Below, piece after piece: positions 1 to 64,000 of a stretch of DNA of 64,000 nt. Under the pieces are notes generated by a model, which saw only the letters and a list, made by a program, of their open reading frames with translations, made no database searches and was not told the DNA's origin. Source of the stretch: Candidatus Marinacidobacterales bacterium (GTDB taxonomy: Bacteria > Acidobacteriota > Vicinamibacteria > Marinacidobacterales > SMYC01); contig CBDCYI010000005.1 of the NCBI GenBank assembly GCA_965224085.1, forward strand, positions 2,208,001 to 2,272,000, given 5' to 3'. The translations under genes and the position numbers were made by a program. Numbering within the stretch: position 1 is the first letter of the stretch; each line of letters opens with the position of its first letter.

Positions 1-1
1 C

Positions 2-1777
2 CATGCCGCCTTTGGAGGCCGGATCCGTTACCTTATCAGCGGCGCCTCAGCGCTCTCGGAATCGACCCTCAAGACTTTTCGAGGTCTCGGCTTCAACTTG
101 AACGAAGGCTATGGCCTCACCGAAGCCTCCCCCGTTCTTACGGTGACGCGTCCCGAGGAAGCTATCGTCTCCGGAAGTGTCGGCCAGCCGCTTCCGGGTA
201 TCGAGATCAAGATCCATGAGCCCGATCGCCGCGGTGTGGGCGAAGTCACCGCGCGGGGGCCCAACGTCACGGCGGGCTATTACGGAAACGAGAAAGCGAC
301 CCAAGAAGCGCTCCGCGACGGCTGGCTCTTCACCGGCGACCTCGGGCGTCTCGACGAAAAGGGGAACCTCTTCATCGTAGGCCGCTCGAAAGAGGTGATC
401 GTCGACAAAAACGGCAAGAATGTCTATCCCGACGAGCTCGAAGAGCTTTATGCTGACGAGAGCCTTATCAAAGAACTCGCCGTCATTGGCCTTCCCGACG
501 GCACCGGCGAGCGTGTCGCCGCGGTCGTCGTGCCCGAAAAAGACTCGGAGATCGACGATATCGAGAAGAAGATCGAGGACCATTTTCACGCAGTGTCCGA
601 GCGGCTTCCGCTCTATAAACGCGTGAAGCTCTACGAAGTGCGCGCGAAAGAGCTCCCGCGAACAGCGACGCGCAAGGTCAAACGGCGCGAGCTCGTCAGG
701 TGGCTTCAGGAGAAGCGCGAGCTCGAGACGCGCACGGGGTCCGTTTCCGACGCCGAAAAAGAGTGGCTCCTGGACGTCGTGGCGCGCGTGGCAGAAAAAC
801 CGCGCGACACCGTCCATCTCGACGCAAGCCTCGGCGAGCTCGGCTATGACAGCCTCATGTATAGCGAGCTAGCGGGGGCCATCGAATCGCGCACCGGAGA
901 GAGCCTGACAGCCGAGGCGTTGATGTCGCTCTCCGGCATCCGGGAGCTCGCCGACAGCCTGAGGAGCCGCCCGAAAGGGCGCGCGCGCGCCAAAAAAGCC
1001 AACAAAGAAGAAGTCGAGAAGGTCGAGCTCCCGCCCACCCTTCAAGAGCTCGGCCGCAAGGGGCTCGCTGCCGTGCAGCATTGGTTCTACCACAACGCGC
1101 TCAACCCCGAGTTCAAGGGGCGAGCGAACATTCCCGACCACACACACTTTGTCGTCGTCGCCAATCATGCGTCGCATCTCGATATGGGTCTCGTGAAGAT
1201 GGCGCTCGGCCAAGCGGGCAAGAACCTCGTGGCGCTCGCGGCCGCGGATTACTTCTTCGACAACAAGGTCAAGCGCACCATCTTCGAGAACTTCACGAAC
1301 CTCGTTCCGATGGAGCGGAAAGGATCGCTCCGGAAATCGTTCGAGTGGGCGCTCCATCTTCTTGAGCAGGGCTATAACGTGCTCATCTTCCCGGAAGGTA
1401 CGCGCTCGCGAACGGGTGTGATGCAACCGTTCCAGCGCGGGATCGGGCACCTCGTGTTGCGTGCCAAGGTCGGGATTTTGCCGGTCCATCTGTGGACGCA
1501 TGGCGCGCTCCCGCCGGGTACGTGGTACCCCCAAACGCGTGACGTAAGCGCGAGCATCGGGCCGTTTCTCTCTTACGACACTCTTGTGCGGGTATCGGAG
1601 GGGCTGCCGCGCTCCCTCGCGGAGCGCGCGGTCGCAGCACTCGTCCAACGGGTCGTGGAGCACCAACGCGACGCCACGCAAGTCGACCTCGACGCGGAGG
1701 TCGACAAAGCGCGGACCCGATTCTCTGCGGAGCGCAAAGCGAAGCAACCCGTCACCGTCGGAAAAGCAGATGACTAA
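2..1777 (+). CDS. Multidomain AMP-dependent acyl-CoA synthetase + acyl carrier domain + PlsC-type acyltransferase (ElbD-like), 5' end outside window
   Basis: Frame open from base 2. Adenylation motifs GYGLTE, TGDLG and GRSKE; carrier motif LGYDSL; acyltransferase motifs NHASHLD and FPEGTRS. Confidence 0.9.
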   Translation, partial: HAAFGGRIRYLISGASALSESTLKTFRGLGFNLNEGYGLTEASPVLTVTRPEEAIVSGSVGQPLPGIEIKIHEPDRRGVGEVTARGPNVTAGYYGNEKATQEALRDGWLFTGDLGRLDEKGNLFIVGRSKEVIVDKNGKNVYPDELEELYADESLIKELAVIGLPDGTGERVAAVVVPEKDSEIDDIEKKIEDHFHAVSERLPLYKRVKLYEVRAKELPRTATRKVKRRELVRWLQEKRELETRTGSVSDAEKEWLLDVVARVAEKPRDTVHLDASLGELGYDSLMYSELAGAIESRTGESLTAEALMSLSGIRELADSLRSRPKGRARAKKANKEEVEKVELPPTLQELGRKGLAAVQHWFYHNALNPEFKGRANIPDHTHFVVVANHASHLDMGLVKMALGQAGKNLVALAAADYFFDNKVKRTIFENFTNLVPMERKGSLRKSFEWALHLLEQGYNVLIFPEGTRSRTGVMQPFQRGIGHLVLRAKVGILPVHLWTHGALPPGTWYPQTRDVSASIGPFLSYDTLVRVSEGLPRSLAERAVAALVQRVVEHQRDATQVDLDAEVDKARTRFSAERKAKQPVTVGKADD

Positions 1778-2753
1778 AACGCTTGTCACGGGCGCGACCG
1801 GATTTCTGGGCACGCACCTGCTGCCGTTTCTCGCGGACGGTGAAGTCCGCGTGCTCGTGCGGGGACGTCGTGCGGTCGAAAACGTCGAGATCATGGAAGG
1901 CTCGATTCTGGACGAAGAGGCGGTCGCGCGCGCGGTCGACGGTGTTACGGAAATCTACCACCTAGCGGGAAAAGTGTCGCGCGACCCCGAAGATGTCCGC
2001 GAGCTCTACCAGGTGCATGTGGAAGGGACGACGCTTCTATGCCGCGCCGCGAAAGCGGCCGGCGTTCAGCGCATCGTGCTCGCCTCGACGAGCGGAACCA
2101 TCGCTGTGACCGAGGACGGCGAAACGTTTCCCGACGAGAGCGCACCGGTCCCGCTTCTGCTCATTGGCGGCTGGCCTTACTACACGAGCAAGCTCTACCA
2201 GGAAGAAGCCGCGAAGCGCGAATGCGAGGGCGGCCCGGAGCTCGTCATTTTGAACCCCAGTCTTCTCCTCGGCCCCGGTGACCAGCGGGTCTCCTCCACT
2301 GAGGATGTCTTGAAGTTTCTAGCCGGCGATATCCCAGTGATCCCGCCCGGTGGCGTGAATTTCGTCGACGCGCGCGACGTCGCGGAAGCGATGCAAAGCG
2401 CGATGCGGCACGGCCAGCCCGGGAATCGCTATCTGCTCGGAGGCCCGAACTGGACTTTCGCGACGTTGCTCGAGCGGCTCGGGCGCATGAGCAAGGTGAA
2501 AGCGCCGAAGCTCAAGCTTCCCGACGCGATCTACGGCTTTGCGGGAAAAGCGGTGGACGCGCTCTATGGCCAGTGGGACATGGCGCCGCCCGTCGATCGC
2601 ATCAGTGTCGAGATGGGCCGGCGCTTCTGGTATCTGGACTGCAGCAAGGCGGAGCGCGAGCTGGGTTTCCGTGCAAGGGATCCGTACGAAACTCTGTATG
2701 ACACCGTCGCCTACATCAAAAAGGAGCTTCTCGGCGAAGCCGTTCTTTCTTGA
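1770..2753 (+). CDS. NAD-dependent epimerase/dehydratase (extended SDR, ElbE/HpnA-like)
   Basis: ATG 1770 overlaps the upstream stop; VTGATGFLG Rossmann motif; YYTSK (YxxxK). Confidence 0.88.
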   Translation: MTKTLVTGATGFLGTHLLPFLADGEVRVLVRGRRAVENVEIMEGSILDEEAVARAVDGVTEIYHLAGKVSRDPEDVRELYQVHVEGTTLLCRAAKAAGVQRIVLASTSGTIAVTEDGETFPDESAPVPLLLIGGWPYYTSKLYQEEAAKRECEGGPELVILNPSLLLGPGDQRVSSTEDVLKFLAGDIPVIPPGGVNFVDARDVAEAMQSAMRHGQPGNRYLLGGPNWTFATLLERLGRMSKVKAPKLKLPDAIYGFAGKAVDALYGQWDMAPPVDRISVEMGRRFWYLDCSKAERELGFRARDPYETLYDTVAYIKKELLGEAVLS

Positions 2754-3091
2754 CCCGCCTACGCCCCTTCGGGCTACGGCGAGCGCGAGGGCAGCATGTG
2801 TAGGAATATCAAAACACTCTTCAATTTCGAGCCGCCGGCGACGGCAGAGGAGATCCAGGCCGCGTCGCTTCAGTTCGTGCGCAAGCTGAGCGGTTTCAAC
2901 AAGCCGTCGAAAGTCAACGAAGCCGCTTTCGAGTGCGCCGTCGACGACGTCGCGCGCGTTGCCGAGACGCTTCTCGACGCCCTCGTCACGAAGGCGCCGG
3001 CGCGCGACCGGGAGGTCGAGGCTCAAAGAGCCCGTGCGCGAGCGGCGGCTCGCTTTGGCTGACCCGCCTACGCCCGTCGGGCTACGGCGAG
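2751..3091 (+). repeat. Two REP-like hairpin repeats (2751-2783 and 3060-3091) flanking the DUF2277 gene
   Basis: TGACCCGCCTACGCCC-(cttc or gtc)-GGGCTACGGCGAG; each copy begins with the TGA stop of the preceding gene. Confidence 0.75.
2796..3062 (+). CDS. DUF2277 family small protein
   Basis: Characteristic MCRNIKTLFNFEPPAT...ASLQFVRKLSG. Confidence 0.9.
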   Translation: MCRNIKTLFNFEPPATAEEIQAASLQFVRKLSGFNKPSKVNEAAFECAVDDVARVAETLLDALVTKAPARDREVEAQRARARAAARFG

Positions 3092-3202
3092 GTGAACCCG
3101 CCTGCGATAGTCAGCTCCCTTGCAGTTGGGCGGCGGCGGTGCTTTTATTAGCGATGTTGCATCGATCTTTTGGAGGGGAGTTCGTTATGACTGGGCTACC
3201 GC

Positions 3203-4089
3203 ATGACTAGGCTACCGCTTCTCGTGCTCGTGACGGTTTCGCTCGGGATGGGCATCGCCGCGGCGGAGGAAATCACGTTCACCAAGGACATCGAGCCCAT
3301 CTTGCAGCGTGAGTGCCAGGACTGTCATCGGTCCGGTCAAATCGCGCCCATGTCCTTCACGACGTACGAAGAGACGCGCCCGTGGGCGCAGTCCATCCGC
3401 GAAGCGGTTTCCCGCCGTGAGATGCCGCCGTGGCACGCGGATGCGAGCCACAACGAGTTCGTGAACGATCGACGTTTGAGCGAAGCGGAGATCGAGACGA
3501 TCGTCAGCTGGGTGGATGGTGGTGCCAAGCACGGGAACCTTGCCGACGCGCCGGCACCGCGCGGCGCATACCGGCCGGCTCGGAGTTGCTGTTCCAAATC
3601 CACTACACGAAGACGGTAGTGTCGAGCTCGATCGGACGAGCATCGGCCTCAAATTCACCGAGAAACCACCGGAGCAGATCGTGCGCGCGTTGGGTGCAAA
3701 ACTACTACTTCACCATCCCGGCGGGAGCGAACGATCACGAAGTCACCGGCTGTTATACCTTCGACAAGGACGTGCACCTCTGCTCCTATTTCCCCCACAT
3801 GCACCTGCGCGGGAAAGACATGACGATGACCGCAATCTTCCCGGACGGGGAAACGAAAACGCTCTTGAGTGTGCGGCGCTACGATTTCACTTGGCAGCAC
3901 ACTTATCTTTTGAAAGAGCCCCTCGCTGTGCCGAGCGGAACACGCATTTTCGTCACGGCGCATTTCGACAACTCCAAACGTAACGCGTTCAACCCGGACC
4001 CGACGGCCACCGTCCGTTGGGGTGATCCGACTTACGATGAGATGATCGATGAGGAGAAGCTGACGGATCCGACCGAGAATCAGCCTTGA
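3203..4089 (+). pseudogene. Cytochrome c (CxxCH) / copper type II monooxygenase-like secreted protein, degraded
   Basis: Signal peptide, CQDCH and MPPW, then FQIHY, PHMHLRG, YDFTWQ and WGDPTYDEM spread over three frames; apparent internal deletion near 3560. Confidence 0.8.
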
Positions 4090-4997
4090 GGAAACGGCAT
4101 CCGGATTTTGAGCGCCGCCGGCTCGATCGTGAAACGAGCGGGCAGGCGGCCCGCTGACTCCCCGTCGATTTCGACGAGCAGTTCGCGGGCGGCGTTGACG
4201 GGTCGTGCTAGCAGAGACTCGAGCGAGCCTTGCTCGACCTCGGCAGTGGCCACGTGCGCGCCCCAATAGAGAAGCGGCGCGCGGCTCAGAAGCTTCAACG
4301 TCGGCATTTTCTTGACGAGGACGATCGCTAGCTTGCCGTCGGTAAGCTCAGCTTCGGGCGCCATCTTCATCCCGCCTCCGAAAAAACGCCCGTTGTGGAT
4401 GGACACAGACGTGACGGTCACGCGGCGCGGCGGCCTCCCGTCTACTGAAAGCTCTACGTCGGGATGCTCGAACGATAGCGCGGCCCGCAAGGTCTGGCTC
4501 GCATAGCTTCCCGAAGACCTGCTCGAGCGGTTTACGCGACGGGCAACCTCGGCGCTCAGACCGAACGACGCTGAGTTTACGAAGCTCTGGGACTCGCCTT
4601 CGGAGAAGGTCACACGCCCGACATCGATGGGCGTCGTGCGTCCCAATCGTAGACCGCGGGCCGCGTCCGCTAGCCGGGCCGGAGTCGACAGTGAGCGCGC
4701 GAAGTCACCCCCCGTGCCGTGGGGTAGAACGCCTAGCTCACAGGGAGCGCCTGAGTCCAGGATCCCGCGCGCCGCCTCGGATATCGTCCCGTCCCCACCG
4801 AAAGTGAGCACTAGGCGCCGCCCTCGCTCAGCCTCCTCGCGCGCGAGAGTGGTTGCGTGGCCCGAAGCCTCCGTGAAGCGGCGCTCGAAGGGTCCGAAAT
4901 GAACTCGAATCGTCGCTGCCGCGGAGGGCCAATCGCGAGCTCCGGCGCCGCCTCGCGAGGCTGGATTCACGATGATGAGCGACAAATCGCTGTCCAT
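4080..4997 (-). CDS. Diacylglycerol kinase family lipid kinase (YegS/Rv2252/BmrU)
   Basis: IVNPAS, GGDGT, PHGTGGDFAR, FFGGG and IDGE motifs. Confidence 0.9.
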   Translation of the reverse strand: MDSDLSLIIVNPASRGGAGARDWPSAAATIRVHFGPFERRFTEASGHATTLAREEAERGRRLVLTFGGDGTISEAARGILDSGAPCELGVLPHGTGGDFARSLSTPARLADAARGLRLGRTTPIDVGRVTFSEGESQSFVNSASFGLSAEVARRVNRSSRSSGSYASQTLRAALSFEHPDVELSVDGRPPRRVTVTSVSIHNGRFFGGGMKMAPEAELTDGKLAIVLVKKMPTLKLLSRAPLLYWGAHVATAEVEQGSLESLLARPVNAARELLVEIDGESAGRLPARFTIEPAALKIRMPFPQG

Positions 4998-5156
4998 CGC
5001 CGCGATCCTACCAGCTGTCAGTGGTGTTCTAAATTGTGCTAGAGTACCGCTTTCCACGGCGGTCTTTGGAGAAATTCACCGCGATCCGCTTCGAAGCAGG
5101 AGAAGAGTTTGGGCGTCAAAGCAAGCACGTTTCCTCAGCCCCCGGGGTTCTGGGAG

Positions 5157-5888
5157 ATGCTGCGTGCTATCGCGGTGGCGCTTTCCAAGTTCGTGGCAGG
5201 GGTCTTTGGTTTTGCGCGGGACAGCATCGCGCGCGGCATTATCCGCGTCGGCATCCCCGTGAACGCGGTCACCCTGACCGGCCCGGTGGCCGTCTCGCTC
5301 ATATTCATGCCCATGTATTTCGGGACCCAGTGGCTCGCGGGCGTCGTTCTCATCGCGGCCGGGGCCTTCGACATGCTCGACGGCGCCGTGGCCCGCATCT
5401 CCCGCGGATCCACGAAGTTCGGCGGCTTTCTGGACTCCGTGACGGACCGCTATACCGACTTCCTGATGCTCTTCGGGATTCTCATGTACCTGCTCCGCTT
5501 CGTGCACGGTCGCGAGCGCTTGCTTTATTTGATTTTATGGGGTGTCACGGCGGCGGGTACGGCGACGACGTCTTACATCCGTGCACGGGCCGAGAACGAG
5601 ATCCCCGAATGCAAAGTGGGTTTCATGGAGCGCGCCGAGCGCACCGTGACCATCATTATCGGCCTCTTGGCGGGGAACGTTCACATAACGCTCTGGATTC
5701 TCGCTTTTTTCAGCACGCTCATCAGCATCCAGAGGATCCTCTACACGCGCTTGATCATGTCGAACCGTGAGCCCAAAGGCCAATTCTGGTATTGGCGCTA
5801 CCCGCGGCTGACCGCCCCCCACTTCACGCTTTGCGCCGCGCTCATCTTGTTCCTTATCATTGGCCACCTCGTCATCCCCCGACCCTAA
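5157..5888 (+). CDS. CDP-alcohol phosphatidyltransferase
   Basis: DMLDGAVAR...GGFLDSVTDR signature; multiple TM segments. Confidence 0.9.
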   Translation: MLRAIAVALSKFVAGVFGFARDSIARGIIRVGIPVNAVTLTGPVAVSLIFMPMYFGTQWLAGVVLIAAGAFDMLDGAVARISRGSTKFGGFLDSVTDRYTDFLMLFGILMYLLRFVHGRERLLYLILWGVTAAGTATTSYIRARAENEIPECKVGFMERAERTVTIIIGLLAGNVHITLWILAFFSTLISIQRILYTRLIMSNREPKGQFWYWRYPRLTAPHFTLCAALILFLIIGHLVIPRP

Positions 5889-5891
5889 AGC

Positions 5892-5922
5892 AAAAAAAAG
5901 GCGCCCTCCGTCAAGAGGACGC
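5892..5922 (-). terminator. Rho-independent terminator of the minus-strand small gene
   Basis: Minus strand GCGTCCTC-loop-GAGGGCGC followed by a T8 run. Confidence 0.7.
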
Positions 5923-5949
5923 GCTGAAGATGGAGCGAACGCAGCTCGT

Positions 5950-6228
5950 TTACTCGACGTAGCTATAACCGCAGGTCTCGCAAGTCCAAGTGTCGCCTTG
6001 CTTGTACATCAGGGCACCGCATTGCGGGCAAGCGCGCGTTTCTTCTTCCCCCGAATCGTCATCGCCGAAGAGGTCGTCTTTGCTAGGCTCTTCCGGCTCT
6101 TGCTCCTTGTCTTTCGGGTCCTCTTGTTTGGGCTCTTGAGCGCGGGCGAGCTTGCTCACGGCGACGATCCCGGCAATGGCAAAGCCGGAACTCTTCAGAA
6201 AATCGCGGCGGGTGAGTTCTTCTGTCAT
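5950..6228 (-). CDS. Small Tat-exported protein with C-terminal CxxC-x12-CxxC metal ribbon
   Basis: TRRDFLK twin-arginine motif, ARA-Q cleavage site, acidic linker, CPQC...CETC. Confidence 0.75.
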   Translation of the reverse strand: MTEELTRRDFLKSSGFAIAGIVAVSKLARAQEPKQEDPKDKEQEPEEPSKDDLFGDDDSGEEETRACPQCGALMYKQGDTWTCETCGYSYVE

Positions 6229-6332
6229 CGGCTCTTCCAGCTCCGGTAGGTCATAACGATGCCCATTGTACTCTGCCGTGAAGATTTGTGCGCGCGGACC
6301 TCAACCAAGAGTGCGGAGAAGCGACGCGGCTT

Positions 6333-6561
6333 TGCCTTGGTGCACAACTCGCGATCTAGGTCCACAATTGTCCTGTACTCGCGGATACGAGGTTCCCCAT
6401 GAGCATTTTCAAACGCACTCAGCGGAAGTATGTGAAGAAGGCCTATCGCGTGAGGAATTGGCGTGAATATGAGGCGGGTCTACGCAACCGCGGGAGCCTG
6501 ACCGTCTGGGTCTCGCTCACCGCCGGCAAGCTTGTGAACTGGGACGCGCCCCGGCCGAGGA
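6333..6561 (+). mobile_element. IS5 family (IS903 group) element, 5' half
   Basis: IR TGCCTTGGTGCACAACTC at 6333; transposase N-terminus from ATG 6399 nearly identical to the copy at 44601-45687. Confidence 0.85.
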
Positions 6562-6737
6562 CCCCGCCGACGAGCGTCGGCGAGCCATTGCTCGCGGCGG
6601 CGCTGCATAGCCTGTTCGTGCGAGAGGAGCTCCGGATTTCGAAGGAGCACCTCGCGCCGCACCGAGCCGATGCCCTCGACGAAGACGAGTTCGTCTCCGT
6701 TCATGCTGCGTCGGGTTCCGGTTTCAAGCCGGGCGGC

Positions 6738-7596
6738 TGCCTTGGTGCACAACTCCGATAGAGGCCGAGAGCTCGCTTGGCCCCGACTCCCATCATCCGA
6801 TCATCTCGCTATCAGGCATCCCGAGCGCCGTCATGGTGTTGAGAATCTTGCACCCGATCCTTGCCTCGACTCTCTGTGCCGCCAACCCTCTCGCTCGCAT
6901 TGCTGAGCCCACGATAGCCTTGTAGCGATGGAACGTTGTCTCGACTTTGCTCCGTTTGCTGTAGCCCGATTCTGTGTGCCACTTTCGTTTGCCGAGCCGA
7001 GCTTGTGCTGCAATGTTGCGATTGCGCTGTCGGCTGCTCGCCGGCCCCGATGCGAGCTGGGCGCCCTTGCGCGGCGGTATCAGCACCCTCGGCGAGCGAT
7101 GAGCGCTGTGATTCTCGATTGCCTCATAGACGCCGCTGGCGTCGTATGCGGTGTCAGCTCTGGCCGATGAGATGGGACTGTCGCTCTGTCCGACAAGCGA
7201 TGCAACCCGCGATGAATCGCGGGCTCTTTTGCTCGTCAGCTCGCCGGCGACGACTTCGCCAGTCTGCTCGTCGACACACAGATGGAGCTTGCGATAGTCC
7301 CTACTATTTGGTGCTCTGCGCAGCTGGCCGGCGTGGACAGCGAGACCGCTGCTGTCGATCAAGATGTGCAACGGCGTCTTCTGCTTGTCTTGGTAGAAGG
7401 GGACCTTACCCAGCTTCGCCTTGCGCCTCGAGATCGTGGTGTGATCGGGCACATCATTGTCTAGCTTCATCAGAGCGAACAACGATCGCAGCAATCCCTC
7501 GCTCTGCCTAGATGACAGATGAAACACCATGCCCAGGGTGACAGCCGTCTCGATGGCGTGGTTCGAATACTTGCGTTGACGGCCCGGTTTCCTCCT
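6738..7596 (-). mobile_element. IS5 family (IS903 group) element, 3' half, inverted relative to the 5' half
   Basis: IR at 6738; near-identical to 44601-45459; DDE motifs IDSSG, ADTAYD and KRSKVE. Confidence 0.9.
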
Positions 7597-7632
7597 AGCG
7601 CGAGAAGGCCGAGCTCGAGGAAGACGAGCGAG

Positions 7633-8120
7633 GGTACTGTCAAGTTGAGGCCGTGTCTGGCAAACTTGGCCGATGAAAAGCGACACGCCGAGCTACCACG
7701 GATATCGATTTCCGCCCGAGATCATCAGCCACGGCGTATGGCTGTATCATCGATTCTGTCTGAGCTTCCGGGACGTTGAGGATTTGCTGGCGCAGCGTGG
7801 CGTCACGGTTTCATATGAAGCCATCCGACTGGCACTTGGACGAGGTCTTCGTCACGATTCAAGGCCGGCGTCAATATCTCTGGCGTGCCGTTGATTTAGA
7901 TGGTGACGTGATCGATATTCTCGTCCAGCCTCGCCGTGATCGGAGAGCTGCCAAACGCTTCTTCCGCAAGCTGTTGAAGGGGCAAGGCAGCGAGCCTCGG
8001 CGGTTGCTCACAGACAAGCTGAGAAGCTATGGTGCGGCGCACCGGACGGTGATGCCTTCCGTCGTTCATAGCACCAATCAGTACGAGAACAATCGCGCCG
8101 AAGTCTCGCATCAGCCGACG
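7633..8120 (+). mobile_element. IS6 family remnant (internal deletion/frameshift near 7830, 3' truncated)
   Basis: End GGTACTGTCAAGTTGA; MKSDTPSYHGYRFPPEII, WHLDEVF, YLWRAVD and NNRAEVSHQPT. Confidence 0.85.
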
Positions 8121-8372
8121 CTGGTGGCGGTCCGCGGCGCCGGCTCCACCCGGACGGGCCGTTTCATCGAGTACAAACAGCCCACGAACCTCGCCAACTT
8201 GCACTTGTCGCTTCTGCAGCGCCTGGGACTAGAGACCGAGGAGTTCGGAACGAGCGACGGCAGCCTAGCCGAGCTCGACGTTGAGCGATCTGCGATCACG
8301 ACGTCCCGAAACGCTTCGGGCTCTAACGCGCATCTGGCGCGTCGCGCTACTCCGAGACGCGGCGGGCTTTAA
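8121..8372 (+). pseudogene. C-terminal remnant of a DUF1552-like protein fused to the IS6 remnant
   Basis: TGRFIEY...NLANLHLSLLQRLG...FGTSDG resembles the DUF1552 C-terminus. Confidence 0.55.
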
Positions 8373-8578
8373 TCGTTCAAGATGCACTAGGGTGGTCCTG
8401 CCGATGCGCGAGGACGGACGCCTTCACGTGAACGGTAAGACGGATACTTGGAGGGTGCCTCGCATTCCCCCGCTGAGCTCTGCCAGAATGCTGTGATGCG
8501 AATGACGAGAACGCCCTGGCTTGACAATCCGGACCGTCCTCGCCCTCTCCGTCTCGGGTTTCTTGTACACCCTCCACT

Positions 8579-8880
8579 TCACGGGTTGCTGAGTTGTCGG
8601 TCGCCTCGCCACAATGCTCGACCTCCGAAAAGGATCGCACGCCCCCAAGAGCCCGTCCGAAAGTGGCTTCCTGAAAGAACAGCATCGTTCCACGCGAAAC
8701 AGCGGCGACGCAACTTGAGCAGATCGAGCGGAAGCTCACGGGCGGCGAATGATTGCTCAAGGACGCGAATCGATTCCTTTTCGAGCATGGTCACATTGCG
8801 GCTCAAATTGGATGCGTGCCGCCGGTAGAGGACGAGAGACTCCCCGATATAGGCAAGCTCCGTCTTGAGCCCGGAGTCGA
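8579..8880 (-). pseudogene. Glycosyltransferase family 2 C-terminal remnant
   Basis: YIGESLVLYRRHASNLS motif; 5' part missing. Confidence 0.55.
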
Positions 8881-8916
8881 ACCAGCAAATCCCAGTCCGC
8901 GGACATCGCCAAATTC

Positions 8917-10050
8917 TACCCGGGGAACACAGGGGATCCGACGACACTGCCGGATCAAGTACAAAAGCTTCGTGAGCGTTTTGAGCTTCAACAGGTGGTG
9001 CTGGTTGGTGACCGGGGCTTGCTCACTCAGACTCAGATTAAGGCTCTAAGGCAATACCCAGGACTTGGCTGGATCTCAGCCTTGCGTTCGACAGCGATTC
9101 GCAAACTACTGGACACGGAGTGTTTGCAGCTGTCGCTGTTCGACCAAAAAAACCTGGCGGAGATCACTTCTATTGATTTTCCCGGTGAGCGACTGATTGC
9201 TTGCTACAACCCTCTGCTGGCCGAAGAGAGGCGAAGGAAGCGCCAGGCCCTGCTTGAAGCGACCGAGGCCAAGTTCGACAAGATCCGCCGACAGGTTGCC
9301 CGGCGAACGAAAACTCCTTTGGACAAAGCTGAAATTGGCAAGAAGGTCGGAAAGGTGCTCAACCATTACAAAGTGGGCAAGCACTTCACACTGAAGATCG
9401 AAGATAGCCTTTTTAGCTACAGCAGACGCGAGGAAAGCATTCGCCGAGAATCGGAACGCGACGGCATCTACGTAATCCGCACCAGCGAGCCGCTTGAGCA
9501 TCTCTCGGCCGAGGACACCGTGCGCAGCTACAAGCGGCTCTCTCAGGTTGAACAAGCCTTTCGTTGTTTGAAGGGCATCGACCTGTTAGTACGACCCATC
9601 CGCCATCGCGATGCCCAACGCGTGCGGGCACACATCTTCTTGTGCTTGCTCGCCTACTATGTGCAATGGCACATGAAAAAGGCCCTTGCTCCACTACTTT
9701 TCGTCGACGAGCAACTTGACGCCGACCGCGAGACCCGAGACCCCGTCTTGCCAGCTCTGCCCTCGACTTCGGCCAAAAACAAAAAGAGCGTCCGTCGCAC
9801 ATCTGACGGATTACCTATTCACAGTTTCCCCACGCTTCTTGCCGAGCTTGCTACCCGCAGTCTCAACCTTTGCCAACTCAAAGCCGACCCGACCGCTCCA
9901 CCATTCCAGATGGTGACCGAAGCCAACTCAACACAACAACGCGCAATGCAACTGCTCGGTTTGTTCCCAGTGCCGGGAAACCTTCCCTGATGAAAAACTC
10001 CACGCGTTCAATACATTACGTCTGGCCTAAGCCGGGAACTTCCGACTAAG
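8917..10050 (+). mobile_element. IS1634 family element, 5'-truncated transposase (8917-9990) and right end
   Basis: YPGNTGDPTT, VGDRG, DGIYVIRT, YKRLSQVEQAFR and RVRAHIFLC; end GGAACTTCCGACTAAG. Confidence 0.85.
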
Positions 10051-10184
10051 AAACAAGCGCCGGCACTCGGACGAGCGATTAGTCGGTCGAGCTCGGCCAT
10101 AGGCCGCCTACGAGACGATCAAAGATATCCAAATCTTGCGACGGTAACGCGATGTTGGCACGGGAGTATTCGTCGGCGCCGCCG

Positions 10185-11147
10185 CTACCCGTCCGCTTGC
10201 AACACGGGTCTGGGCACTCCTTTCTTTGTCTTTCTTTCCACTAGATCGTTGGCGAATAATTCGCTGTACTCTTTGAGACATTCCTTCCAATCGCGCATGA
10301 CGTTCATACCGCGCGCGGTAAGCTTCATGTTGACGAGTCTTTCATGGGTAGGTCGTGGAGCGAAGTATTCGGACTCGAAAAAGTCGGAAGATACTCTATG
10401 AACCTCAATCTCATCTTTCAATCCCAACAGGCGGACGAATTCCAAAGCTACCTCGTATCGGCTACACGCGTCTCCGCACACCTGGTTGTATAAACCATAC
10501 AAGCCGCTCTCCAGCAGGAGCTGCATGCCGTGGGCGAAATCTACTGTGTATGTCGGCGCTCCGAATTTGTCATCCACCACATCTAGCCGACGCTTACCGT
10601 CGAGAAGCTGCTTGTATATTTTGTTGATGAACTTTTTGTCTTTCTCAGGACCGCCTCCCATCATCCACCCTGGCCGAAGGACGTAGTGCTTACGCACCTG
10701 TTGACGAATGAAAACCTCGCCATAATATTTGGACTTCGCGTAGCAACCCATTGGATTTGGCTCTTCGAAATCGTTGTAGGTTTCTTGCTCTCCACCAAAC
10801 ACGCCCGCCGACGACATATACACACAAGGAATATCCAATTCGTTTGCGATCAGCCCAAGATTTTCCGCACCCAATGCGTTAGTCAGCCACGCATTTTATG
10901 GCTCTTTCTCACACAACTCTAGGTCAGTGATGGCTGCCAAATTCATGAGAACATGCGGGTCGAACTCCGTGATGGAATTCAATACTTGTGGATAATCCCG
11001 GACGTCGGCGTAACTCAACCACGCTTCATTCACGTCAATATCCGTTGCCTTCACACGAGCAATGGAACTGAATCTTCCATAGACCGCCTCCCCCAACATG
11101 CCGCCGCATCCGGCAATGTAGATCCGTGTTTCCTTTGTGAGGTCCAT
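10185..11147 (-). pseudogene. dTDP-4-dehydrorhamnose reductase (RmlD) family, single in-frame nonsense codon
   Basis: GCGGMLG, NLAAITD, YAKSK and PTY; both ORF pieces are in the same frame, separated by TAA at 10896-10898; AT-richer than the flanks. Confidence 0.8.
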
Positions 11148-11365
11148 GATCCTCAAAAATTAGGCGGGGGAGCCGGCGCGGCGCGAGTCGTGATCAACGC
11201 GAGCTTGTGCCACGCAACATTCTTGGTGCGTTTGAGCATAGCAACCCCGAAACCAAAGCAGTTCTGGGCGCCGAGGTGTTCAGTTCTGACTTATTAATGG
11301 GATCTATTAATAATTCTAGCGTCGAGGGGTGGTTTGTCAACCTTGGGAAGGACCGCCACTGGGCG

Positions 11366-11787
11366 TTATTTGGGAGGCTGGCCCGATTGGAGAAGTGCCA
11401 CGATCGTCGCGTATTGCCTTGACTGGGCTTCGCCGCTAGCCTCGGCGCAAGCCTTCGAGGGCACGTCGCACACGCCGTAGGCGAGCAAGAGTCGCACGGC
11501 GTCCCGCTGGCCGTAGCGGGCGGCTAGCTTGACGGCGCGTGCGCCGTCGTCGGCCAATCGAGCTCGGTGCTCGTCTGGTGGAACTCATCGATCATGGCTA
11601 GGCCCCCAACTTCCGCTGCTAGAGCGAGCCGAACCGCGTGGAGCGGCATCTCCACGCCCTCGTCGAAGGGTAGCGGTTCCACGACGTCAGGAGTCTGGAC
11701 TTCCGGGAGGCTCCCCGCATCGAAGCCGCACGAGAGCAGAAAGCTCGCGCAAAGCGTGAGCATGGCCATCCTGAACGAGAACGTCAT
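11366..11787 (-). pseudogene. Lipoprotein with ankyrin-like C-terminus, frameshifted near 11555
   Basis: LLSC lipobox; AARYGQRDAVRLLLAYG ankyrin-like motif in the adjacent frame. Confidence 0.5.
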
Positions 11788-11835
11788 AAACGAGGCGCGA
11801 AGGTCCGCCTTCGAACCTCCGCGCGTCGGAAAAAT

Positions 11836-13422
11836 CTAGCGGTCTTCTTCGTCCGTCGAGCTCAAGTACTGTGTCGCTTCTTTCAGCTCGGGAACGTCGA
11901 ACGCGCTCCATACCTTCTCGAGCTTTCGATACTGAGCCGACGCGAGACCACGCTCGCCTTGCTCGGCATAAGCGCGGGCGAGTCCGAGCAGCGAGCGCGG
12001 CCGGTTCGGCGTGCGTAGAAGTGACTTCTTGAAGTAGTTCGACGCTTCCGCGGGCTTGCCGATCTCGAGCATGACCTCCCCGGCGAGCTCGTAGACAGGC
12101 TTCACCGGGTTGGCGGCGCCGTTCGGAGGACGCATGCTTTCCGCGACTTCGATGCCTTTCTTCAAATGTCGCACCGCACCGTCTTTGTCGCCCTTCGCGA
12201 GTGCGGCGAGGGCTTGGACCTCGTGCTGCATGACGCGGGTGGGCTGCGCTTGGCGGTTGTAGAGCGATCGGTCTTTCGCTTGTTTTTCGGCGGTGGCGCG
12301 CAGCTGTTCCGCGGCCTTGGCGAGGAGCTCGGCGTCGCCCATTTTGTAAGCACTCATGCCGGTCGCGAGAAGCTCGTGCGCCGAGGACTTTTCTCGCACG
12401 GGCTTGGTCTTCCACTTCTCCGTCTCTATGATATAGCGCGCTTTCAATAGCGGGACGCTCCTCGCTGCGCGGGAGGCACCCTCGCTCATCTCGAGGCGTT
12501 TTTCGAGCCTTTCGATCCACGTCTCGGCCTTCTTGTAGTCGCCGCGTTGGAGGTCACCATACTGCCCCCAGTCGAGGGCGTGGACCATATCCCCCACGCT
12601 GTCGCCCGGCTCCCACAAATCGACGGCGGCGTCATAGGCCGATTGGTTCGATTTCGACACGCGCTCCCACATCCCGTGTTGGATGAAGATGTGCGTCGGC
12701 ATGTGCCGCGCATGAGAGACGGCGGGAGCGATCTCGGCGAAACGATAGGCGGCGGGAAGCGCGAGCGGCGCGTGCACCGGGTCGTCGAAGGAATGAATCG
12801 TGTAGTGCGCGGCGCCCGGATGGTTCGGGTTGCGCTCGAACACTTTCATTGCGACCGAGCCCGCTTCGACGTACATGCGAAAGGTCGTATCTCCCGCGGG
12901 TCGGACGGCAGCGATCGTGGAAAGCGAGTAAAACGTCGCAACCTCGTCATCGTCCGGATATTTCTCGTAGAGGCCCCGCATCACGTCCATATAGCCGAGC
13001 TTCCGCTCCGCAATCTCGCCCTCGCCAAAAAGGACTTCGACCGCCGTCAGGAAACCTTTCTCGCGATCGGTCGATGCTTTCGCGAGCCGCTCCTCACGTG
13101 TCGAGCCAAGCCTTTTCAACACGTCTCGCGGCGATTCCATATCCATATCGCCGAACAGCGGATGGTTGTAGCAGAGGCTCTCGCCCCAATAAGCCATTGC
13201 GAAATCGGGGTCGAGCTCCTGCGCTTTCTGGAACTGCTCGATGGCCTGTTTCCACCCGAAGCTATGCAGGATCGCGACGCCCCGCAAGAAATACTGCTGA
13301 GCTTCCGCGGAACCTGAGTTCGGAAACTCCACCAGGCCCACATTCGCGAACTGTGCCGAGGCGGCAACCGCGACCAGCAAGAGCGCGGCAAGAATTGTTG
13401 TTACAAACAGCGAACGTTTCAT
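11836..13422 (-). CDS. Secreted tetratricopeptide-repeat protein
   Basis: Signal peptide ending ASA-Q; TPR-like DPDFAMAYWG; HPGAAHYTIH and HARHMPTHIF. Confidence 0.85.
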   Translation of the reverse strand: MKRSLFVTTILAALLLVAVAASAQFANVGLVEFPNSGSAEAQQYFLRGVAILHSFGWKQAIEQFQKAQELDPDFAMAYWGESLCYNHPLFGDMDMESPRDVLKRLGSTREERLAKASTDREKGFLTAVEVLFGEGEIAERKLGYMDVMRGLYEKYPDDDEVATFYSLSTIAAVRPAGDTTFRMYVEAGSVAMKVFERNPNHPGAAHYTIHSFDDPVHAPLALPAAYRFAEIAPAVSHARHMPTHIFIQHGMWERVSKSNQSAYDAAVDLWEPGDSVGDMVHALDWGQYGDLQRGDYKKAETWIERLEKRLEMSEGASRAARSVPLLKARYIIETEKWKTKPVREKSSAHELLATGMSAYKMGDAELLAKAAEQLRATAEKQAKDRSLYNRQAQPTRVMQHEVQALAALAKGDKDGAVRHLKKGIEVAESMRPPNGAANPVKPVYELAGEVMLEIGKPAEASNYFKKSLLRTPNRPRSLLGLARAYAEQGERGLASAQYRKLEKVWSAFDVPELKEATQYLSSTDEEDR

Positions 13423-13552
13423 GAACCCTCCTCGAAACGACGCCCACTGGACGTCGGTGTCGATAAGCCCAGAATTATACCAGGCGTGGCCAAACCGCGG
13501 TGTGCGAAGCTTCAGCTCTTTCGCCCGCAGACTGCGCTACGATGACCGAATC

Positions 13553-13969
13553 ATGGCGCGCGTGCTTCCCGTGCTCGACCTCAGAAGCGACGCGGTCGCC
13601 TCCGAGCTACATCGCGCTTGCGAGCATGACGGTTTCTTCCACGTCGCCCATCACGGTGTGCCTTCAGAGCTTCTCGCCGAAGCCCGGACTCGAGCCCGGT
13701 CGTTCTTCGCGCGGCCCCTCGAAGAAAAGCTCGAGCTGCATTTCGCGAAGGCGCAAAAACAGCGTGGCTAGATCCCGCTTCGCGCCGAGAGACGGACCCG
13801 AACGCCGTGGGCGACGAGAAGGAAGCACTCGACTTTACTTATCCGATCCCGCCGGAAGGCGTGAGTGATGCGGTCGCGCACCGGATGTACGGCAAGAATT
13901 TGTGGCCCCGCGCGCTGCACGGGTTCCGCCCTGCCATCGAAAGCTATCTCGACGAGATGATCCGCCTCG
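13553..13969 (+). pseudogene. Isopenicillin N synthase-like 2OG-Fe(II) oxygenase, N-terminal remnant
   Basis: LPVLDL, GFFHVAHHGV, DEKEALD and NLWP; TAG at 13769, frameshift and truncation. Confidence 0.8.
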
Positions 13970-14096
13970 GGCTTATCAGGCTATTGGCGGCGATGCCGAG
14001 CGCAAGAGTCGCCACGACGACGAGTGCGTAGCTCGGGTGGGAGCGGAGCGAGCGGAGCGCCAAAACCACGTCTTGTCGAAGCTCGTCGAGTCTCAT
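13970..14096 (-). pseudogene. ABC permease (ADOP/MacB-type) N-terminal remnant
   Basis: QDVVLALRSLRSHPSYALVVVATLALGIAAN, typical of ADOP N-termini; truncated. Confidence 0.7.
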
Positions 14097-14214
14097 AAAT
14101 ACATAGACGAGAGCTCCGCCCGCGGAGTTCAAGAAATGATTACAGTACTTTGAGCTTTTCTCAGGACACCACTTCCATTCAAGGGGTTTGCCACAACATT
14201 TTCACGACGTCCGG

Positions 14215-15155
14215 CTAATGGCGCACGCCGTCGAAAAGAACGATCTCACCCGCATAGAACGTGAGGCGGAGAACGAGCTTGGCGACCAGGTAGGCCTGGC
14301 CGATCAGAAACGCTATCGCAACACCGCTCGCCGAGGATTGACCGACGCCTGGAGCGATGATGTTGTAGACGAGGAGCATCAAGACGCCCGCAAGGCCCAA
14401 TCCATAATAGAGCGTCGTCGTCTTCCCGAGGTTCGAAAGGACGAAACCGAAGCCTTTCAGCATCGCGAGCACCATGCTGCGGCGGTTTTCCCGGAAGGTC
14501 GCGATCTTCGCGTAGTCGAACGCCATGTTGACGAAGGTCAGGAGAAAGACGACGAACAGACTTCCCGCGAGCACGTAGGCGAACACGGACTCCTCGGACG
14601 TCATGTCCCGCGTCGAAGTCTCCATTTTTTGGAAGAGCCAACCCGCGAAACGATAGACGAGGTAGTAGAAAACGCCCGAGATGATCGCGAGTCGGAAGAA
14701 CCCAAAAAATAAGAGGCGCACTCCGCAAAGAACTCGTTCAAGCGGAAAAGACCAGCTCCTTCACCGGAGCGTTGCAAAATGCCGCCGACGAAAAAAGACC
14801 ACAAGATGGCGTAGAGAATCCCGAGACCGAGCAAGCCGCGATAAGTTTCGAAGATATCGCCGTTGAACCACGCTTCGATGTTGTTAAGAAAAGCACCCGC
14901 GCCGGTCACGGTTGGCGTGAACGAGCTCTCGACGCCTTTCGCCTGGGCCCTGTATTCTCCGTACCACCCCATATCGAATCCGTCGCGCAGATTCTGGTGT
15001 ACGAGGCTCGTGCCCACGGAGTCGCGAATAGACTCCGTCAGCACCGCCGTCGCCGGGAGCGCAATCGCTACGTTCACGATCCAGAGCCACAAGACGAGCC
15101 CGGGCGAGCCGAGTACTTTGCCCAGTCCTCGAAGAGCCATGCCGCGCGCTGTCAT
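14215..15155 (-). pseudogene. Membrane protein of M1-peptidase operon, frameshifted near 14705
   Basis: Two overlapping hydrophobic ORFs switch frame at an A6 run (14704-14709). Confidence 0.65.
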
Positions 15156-15168
15156 GTCTTTCATCTCC

Positions 15169-15810
15169 TCAACTGAAAAAAGCGAACGTGGCAAGAAGAT
15201 CCTGGAACCAAATCATCCACTTCGAGCTCCACTTGCGCGCCGGAAGCGTGCCCCGTGGCTCGAGGATCTTCGAGTTGTGTAGTAGAGGTCGAGAAGAAGC
15301 CTCCTCTCCGGATCGACGACCGCGTAGCTCAACTTCTGCGGCTGCTCTTCCACATAGAGCTTGAAGCGCGATCGGCCGTCCCACGATTCCCGCACCTCGG
15401 AGCCGTCCTCGAACACCATGAGCACATCGACGGGAAAATGAGCCGCGCCGTGGCGTCGAACGACGACTTCCGTTCGGAACAGGTCGGACTCGCTGTCTTG
15501 ATGAACGAGCTCGGCACTCTGACTGTCCTTCACATAACCGGAAATCTCGATCGGATCGCTAGTCGCGCGCTCGATGGCGTAGTCGAAATCGTTCGAGCTG
15601 CGATATACCTGATCGAAGAACCAAGTGAGGTCCTCGCCGCTCACTTCATTCGCCACATCAAAAAAATCTTGCGGGCTCGGATGGCGAAACTTGTAGCGCT
15701 CGAAAAACGTCGCCATGATGGGCTGCAAGGTGTCCCAGCCAAGATAGCGCTCGAGCGTGGAGAGCCAGAGCGCCGTTTTGTTGTAGCTATGCGCGCCGCC
15801 AGAAGCGGAG
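15169..15810 (-). pseudogene. M1 family metallopeptidase C-terminal remnant
   Basis: SYNKTALWLSTLERYLG...FRHPSPQDF and VVDPERRLLLD; HEXXH region missing; frameshift near the 3' end. Confidence 0.75.
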
Positions 15811-15818
15811 TAGAGATC

Positions 15819-15870
15819 TTGACTCGTCACCGCGCCATCCATAATATATAGCCATATGGCAATATATAAT
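15819..15870 (+). promoter_or_regulatory. Sigma70-like promoter and palindromic operator overlapping the ArsR start codon
   Basis: TTGACT-17 bp-TAATAT; 30-bp imperfect palindrome ATAATATATAGCCAT|ATGGCAATATATAAT centred on ATG 15856. Confidence 0.65.
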
Positions 15871-16191
15871 GCGCACGGGCTAGATGCTACATTCCACGCT
15901 CTCGGCGATGGAACGCGGCGTGTGATGCTCTCGATGCTCTCTCGCCGCGGTGCGCTCACCGCCGGCGAGCTGGGGGCGCCCTTCGAGATTTCCCAGCCGA
16001 CAGCGTCGAAGCACCTTCGTGTGCTCGAGCGCGCCGGTTTGCTCAAGCGCTCCGTCGAAGGCCGCACCCATCGGTTCAGGCTTGTTGAGAGGCGGTTGAA
16101 GGAAGCTGAAGAGTGGATCGAGCGGCATAGGGATTTCTGGGAGCACACGCTCGACCGGCTCGAAGACGTTTTGGAGGAGCCCGGTGGCTAG
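15856..16191 (+). CDS. ArsR/SmtB family transcriptional regulator
   Basis: FHALGDGTRR...ISQPTASKHLRVLERAGL. Confidence 0.9.
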   Translation: MAIYNAHGLDATFHALGDGTRRVMLSMLSRRGALTAGELGAPFEISQPTASKHLRVLERAGLLKRSVEGRTHRFRLVERRLKEAEEWIERHRDFWEHTLDRLEDVLEEPGG

Positions 16192-16627
16192 CCAGCTGAG
16201 TGTTTTCGTCCGGCGGCACGTTCACGCCTCGCGTGGGCAGGTCTTTCGTGCATTGACCGACCCAGAAATGCTTCCGCGCTGGTTCTCTCCGAGCGAGGAC
16301 ATAGGAACCGAAATCCTCCAGCACGATTTCCGTGTCGGCGGAAGCTACCGGTTCGGCTTTCTCTTTCCCGATGGCGAGCGAAATATCGTTGCCGGCGTGT
16401 TTCGCGAGATCGTTTCGCCAAAGCGGTTGGTTTTTACCTGGACGTGGGAGCCTCCCGACCCACATGCGGGCGTCGAGACGCTCGTGACCATCGTTCTCAG
16501 ACAAGACGAGGACAGCACCGAGATCGTCGTGACGCATGACCGTTTTCCCCGGCACGAGCTCCGTGACCGGCATGATGCCGGCTGGCAAGCGACGCTCGAC
16601 CGTCTCGAAATTTTTCTCGTGAGGTAG
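16184..16627 (+). CDS. SRPBCC/AHSA1 domain protein
   Basis: VFRALTDPEMLPRW, DFRVGG, RLVFTW and GWQATLDRL; coupled to the ArsR gene. Confidence 0.88.
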   Translation: MASQLSVFVRRHVHASRGQVFRALTDPEMLPRWFSPSEDIGTEILQHDFRVGGSYRFGFLFPDGERNIVAGVFREIVSPKRLVFTWTWEPPDPHAGVETLVTIVLRQDEDSTEIVVTHDRFPRHELRDRHDAGWQATLDRLEIFLVR

Positions 16628-16629
16628 AC

Positions 16630-16749
16630 ATGAAGCAATATTTGCAAGCCACTTTCGCCTGTTTCGCACTGCAGTTCGCGCTCGTAGGCGTCACCGTCGG
16701 CGGTGTGTACGGGGCCAATCCTCGGGAGGTGTCTCGTGGCTTACAGTGA
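16630..16749 (+). pseudogene. 39-aa hydrophobic ORF, possible internally deleted membrane-protein remnant
   Basis: GAGG RBS and ATG 16630; MKQYLQATFACFALQFALVGVTVGGVYG. Confidence 0.3.
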
Positions 16750-17065
16750 AAAAGTCGCGGAGCGTTTGCGCCAGGCGTTGAAGCGGAAGCGCGGTATTAG
16801 CGAGCGGAAGATGTTTGGCGGCATTGCCTTTCTTCTGAATGGCAACATGTGCTGCGGCGTGAACGACACCGACATCATGCTGCGTCTCGGAAAGGACGGC
16901 GCGGAGAAGGCTCTTTCCGAACGGCATACCCGCGTCATGGATTTCACGGGCACGCCGTTGTCCACGATGGTGTATCTACGCGCCGCAGGCTACCGCAAAG
17001 ACGCGGATCTCGAGCGATGGCTGAAGCGAGCGATCGACTACGCGAAGACCCTGCCGCCGAAGTAA
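16736..17065 (+). CDS. TfoX/Sxy N-terminal domain protein
   Basis: GTG after GGGAGG; ERKMFGGIAFLLNGNMCCGV and MDFTG. Confidence 0.85.
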   Translation: MAYSEKVAERLRQALKRKRGISERKMFGGIAFLLNGNMCCGVNDTDIMLRLGKDGAEKALSERHTRVMDFTGTPLSTMVYLRAAGYRKDADLERWLKRAIDYAKTLPPK

Positions 17066-17071
17066 GTACGC

Positions 17072-17800
17072 CTAAGGATGGCAGTCGACCCAATCACCAC
17101 GGGGCGTGCGCCTCTTGGACCAGACGTACCAATACTCGCCGTCATAGGTCCAAAAGCCCGCCTCGAGAAACTGGCCGTTGTGCTGTGTCGCGTCCCGGCA
17201 GGCGCGCGACCGATAACACCCGTCGCGGTCTCCCGGCATCCGCACTACTTGCTTTAGTCCTCCGCGGAGCCGCTCGAAATTCGTACCGCATTTTTCGGTG
17301 AGCACCGCCCGCGCGTCCATCTCCCGGTTGACCCTCGGGCGGGTTCTACCGCCTTCCTTCTCGCAACAGCGATATCCCTCCCAGAGCTGGATCGACTGCT
17401 GCATGCGTCGAAATTTGCCGATGAACTCCGCATAGCTCCGCTCTTCGAGTAACGCCCCGACGGCCTCGAACGAGCCGTAGAGCGGGCTCAAGTAGAGCGC
17501 GGGATCGCAGCGGATGCAGCTAATGGAGCCACCCGCCTCGCTCTCGGCCATGACCCCCTCGAGCGCCTCGAAAGCTTCGTCGAGAAGTCCCTCGATCGCG
17601 CGGCACGTCTCCAGTTGCTGCGCTCCCGTGCAATCCGCCGTCGTCAACGAGAGCTGAAAAGCCTTTTCGAGCTTCTCTCGCACGGCGAGGACACCCGCGT
17701 GGTCCGGACCGCCACAAGGCCGGCAAAGCTCAGGATCGGCGTTTTGGAAGAGCATCAGCAATATTGGGGCATGCAACACAAATCGATTCATGTCTTGCAT
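17072..17800 (-). CDS. Cys-rich hypothetical, probably secreted
   Basis: 242-aa ORF with hydrophobic N-terminus and 12 Cys. Confidence 0.6.
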   Translation of the reverse strand: MQDMNRFVLHAPILLMLFQNADPELCRPCGGPDHAGVLAVREKLEKAFQLSLTTADCTGAQQLETCRAIEGLLDEAFEALEGVMAESEAGGSISCIRCDPALYLSPLYGSFEAVGALLEERSYAEFIGKFRRMQQSIQLWEGYRCCEKEGGRTRPRVNREMDARAVLTEKCGTNFERLRGGLKQVVRMPGDRDGCYRSRACRDATQHNGQFLEAGFWTYDGEYWYVWSKRRTPRGDWVDCHP

Positions 17801-17820
17801 TCTATCGCGTGCGTCCGCTT

Positions 17821-19017
17821 TCAGCTTCCCGTGACATCGCGCAGTACCCGCAAGAAGTTCTCCCCGAGGATCTTCTCGATGTCCTCGTCGCTATAGCCTC
17901 GCTCGAGCAGTATCTCCGTGAGATCCGGATACTGGGTGACGTCCTCGAGCCCGATCGGCGCGACGTCGATGCCGTCGAAATCGGAGCCGAGGCCCACGTG
18001 GTCCGCGCCCACGATCCCGACGACGTGGTCGATGTGATCCGCCACCGCCCCGATCGTGGGCGGTGGGATCTCCGATTCGCTGCGGGCGAAGGCGAGATGG
18101 CGCTCGCGAGCGAGCTCATCGAGCCGTTCGGGATCGCGCTCTTCCGGCACACTGAAGGCCTCCACCACGCTGCCACCGCGCGCCGCTTCCCGTTTCTCCA
18201 TGTATTCCTGGTCGAGAAACTCGGGATAGAAGTTGATCCCAATAACACCACCGTTCTCGCCCACGGCTTGGATCATCTCGTCGCTCATGTTGCGCGCGTG
18301 ATCGCAAAGAGCGCGGCACGAGGAATGGGAGGCGATCACGGGCTTCGTCGTGATGCGCATCACGTCCCAGAACGTTTCGTCAGAAACGTGCGAGATGTCG
18401 ACGATCATCCCGATTTGGTTCATCTCCCGAACGACGTCCTCCCCGAACGGGCTGAGGCCGTCGAAACGCGCGACGTCCGTCGAGGAGTCCGCCCAGTTAT
18501 TCGTGTTGAAATGGGTCAAGGTCATGTAGCGAACACCGAGGCGGTGGAACATTCGCAGAACACCGAGATCGTCCTCGATACCGTGGCCGCCCTCGACGCC
18601 CATGAGGGCGGCGAGTTTCCCCTCGGCCACGATGCGCCGAACATCCGAGGTGGTCGACGCGAGCTCGATGCGATCGGGCGCAGCGTCCATGAGCCGATAG
18701 AGCGCGTCGATCTGCTGCAAGACCCGGCGCGCCGAATGATCGGAGCCGTAAATCGGATCCGGCCAGACGGAGAAGAACTGCGCATCGACGCCGCCTTCGG
18801 CGAAGCGGTGTAGATCGGAATGGCCGTCGGACAAGCGCGTGCGGATGTCGACGTCCTCGTTGACCATGCGTTGCAGGATGTCGTTATGCGTATCGACGAG
18901 GATCGATCGCGTGTGCACGTCTTCGTCGAAGGGCTCGGGCGCTCTGGCGGGCTCGGGCGACGCGCAGGCGACCGCGGTCAGAACAAGAAGCAAGGGAATC
19001 AATAATTGGCGTGTCAT
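17821..19017 (-). CDS. Membrane dipeptidase (peptidase M19), lipoprotein
   Basis: Lipobox AVAC; DTHND, GVEGG, TLTH, DISH, ASHS and GSDFDG. Confidence 0.9.
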
Positions 19018-19029
19018 AATGGTCATCCA

Positions 19030-20856
19030 TTGCAAAGCACCGAGAATATCAGAAACATCGCCATCATCGCGCATGTCGACCACGGTAAGACGACACTGGT
19101 GGACGCGCTGCTCCATCAAAGCGGCGTGTTTCGAGAGAACCAGGCTGTCCGCGAGCGAGTCCTCGATTCGGGCGATCTCGAGCGCGAGCGCGGCATCACG
19201 ATCCTCGCGAAGAACACCGCCATCATGTACCGAGGCGTCAAGATCAACATCGTCGACACGCCAGGACACGCAGATTTCGGGGGCGAGGTCGAGCGCGCCC
19301 TCAGCATGGTGAACGGCGTGATGTTGCTCGTCGATGCCAGCGAAGGACCGCTCCCGCAGACGCGCTACGTCTTGGGAAAAGCGCTCGCGCTCAAGCTTCC
19401 CTTGCTGCTTATCGTGAACAAGGTCGACCGGCAGGACGCGCGCGTCCAGGAGGTGGTGAACGAGGTTTTCGATTTGTTCATCGACCTCGACGCGACCGAA
19501 GAGCAGCTCGACTTTCCGATCTTGTATGCGAACGCGCGCGCGGGAACACTCCGCGTGGATCCGGAGGGCCCGGAAGGAGAAGAAACGGATCTCCGTCCGA
19601 TGTTCGACGCGATCCTCGAGCGCTTGCCCGCGCCGAACGGAGACGCCGAGGGCGCGCTTCAGCTCATGGTGTCGAATCTCGACTATAGCGACTATCTAGG
19701 GCGGATCGCGATCGGCCGCATCACGCACGGGACGCTGAAGGTCTGGGACGACGTCGGGATCGCCAAAGCGGATGAGAGCATCCAGAAGACCCGCATCACC
19801 AAGCTCTTCACGTTCTCCGGCCTTGAGCGCGTCTCGGCCGACGCGGTCGGGGCGGGGGATATCGTGTGCCTCGCGGGGGTCGAAGGGATCGCGATCGGCG
19901 ACAGCGTCGTCGACGTGGAAGCGCCCGAGCCGCTCCCCCGGCTCCGGATCGACGAGCCCACTCTTTCTATGGTCTTCTCGGTCAACTCGTCCCCTTTTGC
20001 AGGGAACGAAGGCGAGCACGTGACGTCTCGAAAAATCCGGGAGCGGCTCGAAAAAGAGCTCTTGACGAACGTGTCGCTGCAGATGGAGGACACCGATACG
20101 GCGGACGCGTTCAAGGTCTATGGCCGCGGTGAGCTCCAGCTTGCTATCCTCGTCGAGACGATGCGCCGCGAAGGCTACGAGCTCACCCTCGCGAACCCCG
20201 AGGTCATCATTAAGGAAATCGACGGTGTTAAGAAGGAGCCGTTCGAGATCTTGCTCGTCGACGTAGCCGAGGCTTATCAAGGCGTCGTCGTCGAGAAGCT
20301 CGGCATCCGTAGGGGTCAGATGACGCACATGGTCAATCATGGCTCGGGGCGCGTGCGGCTCGAGTTTCGTTTGCCGTCGCGAGGGCTCATCGGGATCCGA
20401 AGCGAGCTTCTCGCCGATACGCGTGGAACGGCTGTCTTGAACACGCTCTTCGACGGTTACGACGATTGGCAAGGCTCCTTTCCCAAGAGGCTGACGGGGT
20501 CTCTCGTCGCGGACCGGGGCGGGAAGTCGACGGCTTATGCGCTGCACAATCTCGAAGATCGCGGCGAGCTTTTTATTGGGCCCACGAGGGACGTCTATGA
20601 AGGCATGATCGTAGGGGAGAATTCCCGTCCAGCCGATTTGGATGTCAACGTCACCCGCGAGAAGAAGCTCACGAACATACGCTCGTCGACGTCAGAGATT
20701 GCCGTGAAGCTCACGCCCCATCGCGAGCTCAATCTCGAGCAAGCGATCGAGTTCATTCGTGTCGACGAGCTCGTCGAGACCACGCGGGAGTCGATTCGAC
20801 TGAGAAAACGGATTCTCGCCGCGAACCGACGACCCAAACGGCGTACGGATCTGTAA
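19030..20856 (+). CDS. typA: Translational GTPase TypA/BipA
   Basis: [32 protein letters not shown] and KKLTNIRS; start codon (TTG) uncertain. Confidence 0.96.
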
Positions 20857-20908
20857 CCAGTCTTCTTCGGCGCCAACCTCATGGTAGGATTTTGAGGTAG
20901 ACTTCTCT

Positions 20909-21065
20909 TTGCGCTCTTTGTGGACCCAATATGTCGTCGACGTCCGCGCGAAGGTAATTTCAGAGATCGAGCCCGGCGGGGAGCGTCGCGTCGTCGTCAT
21001 TCTTCTGACAGCAATCCTGTGTTTGTTCCTTCTCCGCTTTGCGGGGGCGTCCGACGAAACGCGCT
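20909..21065 (+). pseudogene. Membrane protein N-terminus (possibly CPBP protease) truncated by IS6
   Basis: TM segment VVVILLTAILCLFLL ends at the IS6 terminus. Confidence 0.45.
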
Positions 21066-21871
21066 GGTATTGTCAAGTTGACGTTGAGCGAGCGAACCTA
21101 TTGCGTCGAGCTGATTTCCTTTGCTCTCATCGGACGGCACAGGTTACCTCCTGCCAGACGATGAAAGCGCGGTCTCGTAGCTCCCGATGATGATGCGCTT
21201 GCAACAAATGCCGTCCGACGCGAAAGAGGTTTTGCACGAGTCCATGCACGGTCAAGAATCGTTGCGCCTGCCCAGGAGTTTTAAACTTCCGCATCTGTCG
21301 TTCCCGTTGTCGCGTCGGTTCGTGCGAGACTTCGGCTAGGTTGTTTCTGTACTGGTCAGTGTCGTGGACGACGGACGGCATGACCTCGCGGTGAGCGGCG
21401 CTGTAGCTTCTCAGTTTGTCGGTGACCAGCTGCCAGGGCGGACGGCCTTGCCCTTTCAACAGCTTGCGGAAGAATCGTTTGGCGGCTTTTTGATCACGGC
21501 GAGGCTGGACGAGGATATCAATCACATCACCATCTTGGTCTACCGCGCGCCAGAGGTATTGGCGTTCGCCTTGTATCTTTATGAAGACCTCGTCCAGGAG
21601 CCACGTGTCACCAAGGCGACCCTGCCGACGCTTCAGTCGCCGAGCGTATTCCGGCCCGAACTTGATGCACCAAAGTCGGATCGCTTCGTAGGAAACCGTG
21701 ATGCCTCGCTGAGCAAGCAGCTCTTCGACGTTTCGAAAGCTCACGCAGAATCGGTGGTAGAGCCAGACGGCGTGGCTGATGATTTCCGGTGGAAATCGAT
21801 AGCCGTGGTAGCTTGGCGCATCGGTCTTCATTGGACCATTCTGTCAGTCACCAGCTCAATTTGACAGCAAT
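21066..21871 (-). mobile_element. IS6 family element
   Basis: GGTATTGTCAAGTTGA at 21066 and imperfect TCAATTTGACAGCAA at 21856; no TSD seen. Confidence 0.88.
21127..21831 (-). CDS. IS6 family transposase (intact, 234 aa)
   Basis: YRFPPEII, WLLDEVF, YLWRAVDQDG, TDKLRSY and NNLAEVSHEPTR. Confidence 0.92.
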   Translation of the reverse strand: MKTDAPSYHGYRFPPEIISHAVWLYHRFCVSFRNVEELLAQRGITVSYEAIRLWCIKFGPEYARRLKRRQGRLGDTWLLDEVFIKIQGERQYLWRAVDQDGDVIDILVQPRRDQKAAKRFFRKLLKGQGRPPWQLVTDKLRSYSAAHREVMPSVVHDTDQYRNNLAEVSHEPTRQRERQMRKFKTPGQAQRFLTVHGLVQNLFRVGRHLLQAHHHRELRDRAFIVWQEVTCAVR

Positions 21872-22138
21872 GGCACCGCCCGTGCGGGCGGAGGTCATCG
21901 GGGAGTGACCGAAATCGTTCGTTCACTCGAAAGTACCGAAGAAAGGGGTTTCAGAGTTATGGCGAGATTTCGCGATGCTCCCGCGTTCGAGATAGTTCTC
22001 GGGCTGCTCATCCTCGGCTTTACTCTTTAAGCGATACGACGATATCAGTCGAGCGAACGTGACGAAGGTACCTATGAAGTACCTGAATACCAGTTCGAGA
22101 GCCCTAGCCGTCAGCGACTGAGACTCACGCGGCTCGCG

Positions 22139-22795
22139 CTACCAGACGTAGCGTCTTATGCGGGCACGTTGTTTCAGCCCGTCGAGCCACTGCTCTACGC
22201 GCTCGTTGAACTTCTGCTCTTCGAGTATGCGGCGGACTTGGTCGACTTCTTCGAGCGTCGGCGCGCGTTCAGCGGGGAGCTCGGAAATCACCTCGGCGTC
22301 GAAAAAGCTCTGGATTTCCTCTTCGGTGACATGGGTGAGAGCGCGGAACCGGCGCTCGACGTAGCGGTTGACCGTGAGCTGACGACGGAGCTCGGAGAAT
22401 AGCTCTTGCTCGCTAATGCCGCGCTCGACGAGCATCGTCTCGAAAGCGTTCTCGCTACCGAGCCCTTCTTGCAGTGACGCTACCGCCTCGAGCACAAGCT
22501 CCTCAGGCAAAGGATCGTCCGTGAAGCGCAACACGTCCCGCTCGATGAGCCGCGCCTCGATGAGCCGCTCCACCACATCCGCGAGGGCGACGTTGTCGAC
22601 GCCTCGAAGCTCGAGAAACCCCAGAGCTTGCTCCGCCTCTGAAAGCGTCACCACATCGCGATCGATGATCGCCACAATCCGATCCACCAACTCCGGCTCC
22701 GAAAAACCGAACGCCGCCCAAAGCAAGAGGAGAGCAACGAAAAAGACCAGCTTGAATGCTGAATGCCGAATGCTGAAACTTGACTTAAAATGCAT
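22139..22795 (-). CDS. SurA N-terminal domain-like periplasmic chaperone
   Basis: VDRIVAIIDRDVVTLSE ... WLDGLKQRARI; last gene of the tamB-tamA operon. Confidence 0.75.
   Translation of the reverse strand: MHFKSSFSIRHSAFKLVFFVALLLLWAAFGFSEPELVDRIVAIIDRDVVTLSEAEQALGFLELRGVDNVALADVVERLIEARLIERDVLRFTDDPLPEELVLEAVASLQEGLGSENAFETMLVERGISEQELFSELRRQLTVNRYVERRFRALTHVTEEEIQSFFDAEVISELPAERAPTLEEVDQVRRILEEQKFNERVEQWLDGLKQRARIRRYVW
22754..22777 (+). repeat. Heptamer tandem repeat (GAATGCY)x3; two further copies at 63427-63440
   Basis: GAATGCT GAATGCC GAATGCT GAA. Confidence 0.6.
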
Positions 22796-25631
22796 GGCCC
22801 AAACTGATATGCAACCGCCCGAACGGCTCCGTGCAAGGAGTCGTGACGTCTGGGCAAGTGACGGAATGACGGGTCCGTCGGTCGAGCTTCATCCCGTAGT
22901 CGACCCGCAAAGGACCGAGCGGCGTGTCGAAGCGAAAACCGAACCCGACGTTATAGCGCCAGTTCACAAGCTTGAGGATCTGTAGGCGTCGATAGACGGT
23001 GCCGTTGTCGGAGAAAAGGACCCCGCGCAAATTGCCAAAAATCGGAAAGCGCAGCTCGAGGTTGAGCAGTGCGAGCACGTTGCCGCCGACAGGCTCACCA
23101 TCGACGATGATCGTTTTGTCACCAATATTTACCGGAATCTTCGCCTTCGGGCTTGCCTGGTCGAGCGCGAATCCGCGAAGCGTCGTCGCGCCGCCCGCCC
23201 AGAAGCGCTCGGCGATGGGTAAGAGCGCATCACGATCTTCGCGGAACGTCTGACCGATACCGACGCGTAGGCCGAGCGCTAGGACCATGTTCTTCGGCAC
23301 CTTGAAATATAAAAACTGCTGCGCGAGTCCCTTCAAATACGGCGCCTCGGTGCCCAGAATCCGAGAGGACCATTCGAGATCGAGAATCCGAAACTGGCCC
23401 GCCGAAGGGTTGAGAGGATCGTCTCGTCGATCCATCACCGAGGCGGCCGAGAGCGAGGCGACGCGTACGTTGCGGAAGCGACGGTCGATCTCGTCTATAT
23501 CGACGAGAAGGTTGAAGATTTTCGTGCGGTCGAAGCGATAGCGGAACAACAGGTTCTGATGCTCGCTGAGGCGTTTCGATATCTGGAGGCCAACACCGAC
23601 GCGGTTGTAGTCGAAGCTCGTCCGCTGCTCTTCTTCCGCAAACAAGCTCACGAAGAGCGGCAGGTTCGAAACGAAGCTGTCGGGCTGGCGGTAGGTCGTG
23701 ATGAAGCGGCTGCCACGAAAGCTCGCACGGGTAAAAACACTCACGGTACGGTTACGTCCGAAGAGATTTCGGCGCGTGATCTCGAACTCCGCGCGCCCGA
23801 GCTGCCTCTCCTCGAAACCGAATCCATAAGCGAAGGTCGTGCGTGGGCCCTCTTCGACGGAGATGAGAATATCGCTGCGATTCGTGATCGGATCGGCGGG
23901 AAGAACTTCGATGTCCACGCTGCGAAAAAGCCCCGACGAGACAAGCTGCTGGCGCGTCTCCAGAATGGAAACGGGCGACAACGGCTCTCCCGTGTCGAGC
24001 GTAACGAGCTGGCGCACCGAAGACTCCTTTGTGACATCGAGGCCTGTGACGATGATGCGGTCGACCCGGGTGCGCTCGCCTTCACGAACACTGAAATCGA
24101 CCCTAGCCTTGGTTCCCCTCTCGTTCCAAGTCGTCGATGACTGCACGTCGACTTGGCGAAAGCCTTCGCTGTAGTAATGCGTCACGATGCGGTCGCGGGC
24201 CTCGACGATGCCGGTAGCGTCGAACGGCCCGCCCGGCTCGAGTCTGGAAACGCGAATCACTTCGGCGGGCTCAATCGCGGCTGCGCCTGCGACGTCGACG
24301 GCCTCGATCCCCGCTCTGGGACCCGGGTCGACATGGGCGACGAGGGTGAGCCTGGACGGGTTCTCGGGCGCGGTGCGAAGCTCGCCGTCGACGCGCACGC
24401 GGTGATAGCCGTTTCTCTCCATATAGCTTCGAATGACTTTGACGTCCTGCTCCCAGAGATCCTCATGAAAAGGTGCCGCGCGAAATCGGCGACGGGTCGG
24501 TGTGGCCAATAGCGGGCGGATCTCTGCTTCCAAGGCAGCGTCGAGCCCCTCGAGCTCGATGGCGACGACGTCGTAGCGCAGGCCGGTGTCGACGACGAAT
24601 CTCAAGTAGAGATAGCGGCCTTCCGACGTGCTCTCGCGCTCGGTCTCGACGCTCGCGTCACGATAGCCTTCCTCGACGAGATGGTCTCGGAGATTGACGC
24701 GGGATTCCTCGATGAGGTCTTCCGTCAATCGGCTCTCACCGTAGAGCGGCACGAGCCGCTCGAGCGTCTTTTTGGAAAGGTCACCCCCTATGACCTCGAT
24801 GTGAACGCGGGGGCCGAGCTCGGCGGTGAGGTGCAAGTCGACGAGGGCGCCTTCGCCAGGCGTCGCGTCGACTTCGATCCGCGCGCGGTAAAAGCCGCGT
24901 TCGTGCCACTCGTTGGCGATTTTCTCGACGCTCGCGTCGAGCTCCGCTTTGGAGTACATACCGCCTTCACTTATTTTGAGCTCTCGCCGAACATGCGCTT
25001 CCACATAAGGTGCGACCCCGGTAACATCGAGGGCGGAAACGCGCGCCTGCTGCCCTGATTCGATGTGAAAGACGACGGTGGCGGTCGGGGACTCAAACGA
25101 AGCTTCCGGCTCCACTTCGGCCCACAAGAAGCCTTCTTCTCGAAGCAGCGTCCGAATGCGCGCGGCCGCCGTGCTCAGAAGCTCGACGTCCAGAGGATCT
25201 CCGGGACGAAGGTGACTCTCGTCGATCAAGCGCGGCTCGAGCTGCTTTAGACGTGTGCTCACACCCTCGACGCCCGTGACTTCTACTCCGGTTACTTCGA
25301 CGCGAGGATATAGATGAAAAATAACGTCGACTTCCTGGCCGTTCTCGACACGATCGGCTTCGACCTTGACGTCGCTGAACTTGTCCAGAGCGAAGAGCTG
25401 CCGGATGGAGCGGCGTATCGCCTCGGGGCTATAGATGTCGCCGGGCACGATATCGATGAGCTCGCGTGTTGCCTCGGGGAGCTGCGTGTCTCGAAGCGCC
25501 AAACGAACGTCGCGCACCCGCGCACCGCGATAGCTCTCGCTCGCTCGCTCGCGAGCTGTTTGGGCCGAAAGGCTCGTGGCCCCTAGGCAAGCCCAAAGGA
25601 GAGCTATGCCAGAAGCGATGAACCGGACCAT
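22785..25631 (-). CDS. Omp85 family BamA/TamA-like protein with multiple POTRA domains
   Basis: POTRA repeats, RNLFG, ERFWAGGATTLRGF, TPLGPLRVDYG and C-terminal F; TGATG overlap with tamB. Confidence 0.9.
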   Translation of the reverse strand: MVRFIASGIALLWACLGATSLSAQTARERASESYRGARVRDVRLALRDTQLPEATRELIDIVPGDIYSPEAIRRSIRQLFALDKFSDVKVEADRVENGQEVDVIFHLYPRVEVTGVEVTGVEGVSTRLKQLEPRLIDESHLRPGDPLDVELLSTAAARIRTLLREEGFLWAEVEPEASFESPTATVVFHIESGQQARVSALDVTGVAPYVEAHVRRELKISEGGMYSKAELDASVEKIANEWHERGFYRARIEVDATPGEGALVDLHLTAELGPRVHIEVIGGDLSKKTLERLVPLYGESRLTEDLIEESRVNLRDHLVEEGYRDASVETERESTSEGRYLYLRFVVDTGLRYDVVAIELEGLDAALEAEIRPLLATPTRRRFRAAPFHEDLWEQDVKVIRSYMERNGYHRVRVDGELRTAPENPSRLTLVAHVDPGPRAGIEAVDVAGAAAIEPAEVIRVSRLEPGGPFDATGIVEARDRIVTHYYSEGFRQVDVQSSTTWNERGTKARVDFSVREGERTRVDRIIVTGLDVTKESSVRQLVTLDTGEPLSPVSILETRQQLVSSGLFRSVDIEVLPADPITNRSDILISVEEGPRTTFAYGFGFEERQLGRAEFEITRRNLFGRNRTVSVFTRASFRGSRFITTYRQPDSFVSNLPLFVSLFAEEEQRTSFDYNRVGVGLQISKRLSEHQNLLFRYRFDRTKIFNLLVDIDEIDRRFRNVRVASLSAASVMDRRDDPLNPSAGQFRILDLEWSSRILGTEAPYLKGLAQQFLYFKVPKNMVLALGLRVGIGQTFREDRDALLPIAERFWAGGATTLRGFALDQASPKAKIPVNIGDKTIIVDGEPVGGNVLALLNLELRFPIFGNLRGVLFSDNGTVYRRLQILKLVNWRYNVGFGFRFDTPLGPLRVDYGMKLDRRTRHSVTCPDVTTPCTEPFGRLHISLGHAF

Positions 25632-28600
25632 CAGAAACTCTTGCGAAACTTGACGTCGATGCCGATGTCGCCGTCTTCGTCCCGAGAGAGAATCCAAGAC
25701 ATACTACCCTCGGGCGTGTACTCGATGACGATGATGGCTTCTTGCGTCGAGTTGAGGTTCGACGAGTAGTTGATGCTCAAATCGCGCGTAATTTGTTTTC
25801 CGAGGCTGACGCGCGCAGTGGGGTTGGCGAAGCGGCCCACGAGAAAGGGATCGATGCTGAATCGGTCGAGACCAAAGAGTCGCTCGGCGCGTCGGCCGAA
25901 TTCCGCGGTGAGGCGCTCGGTGAGGAGCGACGCCACACCGACACCGGCGAGCTCCTCTTCCTCGGTGCCGATGAGAATATCGCGCTCGTTCGCGCCCGAA
26001 AGGAGCCGTAAAATGTCCACCGTGCGAAGCGGCGGGTCGGAGCTGAGCTCGGGGTAGAAGCGATCGACCGTTCCCGTCAGCTTCAGCTCGACGCGGTAGC
26101 TACGAACGCGGGTCTCCGCCGTCAGCTCGATAAAGGGCTCGACCTTCGTCGGGTCGACGAAATCCACTTTTCCCGCAGTGATGTCGTAGCGCTGACCCAG
26201 GAAGAAAACCTCGCCTCGCTGCGCTTCCGCGGTTCCGAGAAGAACGGGGTCCGCCACCGTTCCCCGAAGCTCGATCTCGGCGCTCGCGTCGATCTCTACA
26301 AGAGAGTTTCTGAGCCGAAGGCTTTCAGGAGCCACGATAGTGACGTTGAAGCGAAGCTTCTCGAGAAACGCAGCGCCTTCTAGCTCCTCGAATAGCGCGA
26401 GCCCTTCGCTATCCGAAAGAATGCCGGACACGATGTCGTACTCGCGCGACCAAACGGCTTCGCGGAGGGTCACCCGGCCGCTCAAAACTTGTTCGTCCCG
26501 ACTCCCGACGAGCGAGAGCTCCGCATCGAGGGTTGCCACGAGTCCTTCGGGATAGCGAAGCCGCATTTCCGTGCCGCTCGCTCGAAGGTCGAGCGAGCCC
26601 GGTCTCAAGTCTTCCAGCGAGATAGCGCCTGCGATGGTGATCGGTCCCGATCCGAAAACGCCGGTAAGCTTGGGGATGCGGATCGTTCGATTGTCGAATA
26701 CGAGGCGGCCGCGCAAGTCGCCAATGGTTTGGCGAAAGCCTTCGACCCTCAACGAGCTTCCGGCTAGGTCGGCGTGGCCGCTCAGAGACGGTCGGTCCCA
26801 GCTGCCCGTAATGCGAGCGGAGAGATCGACGTCTCCCGTCGCGGCGATGCCGGGATAAAAAGACCCCAATAAGCCGAGAGTCGTCACTCCTTCCGCACGC
26901 AAATCGAGAGTCTTCGCGCGGAAGTTCACCGCGCCACCCACGCCCACACGGCTCGTATCCTCCGCGAGCGAGAGCGTCGGGATGTGGAGAACGCCATCCG
27001 CCAAGTGCACCTCGATAGGCGCGAGAGAGCCGAGGCGAAAGCTCTCGCTCTCGACGGACACGTTCGCGAGCGTGGCATCGAGGCTCGCGGTCTCGGGCCG
27101 CTTCAAATCCACGGCGAAGCTCGAATGGCCGCTCGCACGAATCCGCACAGGTTGCGGAAGCCATTCAGACATGCGGTCGAGCCACGGGCCGACATCGAGG
27201 TCTTGGAAGCGGACGGTACCCGAGGCAGGGAAATCGCCCTCGAGCCGGCTCGTCACCTCGAGCGCGAGGCGCTCGTCGAGCTCGATCGAAAGCTCGAGCT
27301 CTGTACCTCCCAGCCGTCCCGAGAGAGAGGCTTCGCCGAGCGACTTCCCGCCGAGCAATAACTCGCGCGCGCGCCCGCGCAGATCGACGACAGGAACATC
27401 CACGCGTCCGGCGATAGTGGCTTCGATCTCGAGGCGACCGTCGAGGTCCCGATCGAGAACGGTGTGTCCGGTGAGAGCAAAGCTGTCGGTTGAAAGCGTT
27501 CCTTCGATGACACCGGTCTCTACGTCCATAGTGAGATGGCCACCGATGCTCGATTGGCGTTGTACGAGCTCGGCGTCCTCGAGCTTTATCGTCGTCCCGT
27601 CGAAGACAGCGCTAGCCGTGGCGCGGTCGAACGGCTCGCCAAAAAAAACGGGCTCGACAATCGTCAAACTCGCCGTCCCGGCGAGCTCACCGCCGATACG
27701 GGCTACATCGAGATCGCCCGACGTGAGACCCTCGACGGATTCTGACCTGTCGAGAAACGTGGAGAGATCCGAAGCGGGCCAGTCCGAGAAGCGAAGGCTG
27801 ACGTCGAAATCGCGCCCGTCGAACGGACCTTCGAGCGAAAACTCGCCCGCGCCGGCGACGACGCCTCCATTTTTGTTCGCGACGAGGTCTTCGAATCGCA
27901 GCACCTCGCGCGACAGCACGCCCCGGCTCCGCACGTCTCGGATGAGCAAGCGATCGAACTGCAGTACTCCGGCGGCGACCTCCCCATCGAAAGTGAAATG
28001 AGGGACGCGTTCGCTCAGCCGGCCGCGGGCGAAACCTGTGCCGGAGATACCCCAAGGCTCGGGGTCGGGCTCGCCGTCGGGCCGAAGCAATCGCCGAACG
28101 TCACGCGCGAGCTCGTCCGTGCGCGCCAGATTGTCGGAGCGTACATTGACAAAGAGCTCGGCGGAGCCGAACCGTGGGTAGAGACCCGACAAGGTGCCCG
28201 ACACGGCATCGGTATCGACCCGGGCAGACTCGATCTCGATATCGCCGTCCTGCACACGCCCCGAAACCTCGAAAGCCATGGTCTCGGCGTCGCTCGGCAT
28301 TGTTCCCTTCAGGCCCTTCATGCCCCTCAGCTCGAACGTGCCGGTCGAGCGGTGCGGCTCGGTGGCGGGGAAGCTCAGGCTAAAGCGGCCAGACACCAAC
28401 GAGTCGACAGGGCTCCGGCGTCCGCGTATACCAGCCACCATTTCGGCCAGGGCGGTGCCTTCGATGGCGATTTCGAGGGAAGCCGGGTGATCGGCGGGAG
28501 GCAAGGCTTGGTGCAGCTCAACGCGACCTCGTCCCGAGGCGACGACACCTTCGGCGCCGCTCAGCTGTAGGAGCTGTCGGTCCCAGAAGACCTGGCCGGT

Positions 28601-29530
28601 CCAATCGGAGGCGGCGACACCGAGTACCCGGCCGCGCCCCCACCGAACCGACCCTTCGAGCCGCTTGTTCTCGGGCGATAGATCCAAAGTTCCGTTGAAC
28701 GCCATCATCCCCGTTATCGCGTGGGGGTTCGACGAGACCCCGAAGATCGAAGCCACGGCGCGTTCGACGGGACCTTCCGCTGAAACCTCGAAGCGGCCGC
28801 GCACGCCGCCTCCGAGTCCCAACTTGCCCTTTGCGCGTAGCTCTCCTAACTCGGAGAGAGCGTGCGCTTCGTGGAGCAAGAGCTCGCCCGCCGCGATCTC
28901 GAACTCCGCGGACACGCTGCCCCGCATCTCGGGATGATCTTTGATGACAAGGTTGCCGTCTTCGTAATCCAGCCTTCCCGCGTAGCTACCCGAGCCCCCG
29001 CGCTCGACGGAGATACCCAAGTTCGTGGCTTCGAGCCGCCACGGGACAGTCTCGTTTGCGAGCAGGATAGTCGCATCTTCGAGCGCTACCCGATCCGCGG
29101 AGATGGAAACGCGCGTCTCCCCGGCAGTGCGGGCCAAAGAAACGCCGTCCTCGGAGCCCTCCGACACGCGGAGCACCAGCCCTTGCACGAGGAGCTCCGT
29201 CCAATGGAGGCGAAAACGCAGGATTTCGGACAAGCGCAGCTGGCCCCAAACGCGGTCCACCGTCAAAAGAGGGTCGTCGTCGGGTCCCTCGACGGAGATA
29301 TCTCTCAGTTCGAAGGCGTAGCGGGTCAAGTATAGGTCAATCGACCCAATCGTGACCGGAGCGCCCGCAACAGCCGAAAGCTCGGTTTCTAACTGTTGGC
29401 GCAGCGTCTCTGGGTAGTCGAAGAAAATGAGATAGGTCGCAAAGACGAGCAGCAGAACGGCGGCCACGGACGCGAAAGCCGCAATGAGCCAGCCGATAAA
29501 CCGCACGAAACGTCGATGTCGGCTGACCAT
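25631..29530 (-). CDS. tamB: Translocation/assembly module TamB (DUF490) protein
   Basis: N-terminal TM anchor, long beta-rich body, C-terminal LSSDPPL...FGLDRFSIDP...GKQIT. Confidence 0.88.
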   Translation of the reverse strand: MVSRHRRFVRFIGWLIAAFASVAAVLLLVFATYLIFFDYPETLRQQLETELSAVAGAPVTIGSIDLYLTRYAFELRDISVEGPDDDPLLTVDRVWGQLRLSEILRFRLHWTELLVQGLVLRVSEGSEDGVSLARTAGETRVSISADRVALEDATILLANETVPWRLEATNLGISVERGGSGSYAGRLDYEDGNLVIKDHPEMRGSVSAEFEIAAGELLLHEAHALSELGELRAKGKLGLGGGVRGRFEVSAEGPVERAVASIFGVSSNPHAITGMMAFNGTLDLSPENKRLEGSVRWGRGRVLGVAASDWTGQVFWDRQLLQLSGAEGVVASGRGRVELHQALPPADHPASLEIAIEGTALAEMVAGIRGRRSPVDSLVSGRFSLSFPATEPHRSTGTFELRGMKGLKGTMPSDAETMAFEVSGRVQDGDIEIESARVDTDAVSGTLSGLYPRFGSAELFVNVRSDNLARTDELARDVRRLLRPDGEPDPEPWGISGTGFARGRLSERVPHFTFDGEVAAGVLQFDRLLIRDVRSRGVLSREVLRFEDLVANKNGGVVAGAGEFSLEGPFDGRDFDVSLRFSDWPASDLSTFLDRSESVEGLTSGDLDVARIGGELAGTASLTIVEPVFFGEPFDRATASAVFDGTTIKLEDAELVQRQSSIGGHLTMDVETGVIEGTLSTDSFALTGHTVLDRDLDGRLEIEATIAGRVDVPVVDLRGRARELLLGGKSLGEASLSGRLGGTELELSIELDERLALEVTSRLEGDFPASGTVRFQDLDVGPWLDRMSEWLPQPVRIRASGHSSFAVDLKRPETASLDATLANVSVESESFRLGSLAPIEVHLADGVLHIPTLSLAEDTSRVGVGGAVNFRAKTLDLRAEGVTTLGLLGSFYPGIAATGDVDLSARITGSWDRPSLSGHADLAGSSLRVEGFRQTIGDLRGRLVFDNRTIRIPKLTGVFGSGPITIAGAISLEDLRPGSLDLRASGTEMRLRYPEGLVATLDAELSLVGSRDEQVLSGRVTLREAVWSREYDIVSGILSDSEGLALFEELEGAAFLEKLRFNVTIVAPESLRLRNSLVEIDASAEIELRGTVADPVLLGTAEAQRGEVFFLGQRYDITAGKVDFVDPTKVEPFIELTAETRVRSYRVELKLTGTVDRFYPELSSDPPLRTVDILRLLSGANERDILIGTEEEELAGVGVASLLTERLTAEFGRRAERLFGLDRFSIDPFLVGRFANPTARVSLGKQITRDLSINYSSNLNSTQEAIIVIEYTPEGSMSWILSRDEDGDIGIDVKFRKSF

Positions 29531-29549
29531 TGTATTTGGGTTAATACAC

Positions 29550-30056
29550 CTAATTCGATTGCACGACGAATAGCGTCTCTCGCGCTTGAATCGCTTGCCC
29601 TTCTCGAACGCCAAGCTCCTTGAGCACACCGTCCTGTGGGCTTCGCATCTCGTTCTGCATTTTCATCGCTTCGAACAGCAGAATGGCCTGACCGGCTGCT
29701 ACCGTCTCACCCGTGGACGCGAGAAGCCTGACGACCCTGCCGGGCATCGGCGCTTTGACTTCGCTGCGCCCAGAAGTACTTTTACCCATGGCGCGTTCTT
29801 GGCGTTCGAGGCCGCTACCGAAGCGAAATCGCTCTCCTAGAACCTCGACGAGGACCTCCCCATTGTCTCGTTCGACATGGGCCTCATAGGACTTCCCGTC
29901 GATGAGAACAGACCAGGCAGAGCCCCCGCTTCGGACCACGCTCGCAGCAAATGGCGGCGAGCTCGAGCGCGCGCCGTAGCCCGCGCCTTCTTGCGTGAAC
30001 TCGACGACAAAGCCTTCTCCGTCAGGCAATGCGTGAAACTTCTTTTCGCGCGACAT
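29550..30056 (-). CDS. Biotin carboxyl carrier protein
   Basis: APMPGRV and EAMKM biotinylation motif. Confidence 0.92.
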   Translation of the reverse strand: MSREKKFHALPDGEGFVVEFTQEGAGYGARSSSPPFAASVVRSGGSAWSVLIDGKSYEAHVERDNGEVLVEVLGERFRFGSGLERQERAMGKSTSGRSEVKAPMPGRVVRLLASTGETVAAGQAILLFEAMKMQNEMRSPQDGVLKELGVREGQAIQARETLFVVQSN

Positions 30057-30061
30057 GCCCG

Positions 30062-31570
30062 CTACAGCCGATTCCCGACTTGCTCACGCAAGCCCATTTG
30101 CTTCCAGGCCGAGACTTTGGCTCTGGGACCCTCTCGCCTCGTCGCGTGCCGAGACGCATCCTCCGCTGCCGCGGCGGCGAGCGCGGCGGCGCAAAGCTCA
30201 GCACGCCTTTCTGAAGGACGAGCCGCGATCTCGCTCATCCAGTGGCGGTCTACGAAAGACACGTCGACGTCGCCGGCGATGAATCGCTCGTCCGCAAGCA
30301 TGCGCTCGAAAAACGGTAGGGTCGTTGCAATACCATCCACTTGATATTCCCGAACCGCTCGCCGTGCCCTACCAAGACAATGCATCCGGTCGTCCCCTGC
30401 TACGACCAGTTTAGCAATGAGTGGGTCGTAGTGTGGAGTCACTTCGCAGCCGGCATAGACCCCGCTGTCGTTGCGGATCCCCGGTCCCTCGGCGGCCCGA
30501 AGAAAGCGGATCCGGCCCGAGGACGGGGTGAAGTTCTGAAACGGGTCCTCTGCGGTAACGCGGAACTCCATCGCCCATCCGCGCGCATCGACGTCGGACT
30601 GCTCGAGCGGTAGCACCTCACCGCACGCGATCTGAAGCTGAAGGTGAACGAGGTCCCATCCGGTGACGAGCTCCGTTACCGGGTGCTCGACTTGAAGGCG
30701 GGCATTCATCTCCAGAAAATAGAAGTTGCGATCGGCATCGACGAGAAACTCCACCGTTCCCGCATTGACGTAGCCCGCCTCGCGCGCGAGGGCCACGGCG
30801 GCCTCACCCATACGGCGGCGAAGCGCATCATCCACGAAAGGCGAGGGGGCCTCCTCGATGAGCTTTTGATGCCGCCTTTGCACCGAGCACTCGCGCTCCA
30901 TTAGATGTACGGCGTTGCCGTTTCGGTCCGCAAGAACCTGAAACTCGATGTGGTGCGGCCGGTCGATGAACTTCTCGAGAAACACCGATGGGTTCGAGAA
31001 GCTCGACTGCGCCTCCGAGCTCGCTTGCTCGAAAGCCGAAGACAGCTCCTCGAGTACTCTCACTTGGCGCATGCCTTTACCACCACCCCCGGCAGTGGCT
31101 TTCACGAGAAGCGGGAATCCAACGCCGGGCGCTTTTTGGAGCGCGTCGTCGACGGAAGTCAACGCGCCGGTGCCCGGCACCGTGGGTACGCCCGCGCGCT
31201 CGGCGACGGCGCGGGCCTCCACCTTGTCACCCATGAGGTGTACCGCTTCCGCGGGCGGCCCGATAAAGACGAGACCGGCATCCACACACGCTCGCGCAAA
31301 GTCTGCGTTCTCCGCGAGAAAACCGTAGCCCGGATGAACGGCTTCGGCGCCGGCGCGCGCGGCGGCTTCGAGAATCTTGTCGACCCGGAGATAGCTCTCC
31401 GAAGACGGTGCGGGTCCGAGGCGGTAGGCTTCGTCTGCCAGACGCACGTGAAGGCTCTCTCGATCCGCATCCGAGTAGACGGCGGCCGAGCCCACCCCGA
31501 GCTCCCGCAAACCCCGCTCGATACGAACGGCAATTTCACCACGATTAGCGATCAGAACTTTTTTGAACAT
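30062..31570 (-). CDS. accC: Biotin carboxylase subunit of acyl-CoA carboxylase
   Basis: IANRGEIA, HPGYGFLAEN, GGGGKG, ECSVQRRHQK and MNARLQVEHPVTE. Confidence 0.95.
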   Translation of the reverse strand: MFKKVLIANRGEIAVRIERGLRELGVGSAAVYSDADRESLHVRLADEAYRLGPAPSSESYLRVDKILEAAARAGAEAVHPGYGFLAENADFARACVDAGLVFIGPPAEAVHLMGDKVEARAVAERAGVPTVPGTGALTSVDDALQKAPGVGFPLLVKATAGGGGKGMRQVRVLEELSSAFEQASSEAQSSFSNPSVFLEKFIDRPHHIEFQVLADRNGNAVHLMERECSVQRRHQKLIEEAPSPFVDDALRRRMGEAAVALAREAGYVNAGTVEFLVDADRNFYFLEMNARLQVEHPVTELVTGWDLVHLQLQIACGEVLPLEQSDVDARGWAMEFRVTAEDPFQNFTPSSGRIRFLRAAEGPGIRNDSGVYAGCEVTPHYDPLIAKLVVAGDDRMHCLGRARRAVREYQVDGIATTLPFFERMLADERFIAGDVDVSFVDRHWMSEIAARPSERRAELCAAALAAAAAEDASRHATRREGPRAKVSAWKQMGLREQVGNRL

Positions 31571-31689
31571 AGGCGTTTTGACTCGGTCGGTGGGACCAGT
31601 CGACATAACTCGATAGGACGTCGTCGGCTCGCCTTGTCAGCAACAAAAATGGCCTAGGCCTTCACCGACAGGATCAGCGGGTGCGAGCA

Positions 31690-33240
<1,551 letters not shown>

Positions 33241-33242
33241 GC

Positions 33243-33902
33243 TCAGACGGCGGTGCCGACCTTTTGCGCTTTGCGGTGATCTTCGAGAAAGCGCTCGAGG
33301 CCGATATCCGTCAAAGGATGCTTCAGGAGGGCCTTATACACCTTGCCCGGAATCGTCGCGATGTCTGCTCCGATGCGGGCCGCTTCTATGACGTGAAGCG
33401 GGTTGCGAATGCTTGCGACGAGAATTTGGGTATCGAAGTCGTAGTTCTGATACACCTGACGGATGTCGCGGATGAGCGACATCCCGTCCGTGCCGATATC
33501 GTCGAGGCGCCCTACGAATGGGCTCACGATGTAAGCGCCGGCCTTCGCGGCGAAGATCGCTTGCGGCACCGAGAAACAAAGGGTGACGTTCGAGCGAATG
33601 CCGTCTTCTTTGAGCGTGCGCACAGCCTTCAAGCCTTCGGCGATCAGCGGACACTTGACGACGATATTGGGCGCGATCTTCGCGATCTCTCGGCCTTCGC
33701 GCACCATCCCAGCGGCGTCGGTAGACACGACCTCGCCGGAAACAGGACCCGGAACGATCGTGCATATCTGCTCGAGAATCTCGCGATCCGGCGCGGGCTC
33801 TTTGGCGAGCAAGCTTGGGTTCGTAGTGATGCCGTCGACGAGCCCGAGTTCGGCGAGCTCCCGAATCTCTTGTACGTTCGCGGTGTCTAGAAAGAATTTC
33901 AT
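33243..33902 (-). CDS. tal: Transaldolase (small FSA/TalC family)
   Basis: FLDTAN, TTNPSL, VVKCP and SPFVGRLDD. Confidence 0.92.
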
Positions 33903-34787
33903 TTATCGTTTCCTCTATTCAGCGCGACCTTCGGATAGCCGGCCGATCGCTACTCTCTTGAGATGCCTAATATACTACGGAGGCGTGAGCGTAACTTCGT
34001 CATATTCGCTCGGCTCGCTCTCGTTCTGGCCGGGAGCGTCGTCGATGGCGGTGACGTAGTAGAGATAGCGCACGCCGGGGCTCGCCGTGTCATCCCGGAA
34101 GGTGGGCGCGGTTAGGAGCTCTTCATTCAAGAGCTCGAACGGACCGCGATCGTTCTCGCCTCGATAGATGCGATAGCCGGCCGCGTCCGGCCGCGGGCTC
34201 TCGTCCCACGTGAGAAGAATGGCGTCTCCAGCGGAAACGCCGACGAGGCCGGTCGGAGGCCGAAGCGCGAAAGTGTCCACTGGGGTCAAACAAACTTCGG
34301 GTGAGGCTGCGCTTTCGATGCGAACTTCGTTTCCGAGCGGAGGCGCTTCGGGAACGATGATGACCGGCTCGAGTGGATCGGTTTCGAGCAAGACTTCCGG
34401 GCTTGTCTCGAATGGCGCGAGCGGGCCAGATGGCTCGGTGGTCTCGGGCTCCGTGGTCTCCCGTGTCGCGGGCTCGGTAGCCGCAGGCTCGTTGATGAGC
34501 GTTGGGTCCGTGGCCTCCGGTGTCGCGGGCTCGGTAACCGCAGGCCCGTCGATGAGCGCGGACTCCGGTGCGAGTTCCTCCGTGCCCGCGATCGGGTCGA
34601 TGACCGTGGGCAAGGCAGGTGGCGGTGGCACGGTCCTTACGATGTAACACGACGGAACATCGAAGACGGCCGTGCGGTCAGAGTAAGTCGTTATCGGGAT
34701 CGGCCGCCCGTTGAGCGGGCGGTCCGGATAACTCTCGTCGGACTCGGCGCGCCGGAAAATCGCGTAATGCGGGACGTCCAGAACGAC

Positions 34788-34913
34788 TTCTTCGTCGAGC
34801 TCGGCGGTGTCCGAATCGACCGTCTTGTTTTCTTCGTCGAGCTCGGCGGTGTCCGGATCGACCGCCTCTCTTTCTTCGTCGAGCTCGGCAGTGCCCGGAT
34901 CGACCGCCTCCTC
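34788..34913 (-). repeat. In-frame 42-bp tandem repeat x3 (EAVDPDTAELDEER-like)
   Basis: TTCTTCGTCGAGCTCGGC at 34788, 34830 and 34872. Confidence 0.85.
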
Positions 34914-35408
34914 TTCCTGGTCGGGAGCAGGAAATTCTGGTGCGGCCGGCCAACTCAACGCCACGAACAAATCGTCCGACTTGGCGACGGGCGCTCCAGG
35001 AGGAGGCGGAAGCGCCTCAGCGGGATCGATTTGAAGCACCTTTGATCGAGGCCCGCGCCGATTCTTCTCGTTGGTGTAGATGACGGCATATTCGACCCGC
35101 TGGCCGATCCAGGCCGGATCGATCGGGTCATCGTAGGACATGCGCTCGCCGAGCACCGTCGACTCGAGCGTGACGAGAGGCCGCGAGTTCGGCGCGAAAG
35201 CTGGGATGGTGATGCGCGGAAGCGGAGGCGGGCCGAGGTCTGCGGCCGGCTCGGTCGCGAGCGCTTCGAGGTCGCTGAGCAGTTCGAGCGCGTCCTGTGA
35301 TTCGAGCCCTGCCTGCTCCAGGACCTTGTCGAGAGCGATCACCCGTTCCTCGGCGGCGACGGTATCTTCGGCTTCCTCCTCTTCACCCAGCGGGTCAGGC
35401 CTGACATT

Positions 35409-35489
35409 CACGTCAGGCACGTCAGGCACGTCAGGCACATCAGGCACATCAGGCACGTCAGGCGCGTCAGGCGCGTCAGGCGCGTCAGG
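35409..35489 (-). repeat. In-frame 9-bp VNTR x9 encoding (PDA)3(PDV)6
   Basis: CACGTCAGG/CACATCAGG/CGCGTCAGG units. Confidence 0.9.
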
Positions 35490-35874
35490 GGGGACACGTG
35501 AGGCAGGCGGGGGCTCCTCCGCCGACTCTGTTTCCGGGGTGGCCTCTACCGGCTCGCCGGTAAGCGGGTCGATGGTGACTTCCTCAGTCTCTTCCGGGTC
35601 CTTGGGCGTGATGATCTGCGTTTGCTCTTCGATGAGTGCCGGGAGGTCGATGATACGACGGCGAATATCGACGTCGCGGAGCATGACGTTCTCGGTGGAC
35701 CCGTCTTGGTTTACGGACGGAGCCATCCATTCGAGGCGGATGACGTCGCCGACCTGCCGGATCGTGAACGCTTCGGCGGGCGCCGGTATCGGTCGCAATG
35801 GGGGCAGAGGGTCACCACGCTTACCACAGGCCACGAACACCGCGGCCATCACAAACTTTGCAAACAGCGCTTTT

Positions 35875-37332
<1,458 letters not shown>

Positions 37333-37358
37333 GGATCCTTACTGGCTCCGAGCTCGGC

Positions 37359-37910
37359 TTAGAGCTCCTCCAACAAAATGCGGTCGTTCGTGTAGACGCA
37401 AATCTCGGCGGTGATCTTCATCGCCCGCTGCGCCACCTCCGCCGCAGAAAGAGACGTATGGGCCATCAGCGCGCGCGCCGCGGCTAGCGCATAGGGCCCA
37501 CCTGAGCCGATGGCAAGGACCCCGTCGTCTGGCTCAATGAGATCGCCGTTGCCGGACAGGAGCAGGATGTGCGCTTTGTCCGCGACGAGGAGCAAAGCGT
37601 CGAGACGGCGGAGAGCGCGATCGGTTCGCCAATCTTTGGCGAGCTCGACGGCCGCGCGCTCGAGATTGCCGCTGAACTCTTGGAGCTTGGCCTCGAACTT
37701 GCTGAACAAAGCCTGCGCATCGGCGGTCGTTCCCGCAAATCCGGCCACGACATTTCCATCCGACAAACGTCTTAGTTTTCTCGCGCCGTGTTTGACCACC
37801 GTGTCGCCGAGCGTCACCTGACCGTCGGCGGCCACGGCCGTTTGGCCGTTGACAGTGATGGCAAGAACCGTGGTCGAGCGGGTGTGCGTGGATGACGCCG
37901 ATGGGGACAT
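37359..37910 (-). CDS. hslV: ATP-dependent protease peptidase subunit HslV
   Basis: STTVL, DGQVTLG, KDWRTD and GSGG. Confidence 0.96.
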
Positions 37911-37981
37911 CTCAGCAGTATACCTTGAACTCAGAGGGTACCTCCTCCGCGGCGCACTTTTCAGACCCCATCGCACCCTTT

Positions 37982-38752
37982 ATGATGGATAGACGACCCC
38001 AGGCTCCCGACAGAGATAACCGCAACCCAAATGCTCTCTCCGTACCGCGTACTGACGACGCCATGACCGAGCTGAAGCGCCTCGCCAACCGTGACCTCAT
38101 CCAGGACCTCACCCAGGCCGGCGCGAACGACCCTCTGTGGCTGGAGTTCATCGCTCGCTTCCGGGCGGGTATCCGGGTCACCGTGCTCCGAACGCTTCGG
38201 ACGGAGGCGGAAAGAACGCCGGGCGTCGCCGCAAACGAGTCTCCGGAGCTTATCGAGGACTTGACCCAGGAAGTTTTCGTCAGGCTCCACGAGTTTAATC
38301 GTCGCGCGCTCTCACGGTTCCAAGGACGGACTGAGCTCTCGGCCTATACCTATTTGAATACGATCGCTGTCAATCTGGTTCGCGACCATTGCAAGAGCCT
38401 CCGTGCGCTGAAGACGCCAAAGGTCACCGCCTCGCTCTCCCACCCGGTCACCACGGAGACAGCGACGGAAGGCCCCAACTATGCACAGACGCTCGTAAGC
38501 GAGGGCCCGGGGCCCGAGCGCTTCATCGCTGCGAGGGAGCTCCGCGAGGAGATCCGGGTCGCGATCGATCAAGTGGCGCCGAGCGCGACGACCGTCCCGC
38601 GGGATCGGTCGATTTTCCAGCTCTTTTTCGTGGAGCGCTTGACCGTCGATGAAATCGCTCGAAAACGCTCGATCCGGCTCTCGGCGAGCGGCGTCGAAAA
38701 GCGCATTCGCCGCATGCGCGAGGCCCTGAAAGCAAAATTTTCGACCGAGTGA
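37982..38752 (+). CDS. ECF-type RNA polymerase sigma factor
   Basis: EDLTQEVF (sigma2), YLNTIAVNLVRD, sigma4 LTVDEIA...GVEKRIRR; start may be 38063. Confidence 0.82.
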   Translation: MMDRRPQAPDRDNRNPNALSVPRTDDAMTELKRLANRDLIQDLTQAGANDPLWLEFIARFRAGIRVTVLRTLRTEAERTPGVAANESPELIEDLTQEVFVRLHEFNRRALSRFQGRTELSAYTYLNTIAVNLVRDHCKSLRALKTPKVTASLSHPVTTETATEGPNYAQTLVSEGPGPERFIAARELREEIRVAIDQVAPSATTVPRDRSIFQLFFVERLTVDEIARKRSIRLSASGVEKRIRRMREALKAKFSTE

Positions 38753-38805
38753 GGGAGGTAAAGGCTCCAAAAACTCGTCTATTAATGAGTGGAGGCCCGA
38801 ATTCC

Positions 38806-39798
38806 ATGGCAGCAGAGCCAGCACGTGAAGCCCGTCCGGAAAGCACGTTGCAAAACAACCCGTCCGATCACTTCTCTCCTGAAGAGCTCTACGAGCTCGT
38901 CGAAGACCGCCTTTCGCGGCGGAAGTTGAAAGTCGTCGAAGCGCATCTCGCCGACTGCGCCGATTGTGTCGAAACTCTCGCCATGGTGCTTCGTGCCGAG
39001 CGTCCCGCCTCTCGCGAAGAACAAGAAATCCTCGCCAAAGCGCCTGAGCTTTCCAATGCCGAGCTCCTCTCACGATTGCGGCCGCATATCGATGCGTCGG
39101 CGGCAGCGAGGGCGGGCTCGCGCGTTGTCGAATGGAAGCCCATCATCATTACGTTCGTTCTGGCTGCACTGATCCTTTCCGGAGGTTCTATCGTCCGGAC
39201 GCGCTATTGGCTTCCGGCTGCCAGTCGTCGTGCCGCGACGGAAACGCTCGAGGCGCTCGTGGATCTTCGCCAGGCGACGGGGCGTATACCCCTCCGCTAC
39301 ATCACGGAGTTCGAGCGGGCCGGCGTCGTCCGCAGTGGGTTCGACGACGTCAATGACGCCGAGCTCCAGCTCGTGGCGAATCTTCGTGCGGCCGTCGAGC
39401 GGGCGCCAGAGACCGAGGCGCTGCTCGTGCTCGGCTTATTACTTCTTGACGGCGGGCAACTCGACGAGGCGGAAGAGCTTCTCACCCGTGTCCGCGACCA
39501 AGACCCAGGCTCCGTCAGCGCGGTCAACGCTTTGGCCGTGGTTTACTACGAACGTGCGCGCATCGATCCGGATGGTGGCCACGCATTCCACCAGAAAGGC
39601 CTTGCGCTTCTGCGCGAAGCCGAAGCGCTCGATCCCGAAGACTTGAGCGTGCTCTACAACTACGGCAAGTTCTACCAGGCGATGGAGATGCACTATCCCG
39701 CGGTCCGCGCTTTGCGGCGCTACATCGAGAAAGATCAGTCGTCCCAATGGGCCGAGGAAGCTGCCTACGACTTTGCTAAGCTGACAGCGGCGCCCTGA
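38806..39798 (+). CDS. Zinc-binding anti-sigma factor (zf-HC2) with TM segment and TPR domain
   Basis: HLADCADC (HxxxCxxC), TM at IIITFVLAALIL, TPR-like C-terminus. Confidence 0.78.
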   Translation: MAAEPAREARPESTLQNNPSDHFSPEELYELVEDRLSRRKLKVVEAHLADCADCVETLAMVLRAERPASREEQEILAKAPELSNAELLSRLRPHIDASAAARAGSRVVEWKPIIITFVLAALILSGGSIVRTRYWLPAASRRAATETLEALVDLRQATGRIPLRYITEFERAGVVRSGFDDVNDAELQLVANLRAAVERAPETEALLVLGLLLLDGGQLDEAEELLTRVRDQDPGSVSAVNALAVVYYERARIDPDGGHAFHQKGLALLREAEALDPEDLSVLYNYGKFYQAMEMHYPAVRALRRYIEKDQSSQWAEEAAYDFAKLTAAP

Positions 39799-41060
39799 GT
39801 CAGCCCGATCATCAAATCGTTGACATTGGTGCCCGTGGGGCCTGTCTTCAACAACGCGCCCAAGGCATCGAAGAAAGGGTATGCGTCGTTGTTCGCGAGA
39901 TAGTCCTGAGGCTCTAGACCCGCCTCGCGGCCCCGAGCCCAAGTGCCGCCATCCGCGAAAGCGCCGGCTGCGTCGGTGGGACCGTCGGTACCGTCGCTCC
40001 CCGCGGCCAGCACGCCGACGCCGCTCGCACCCCGAAGCTCGCGGGCCGTGACGAGCGCGAATTCCTGACTTCGCCCGCCCAATCCGCTACCGGTAACTTC
40101 GAGGGTGAGCTCGCCGCCAGCGATGAGGGCGACGGGCTCCGGCCTCTTTTGACACTCGCGAAGAGCTTTGGCGAACGCTCGGGCTCGTTCGTGGACCGGG
40201 CCTACGAGGTCGTCGGCAAAGATCTCGACATCAAACCCGAGCGCCGAAGCGGCAGCGCGCGCGGCCGCGACGAGGTCCCGATTGCTGCCGAGGATGATGT
40301 GCTCCGCGTTGTCGAGCGCCGCGGCGCCCGGCTTTGGTGTCTCGGAAATAACGCCTCGCACTCCTTCGCGCAGATGCCGCATCACACGCTTAGGCGCCTC
40401 GTCGGAAAGGTGGTAACCGTCCAAGATGGCCACCGCCTCTTCGAACGTCGATGGGTCGGCCGTCGTCGGACCGGAACCGATCGAGGAGAGATCGTTACCG
40501 ATGACATCGGATACCACGAGCGTCAGGACTCGTGCCGGCAAGAGTTGCTCGAGAAGGCGCCCTCCTTTGACCGCCGAAAGGTGCTTGCGCACGGCGTTGA
40601 GCTCTTGGATGGTCGCGCCCGAACGCAGGAGAAGCTCTGTTACTGAGACCTTGTCCTCGAGGCTCAGCCCGTCCGCGGGCGCGACAAGAACAGCCGACGC
40701 GCCGCCCGTGAGCAGGAAGACAACGCGGTCGTCGGCGTGCGTGTTCGTCAGGTCGTGGCGGAGCCTCGCCGTCGCTTCGAGACCAGCGGCGTCCGGGAGT
40801 GGGTGCCCGCCCTCCTCTACGCTCAGACGCGACACTGTCGCGCCGTGTCCGTGCTTGACGAGAACGCGTCCTGTGTAGTCCCGGCTGCCGAGGCGGCCCT
40901 CGAGCCCAGCGGCGAGATGCGCCGAGGCTTTTCCCGCGCCGAAGACGAGCAGTCGGCCAGAGCCGGCCGGAGACGGCAGCGCGATGTCTTCCACCAAACG
41001 GGAGGGCTCCATCCGCACGAGGCCCGCTTCAAAGATGGCCGTCGCTTTTTGTCGCAACAT
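39765..41060 (-). CDS. Glycerate kinase (DUF4147 + MOFRL)
   Basis: GAGKAS, GHPLPD, KGGRL, GSGPT, GSDGTDG and TGTNVND. Confidence 0.92.
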   Translation of the reverse strand: MLRQKATAIFEAGLVRMEPSRLVEDIALPSPAGSGRLLVFGAGKASAHLAAGLEGRLGSRDYTGRVLVKHGHGATVSRLSVEEGGHPLPDAAGLEATARLRHDLTNTHADDRVVFLLTGGASAVLVAPADGLSLEDKVSVTELLLRSGATIQELNAVRKHLSAVKGGRLLEQLLPARVLTLVVSDVIGNDLSSIGSGPTTADPSTFEEAVAILDGYHLSDEAPKRVMRHLREGVRGVISETPKPGAAALDNAEHIILGSNRDLVAAARAAASALGFDVEIFADDLVGPVHERARAFAKALRECQKRPEPVALIAGGELTLEVTGSGLGGRSQEFALVTARELRGASGVGVLAAGSDGTDGPTDAAGAFADGGTWARGREAGLEPQDYLANNDAYPFFDALGALLKTGPTGTNVNDLMIGLTQGAAVSLAKS

Positions 41061-41096
41061 GGAGCCGTAGTATCGCTTCTTGCCTGAACCCGTAAC

Positions 41097-42656
41097 CTAC
41101 TTCGACGCGCGAACCGGACGAAAGGAAAGATCCTCGTAGCCGTAGGCCGAGTCGGCCGCGGGGGAGAAGGGTTTAAGGTCCATGGCGTCAACGGAGCCGC
41201 CCGCCCCGAGCGAGAACGTGACGAACGCGTCCGCATTCGAATGATGGCCCCAGCGGACGACGAAAGTGTCGTGGTTCCAGTGCTCGAGGGGACCGTTGAA
41301 CGAGGGCGATCTGGAAAAGCGCATCACGAGGCGACCACTCGATGCCTCCACCGTGACATTCCCATACAGAGCATCGTTGAAGGTACCGGCATAGCTTTTG
41401 AGACTCAACGACGGCGAGGTTCCTTCGACGCGCGCCGCGAGAAGAGCGTCCATCCGCTCGTGAAAGCGCCGGTTCAAGATCTTGCCCGCCTCCTGGCGCG
41501 CTGCAATCCAATCAGTGGGTGGCGCGTCGTCCAGATAGGCGTCGAGGATCCAATACGTCAAGGAGGATTGAAACGATGTCTCTTGATTCGTCAGGATCAC
41601 GATGCCGAGGCGCTCTCCGGGAATGAGCGTTGTTAATGACGTCATCCCGGCCAGGCCGCCGCCGTGATAGACCATCTTTTGTCCCTTGTAGTCCTTGAGC
41701 CTCCACCCGAGACCGTAGGCGTACCACGTCGGCTTCAGCGTCCTGAGAGGACGCAACGGATTCCCGATACCGATGGTGGTTTGCGGAGACCACATCTCCT
41801 TCGATTGCCTCTCGCTGAAGATCCGCGTCTCGCCGAGCTTGCCGCGGCCGAGCTGAACGAGGAGCCACTTCGAAAGGTCGGAGACGCTGGCATTGATGGC
41901 GCCGGCGGGGCCGAGGGTGTCGACGTTCTCGCTCTCGATCGGCTGGACTTCAGAATCCATGAATACGTGAGGCATCGCCCAATTGCCGTCCGGCGTGCGT
42001 TTTGTAATGCTCGAATTTGCGTGCGACATCCCGAGCGGCGCGAAGATACGCTCCGCGACGAACGCGTCCCAGCTCTTTCCGGTCACCGCCGGAATGATTT
42101 GCCCTGCGACGATGACCATAACGTTCGAATAGGCGTAGCGGCTGCGAAAGCCCCGGACGGGCTTCAAGAAGCGAAGCCGTTCTATCAATTCGTCCCGGGT
42201 ATAGGTGGAGCGCAGCCAAAGCAAATCACCTCCGCCCGAGCGGAAGCCGCTACGATGTGTCACGAGATCGCGGATCGTGATCTCACGCGTGACCCAAGGA
42301 TCGTAGAGTCGAAAATTCGGCAGATGATCGATGACGCGATCGTTCCAGGAGATCTTCCCTTCGTCGACGAGGATGGCGAGCGCGGCGGCTGTGAACGCTT
42401 TGGAGCACGATGCGATCGCGAAGAGGGTCTCGGGGTCCACGGGCGCGGGGCTACCCAGGGTCCGCACGCCATAGCCTTTGGATAAAACGACCTCGCCATC
42501 TTTGACTACGGCGATGGCGGCCCCCGGGACGTCGAAAGTCTCGAGCGCACGTTGGGCGTAGGCGTCGAGCGCGTGAACATCGAGCTCGCGAGCTTGAACG
42601 CCAAGAGCGATGGTCCAAATAACGACGGCAGCGGAAAGCTTGACGAGCGACCTCAA
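41097..42656 (-). CDS. Serine hydrolase, beta-lactamase-like family with DUF3471
   Basis: SCSK (SxxK), YSN and HGG; signal peptide. Confidence 0.88.
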   Translation of the reverse strand: MRSLVKLSAAVVIWTIALGVQARELDVHALDAYAQRALETFDVPGAAIAVVKDGEVVLSKGYGVRTLGSPAPVDPETLFAIASCSKAFTAAALAILVDEGKISWNDRVIDHLPNFRLYDPWVTREITIRDLVTHRSGFRSGGGDLLWLRSTYTRDELIERLRFLKPVRGFRSRYAYSNVMVIVAGQIIPAVTGKSWDAFVAERIFAPLGMSHANSSITKRTPDGNWAMPHVFMDSEVQPIESENVDTLGPAGAINASVSDLSKWLLVQLGRGKLGETRIFSERQSKEMWSPQTTIGIGNPLRPLRTLKPTWYAYGLGWRLKDYKGQKMVYHGGGLAGMTSLTTLIPGERLGIVILTNQETSFQSSLTYWILDAYLDDAPPTDWIAARQEAGKILNRRFHERMDALLAARVEGTSPSLSLKSYAGTFNDALYGNVTVEASSGRLVMRFSRSPSFNGPLEHWNHDTFVVRWGHHSNADAFVTFSLGAGGSVDAMDLKPFSPAADSAYGYEDLSFRPVRASK

Positions 42657-42730
42657 ATGACCCTCCGCAAAGATTGTACTTCCGAAAGCGAAGCCGAAGT
42701 ATATTCTTACTTACCAGGGAGCTTTCAGGG

Positions 42731-44296
42731 CTAGAAGCCGATGCGGGAGCCGGCGGAAAAAAGCCACCGGCTCCGACCATCGATCGGGTCGAGCGCGTAA
42801 GCGACATCGATGCGAATGCCCCGTCTCGATGTGGAGACACGGTTCGCGCCCAGCAACAAGCTCACGCCGATATCCGAGTGCATATCTGAAAAGCGCATCG
42901 GCTGGCCCCGAGGCCAGGCGAAGCCGGAGTCGAAAAAAGCGGCCACCCCGATAGACAAAAGCCGGGCGATTTCATCCGTGAGGAACCAGCGGCCTTCCAA
43001 ACTGAGTAGAAACGAGCGATTGCCGTTGAACTGACGGACGGGGTAGCCGCGAAGACCGCTTTCCGCCCCGAGCCGAAACTGCACTTCTGGATCGAGCTCG
43101 GTCCCATACAGAAAGTCGGCCTTGGCGAGAATCAGCTTGCGGAGCGACAGCTTTTGGACAACGTTCGCGCGCGCGTGGAGCACCCCGTTCTCGATCCGGT
43201 CATTTCGGTAGCGTGCCCGCCAGGAAATATTACCGAGGACGAAGCCGTCCCGAAGCGGTAGCCCTCTGCGCTCGCCCAGAAAGAAGGAATAGGAGGTTCG
43301 ATCCTCGCCTCCGAGCGCGGGGGTCGAGATCCCGAAAAAGGCGGAGGCCACGTTACCGAGATTGATGTCTTCGGTCAGCTCGAAGCGGTTGATGTGGGTG
43401 AGCTTCAAAAAACGGTGTGCGACGCTGCTCACGCCGAGCTGCAGAATGCCAAAGCGGCGGACGTTCTTGCCTTCGGCGATGTCGTCCTCGGAGCTAACAT
43501 AGGCGAGATGAAGCCGCACAGCGCTCGTCGGGTTACGCTTCATCGCGCGGGCGATGTGAAACTCGCCTCGTCGTCTGTCATGTCTGAGCTCTGCGACACG
43601 CTCGCCTTCTTTGAACAATGGGTCGAGGCGATCGAAGTCTTCGAACACGGCATGGAAGCTCCAAAGCGTGCCGATCGAGAAAAACGGGCGGGTCGCGGAG
43701 AGGTTGACACGATGCCCGTCGGAGGCGCTCGATAGCAACAAACGGCTCGTGACGCGCGAGCCGAAAGTTCGAGGATCGCGATAGAACACGAAACTCTCGT
43801 CGCGATCCAGACCTGAGTCATGCAGTAACCGGAGCTGCTTTCCCCAGCCGAGCAAGTTGGTTTCGGACGCGCCCGCTGCCCAGACCCACTCGTTGCCGAC
43901 TTTGGCTAAACGAAGCTCTGGTAGCGTCGACCATGCATCGGAAGTGATGACGTGCACACGGACGCGCCCGTCCAAAAGCGGAATCATTTCGATTTCTGCT
44001 CGTCGCAAAAACGGCAAAGCGCGCAAGTTTCGCTCGCTTTGAGCGACCGCTTCCGTGTCGATAGGGTCCCCTACCGCAAAGAGAAGCTCCTGACGGATGA
44101 TGCTTTCGCGTGTCTCGATATGCAGTCGGTTGGCCGCCCGATAGAGCCACAGGTCGGGTGTGTGGCCTTTGTCCTCGAACACGTCCTCGACAGAGATCAC
44201 GATGGTCTCGATAATCGGCGCCGGTGCTTCGTCTTGTGCCGAGGAGCACGCGCAAACGAGAAGCATCGCAAGAAAAGCTCGGAAGAAGCGTAGCAT
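42731..44296 (-). CDS. Omp85/surface-antigen family outer-membrane protein (single POTRA)
   Basis: TRESIIRQELLF, SERNLR, ETNLLG, GLRGYP and C-terminal F. Confidence 0.8.
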   Translation of the reverse strand: MLRFFRAFLAMLLVCACSSAQDEAPAPIIETIVISVEDVFEDKGHTPDLWLYRAANRLHIETRESIIRQELLFAVGDPIDTEAVAQSERNLRALPFLRRAEIEMIPLLDGRVRVHVITSDAWSTLPELRLAKVGNEWVWAAGASETNLLGWGKQLRLLHDSGLDRDESFVFYRDPRTFGSRVTSRLLLSSASDGHRVNLSATRPFFSIGTLWSFHAVFEDFDRLDPLFKEGERVAELRHDRRRGEFHIARAMKRNPTSAVRLHLAYVSSEDDIAEGKNVRRFGILQLGVSSVAHRFLKLTHINRFELTEDINLGNVASAFFGISTPALGGEDRTSYSFFLGERRGLPLRDGFVLGNISWRARYRNDRIENGVLHARANVVQKLSLRKLILAKADFLYGTELDPEVQFRLGAESGLRGYPVRQFNGNRSFLLSLEGRWFLTDEIARLLSIGVAAFFDSGFAWPRGQPMRFSDMHSDIGVSLLLGANRVSTSRRGIRIDVAYALDPIDGRSRWLFSAGSRIGF

Positions 44297-44404
44297 CGGG
44301 GCCTATGTCGTAATCTACGGGGCACGGGCGTGTCAGGCAAGTCTGCTATACTCCGCCCGTCCGAGGCATAGGACCCACACGAAAAACTACAGGAGTCATC
44401 GAGT

Positions 44405-44600
44405 ATGAACGACGCGAAGGAGTGGTACGTCGCTCGCGGCAGTGAAAGAGTCGGTCCTTTGACCCGGAGCGAGCTCGCGAGCGCTTTTCAATCGGGCGAA
44501 AATAGCCCCGAGTCTCTCGTTTTCAAACAAGGGATGAGCGGCTGGACGGCCGCCTCCCAGGTCGTCGAGCTCAGAGACTTGCTCGCGGCCGGCGCACCGC
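44405..44600 (+). pseudogene. GYF_2 (DUF4339) domain protein truncated by IS5
   Basis: WYVARGSERVGP...LVFKQGMSGW ends at the IS IR. Confidence 0.75.
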
Positions 44601-45687
44601 TGCCTTGGTGCACAACTCCGATAGAGGCCGAGAGCTCGCTTGGCCCCGACTCCCATCATCCGATCATCTCGCTATCAGGCATCCCGAGCGCCGTCATGGT
44701 GTTGAGAATCTTGCACCCGATCCTTGCCTCGACTCTCTGTGCCGCCAACCCTCTCGCTCGCATTGCTGAGCCCACGATAGCCTTGTAGCGATGGAACGTT
44801 GTCTCGACTTTGCTCCGTTTGCTGTAGCCCGATTCTGTGTGCCACTTTCGTTTGCCGAGCCGAGCTTGTGCTGCAATGTTGCGATTGCGCTGTCGGCTGC
44901 TCGCCGGCCCCGATGCGAGCAGGGCGCCCTTGCGCGGCGGTATCAGCACCCTCGGCGAGCGATGAGCGCTGTGATTCTCGATTGCCTCATAGACGCCGCT
45001 GGCGTCGTATGCGGTGTCAGCTCTGGCCGATGAGATGGGACTGTCGCTCTGTCTGACAAGCGATGCAACCCGCGATGAATCGCGGGCTCTTTTGCTCGTC
45101 AGCTCGCCGGCGACGACTTCGCCACTCTGCTCGTCGACACACAGATGGAGCTTGCGATAGTCCCTGCTCTTTTGTGCTCTGCGCAGCTGGCCGGCGTGGA
45201 CAGCGAGACCGCTGCTGTCGATCAAGATGTGCAACGGCGTCTTCTGCTTGTCTTGGTAGAAGGGGACCTTACCCAGCTTCGCCTTGCGCCTCGAGATCGT
45301 GGTGTGATCGGGCACATCATTGTCTAGCTTCATCAGAGCGAACAACGATCGCAGCAATCCCTCGCTCTGCCTAGACGACAGATGAAACACCATGCCCAGG
45401 GTGACAGCCGTCTCGATGGCGTGGTTCGAGTACTTGCGTTGACGGCCCGGTTTCCTCCTCCTTGGCCGGGGCGCGTCCCAGTTCACAAGCTTGCCGGCGG
45501 TGAGCGAGATCCAGACGGTCAGGCTCCCACGGTTGCGTAGACCCGCCTCATATTCACGCCAATTCCTCACGCGATAGGCCTTCTTCACATACTTCCGCTG
45601 AGTGCGTTTGAAAATGCTCATGGGGAACCTCGAATCCGTGAGTAAAGGACAATTGTGGACCGAGATCGCGAGTTGTGCACCAAGGCA
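44601..45687 (-). mobile_element. IS5 family (IS903 group) element, complete
   Basis: 18-bp perfect IRs TGCCTTGGTGCACAACTC / GAGTTGTGCACCAAGGCA; no flanking TSD. Confidence 0.92.
44656..45621 (-). CDS. IS5 family transposase (321 aa)
   Basis: YRVRNWREYEAGLRNRGSLT, PDHTTISRR, IDSSG, ADTAYD and RSKVE. Confidence 0.92.
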   Translation of the reverse strand: MSIFKRTQRKYVKKAYRVRNWREYEAGLRNRGSLTVWISLTAGKLVNWDAPRPRRRKPGRQRKYSNHAIETAVTLGMVFHLSSRQSEGLLRSLFALMKLDNDVPDHTTISRRKAKLGKVPFYQDKQKTPLHILIDSSGLAVHAGQLRRAQKSRDYRKLHLCVDEQSGEVVAGELTSKRARDSSRVASLVRQSDSPISSARADTAYDASGVYEAIENHSAHRSPRVLIPPRKGALLASGPASSRQRNRNIAAQARLGKRKWHTESGYSKRSKVETTFHRYKAIVGSAMRARGLAAQRVEARIGCKILNTMTALGMPDSEMIG

Positions 45688-45832
45688 GGCTTTCGCTGCG
45701 ACGGGCGTTGGCTCGGGGGCAACGCTCGGCCAGACCGTGAAGAATTTCCTCCAAGCTCCTTGAACGAGATCCGACCGGATGCGCGGGCCAGCACAACAAC
45801 ACCGGCAGGATCGAGACCCGCAGCTCTTTCAT
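45688..45832 (-). pseudogene. Secreted-protein N-terminus truncated by IS5
   Basis: GGAGG RBS; MKELRVSILPVLLCW runs into the IS end. Confidence 0.4.
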
Positions 45833-45889
45833 TACTTCTCCTCCCTGGGAAATCACATTCACGTCCGCGGACCTCTCGGAAGACTTCAC

Positions 45890-46055
45890 TCACTCGTTCG
45901 AGATGAGAACGAGCTCGCGCTCGCCGAGAGGCTGCACCGGACGGTCGTTCTCGTGAAGGTGCGACGTGATGGCCGCGATCTGCTCCGTGGAGATCTCGAC
46001 ACGCTCGCCCCACACGATCCATTCGACGCCCTGGGAGCATGGAGTGGTGGTGAAC
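45890..46055 (-). pseudogene. Alpha carbonic anhydrase C-terminal remnant
   Basis: Not in the ORF track; reads TTTPCSQGVEWIV...ISTEQIAA...NDRPVQPLGER. Confidence 0.65.
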
Positions 46056-46150
46056 CATCGTCATTGGCAAAAGAATTGCTATGTGTCGAGTCTCTTCTCC
46101 TTCGACGCCTCCGAGCTCATCGCGAAAATGCGCTGCACGGTTCACTCGCC

Positions 46151-46500
46151 TTAGCGTTCAAACACTACGTTTCCTTTGAAGAGCGTCGTCTGGACTTCTG
46201 TTTTGTGGATCTCGGTCTCCGGGATCTCGAAAAGGTTGTGGTTGAGGATGATCATGTCGGCCCACTTGCCTACCTCGATAGAGCCCGTCACATCGTCCAG
46301 TCGAAGTGACCAGGCGACGTTGATCGTGTGCGCAATGATGGCTTCTTCCAGAGTCAAAGCATGCTGCGGACCCATCTTTTCGACATCCGGCTTGCCAGGA
46401 AATCCCCGAGTGATGGTGGCTTCCATTCCGAACCATGGCCACAGGACAGCCACCGGGGCGTCGCTGTGACTGAACAGGCGAATTCCGGCTTCCCATGGAC
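46151..46500 (-). pseudogene. Amidohydrolase-3 (YtcJ-like) C-terminal remnant
   Basis: HSDAPV, LTLEEAIIAHT, GSIEVGKWAD and TLFKGNVV. Confidence 0.75.
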
Positions 46501-46599
46501 GACGGAGCGCATCGTAGTCTTCAAAGACGGCTGCCCGTCGACGAGAACATCGAAGCTGTTCTTTGTCTCGTCCCGTACGGCAGGACGCGTCGTCCGCAG

Positions 46600-47773
46600 C
46601 GATCGATCGCGAACGGAATCACGCCTTGATTCAGTTCGGGATCGCTCACCGCCGCCGACGCGTCTTGCATCCACGAGCCATAGACCGTCGTTTTCGAGCT
46701 CAGGCGCTGCTCGACCCCGACGCCAAAGTTTACTATCGCACGCGCCGAGTGGTTCACCAACGGGTCGAAAGCCCCGCCCATCGGCCGGATCACGACAGGC
46801 TCCGCCTCGATGACCGTGTAAGGATCCACCGAGCCGAACACTCACCCGAGACATGGATCGCGGTATCGGCAAATCGATACCGCAGTCCGAAAGCGACCGA
46901 CATCGGCGACTTGTAGCGCGTCTCGAGGTTCCGCTGAAGCTGGCTCGCGATCGCGCTGTCCGGGCTTGTGTCACCGTCGAGGTCGACGCCCGTAATCAAC
47001 CTCTGAACGTCGACCTTACCGTCGCCAAACAGACCAACGCCGGGCGTAGTCAAGGCTACACCGAGGCTCAGCGCATCGATCGGCCGGTAGGCAAGACCGA
47101 GCTTCCAAAGTAACCTCAAATGGGAATAGCGGAACTCGTCGCTCTGCAGAACCGACGAGCCGGGGTTGTCCGGCGCCGCGACACCCGCGGTCAGTTGGGT
47201 GAGGGTCCGTTGTCCACGCAACACGAAGAACTGACTGACGCCGAAGCCAAGGGTCTCGCTAACTCTTCTCGACCAAGTTCCCCCGGCCCAGTACTCTCGA
47301 GCGGTCTGATCGACTCTCACGCCCGCCGTGGAAGCCCTTCCCGCGTCATTGTTTTCATCGCGACGAGCCGACAAACGCAGCGTTAGGTCCTGTCGGGTTA
47401 GAAACGCGAACGCATAGCGGTTGGTTGCACCCGAGCCGATCTGTCCGGACACGAAGCTCGGCGCGAACTCGAGACCCCTCGATCGAAAATCGACGTCCTC
47501 TCCGGCGCCGTCGGGGATGCGGATTTGCCAGATCTCGAGCGCGTCGAGGCTGAAGGTGAAACGAGGGTCCGCCGCGAGCGCGAGCGCACCGGGGTTGTAA
47601 AACGTCGCGCTCAGGTCGTAGGCGCTTGCGACTACCAGGCCGCCCAGAAGGGTCTCCGTGGGGCCGTACTGCCGGGTCCAATAGTGGGCGTCCTGCGCCC
47701 AAGCGGCTACGCTCGTCAGACAGCAAAGCGCTGCCAGCAGGAGTCTCCCTGGTGGTGAGTCGATGGTCGCCAT
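46600..47773 (-). pseudogene. FadL/TodX-like outer-membrane transporter, frameshifted near 46843 and 3'-truncated
   Basis: Signal AWA-Q, SATFYNPGAL, beta-strand pattern continuing in a second frame. Confidence 0.65.
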
Positions 47774-48058
47774 CCGAACCGTACCTGCTCCTAGAACCTA
47801 ACGCGAGACGTAAAAGGTAACATCCGCAGCGGCTAAGTGCGTAGTGTTCGCTCGTCCTTCGTCCCGCGCTCAGCACCCGCTTCGCTCGCGCTCAGTACGG
47901 CTGAGCTCTTCGTGCTCCGAGAGCGGCGGAGCTTTGCCGGCGCAGGCCCCGAGAATTAGGCTCAGACATACCGCTTGGCGGACGTTTGTCATCCCGGTTA
48001 GACTGCTTTCCGCCCGAATTCCAGGCAAGTGACACTATACTAAAATGGATCAGGCCAA

Positions 48059-48289
48059 GTGAGCTCTGGGCGCACGCCCCCCGGGGACGAGCCGACCCGC
48101 CATCCGTGGATCTGGGTCGTCTACGCGGTGCTCTTCGTCGCGGCCATCCCCTGGTACCTCCCGTCCGAAGCGGCCTCCACGACTTGGCTAGGCTTCCCCC
48201 TCTGGGTCACGCTGTCGCTCGCAGCAACCTTCGCCATCGCACTCTTCACGGTCTATGTCATCGGCCGATTCTGGAGTGAGGACGAGTGA
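48059..48289 (+). CDS. DUF3311-like small membrane partner of SSS transporter
   Basis: IPWY and WLGFPLW; two TMs; GTGA overlap with the symporter. Confidence 0.75.
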   Translation: MSSGRTPPGDEPTRHPWIWVVYAVLFVAAIPWYLPSEAASTTWLGFPLWVTLSLAATFAIALFTVYVIGRFWSEDE

Positions 48290-49791
48290 GCTCTGTTCCG
48301 CTCGGTTACGGCGCCGTCGCGTTCACGGGCGTCTATCTCGCGGCGATGATAGGTCTCGGTTTTCTCGCGAAGTCGAAGCGAGCGGGAGACTCGCTGAGCG
48401 ATTTCTATCTCGCTGGCCGGAGCCTGGGACCGCTCGTGCTCATCCTGACGCTCTACGCGACGCAATATAGCGGCAACACCGTCGTCGGCTACCCGGCCGA
48501 GGCGTCGCGCATGGGTTATGCGTGGATCATGAGCGTGAGCTTCATGATGTCCATCGTCGTGGGCTACCTTCTCTACGCGCCCAAACTGCAGCGCGTCGCC
48601 AGGCGCCACGGTTTCGTCACACCGGGCGATTGGGTCGACTATCGCTTTGGCTTGAATCGCCTGTCGCTACTGACGAACGTTCTTCTCGTCGTCTCCATCG
48701 CGAACTATTTGCTCGCCCAGCTCATGGCGATGGGCCACGTCGTCGCCGGTATATCGGGGAACTTGATCCCCTATTGGGTGGGAGTGACCGTCCTCGTATT
48801 CGTCATCATCATCTATGAAACGCTCGGGGGGCTCCGGGGCGTCGCATGGACCGACATTCTCCAGGGTGGCATGCTCTTCGTGGGGCTCCTCGGCCTCCTC
48901 TACGTCGCCGCCCCAGGTCCGTCACACTGGCAAGCGTTGACGGATTGGTTGAGCGCCAATGCTCCGGAGAAGACCGCCATACCGTCACGAGAGGTGCAGA
49001 CACGCTGGCTGTCCACGGTGCTTCTCATCGGCTTTTCGGGCTCTGTTTACCCGCAAGCTATTCAACGGATCTACGCGGCGAAGAGCGCTCGCGCCTTGAA
49101 GCGCTCGCTTCAATGCATGATTTTCATACCTCTCGTCACGATGCCGGTTGTTGTTCTCGTGGGGCTCGTCGGCCTTCGACGTTTCACGGGGCTCGAGGGC
49201 ATCGCAGCGGACCAGATCCTTCCGATGCTGCTTGCGGAATGGGCGAAGCAATCGGTTTGGACCTATCTCCTCGCGGTCCTCGTCGTCACGGGCACACTGG
49301 CCGCCATCATGTCCACTGCCGATTCCGTCCTGCTGAGTCTATCGTCCATCTTGTCCAAGGACTTTCTCGGTAAATCGGTTCTCGCGGGCGCCTCGGAAAA
49401 ACGGCTCACGACCGTCGGCAAGAGATTGTCGTGGCTCGTGATGGCAGCGCTTGCGTCGATCGCCTTCGTTCCTCGCATGACGTTATGGGGTCTGCTGGAG
49501 CTGAAGATGGAGATCCTCGTTCAGGTCTCTCCGGTTTTTATTCTCGGTGCGATGTGGGAACGACTGGACGGACGCGCCGCGTTCTACGGCGTGCTCGTGG
49601 GAGCGGTGCTCGCCACGGGGTTTGCGCTAGGCGGGGTCGGGCGCTTCGGAGGGCTTCACGCCGGGCTCGTGGCGTGGGCTATCAACGTGGCAATTTGTGT
49701 TGGGTTTTCTTTCGTGTTGGCGGGAGAGCAGCCGGGAGGCCACTCCCCCGCCGAACAAGCGGGTAGCACGGAGGACGTATTAGCCGATTAG
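48286..49791 (+). CDS. Sodium:solute symporter family protein
   Basis: FYLAGRSLG, GGLRGVAWTD, QRIYAAK and AAIMSTADS. Confidence 0.92.
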   Translation: MSSVPLGYGAVAFTGVYLAAMIGLGFLAKSKRAGDSLSDFYLAGRSLGPLVLILTLYATQYSGNTVVGYPAEASRMGYAWIMSVSFMMSIVVGYLLYAPKLQRVARRHGFVTPGDWVDYRFGLNRLSLLTNVLLVVSIANYLLAQLMAMGHVVAGISGNLIPYWVGVTVLVFVIIIYETLGGLRGVAWTDILQGGMLFVGLLGLLYVAAPGPSHWQALTDWLSANAPEKTAIPSREVQTRWLSTVLLIGFSGSVYPQAIQRIYAAKSARALKRSLQCMIFIPLVTMPVVVLVGLVGLRRFTGLEGIAADQILPMLLAEWAKQSVWTYLLAVLVVTGTLAAIMSTADSVLLSLSSILSKDFLGKSVLAGASEKRLTTVGKRLSWLVMAALASIAFVPRMTLWGLLELKMEILVQVSPVFILGAMWERLDGRAAFYGVLVGAVLATGFALGGVGRFGGLHAGLVAWAINVAICVGFSFVLAGEQPGGHSPAEQAGSTEDVLAD

Positions 49792-50277
49792 GCCCTGGAC
49801 CCACATGCTGCCGAATCCGAGAAGGATAACGGCTTTGCCTTCGAAGTTTCCGTCGCCGGGGAAGATATCGACGACGAGGTGACCGACAGGCTCGTTCGAC
49901 TTCGTGAAGGTGGAGTCGAGCTTGATGAGCTTCGCCACGTCGGGCTTATCCCCGAAGGCGAGCTCGCCCGGCGACAAGACCATTTGCCAATCGCCGTCAC
50001 TCTTTTTGACCACGCCCACAGTGTACTTACCCGTAGGGATGCTCGCGGAGCCGGCCGTGATGGCGGTCGGCGTTTCGAATTTCGGAAGACCGGGTGAGGC
50101 GAACTCGCCAACGCCTAGCTTGGCAACGTGCTCCATGTTCGCGGGCACGGTAAAGAACGACAAGCTCACTTCCACATTTTCGGAAATCTTCGCGGACGTG
50201 GTCTTCTGGAAGTGAGGATGGGCTATCACGGCCGTCGCGGTCAGGAGCACAACAGCCAGTGCAATCGCTTTCTTCAT
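49780..50277 (-). CDS. Secreted protein, DUF2911-like
   Basis: Signal peptide; IPTGKYTV beta-sandwich motif. Confidence 0.6.
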   Translation of the reverse strand: MKKAIALAVVLLTATAVIAHPHFQKTTSAKISENVEVSLSFFTVPANMEHVAKLGVGEFASPGLPKFETPTAITAGSASIPTGKYTVGVVKKSDGDWQMVLSPGELAFGDKPDVAKLIKLDSTFTKSNEPVGHLVVDIFPGDGNFEGKAVILLGFGSMWVQGLIG

Positions 50278-50455
50278 TCTTTTTCTCCTAGTCAAACGAA
50301 GAGCCCCTCCAGAGGCAATGGGGCCATATTCCACAATCTGGGCCCGGCGGGCAAGTCCAGCGATCGAAGCATCAGGCGTCGATGTGAATGCGTTAACATG
50401 GTGTTTCGAAGCGACCTCCTAGAATGGCCCAAGGAGTGATTGAGGCAATGACGCA

Positions 50456-50626
50456 ATGAGACACAAAACCGCTCAGGTCGTGATAGCCCTTTGGCTTGTG
50501 GCACCGGGCGCAGCTTTCGCTCAAAACGTCATCGGGGGCACCGAGGATCTGGAATTCGACCGGCCCGAATCGTGGGGGATGAAGTTCTTTGCGTCGCTGT
50601 CCACTATCCTAGCGAGGCTTGCTTAG
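50456..50626 (+). pseudogene. Secreted-protein N-terminal remnant
   Basis: MRHKTAQVVIALWLVAPGAAFAQ...EDLEFDRPESWGMKFF runs into the convergent gene end. Confidence 0.45.
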
Positions 50627-52198
50627 GCTCAGGCGTTGGTTGCCTTCTATGCGTGAGGCGGCAGTTTGGGTGTTGTCGGGCCACAGGACCGCGACCCAGT
50701 CGGCGCCGGTCCAGTTGCCGAGGCCGAAGCGAACGCTCAGCTCGTTTTGGGAGGCTCGGCTCGAACCACCTGCGATGTCCTTGAATTGCACGATGTCGCC
50801 CGTTTTTACGGCGATGCGGGCGGAGACGCCTCGTTCGACGGCGACTTCCAGCCAACGATGGGAGCCACGGGTGGTCACGTTCTTGTAGAGGACGATCGGG
50901 GTTCCGTCTGTGGTCGCGATCACGATATCGGTGCCGCCGTCTCGGTCGTAATCCGCGAAGGCCACCGCCACGTTATGAGAGGCGGCGGGGGACAGGACGG
51001 GCGGATGGGCGATCGTCTGAACGTCGAAGCGCGCGACGGGGGTCCCGCGGTGCCGATAGGCTAAATACGGGCGGTCGTCTTCCTGAGCCAAGAAGATATC
51101 CGGCCAGCCGTCGAGGTCGAAGTCTTCGAAGCCAAGTCCCCAGCCGAAATCGCCTGCGGTGCCCGCGGCGTGCGTAATGTTCGTGAACGACCCGTCGCTG
51201 CCGTTGAGCAACAGAGGATGATCACCTAAGTTCGAAACGTAGTAATCGAGATAGCCGTTTCGGTCGATATCCGCGCCGTCGATCCCCATCGGGTAGCTGA
51301 TGCTCGCGTCGGTCCGGCTCGTGATATCGATGAAGCGCTCGGCGTTCTCATTCTCGAGAAGGATATGTCCGCCGCGATCGTTCCAAATCCAGAGGTCCTG
51401 ATCCCCGTCGTTATCGATGTCGCTCCACATGACCGCGCAGGGATTTCCGACGGGATGGGTCCGTACCCCCGTTGTGAGGCTCACGTCCTCGAACCGACCG
51501 CCTCCAAGATTTCTCAGAAGATAGGCGTTGTGCTCGCCGAGAAGCGCACTGGAGGCGGAGACGATGTCCAGACGGCCGTCGCGATCGTAATCTCCGATGG
51601 CGACGATCTTGCTGCGGCCGTCCGAAGCGAGGCTTTGTGACGATTCCGGGCCGCCGGCGCCAGCTTCCGACGTCGCGTCTTCGAAAATTGGGAAAACTCC
51701 GTCGCCGCTGTTTCGAAGCAGCACGTCCCTCGGATGTGCGCCGATGTAGAGGTCGACATCACCGTCGTCGTCGTAATCCCCGGCCGCGACGGAGTAAGTG
51801 TCGCGACCACCCAGGATAGCCGTTACACCGGACGCCGCCGAGACGTCCTCGAAAGTGCCGTCTCCGCGATTTCGGTAGTGGAGCGACGCGAAACCTCCGG
51901 CGCCCGCATTGCTCATCCCGTTCGCCACGAAGATATCGGCGAACCCGTCGCCGTTCAAATCCACAAAGGCGATGCCGACGCCGTGCGTGTTCCCGCCGCC
52001 GCGCGCGCCGCCGAGCCCAGCGGCTTGGGACGTGTTGATGAAACGGAGCGCCGAGGCAGGTGTCGTTTGGGTGATCTGCCGGGGTGTGTGACCGAAGTCC
52101 GGCGCGCCTGTGAAATCGATGGGCGTCCAGAATGGATCTTGCGCCCGTGCGACCACAGCGAGTAGACCGAGCGCCAGAAGCACCGCATAGCGGCTCAT
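50609..52198 (-). CDS. CRTAC1 family protein (FG-GAP repeats + ASPIC/UnbV)
   Basis: Repeated DxDxDGxxD motifs; GSSRASQNELSVRFGLG and VLWP. Confidence 0.9.
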   Translation of the reverse strand: MSRYAVLLALGLLAVVARAQDPFWTPIDFTGAPDFGHTPRQITQTTPASALRFINTSQAAGLGGARGGGNTHGVGIAFVDLNGDGFADIFVANGMSNAGAGGFASLHYRNRGDGTFEDVSAASGVTAILGGRDTYSVAAGDYDDDGDVDLYIGAHPRDVLLRNSGDGVFPIFEDATSEAGAGGPESSQSLASDGRSKIVAIGDYDRDGRLDIVSASSALLGEHNAYLLRNLGGGRFEDVSLTTGVRTHPVGNPCAVMWSDIDNDGDQDLWIWNDRGGHILLENENAERFIDITSRTDASISYPMGIDGADIDRNGYLDYYVSNLGDHPLLLNGSDGSFTNITHAAGTAGDFGWGLGFEDFDLDGWPDIFLAQEDDRPYLAYRHRGTPVARFDVQTIAHPPVLSPAASHNVAVAFADYDRDGGTDIVIATTDGTPIVLYKNVTTRGSHRWLEVAVERGVSARIAVKTGDIVQFKDIAGGSSRASQNELSVRFGLGNWTGADWVAVLWPDNTQTAASRIEGNQRLSLSKPR

Positions 52199-52213
52199 AC
52201 ACCCAGTATAGCC

Positions 52214-52693
52214 TCAGGCCGTGGTGGAAGCTGTGAGCTTCATGGCACCTCGATAGAGGCAGTAGAGGCCGCCCATTTGAATCACATGGTAAATGTCGTT
52301 CTGGTTGACGTGCTGATTGAGCGAAAGCTTGGCGACGAGCACCAAGAGCGCCACGAGGCTGACCGCTATGGCCCATTTGAGCCAGCGGACGCCTTGCTGG
52401 CGCGCGGCGTCGCTCGCCGCGTCCCGACGGACCGCGGAACGGACGCCGGCAACAATCAAGAGCACCGAACCGATGGCGATCGACCACAAAGTGAGATCCC
52501 AGACCCGTTTCCAGTGGTCGCCCAGCGGAACCCGAAATCCATGCGCCGTTCCTCCCAGGAGCGCGGCGATGGCCGTGACCAGAAAGGCGGCCACCCATAG
52601 CTTCGACCGGCGCCAGAGCGCGGCGGTGAACGACAGGCACAGCGCGGCGAGTGCGTAGTCGGTCAACATCGTGACGGGCTCGAGAATCACCAT
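52214..52693 (-). CDS. Membrane protein (DUF6962-like)
   Basis: EPVTMLTDY, GGTAHG and NDIYH; about 5 TMs. Confidence 0.7.
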   Translation of the reverse strand: MVILEPVTMLTDYALAALCLSFTAALWRRSKLWVAAFLVTAIAALLGGTAHGFRVPLGDHWKRVWDLTLWSIAIGSVLLIVAGVRSAVRRDAASDAARQQGVRWLKWAIAVSLVALLVLVAKLSLNQHVNQNDIYHVIQMGGLYCLYRGAMKLTASTTA

Positions 52694-52894
52694 GGCGGAT
52701 ACTCTCTACAACAAATAAAATAGGCGAGAACTTTCTCGCGGAGGCGACCTTCGCGCGCTTCGACGTTATCGCCAAAGGAGAGGATTTTCGTCTCAACCGG
52801 TTGAGCTTCGCGGCCGGGTTTCGATTCTAGAGCTCGTTCTTCGGCGGTCTTCGAATACGCAGCCCTTTTTTCATCCTCTCGGGGAGACATCGTC

Positions 52895-53917
52895 ATGCTC
52901 TCACGACTCATGGTCCTGACCTTCGTGGTCTTGGGCATCCACCCGCTCTACGGTCGCGACAAAACGGACATCGTCTACTTCGTCAACGGTGATGTGATCC
53001 ATTGCGAGATCAAAGGTCTCGCGCGCGGCAAGCTCACCGTCAAAAGCATTGGATTCGGCACCATAAACATCGAGTGGGACAAGATCGCGCACATCGAGAG
53101 CGAACATCCTTATCAGCTCGAGCTTCAGTCCGGGATCCGCTATCTGGGCGCGGTGGCGCCCGGTGAAGAGAGCGGGAAGATCGAGGTGCAGACGCTCGCG
53201 GGCACCAGTCGGCTGGACCAGGCGCGCATCGTTTCCATCGAGCCGGTCGAGGAGAGCTTCTTCCAACGTTTGGACGGCTCGATCGATCTCGGCTACGACT
53301 TCACGGTTGCTTCGAGCGCAACGAGCTGGTCGCTCAATGCGCAGACGACGTATGTCGGAGAACACTACGACGCCAAGATCGCATTCGATTCCCTCTACAA
53401 GACCCAGGAAGGCGCGGAACCGGTCAACCGGCAGAATATCGATATCACCTATTCGCGTCATTTTCGGGGCCGCTGGTTCTCCGTCGGGCTCGGACAGATC
53501 GAAAAGAACGACAATCAAGCTCTCGAGGTTCGCGGTCTCCTCGGCGGGGGGATCGGCCGAAGGCTCGTGCAAACGAACCGGACCAGGTTCTCCTTGATCG
53601 GCGGCGCGGCATTCTCGAACGAGAAATACACGGATACAGACTTCATGAAGAACGTCGAGATAGCCGGTGGCGTCCTCTTCGATACGTTTCGATTCAACTC
53701 CCCCGAAATCCAAGTCACCTCGAGCGCGCTCTTTCTTCCGAACGTTCTTCAGGCGGGTCGCGTGCGGATTCAAGCCCAAGCCAAGGTCAGGCTCGAGCTT
53801 TTCAAAGATCTCTACTGGCAACTGAGTCTCTTCGAGAGCTTCGACAGCGATCCTCCGAGCGAGCTCTCCCAGCGCAACGACTTCGGGATCACAACCTCAT
53901 TCGGCTGGAGCTTTTGA
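52895..53917 (+). CDS. DUF481-domain outer-membrane beta-barrel
   Basis: DIVYFVNGD, GGGIG, C-terminal FGWSF. Confidence 0.82.
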   Translation: MLSRLMVLTFVVLGIHPLYGRDKTDIVYFVNGDVIHCEIKGLARGKLTVKSIGFGTINIEWDKIAHIESEHPYQLELQSGIRYLGAVAPGEESGKIEVQTLAGTSRLDQARIVSIEPVEESFFQRLDGSIDLGYDFTVASSATSWSLNAQTTYVGEHYDAKIAFDSLYKTQEGAEPVNRQNIDITYSRHFRGRWFSVGLGQIEKNDNQALEVRGLLGGGIGRRLVQTNRTRFSLIGGAAFSNEKYTDTDFMKNVEIAGGVLFDTFRFNSPEIQVTSSALFLPNVLQAGRVRIQAQAKVRLELFKDLYWQLSLFESFDSDPPSELSQRNDFGITTSFGWSF

Positions 53918-54868
53918 CGCGTTCAGTTTGTAGCTGATGACAGCGCCGAGTAGGCCCGCCGTGAAACCAGCCGGCACATCGACCCCGTGGTGATAGCGGG
54001 TATAGACGCAGGCCACACTCATCCCGAGCGCGAACAACGCGAGAACCAAGGCAGGCTTTCTCTGGAACGGAAGAAGGCCAAATACCATACCCCACGACCC
54101 AGCCACATGCGCACTAGGGAAGCAGCCGCCGGACACGGCGCCGTGCTCGATGATCCTCTCGATGGCGGGGACGAAGACAACGCCCGTAAACGGCGTCATC
54201 CCCGCCATTAGCTCCGGGTTCTCCCATGGGCCGCGCGCGGGCAGATAGGGGTACCAAACAAAGCAGAGAAAAAACGCGGTGATGACCGAGGTCAGCGTCG
54301 ATTGAAATCCTGGAGCCGGTTTGGGCGAGCCCCTCGAGCCCATCCACGCGATGACGACGCCTCCGATGAGGATCAAGTAGTAGGAGAAGTAAAACGCGTG
54401 CATGAGCTCGTCCTGCACGAGGCCGACCCAGCCGTTCATCGTTATCGCCGGGAGCTCGCCGAAGAGCCATCGATCCGCCGCGTAAAGATGGCTTTCGAAC
54501 CAGTGCGGCGCGTGGCTCCACATCGCGTTCACGGTCTGGGCCCCTTCCTCGAAATAGAACAAGATGAGCAGCAGCGGATAGCTATACCGCAAGAAGCGGA
54601 GCCCACCGCGCACATGGCCTTTAGAACCGGTGAGGGGCACCGTCTCCCATCGGCTGCCACGCGGCAGCAGAATGATGGCCGCGAGCACGAAAACATGCAG
54701 CGCAAGAATCGAAACGGGCGCGGGCATCGTCGCGCGAAAGATGATCGTAAAGATCGCGATGATCGCCGTATAGCCAAAGACGATCCCGTCGAGTGGGGTG
54801 AAGCGATTCTTCAAATCCACACCCGCGGCCGCCGTGCTCACTTCGCATTCCACTGAAAGCTCTTCCAT
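53897..54868 (-). CDS. PAP2 family membrane phosphatase/phosphotransferase
   Basis: PARGP, CFPSAH and RYHHGVD. Confidence 0.85.
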   Translation of the reverse strand: MEELSVECEVSTAAAGVDLKNRFTPLDGIVFGYTAIIAIFTIIFRATMPAPVSILALHVFVLAAIILLPRGSRWETVPLTGSKGHVRGGLRFLRYSYPLLLILFYFEEGAQTVNAMWSHAPHWFESHLYAADRWLFGELPAITMNGWVGLVQDELMHAFYFSYYLILIGGVVIAWMGSRGSPKPAPGFQSTLTSVITAFFLCFVWYPYLPARGPWENPELMAGMTPFTGVVFVPAIERIIEHGAVSGGCFPSAHVAGSWGMVFGLLPFQRKPALVLALFALGMSVACVYTRYHHGVDVPAGFTAGLLGAVISYKLNASKAPAE

Positions 54869-55035
54869 GTTACCTCTCTGAACGGATAGGATGGCCTAAC
54901 CCATCGGATAGACGCCGGGACGCCGGGCTCCGATTTTCCACTATTTTTTGCGCCGCTCCGGACGCGGCAAGTCTTTTGCAAAGGGTATGCCTGGAAACGG
55001 CGACACTCGCCGCCGCCGTACAACAGGGAGGAAAT

Positions 55036-55470
55036 GTGAGAAGAGCGTTACTCGTGTTGATGACAACGTGGGCTTTGGTCTGGATGATTGGATGCGAGAC
55101 GAACCGAGCCCCGCTCACCGCTCCGGACACCGATCCGGGCAATCCGGTGGGGTCTTGGGTACTCCAATCGTTCGAGCGGAGTGACGGTAGTGTCGTGCCG
55201 GTACCCGAGCCTGGGCAATACACGCTCGATCTCCGCGACGACGGACGCGCGCACGTTCGGGCCGATTGCAACCTATGCAATGGCGGCTACGACGTGACGG
55301 GCTCGAGCCTCTCTTTCGGGCTCATGGCTTGCACGCTCGCCGCCTGCCCCCCCGGCTCGCTCGAGCGGGACTACTTGGAAGCGCTCGGCTCCACGTCGAT
55401 GTTCCAAGTGACCGGGAGCAGCCTGGCACTTGCCTATGAGGGTGGTGTCCCGAAATTCCAGGCGCCGTAG
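55036..55470 (+). CDS. META domain lipoprotein
   Basis: GGGAGG RBS and GTG; IGC lipobox; ADCN and TLAAC. Confidence 0.82.
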   Translation: MRRALLVLMTTWALVWMIGCETNRAPLTAPDTDPGNPVGSWVLQSFERSDGSVVPVPEPGQYTLDLRDDGRAHVRADCNLCNGGYDVTGSSLSFGLMACTLAACPPGSLERDYLEALGSTSMFQVTGSSLALAYEGGVPKFQAP

Positions 55471-55482
55471 AACACAACCGAG

Positions 55483-55510
55483 GGCCGGCGCTCCGTCAGG
55501 GGCGCCGGCC
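55483..55510 (+). terminator. GC-rich hairpin after META gene
   Basis: GGCCGGCGCTCC-GTCA-GGGGCGCCGGCC; weak T tail. Confidence 0.45.
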
Positions 55511-55548
55511 TGGTACGGTTTTTCAGAGCTCGCGGCGCGTAGTAGAGT

Positions 55549-56607
55549 ATGCACGCCATGAAACCCATTTTCTGGACCACCCTATGTCTGATCGCGACCC
55601 AAGTAAGCGCTCAGCCGCGCGAGCCGCACCGTTATTTCAAGGACATCATCGGCCTCAGCGACGCCGAGATCCGCCAAGTGGAGCAAGGTCAAGTCGTCGC
55701 CAAAGTGCTCGACACACCGCTCGCTCACGAAGTCGCTATCTTCGGCGCCGTTTGGGTCGAAGCCACGACCGACTATTTCGTCGAGAAGTATCAGGACATC
55801 GAGAGCTTCGAGAAAGGCGACGGCATCCTCCAGATTCACAAAATCGGCGATCCGTTGAAGCTCGAGGACTTCACGGGAATTCGTTTTCCCGAAGCGGACA
55901 TCGAAGCCATACCCAAATGCAAGATCGGGAAGTGCGCCGTCAAGATCGACGAGGACTCTCTCGTCCGGCTTCAAAGCGAGATCGACTGGAAGGCGCCGGA
56001 TGCCGAGCTAAGAGCGCAATCACTCATCGCCGAGCTCGCACATGAGGGCATTCGTGAGTACCAAAAAGGCGGCGACGCCACGCTGGCAGCCTATCGGGAC
56101 AAAAAACGGCCAACTTACTTGGCGAAAGAGTTCAAGGGCATGCTCGACAACTCGAGCTTTCTTTACGAGTACTTTCCCGAGTTCCACGACTACCTCCTCG
56201 GCTATCCCAAAGCGGAACTCCCGGGAGGCGCGGATTTCTTTTATTGGTCGCTGAACGACTTTGGCTTGAAACCACTTTTCCGCATGAACCATGTCGTCAT
56301 CTACGCCCTCGGAGAAGGGCACAATGCGGGGGTGGCGATCGCGTCCAAGATGCTCTACGCGAGCCACTACTTTCACACCGCGCTCGAGCTGCGCTTTCTC
56401 GTCCGCGACACGGCGAATCCCACAGATGTCGGTTTCTTTTTGGTAAGCGTCAACCGGAGCCGCTCAGATGGGCTCACCGGGTTTTTCGGCTCCATCATCA
56501 AGAGCCAAGCTGTCAAGAGAGCGAGAGACGGGGTCGTGGGCGCGCTTTCGAATGGGAAGAAGAATCTAGAGGCGGGCTACAAAAACGCGATGGCCAGCGC
56601 TCAGTAA
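55549..56607 (+). CDS. Hypothetical secreted protein
   Basis: Signal VSA-Q; FYWS..FGLKP and YASHYF motifs; 352 aa. Confidence 0.75.
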   Translation: MHAMKPIFWTTLCLIATQVSAQPREPHRYFKDIIGLSDAEIRQVEQGQVVAKVLDTPLAHEVAIFGAVWVEATTDYFVEKYQDIESFEKGDGILQIHKIGDPLKLEDFTGIRFPEADIEAIPKCKIGKCAVKIDEDSLVRLQSEIDWKAPDAELRAQSLIAELAHEGIREYQKGGDATLAAYRDKKRPTYLAKEFKGMLDNSSFLYEYFPEFHDYLLGYPKAELPGGADFFYWSLNDFGLKPLFRMNHVVIYALGEGHNAGVAIASKMLYASHYFHTALELRFLVRDTANPTDVGFFLVSVNRSRSDGLTGFFGSIIKSQAVKRARDGVVGALSNGKKNLEAGYKNAMASAQ

Positions 56608-56612
56608 GCGAA

Positions 56613-56641
56613 GAGCGTGCTCCCCATAGGAGAGCACGCTC
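56613..56641. terminator. Hairpin between convergent genes
   Basis: GAGCGTGCTC-9 nt-GAGCACGCTC. Confidence 0.55.
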
Positions 56642-56777
56642 CCAAAGAGGCTTATTCGCCGGCAGGTGGATAGTTCTTGAAGAGCTTCTCGGCGGCTTCC
56701 TGAATATTTTTGGGGAATTATCCGCTTGACTTTCTTCTGAATCGAGACTAATACTCGCCGCTTCCAGGAGAACGATT

Positions 56778-56936
56778 ATGCCTAGACCCACCAAAGACAA
56801 CGAAATTGAGGACCTTGAAGAACTCAGGGAAATCGCCGAGCGCGACCCGCTCAAGGCTCTCGAAGAATTCGTGGGTAAGGTCGTCAAAGACCAGCCGCCC
56901 ACAAATAAGCCAGTTGACTTTCTAGAGCAGACCTAA
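56778..56936 (+). CDS. 52-aa acidic passenger ORF
   Basis: AGGAG RBS; MPRPTKDNEIEDLEELREIAERDPLKALEEFVGKVVKDQPPTNKPVDFLEQT; below the ORF-track cutoff. Confidence 0.55.
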   Translation: MPRPTKDNEIEDLEELREIAERDPLKALEEFVGKVVKDQPPTNKPVDFLEQT

Positions 56937-57123
56937 GACAATCCTCCCCGCAAGCGTTTTTCTGTAATCCCGCTCCGTCGGGTTACCCGCTGAATACAAT
57001 AGCCTCGACCCGGCTTTGGGTAGCTCCCAAGGCCCGGCAAATAGGCGGGAGCTTTCCTCCTTACAGAGAAACGCTTGCAATGGCCCGGCTCCAATTTCGG
57101 GCCCGGGCAAAACGGGAGGTTAG
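56933..57123 (+). ncRNA. Candidate structured RNA / leader
   Basis: 18-bp closing stem 56950-67/57061-78, three-way junction and extra hairpin; the non-canonical pairs are G-U on the + strand. Confidence 0.5.
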
Positions 57124-57180
57124 AAACATGCTTAGGCTTTTGTTCGTCATCCCCATTCTGCTTTGGGCTTTTACCGCTAG

Positions 57181-59183
57181 CCCATGTTTACCCTTTATGG
57201 GCACCCTAACGCTCGTAAGTGACTGAATTCAAAGGAACGGGGGTTGAATTTTGCCCAAAACGTAGAGACAGATATTGTGCTTTGAGCGCCATTAATACGT
57301 TGTAATCGTGGACAATGATATGTAGTATGCGTGAGGACAGGTTATGTTCTTCCGCATCGTTCGGGCCGCAGGCGGCAAAGGGGTTCAACATGAGTATGTC
57401 CGCCTGGTCGAGTCGTATCGGGAGCACGGCAAGCCGAAGCAACGCGTAGTGTGCAACTTGGGGCGCAAGGATCTCCTAGTTGCCAATCTCGACTCCCTCA
57501 ATCGGTTGCTTGGGGCCGGTGAACCGGCCGACACCGAGCGAGCAGCCGAGCAGATCGCGGGGGCAGACGCGTGGGATTGGGGTCCGATGGTGGTGACGGC
57601 GACGCTGTGGCGCGAGCTCGGACTGGAGCAGATTCTCGACCGGCTCGGAGGCCGCGGCAAGCGCGACGGAGTGGCGCTAAGCGAGCGAGCTTTGGTGCTG
57701 GTCGCCAACCGGCTATGTGCTCCGTCAAGCGAGCACGGTCTGGCGCGCTGGCTCGAGACCGACTTCGTCTGCGACCGGCAGGGGCGGCGGTGGGTGCCGC
57801 AGTGGCGCGATGATGGGGAGCGGCGAGCGAGTCGCTCCCCGCGGGTTCGCGTGGAGTTTCGCCAACTCAAGCAATGGTACCGAACGCTCGACCAGCTGCA
57901 TGCCCGCAAAGAACAGATCGAGAAAGAGCTGTTTTTGCGCTTGCGGGATCTGTTTTCGCTTGAGGTTGACATGGTGTTTTACGACCTGACGTCGACGTAC
58001 TTCGAAGGTCAAGGCCCTCCGGGGCTCGGCGCCCACGGCTACAGTCGCGACCGCAGACCGCGTAACCGGCAAGTGCTTGTCGGTCTGGTGATGGTGGACG
58101 GTTGGCCGATCGCCCACCATGTTTTCGCCGGCAACTGGCGTGACGCGAAAACGGTGCCGCAGGTGCTCAACGATCTCAACGAACGATTCGGTTTGCACCG
58201 CGTGGTTTTTGTCGGCGACCGAGGGATGGTAACGAGCGACAGCCTGGCGGTGGTGCGCTCGCGCAAGCAGGGCTATCTCGTCGGGCTGCAAAGACGACGG
58301 CGCGAGGAGGTCTATCGTTACATCGAGCGCGCCAGCGGAGAGTGGATCGACTGCCCTGGTGGCATCACGGTGAGCGAAAAAGCCGAGCCACCTAAGACTC
58401 GTGTGCAAGAAGTCCGCTCCGAGCAGTCTGGCGTGCGCATCTTCGTCGTTCACAGCGACGAAAGGCTCGCCTACGAGCGCGGGCAGAGGCTGCGGGCCAT
58501 GGGACGTGCCCGTGCGGCATTCGAGGCCCTCGAGCGCCGCGTGCGCGAGGGACGATTGAAAGCCCCCGAGAAAATCGGTGCCGCCGCCGCGCGCATACAG
58601 GCACGCCACCACGGTCACCGTTACTACGACTGGGAGTACAAAAACGCTCGCTTCCGCTTCTTCGAGCACCCGGTCAACCTCAAGCGCGAGCAAGCCTACG
58701 AGGGTAAGTACGTTATTCAAACCGAGGAGCAAAACCTCTCTCCGGTCGACGCCGTGCGCCTTTACAAGGACCTAAACGAGGTCGAGCGAGCCTTCTCATG
58801 CCTTAAGGATGTCATTGAGATGCGTCCCGTTTACCACCAGACCGATGAGCGTGTGGAGGCACATCTTTTCGTAGCTACGCTGGCCTTCCTTGTGCATCGG
58901 GCTCTTGAGAAAAAGCTCAAGGTCGCCGAACTCGACCTGTCCGCAACCGAGGCACTACAAGCGCTACGCTCGGTCCGGCTCGTCGACTTACAGCTGGGTT
59001 CTGGGCGGACCAAGCGCGTCGTCACGCGCGGCACCGCTCGCGCCAACTCGATCCTGACTGCACTCGGAATCGTTGAACGCGACCCGCCAGCCTTCTCCGA
59101 GGAGGTGCTGTCAGCGTAGAGACAAACCGCGGATCTCAGTCCTTTGTTTATGATGACTTAGAGACCTAAAAGGGAAACATGGG
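57181..59183 (+). mobile_element. IS1634 family element nested in IS1595 passenger gene
   Basis: IRs CCCATGTTT / AAACATGGG; CTAG duplicated at 57177-57180 and 59184-59187. Confidence 0.9.
57344..59119 (+). CDS. IS1634 family transposase (591 aa)
   Basis: YVRLVESYR, FYDLTSTYFEG, GYSRD, VGDRGM and YKDLNEVERAF. Confidence 0.93.
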   Translation: MFFRIVRAAGGKGVQHEYVRLVESYREHGKPKQRVVCNLGRKDLLVANLDSLNRLLGAGEPADTERAAEQIAGADAWDWGPMVVTATLWRELGLEQILDRLGGRGKRDGVALSERALVLVANRLCAPSSEHGLARWLETDFVCDRQGRRWVPQWRDDGERRASRSPRVRVEFRQLKQWYRTLDQLHARKEQIEKELFLRLRDLFSLEVDMVFYDLTSTYFEGQGPPGLGAHGYSRDRRPRNRQVLVGLVMVDGWPIAHHVFAGNWRDAKTVPQVLNDLNERFGLHRVVFVGDRGMVTSDSLAVVRSRKQGYLVGLQRRRREEVYRYIERASGEWIDCPGGITVSEKAEPPKTRVQEVRSEQSGVRIFVVHSDERLAYERGQRLRAMGRARAAFEALERRVREGRLKAPEKIGAAAARIQARHHGHRYYDWEYKNARFRFFEHPVNLKREQAYEGKYVIQTEEQNLSPVDAVRLYKDLNEVERAFSCLKDVIEMRPVYHQTDERVEAHLFVATLAFLVHRALEKKLKVAELDLSATEALQALRSVRLVDLQLGSGRTKRVVTRGTARANSILTALGIVERDPPAFSEEVLSA

Positions 59184-59571
59184 CTAGCGCTCAACCAGCA
59201 GAAAGACGGCTGGCGCGTGTCAAGACAGAATTCACGGGGTGCTTCGACCCCCAGGAGGTGGTGCGCCTGCAGCAAGATATAAAGACGACCAGGCTCCGAT
59301 ACGGCCCCGCTGGTGCACTGCTGAAGCCAGAACTCCTCGCCGCAAGGGAATGCCGAAATCTGAAAGTTGGTCAGGCCGTCCTGATGGTAGGGGAAAAGCA
59401 TAACGCCATCGTGGATCGGAAAACGGTTATCGAGGGAATCGGCATCTTCGTATGCGCGGAAGACCTGAAGGAAGACCCTGGATGCTTCGAGAGAGATTGG
59501 GATGCCGTCGGCGCTGCTACCGGCCTATGGTTTCCGATTGACATGCTGTCCGAGATCAAGAAGTAGTGAGG

Positions 59572-59608
59572 GGTAAAAGGCCGGGAGACTTCCCTCCCGG
59601 CCTTTACC
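59572..59608. terminator. Bidirectional terminator inside the IS1595 element
   Basis: GGTAAAAGGCCGGGAG-ACTTCC-CTCCCGGCCTTTACC between convergent ORFs. Confidence 0.7.
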
Positions 59609-59622
59609 TTCGGGTGGTATAC

Positions 59623-59958
59623 TTATCTGGATGTCAGGCCAGCCCACCATGGCCGGGCCACCATTAGTCTTCGAATTCGACGAAGAAGGCCCCCGCCAGG
59701 ATCGTCAATGCGTGCCGGGTGATGGCTAATAGTTACGCCGCCCTTCCGACCTTCCGGCATACTTCGCTTGAAGAGCTTCTGGACTTTCTTGGCCATATGA
59801 GCGCTGAATTGCTTTTGAAGAATGGTCTGTACGTCTCTGTGGGGAAGCCTATTCTTGCAAACGGGACACTCAAGGTACGGTTCACCATCAACCATGACCG
59901 TCTCTGCTGCGATCTTGCAGCGGCGACATTTGGGCGTTTTGTCCTGGAAGCAAGTCAT
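59623..59958 (-). CDS. Passenger zinc-ribbon protein translationally coupled to transposase
   Basis: ATGA overlap with the transposase stop; CRRC...CPVC. Confidence 0.6.
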   Translation of the reverse strand: MTCFQDKTPKCRRCKIAAETVMVDGEPYLECPVCKNRLPHRDVQTILQKQFSAHMAKKVQKLFKRSMPEGRKGGVTISHHPARIDDPGGGLLRRIRRLMVARPWWAGLTSR

Positions 59959-60866
59959 CGCGTCAACGCTTCGTAGGTGATCCTCTTCCCTAGCGCCCTG
60001 GCGATCATCGAGTCGATGCGCTTCATGGTGTGCCTCTGGCACGAACCCTCGTTGAGCCGGAAGGCGAACTCATCTACGTAGCGGGATAGGTGCTTGCGGC
60101 TCACGTGGTGGAACGTGCCGACGATGCCGCGTTTTAGAAGTGCCCACACGCTCTCTATTCCGTTGGTATGTACGTCGCCGCGCACCCATTCCTCGGCGCT
60201 GTGATTGACCGTCTCGTGCCGGTAGAGGCGGTCCTTCAAACCTGCATAGGCTTTGTGCTCGTCGGTGTGAAGGGTTGAGCCTGCTTCGACGTTCTGCTCG
60301 ATAACCTGTTGCACCCTGTACTTGTCGGTCGTTTCGATGGGAATGGCCACGACGTTGCCGCCGCGTTCGCGCATTCCCAAGACGGCTTGTTTGCCGACAG
60401 GACCGCGGCCGGCCCGGAGCTTCTTGTGGGCGTGCTTATTCTTTTCCTTGCCGCCGATGTAGGTCTCGTCAATTTCGACAATGCCCGAAAGGGGCCATCC
60501 GTTACCCTTGCAGGCTTCGCGGAGCCGCTGAAGCATGAACCACGCGGAAGCCTGCCGGATGCCGAGCTCCTTGGCGAGCTGCATGGACGAAATGCTCTTC
60601 CGGGCGGTGACTAGCAGGTACATCCCGTAGATCCATTTGTGGAGCGGAATGTGTGACCGTTCCATGACGGTTTTCGTTCGGACGGTGAAAACCTCCATGC
60701 AGGCGTTGCAGCGGTAGTAGCCGCCCTTGCGGGTGCCGATGCGTTTACGCTCGTGGCAGTGCGGGCAGCTCACTCCATCCGGCCACCGCCGTTGCTCGAT
60801 GTAGAGTCTAGCTGTATCCTGGTCTGGAAATAACTTGATGATTTCGAGAAAGCTTATGGTTGACAC
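59955..60866 (-). CDS. IS1595 family transposase (ISXO2-like domain)
   Basis: CPHC..CNAC zinc ribbon, VEIDETYIGG, HTDEHKAY, VNHS, HTNGIESVW and YVDEFAFR. Confidence 0.93.
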   Translation of the reverse strand: MSTISFLEIIKLFPDQDTARLYIEQRRWPDGVSCPHCHERKRIGTRKGGYYRCNACMEVFTVRTKTVMERSHIPLHKWIYGMYLLVTARKSISSMQLAKELGIRQASAWFMLQRLREACKGNGWPLSGIVEIDETYIGGKEKNKHAHKKLRAGRGPVGKQAVLGMRERGGNVVAIPIETTDKYRVQQVIEQNVEAGSTLHTDEHKAYAGLKDRLYRHETVNHSAEEWVRGDVHTNGIESVWALLKRGIVGTFHHVSRKHLSRYVDEFAFRLNEGSCQRHTMKRIDSMIARALGKRITYEALTR

Positions 60867-60895
60867 TTGCTCATCGGTAGCTCCTTGTGAGCCAA

Positions 60896-60924
60896 ATGTA
60901 GCAAGCCCAAATTAGAAAGTCAAG
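60896..60924 (-). promoter_or_regulatory. Sigma70-like promoter in IS1595 IR driving transposase
   Basis: TTGACT-17 bp-TACATT on the minus strand, followed by AAGGAG. Confidence 0.55.
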
Positions 60925-61580
60925 CGGATAATTCCCTATTTTTGGCGCTTTTTTCTGGGTTCTCGGAGACCGTGCCGGAGACCGTACCGCGCCAAACCAG
61001 GCGCTTCTCCTTCGCGTCCCACATGTCGAGCGCGACCGTGCCGACCGTGTATTGCCGCACCGTTGTCGTCGTGGAGCCCATGCCCATGCCTCCGCCCCAA
61101 CCCCAGCCGGGACCATAGCCCCAACCGCCACCCATGTAGTTGGTGTCGAGGGACATATTTTGCTTCTTTTCAGCGTGATAGGTGACAAACACGTCCGGGT
61201 TCGAACTCGCTTTCGAAAAACCGTTGGCGGCGAGCTGGCGGTCCACCGCGCTGAGAAAACGCTCGTGGGCGAACGGATCCGTATCCGCGACGTTCGTCTC
61301 GCTGTCGTGCCACGCGTAGGTCTTGTACTGCGAAAAATTCGCCTGCCGATCGTAGTCGTTAGTGACTTTCATGCTCGAGCAGCCGACAGCGGCGCCGAGC
61401 GCCACCGCAAACACGAGTAACTTCTTCATGGTAGCCTCCTAGTAATCCATTGTCTTCGAACCGGTCGGCCGCATCGTGGACACCTTTCCGCACATGCGAC
61501 CCCAAGGAATTGTACAGGCCCACACATTTGCACAAACGTATCACTCTCGCAAGCCAAATTTCAGGCTAGAATCGAAGCCT

Positions 61581-62720
61581 ATGTACCGACGATTCGGGCT
61601 CTTTTTAGTTTTCTTTCTGGCCGCGGCCGAGCTCGGCGGCCAGCCTTACTCCCGATGGCGAGCTTGAAGCCACCGCCTTCTAGGCGGTGGTTGTTCACTT
61701 TTCTTTCTGGCCGCGGCCGAGCTCGGCGGCCAGCCTTACGAGAGCACGGATCTTCGGGACCGGGACCGGCTCGTCATCCTCCTTTTCGGAGATAGCGGTA
61801 CCGGGAAAGCCGGACAGCACCGCGTCGGCCGCGCGATGTACGAGATTTGCCGCGAGCGCGATTGCCAATTCGCGTTGATGCTCGGCGACAATATCTACGA
61901 GAACGGTATCCGGGTGACGGCGCGAGACAGCGTTCAGCGGAGCTATCAGGAAATCTTGGATCAATTCAACGAGAAGTTCGAAGCGCCTTATCGAAGGTTC
62001 GAAGAGATCGAAGGCTTTCGCTTTTGGGCCGTTCTGGGCAATCACGACTACCGGAAGAACACGCTCGGCACTTGGATCACCTATACCGAGTTCAGCAAGC
62101 TTTGGCGTCTGCCGGCACTTCACTATGAAGTCCCCGACCTTCCGGAGTGGATCCAGATCTACGGCCTCCATACGGATTCGGATGTCCGACGGGATTTGAA
62201 CGGTTTGCAAGTGCACGCCGCGAAGCGTGCTCTGTGCGGTGAGCGCGACGGCAAGAGCACGGATCGATGGAAGGTCGTCTTCGGGCACCAGCCCGTCTAT
62301 AACAACGGCCATCATCAAAATGACGCCAACGAGCGCCGCGTACGGGCGCTGCTCGACAAGCCATTGTTTCGAGAATGCGGCGTCCACCTCTACGTCGCGG
62401 GACACGCTCATCATCAAGAGCACATCACCGCGGACGGATTCGAGCAAGTGATCCAAGGCGCTTCGGCAAAGAGCAAAGGGCGTAACAACAATCCCAAGCT
62501 CACGAGCACGACAAAGCGCCACTTTTCACGCGAGTTCGGCTTTGCGATTCTGGAGGTCGACCCTGTTCGGCTTCGGCTGGATTTCTACGACGTCCTCGGG
62601 ACTCGTGAGAAGGGTGAGCTCGTAGCGCCCGGACCCGAGGACATTTTTCGGTCCTATTCCTGGTGCGGCGGGCGCGGCGACGTGGGACAGCCAGTGTCAC
62701 CCCCACGTCCGTGTCGCTGA
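61581..62720 (+). pseudogene. Secreted calcineurin-like metallophosphoesterase interrupted by 90-bp insertion
   Basis: FGDSG, GDNIY, GNHD, GHQP and GHAH; in-frame TGA at 61665-61667 lies within the insertion. Confidence 0.85.
61609..61739 (+). repeat. Perfect 41-bp direct repeats (61609-61649 and 61699-61739) around a 49-bp IS200/IS605-like right-end hairpin
   Basis: TTTTCTTTCTGGCCGCGGCCGAGCTCGGCGGCCAGCCTTAC x2; insert ends AAGCCACCGCC-TTCTA-GGCGGTGGTTGTTCAC. Confidence 0.85.
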
Positions 62721-62764
62721 TCACTGACAAGACACGAATAGAATGAAGCCGAAGGAGAGAGAGC

Positions 62765-63343
62765 ATGGAGCTGACACGAGACGCGGCTTGGGCCCACTTG
62801 AGCGAATGGACGGAGACGGAGTCGCTGCGCAAGCACGCGCGGGCCGTGGAGCTCGTCATGCGTCGCGCCGCGCACCAATATGGCGAGGGCGCAGCCGACG
62901 AAGAAGCGTGGGGAGTCACGGGCATGCTGCACGACGCCGATTACGAAAAATGGCCTGAGGATCATCCGAACCGCATCGTCGGCTGGCTACGGGAACGCGG
63001 CGAAGAAGAGCTCGCCTACGCAATCTCCGCGCACTACACCCAGTGGAAGGTTCCCTACAACAGCCGGCTGGACAAAGCGCTTCTCGCCTGCGACGAGCTA
63101 ACCGGCTTTATCGTCGCCTGTTGTCTCGTTCGACCGGAAGGCGTCTCGACGTTGGCACCGAAGAGCGTGAAAAAAAAGCTCAAAGACAAAGCCTTTGCCG
63201 CCAAAGTGGAGCGCGCCGAGGTACACGCCGGTGTGGAGCTGCTCGAGGTCGACTTGGGCGAGCACATCCAGTTCATCATCGACGCGTTGAAACCCCACGC
63301 AGAAGAGCTAGGGATCCAGGGCCGCGACCTCAAGAAAAACTGA
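62765..63343 (+). CDS. HD domain (HDIG-type) protein
   Basis: SLRKH, MLHDADYE, ACDELTG and KKKLKDKAFAA. Confidence 0.88.
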   Translation: MELTRDAAWAHLSEWTETESLRKHARAVELVMRRAAHQYGEGAADEEAWGVTGMLHDADYEKWPEDHPNRIVGWLRERGEEELAYAISAHYTQWKVPYNSRLDKALLACDELTGFIVACCLVRPEGVSTLAPKSVKKKLKDKAFAAKVERAEVHAGVELLEVDLGEHIQFIIDALKPHAEELGIQGRDLKKN

Positions 63344-63445
63344 CGAGCACCGATATTCCTGAATCGTCCGCCTTCGGGCTCCTCGAGGGAATCAGATGTG
63401 AGTAGGAAGCGCGAACAATCCTGCGGGAATGCTGAATGCTGACGG

Positions 63446-64000
63446 CTAAAGCGCCTGCACCAAGTTGCGCTCGCTCTGATGTGTCTGGAGTACTTCCGGT
63501 CCGATGCGCTTGCTCAAATAGACTTTCGAGTCACGGTTGTCGAGCTCGTTGCGCTCGTACTTCACGACGTCGAAGTTGAGATGCGTCAGCGTCCCCCGCA
63601 TGCCGTAGAACTTGTTCTTCGTCTTGACCACGACTTCTTTGAAGCCGTGCTCGTGCGCCCAGGCTTCTTGCTGTTCCGTAAGCGCACGAAAGTGGCCCTG
63701 CCCGCGCCAATCCGAGCGCGTGCCGCCAATCCAGCTATACAAGATACGTCGGCCGTTGAAGTCGACCGCGTCTCGAAGGCGAGCGACGAGATCTCGGAGT
63801 TTTTGGTCGTGCTCGTCCGCGAAGATCTCGTGCCCTACTTTGAACGACACCGGAACGATTTGGCTCTCGTCACTCGGAAGCCGTGCTTCCACAATTTGGA
63901 TGACATGCGCGCGCCCTCTCAGGCGCCCCTCGATCTCACCTGCTGTTTTCTTGCGGTCGAACTCTCCAAAGAATTCCTCGATGTACTGGATTTCGAGACC
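63446..64000 (-). CDS. GNAT-like acetyltransferase, 5' end outside window
   Basis: Frame open to base 64000; YSWIGGT..WRGQG and VVKTKN. Confidence 0.75.
   Translation of the reverse strand, partial: GLEIQYIEEFFGEFDRKKTAGEIEGRLRGRAHVIQIVEARLPSDESQIVPVSFKVGHEIFADEHDQKLRDLVARLRDAVDFNGRRILYSWIGGTRSDWRGQGHFRALTEQQEAWAHEHGFKEVVVKTKNKFYGMRGTLTHLNFDVVKYERNELDNRDSKVYLSKRIGPEVLQTHQSERNLVQAL

Follow-up and report, generated by a model that had tools for sequence, protein, structure and literature searches.

Within the window, a 64,000-nucleotide stretch of DNA, we found an element of 4,224 bp (the outer element) bounded by 23-bp inverted repeats and an 8-bp target duplication. The left repeat, far from the transposase (56713..56735, + strand), and the right repeat, at the transposase end (60914..60936, − strand), are 100% complementary over 23 nt, and the duplicated TATTTTTG, read directly at 60937..60944, has identical letters at 56705..56712. 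The left arm carries, in order, a 52-aa ORF (orf52), a structured leader of 190 nt and a gene for a secreted protein with four cysteines (4-Cys); the right arm carries the transposase and then an overlapping zinc-ribbon ORF, and the two arms converge at a hairpin. This layout, the exact repeats and duplication, and an inward-facing TTGACT in each repeat had been described in an earlier note on this DNA, and each of these features was recovered here.

Structure and insertion history of the outer element

The 4-Cys gene is interrupted by a nested IS1634-family insertion sequence of 2,003 bp (57181..59183, +), whose transposase (57344-59119) matches NF033559 at 329 bits against a cut-off of 100. 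This IS has 20 full-length copies in the genome, targets CTAG and makes a 4-bp duplication. Subtraction of the nested IS with its duplication (2,007 bp in all) leaves 2,217 bp, in agreement with the size of about 2.2 kb given earlier. A second genomic copy of the outer element lacks the nested IS and contains the uninterrupted junction, and a contig joint in DNA run X2 skips 2,007 bases. The nested IS is foreign to the transporter element proper; the high-copy IS1634-family element would have struck the outer element after the latter's insertion.

The outer element interrupts a DUF4136 lipoprotein gene (60945..61429, −; 135.8 bits to PF13590 over profile positions 1-137 of 152) close to its 3′ end; the severed 3′ remainder of the gene is at 56652-56704. 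In-silico excision of the element together with one duplication yields an open DUF4136 frame across the joint. The genome holds two copies of the outer element, which are 100% identical in their shared parts, and the second has its own 8-bp duplication; this combination shows recent mobility of the outer element.

Promoter-like matches run inward from both repeats, TTGACT-18-AATACT from the left (56726-56755, +) and TTGACT-17-TACATT with a TG from the right (60923-60895, −). A third, TTGACT-17-GACAAT (56914-56942), falls in an internal repeat-like sequence that overlaps the end of orf52 (56901..56942, +) and matches the left repeat at 16 of 23 positions, a marginal resemblance that was equalled in 3.15% of 2,000 shuffles. 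The count of three promoter-like sites against 1.5 ± 1.4 in shuffles is not significant by itself. RNA-library contigs of 100% identity were found over orf52 (56794-56954), the leader (56973-57131) and the transposase (60680-60830); their depth is 2-6, and they may be carried-over DNA or derive from the second copy.

The transposase, its start and its relatives

The IS1595-family transposase is full length (59955..60866, −; 303 aa) and matches PF12762 at 166.8 bits, PF12760 at 43.9 bits and NF033547 at 207 bits against a cut-off of 75. It is laid out as a zinc ribbon, a helix-turn-helix region and a DDE-K core, and residues C34, C37, C53, C56, D133, D202, E238 and K245 are invariant in all eight aligned relatives.

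The start region (60854..60886, −) is unusual. The ribosome-binding site (RBS) AAGGAG lies at 60886-60881, the well-placed ATG at 60874 is out of frame and opens an ORF of six codons, and the only usable start is an in-frame GTG at 60866, 14 nt from the RBS. Two extra bases are present here relative to relatives L020 and L025, and the second copy has the same letters, as do contigs from runs X2 and X9. Such a misplaced start codon would keep transposase output low; insertion sequences commonly restrain their transposase through weak starts. The element had been called self-contained, and a full-length transposase does lie inside it, with the caveat that its translation is limited to this GTG.

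One could go further and regard the element as non-autonomous, with a transposase that is poorly or not translated, both copies being relics and their past movement having needed an earlier intact form or transposase supplied in trans. The two-base difference from the two nearest relatives, which displaces the ATG and leaves the distant GTG, points this way, as do the loss of the final 52 transposase residues in the second copy and the presence of only two copies against the 20 of the nested IS. However, the 303-aa frame shows no other defect and retains every conserved residue, and because both copies are identical and share the odd start, the element moved at least once since that start arose, unless the change goes back further than the family comparison would suggest. 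We therefore consider non-autonomy doubtful.

To place the element among its relatives, we used 80 fetched loci. In 27 of them the element was delimited by repeat and duplication, and a looser repeat search delimited six more (duplications shown for four of the six). Because all 33 delimited relatives measure 1,853-3,828 bp, carriage of cargo is the norm in this transposase clade. Among the 22 loci whose cargo was scanned, five carry DNA methylase or restriction genes, two carry RhuM (the PADLOC candidate PDC-S05) with an M78 peptidase or PIN, two carry DUFs and 13 gave no Pfam match.

The zinc-ribbon ORF and the converging hairpin

The 111-aa zinc-ribbon ORF (59623..59958, −) has a CxxC...CxxC pattern and a start that overlaps the transposase stop (ATGA), and it is perhaps translationally coupled to the transposase. 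The overlap that had been noted before is indeed present, but neither a relative nor a codon-usage signal accompanies it. It is slightly favoured, in our judgement, that the stretch from transposase to hairpin is non-coding, as a 3′ untranslated region or decayed cargo, and that the ORF is a chance frame. A search of 5.8 billion clusters returned three word-sharing candidates, none of which was scored as a homologue; the codon score is −0.079, compared to 0.22 for the transposase and 0.36 for orf52, and gives no coding signal; and the C-terminal 45 residues are predicted to be disordered. Furthermore, comparison with the zinc-ribbon ORF of the nearest relatives gave nothing by BLASTP and a Smith-Waterman score no better than 56-69% of shuffles. 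Pfam, NCBIfam and PADLOC gave no match. The other strand carries an 85-aa ORF (59719-59976) with just as little support, whose codon score is no worse than that of the zinc-ribbon ORF.

Several observations nevertheless favour a gene. The ATGA overlap mirrors how relatives attach their first cargo gene, the two CxxC pairs have zinc-ribbon spacing, and single-sequence AF2 modelled residues 10-40, within the N-terminal 40, at pLDDT 74-81 without an alignment. The ORF shares with the relatives' zinc-ribbon ORF a weak match to the same Lar-like family, phrog_6422 (E 0.047 here, 0.058 in the relatives). In a protein atlas it lies nearest to unnamed clusters whose members are small hypothetical proteins (representatives of 65-85 aa), and the nearest Pfam-bearing clusters include zinc-ribbon families (recognition 2521). 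We give a real gene somewhat less than an even chance.

Between the converging stop codons lies a G+C-rich hairpin (59576..59605; z −2.8 on the + strand and −3.3 on the − strand), which resembles the terminator hairpin of the CsrC model at 14.8 bits (E 0.32). It had been proposed as a bidirectional terminator; the hairpin stands where such a terminator would, but its T-runs are short and a terminator scan made no call. A two-way terminator is likely.

orf52 and the transposase lineage

orf52 (56778..56936, +) encodes a small acidic protein with a net charge of about −6. It matched no family in PADLOC, Pfam, PHROGs (E<0.04) or NCBIfam. Homologues were found in six of the 80 relative loci (L018-L023), exactly those with about 70% transposase identity, where they sit at the same end and in the same orientation while the remaining cargo differs; the homologue P0016 is 72% identical. 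None was found in relatives at 66% and 61% transposase identity. Over 44 codons compared with L020, 10 are identical, 15 differ synonymously and 19 non-synonymously, and differences fall 14/7/29 by codon position, a substitution pattern that shows the signature expected of a coding gene. In addition, its codon score (0.356) is the highest of the small ORFs.

The earlier note had counted orf52 as one of three passengers. Its inheritance with the transposase lineage speaks against a free passenger, and from its distribution orf52 appears to be an accessory gene conserved along the lineage of this IS sub-clade. Since it is found only in the closest sub-clade, it could equally be old cargo that was captured once. 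As a possible function, we tentatively suggest an accessory transposition factor that touches the transposase, although we think this less likely than the contrary. A complex prediction for the two proteins scored 0.34 against 0.02 for the best control, and at least 50% of the contacts are common to the runs, with a partner pLDDT of 56. Of 157 solved complexes, 116 reach the mark used for such scores, as do 2 of 215 mismatched pairs; scores of 0.60 or under include 18 of the 157 and both mismatches. The support is weak, and according to the tool a pass at this level is more often wrong than right when there is no strong prior.

A structured leader precedes the disrupted 4-Cys gene

The leader (56937..57127, +) comprises two hairpins, of which one is long and imperfect (56950-57078). 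The strong structure claimed for this arm was borne out: positions 56937-57130 fold at −89.8 kcal/mol (z = −5.9), and none of 200 shuffles folded as well. In the predicted fold CCUCCC (56943-56948) pairs with GGGAGG (57114-57119), the RBS that lies 8 nt ahead of the 4-Cys ATG, and this pairing recurred in all three contexts folded, including a shorter and a longer one. Because the leader pairs with this RBS, it would hold down 4-Cys translation. The leader has two copies in the genome, each inside an outer-element copy, and is without relatives from which covariation support could come.

The same region might instead be a small RNA in its own right, or what is left of a palindromic mobile repeat. 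A promoter-like site lies immediately upstream (56914-42), the long hairpin is self-contained with 18-nt arms that are 94% complementary, and one RNA-library contig spans 56973-57131 alone. We consider this alternative unlikely: no terminator separates the structure from the 4-Cys start, its outer helix engages the RBS of the next gene, no Rfam family matched at E≤1, and since there are no copies beyond the two elements it is not a dispersed repeat. A cis-acting leader remains our preferred reading.

The 4-Cys gene itself is split by the nested IS after its signal peptide into 57128..57180 (+) and 59184..59566 (+), the latter encoding the mature domain of 124 aa. The signal peptide was deduced from the copy without the nested IS, where the reading is uninterrupted, which upholds the secreted 4-Cys protein described earlier. 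The protein would be exported via its Sec signal peptide and held by one or two disulfides. The domain is rare: a HMMER search of 1.84 billion representatives recovered 10 proteins at E≤0.001, most of which are larger secreted proteins that carry it as a C-terminal module. In a fold search with the AF2 model (pLDDT 76), the top 26 rows were all SH3, SH3b or SH3-like domains aligned over the model's beta-strands (Z 5.0-6.5; 55-73 residues aligned, 5-28% identity), with a best Z of 6.5 that is below the tool's meaningful level. Foldseek of the model gave nothing at E≤0.001, no family matched in PADLOC, Pfam (including its SH3 families), PHROGs (E<0.04) or NCBIfam, and a protein atlas placed the protein near TraG fragments with recognition below its own threshold. 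We consider an SH3-like binding module slightly more probable than not.

A single passenger, broken in both copies

The 4-Cys protein is the only clear passenger of the element. The three passengers originally proposed are thereby reduced: the 4-Cys protein stands, whereas orf52 belongs with the transposase lineage and the zinc-ribbon ORF has neither homologue nor codon signal. The gene is disrupted here, and in its sole other genomic copy it is truncated after about 41 residues; with no intact copy in the genome, the passenger apparently does nothing here, and for that reason there is no showing of its usefulness.

These results bear on the earlier proposal that orf52, the RNA, the 4-Cys gene and the zinc-ribbon ORF form one functional module, whether a regulated toxin-antitoxin pair, a defence system, or a secreted effector encoded alongside its regulator. 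Relatives often carry such cargo (methylase/restriction in 5/22, RhuM with M78 peptidase or PIN in 2/22), the genes lie close together and have signals of their own, and the C-terminal position of the 4-Cys domain in varied secreted proteins is a layout also found in polymorphic toxins. On the other hand, the four ORFs had no match in PADLOC, Pfam, PHROGs (E<0.04) or NCBIfam, and no toxin-antitoxin or defence family was recognised in any of them. The predicted 4-Cys fold is a binding domain and not an enzyme, and its fusion partners are short signal-peptide proteins, not toxin-delivery scaffolds. Since orf52 accompanies different cargo in relatives, it has no fixed link to the 4-Cys gene. Moreover, both copies are broken without any sign of harm, and a working cargo module is absent from this genome. 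We judge a single module very improbable.

Taken together, it is highly probable that the locus holds a 2,217-bp IS1595-family transporter IS (tIS) with ends of the ISNwi1 type, which inserted into the 3′ end of the DUF4136 gene and was later hit by an IS1634-family element. It is a real transporter element of a known kind with a passenger broken in both copies, and as such a sound, fairly ordinary finding.

Comparison with known systems

The 4-Cys model weakly matches, over its beta-strands, bacterial SH3b-type binding domains (for example the SlpA teichoic-acid-binding domain 8alu; endolysin and NlpC/P60 domains), and like them the domain is predicted to be extracytoplasmic and is often C-terminal in larger secreted proteins. 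It departs from them in having two pairs of cysteines and a helical insert at residues 23-54, and its Z of only 5.0-6.5 comes with no Pfam SH3 match.

Transporter IS of the IS1595 family, ISNwi1-type, were reportedly described by Siguier, Gagnevin and Chandler in 2009, and we take the ends of the outer element to be of this type. Like such elements, it encodes one DDE transposase that begins with a zinc ribbon at its N-terminus, and it has short terminal repeats beginning GGGAATTAT, an 8-bp target duplication and extra genes within the repeats; ISNwi1 elements with passengers measure 1.8-4.8 kb in total, and its length falls inside this range. Unlike them, it carries as cargo a secreted 4-Cys domain, matched to no named family, behind a long structured leader, has a small acidic gene opposite the transposase end that is common to its nearest relatives, and has a displaced transposase start. 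The carriage of non-transposase genes inside IS repeats, which the earlier note had rightly recognised, defines the tIS, a kind already in print in the TnCentral preprint and also in the ISsaga paper.

The closest relatives, L018-L023, come from three marine MAGs (Amylibacter sp., Halioglobus sp. and Candidatus Poriferihabitaceae) and have 70% identical transposases. Their cargo, unlike that here, is a fusion of DNA methylase and HNH nuclease (PF01555 + PF01844), they are without the 4-Cys gene and the leader, and their orf52 homologue begins 11 nt past the repeat without the 31-nt spacer present here. Their repeats differ from those here at 3-5 of 23 positions, and they too have an 8-bp target duplication. 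They share with our element a first cargo gene that overlaps the transposase stop, a small zinc-ribbon ORF on the transposase strand, and an orf52 homologue at the far end that points inward.

An IS1595-family element interrupts a host lipoprotein gene

Reading both strands of the region, together with a repeat search, placed the element between inverted repeats of 23 nt (56713-56735 and 60914-60936) that are 100% complementary (23/23 bases), and the 8 bases flanking each repeat on the outside are identical (TATTTTTG). Subtraction of the nested insertion sequence (IS) and of the latter's 4-bp duplication leaves an outer element of 2,217 bp. The structure described in an earlier note on this DNA (exact 23-bp repeats, an 8-bp target site duplication and about 2.2 kb without the nested IS) was thereby confirmed in every detail. 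The host gene encodes a DUF4136 lipoprotein (PF13590, 135.8 bits, profile positions 1-137 of 152), and in silico excision of the element with one duplication restored a single open frame running to a stop at 56652-56654. A sister genome offered no empty-site comparison because the DUF4136 gene is absent from the genus relative (one of four) that retains the gene of the left flank at 90% identity. The insertion is also adjoined by a 352-aa ORF (55549-56607, + strand) with a signal-peptide-like start and a good codon score; it has no Pfam match, and its DNA is 90% conserved in one genus relative.

The 303-aa transposase (59955-60866, - strand) contains an IS1595-type DDE domain (PF12762, 166.8 bits with a cut-off of 27, positions 1-153 of 153) and an N-terminal zinc ribbon (PF12760, 43.9 bits, cut-off 25.4), and it matches model NF033547 at 207.2 bits (cut-off 75). 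When it was aligned with seven relatives at 41-70% identity, the zinc-ribbon residues C34, C37, C53 and C56 as well as D133, D202, E238 and K245 were invariant in all eight sequences, K245 standing 7 residues past E238. Furthermore, 8-bp duplications matching at 7 or 8 of 8 positions were found in 31 relatives. The element is a member of the IS1595 family, as it has the DDE domain, the zinc ribbon, and the inverted repeats with an 8-bp duplication. The ISNwi1 subgroup in ISfinder has ends of GGnnATTAT and a DDE-K signature; the repeat of our element begins GGGAATTAT, and these ends, the 8-bp duplication and the DDE-K residues presumably fit that subgroup.

Compared with two fetched relatives (L020 and L025), the transposase gene has two extra bases directly after an ATG that lies 6 nt from the ribosome-binding site. 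In this start region (60854-60886, - strand) the well-placed ATG is therefore out of frame and opens an ORF of 6 codons, leaving the long ORF a GTG as its sole possible start, at a distance of 14 nt from the ribosome-binding site. Translation of the transposase is probably weak. The displaced start has the same letters in the second copy of the element and in contigs of two other sequencing runs.

Two genomic copies carry different lesions

The nested element (57181-59183, 2,003 bp) is bounded by a second, imperfect repeat pair with a duplicated CTAG. Its 591-aa product matches the IS1634-family model NF033559 (329 bits, cut-off 100) and also PF01609 (32.4 bits). We found 20 full-length, near-identical copies of it in the genome (19 besides that in the window), and the left flank ends in CTAG for 18 of the 20; CTAG is the insertion target, and 4 bp are duplicated. 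Contig depth in one DNA run was ~1,000-2,000 for the nested element and ~15 for its flanks.

A search of the organism's own genome revealed one further copy of the outer element, on another contig (locus L002, 965-2324), with ends identical to those of the window copy and an 8-bp duplication of another sequence (CAACGAAA); 8-bp target duplications are thus present at both copies. The second copy lacks the nested IS as well as the part corresponding to window positions 59261-60112, and has lost most of the gene for the 4-Cys protein, the hairpin between the converging ORFs, the zinc-ribbon ORF and the last 52 residues of the transposase. Both joints were found in a DNA run, as skips of 2,007 and 857 bases, and the parts that the two copies have in common are 100% identical. 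The shared parts, together with distinct duplications and distinct lesions, lead us to conclude that there was at least one movement of an intact ancestor of 2.2 kb, after which each copy was damaged differently. No intact 4-Cys gene remains in the genome, both copies being damaged.

The sequence around the second copy resembles another transposase gene, so that ISs are stacked inside one another in this IS-rich genome. About 10 copies of a different IS1595-type element, with ~70% DNA identity over short stretches, are present in the same genome (L004-L010 and three other places), and in the L004 copy the transposase frame is broken into ORFs of 241 and 92 aa.

The passenger encodes a rare secreted four-cysteine domain

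In the window, the 4-Cys gene (57128-59566) is split by the nested IS; the second copy shows its start uninterrupted, with a 19-residue signal peptide that ends in an Ala-Ser-Ala cleavage motif. A word-based search returned two close relatives of the protein, and when 1.84 billion representatives were searched exhaustively with HMMER, 10 proteins came up at E≤0.001. The domain of ~115 residues is C-terminal in five of the six diverged full-length matches (P0007-P0010 and P0012, in proteins of 181-426 aa) and N-terminal in P0011. A signal peptide or membrane anchor is present in several homologues, two of which begin with a DUF6197 or DUF4875 part. C20 and C57 are invariant in 8/8 sequences, and the second cysteine pair is absent from one. 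P0008 and P0011 also share a second unnamed module of ~50 residues, which precedes the 4-Cys domain in one protein and follows it in the other. Among homologues at 83% identity the N-termini are unrelated, with three different junction points; we infer from these joints that the N-termini may be open frames entering from other insertions, in which case the homologue, too, would exist in multiple copies in its hosts, often in broken form.

The domain is rare in the genomes searched: it was found in 0/100 relative genomes, 400 genomes of the phylum gave 1 marginal match (42 residues, E 0.0098), and none of 137 pattern matches in JGI metagenome contigs was confirmed. A protein atlas assignment to TraG-D_C fragments (score 0.96) was rejected, as the recognition value of 2082 is below the 2300 mark and nothing else pointed to it. 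An AF2 model built from eight sequences reached a pLDDT of 76.3 and a pTM of 0.65. Foldseek returned nothing from the PDB at E≤0.001, and the top rows from an exhaustive structure aligner (VIA-align wide search) consisted entirely of SH3 and bacterial SH3b domains. The best of these (Z 6.5, rmsd 2.0, 65 residues aligned) has a Z below 8, a range that may mean only a common arrangement. The model thus suggests an SH3-like fold, which we treat as a lead and not as proof. These findings indicate that a rare secreted 4-Cys domain family exists without a name in any database.

A structured leader precedes the passenger gene

The leader (56937-57130) is predicted to fold stably (z -5.9). Within it, the ribosome-binding site of the 4-Cys gene (GGGAGG, 57114-57119) is base-paired to CCUCCC (56943-56948), and the same pairing forms in a 384-nt context starting before the 52-aa acidic ORF (orf52). 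A transcript from an internal promoter-like site would be without CCUCCC, and its ribosome-binding site pairs with the first codons. The leader has no match in Rfam 15, at E≤1 within 56000-61500, where the sole match is that of the likely terminator hairpin (59576-59605) to the CsrC model at 14.8 bits, with a gathering score of 61. Nothing like the leader occurs elsewhere in the genome beyond the element copies, and no relatives of it were found.

Sixteen public sequencing runs contain part of the left end of the element, two of them sponge metatranscriptomes, whose contigs, at a depth of 2-6, are 100% identical to orf52, leader and transposase sequence. This gives only a weak hint that the element is transcribed, because DNA can occur in RNA libraries. 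Neither run X10 nor run X12 yielded contigs for 59188-60007 (second part of the 4-Cys gene, hairpin and zinc-ribbon ORF), a hole of the kind that proves nothing.

orf52 travels with the transposase lineage

The earlier note had regarded the ORFs beside the transposase as passengers and proposed a check of their co-occurrence across IS1595 homologs. When the five ORFs of the element were compared by tblastn with 80 relative loci, matches were obtained for orf52 alone (56778-56936, + strand), in six loci whose transposases are ~70% identical; a profile search with orf52 returned the same six. In all six loci, as here, orf52 reads inward from just within the repeat at the end away from the transposase, and the remaining cargo of the six is a methylase-HNH fusion with a different zinc-ribbon ORF. 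orf52 is therefore hard to regard as a free passenger, since it recurs with ~70%-identical transposases while the other cargo differs, and we read it as a probable gene of the element's lineage. Its position in these relatives also speaks against the idea that an internal repeat-like sequence is a former element end, a rejected candidate that matches at 16 of 23 positions, a level met by 3.15% of shuffles.

Against the L020 homologue, 44 aligned codons comprised 10 identical, 15 synonymous and 19 non-synonymous ones, with differences numbering 14, 7 and 29 at the first, second and third codon positions, which in terms of substitutions is a coding pattern. orf52 also has the highest codon score among the small ORFs, and a large protein collection contained a further homologue (72% identity, 50 aa). 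Pfam, PADLOC, PHROGs and NCBIfam gave no family match. Two profile matches in metagenome contigs were discarded as a common 18-residue motif of an unrelated, long protein whose surroundings showed no IS1595 signals. A 31-nt spacer before orf52, absent in the relatives, supplies a -10-like hexamer behind the TTGACT of the repeat.

Because it is passed on together with the transposase as other cargo is swapped, this small acidic gene opposite the transposase is an inexpensive candidate for a transposition co-factor. A complex of orf52 with the transposase was predicted at 0.34 (best control 0.02) with at least 50% contact agreement and a partner pLDDT of 56, a weak pass; by the method's own counts, most passes of this type are wrong unless a strong prior backs them. 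We consider it improbable, though worth stating, that in orf52 an accessory protein is described for the first time from an IS1595-family element, as a small acidic partner of the transposase that tunes transposition, and that the leader RNA gates a secreted SH3-like factor spread among sponge-associated bacteria. If true, the element would represent a regulated gene for host interaction that is mobile, and not one for defence. In searches for toxin-antitoxin or defence functions, none of four ORFs matched PADLOC at E≤0.01, and Pfam and NCBIfam gave no toxin, antitoxin or defence matches for the ORFs of the element; these libraries contain described families only.

We lean slightly against the zinc-ribbon ORF (59623-59958, - strand, 111 aa) being a real gene. 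Its start lies in an ATGA overlap with the transposase stop, it has two CxxC pairs, an alignment-free structure prediction gives a confident N-terminal model, and it weakly matches the same Lar-like family (phrog_6422, E 0.047, residues 8-38 only) as the zinc-ribbon ORF of the relatives (E 0.058). However, a protein cluster search found no homologue, the ORF has no Pfam match, its tail is predicted to be disordered, and its codon score is neutral, the opposite strand having an equally good ORF. The relatives' ORF is also dissimilar: BLASTP found no homology with that of L020, and the local score of 22 was met by 56-69% of 2,000 shuffles. Likewise, no similarity was found between the opposite-strand ORF (85 aa) and the matching one of 92 aa in L020.

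Cargo is the rule among related elements

Among the best 80 of 115 transposase relatives, a strict script (18-nt inverted repeat with at most 4 mismatches, and a duplication of at least 7/8) delimited 27; two had too-short flanks and 51 yielded nothing. A looser search, based on the repeat of the present element, gave boundaries for six of the 51, namely the ~70%-identical relatives from three marine MAGs (L018-L023), with duplications shown for four. The 33 delimited relatives span 1,853-3,828 bp, and every one therefore has at least 0.85 kb beyond the transposase. A Pfam scan of 33 cargo ORFs from 22 loci identified a DNA methylase with or without a nuclease in five loci, RhuM (PADLOC candidate PDC-S05) with an M78 peptidase in one, a PIN protein in one and DUF3800 or DUF6414 in two; 13 had no Pfam match. 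Cargo is thus the rule in this IS1595 branch, 33/33 delimited relatives being loaded, and among the loads that can be recognised, restriction-modification genes are the most frequent.

Seven relatives (L026, L038, L041, L065, L056, L029 and L059) have recognisable cargo between IS ends with 8-bp duplications: whole restriction-modification pairs (Dcm with a Bpu10I-like enzyme; Dam with a PD-(D/E)XK protein), a fusion of methylase and Mrr-like nuclease, RhuM with an M78 peptidase, or a PIN protein; the cargo of L041 and L065 was assigned by eye from ORFs, outside the scanned set. Copies of the methylase-HNH element in two marine MAGs have further nested insertions (L018/L022 7150-8400; L019 7130-8070) with transposase-like ORFs of 184 and 184 aa and of 294 aa, at or inside the small zinc-ribbon ORF.

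Passenger-carrying IS1595 elements have already been published: the TnCentral preprint says so in its definition of the transporter IS (tIS), the ISsaga paper makes the same statement on "transporter ISs" in the part consulted, and Furuta et al. 2010 name the 2009 IS1595 paper among their examples of IS elements bordering restriction-modification or solitary methylase genes. A tIS is defined by the presence, within the IS ends, of genes unrelated to transposition, and the 4-Cys gene, which encodes a signal-peptide protein, is such a gene. Our analysis improves the annotation of such elements in practice and adds a well-delimited example without overturning current views: the element is a transporter IS of a known family, with a lineage-specific small gene, a structured leader and a new but inactivated passenger.
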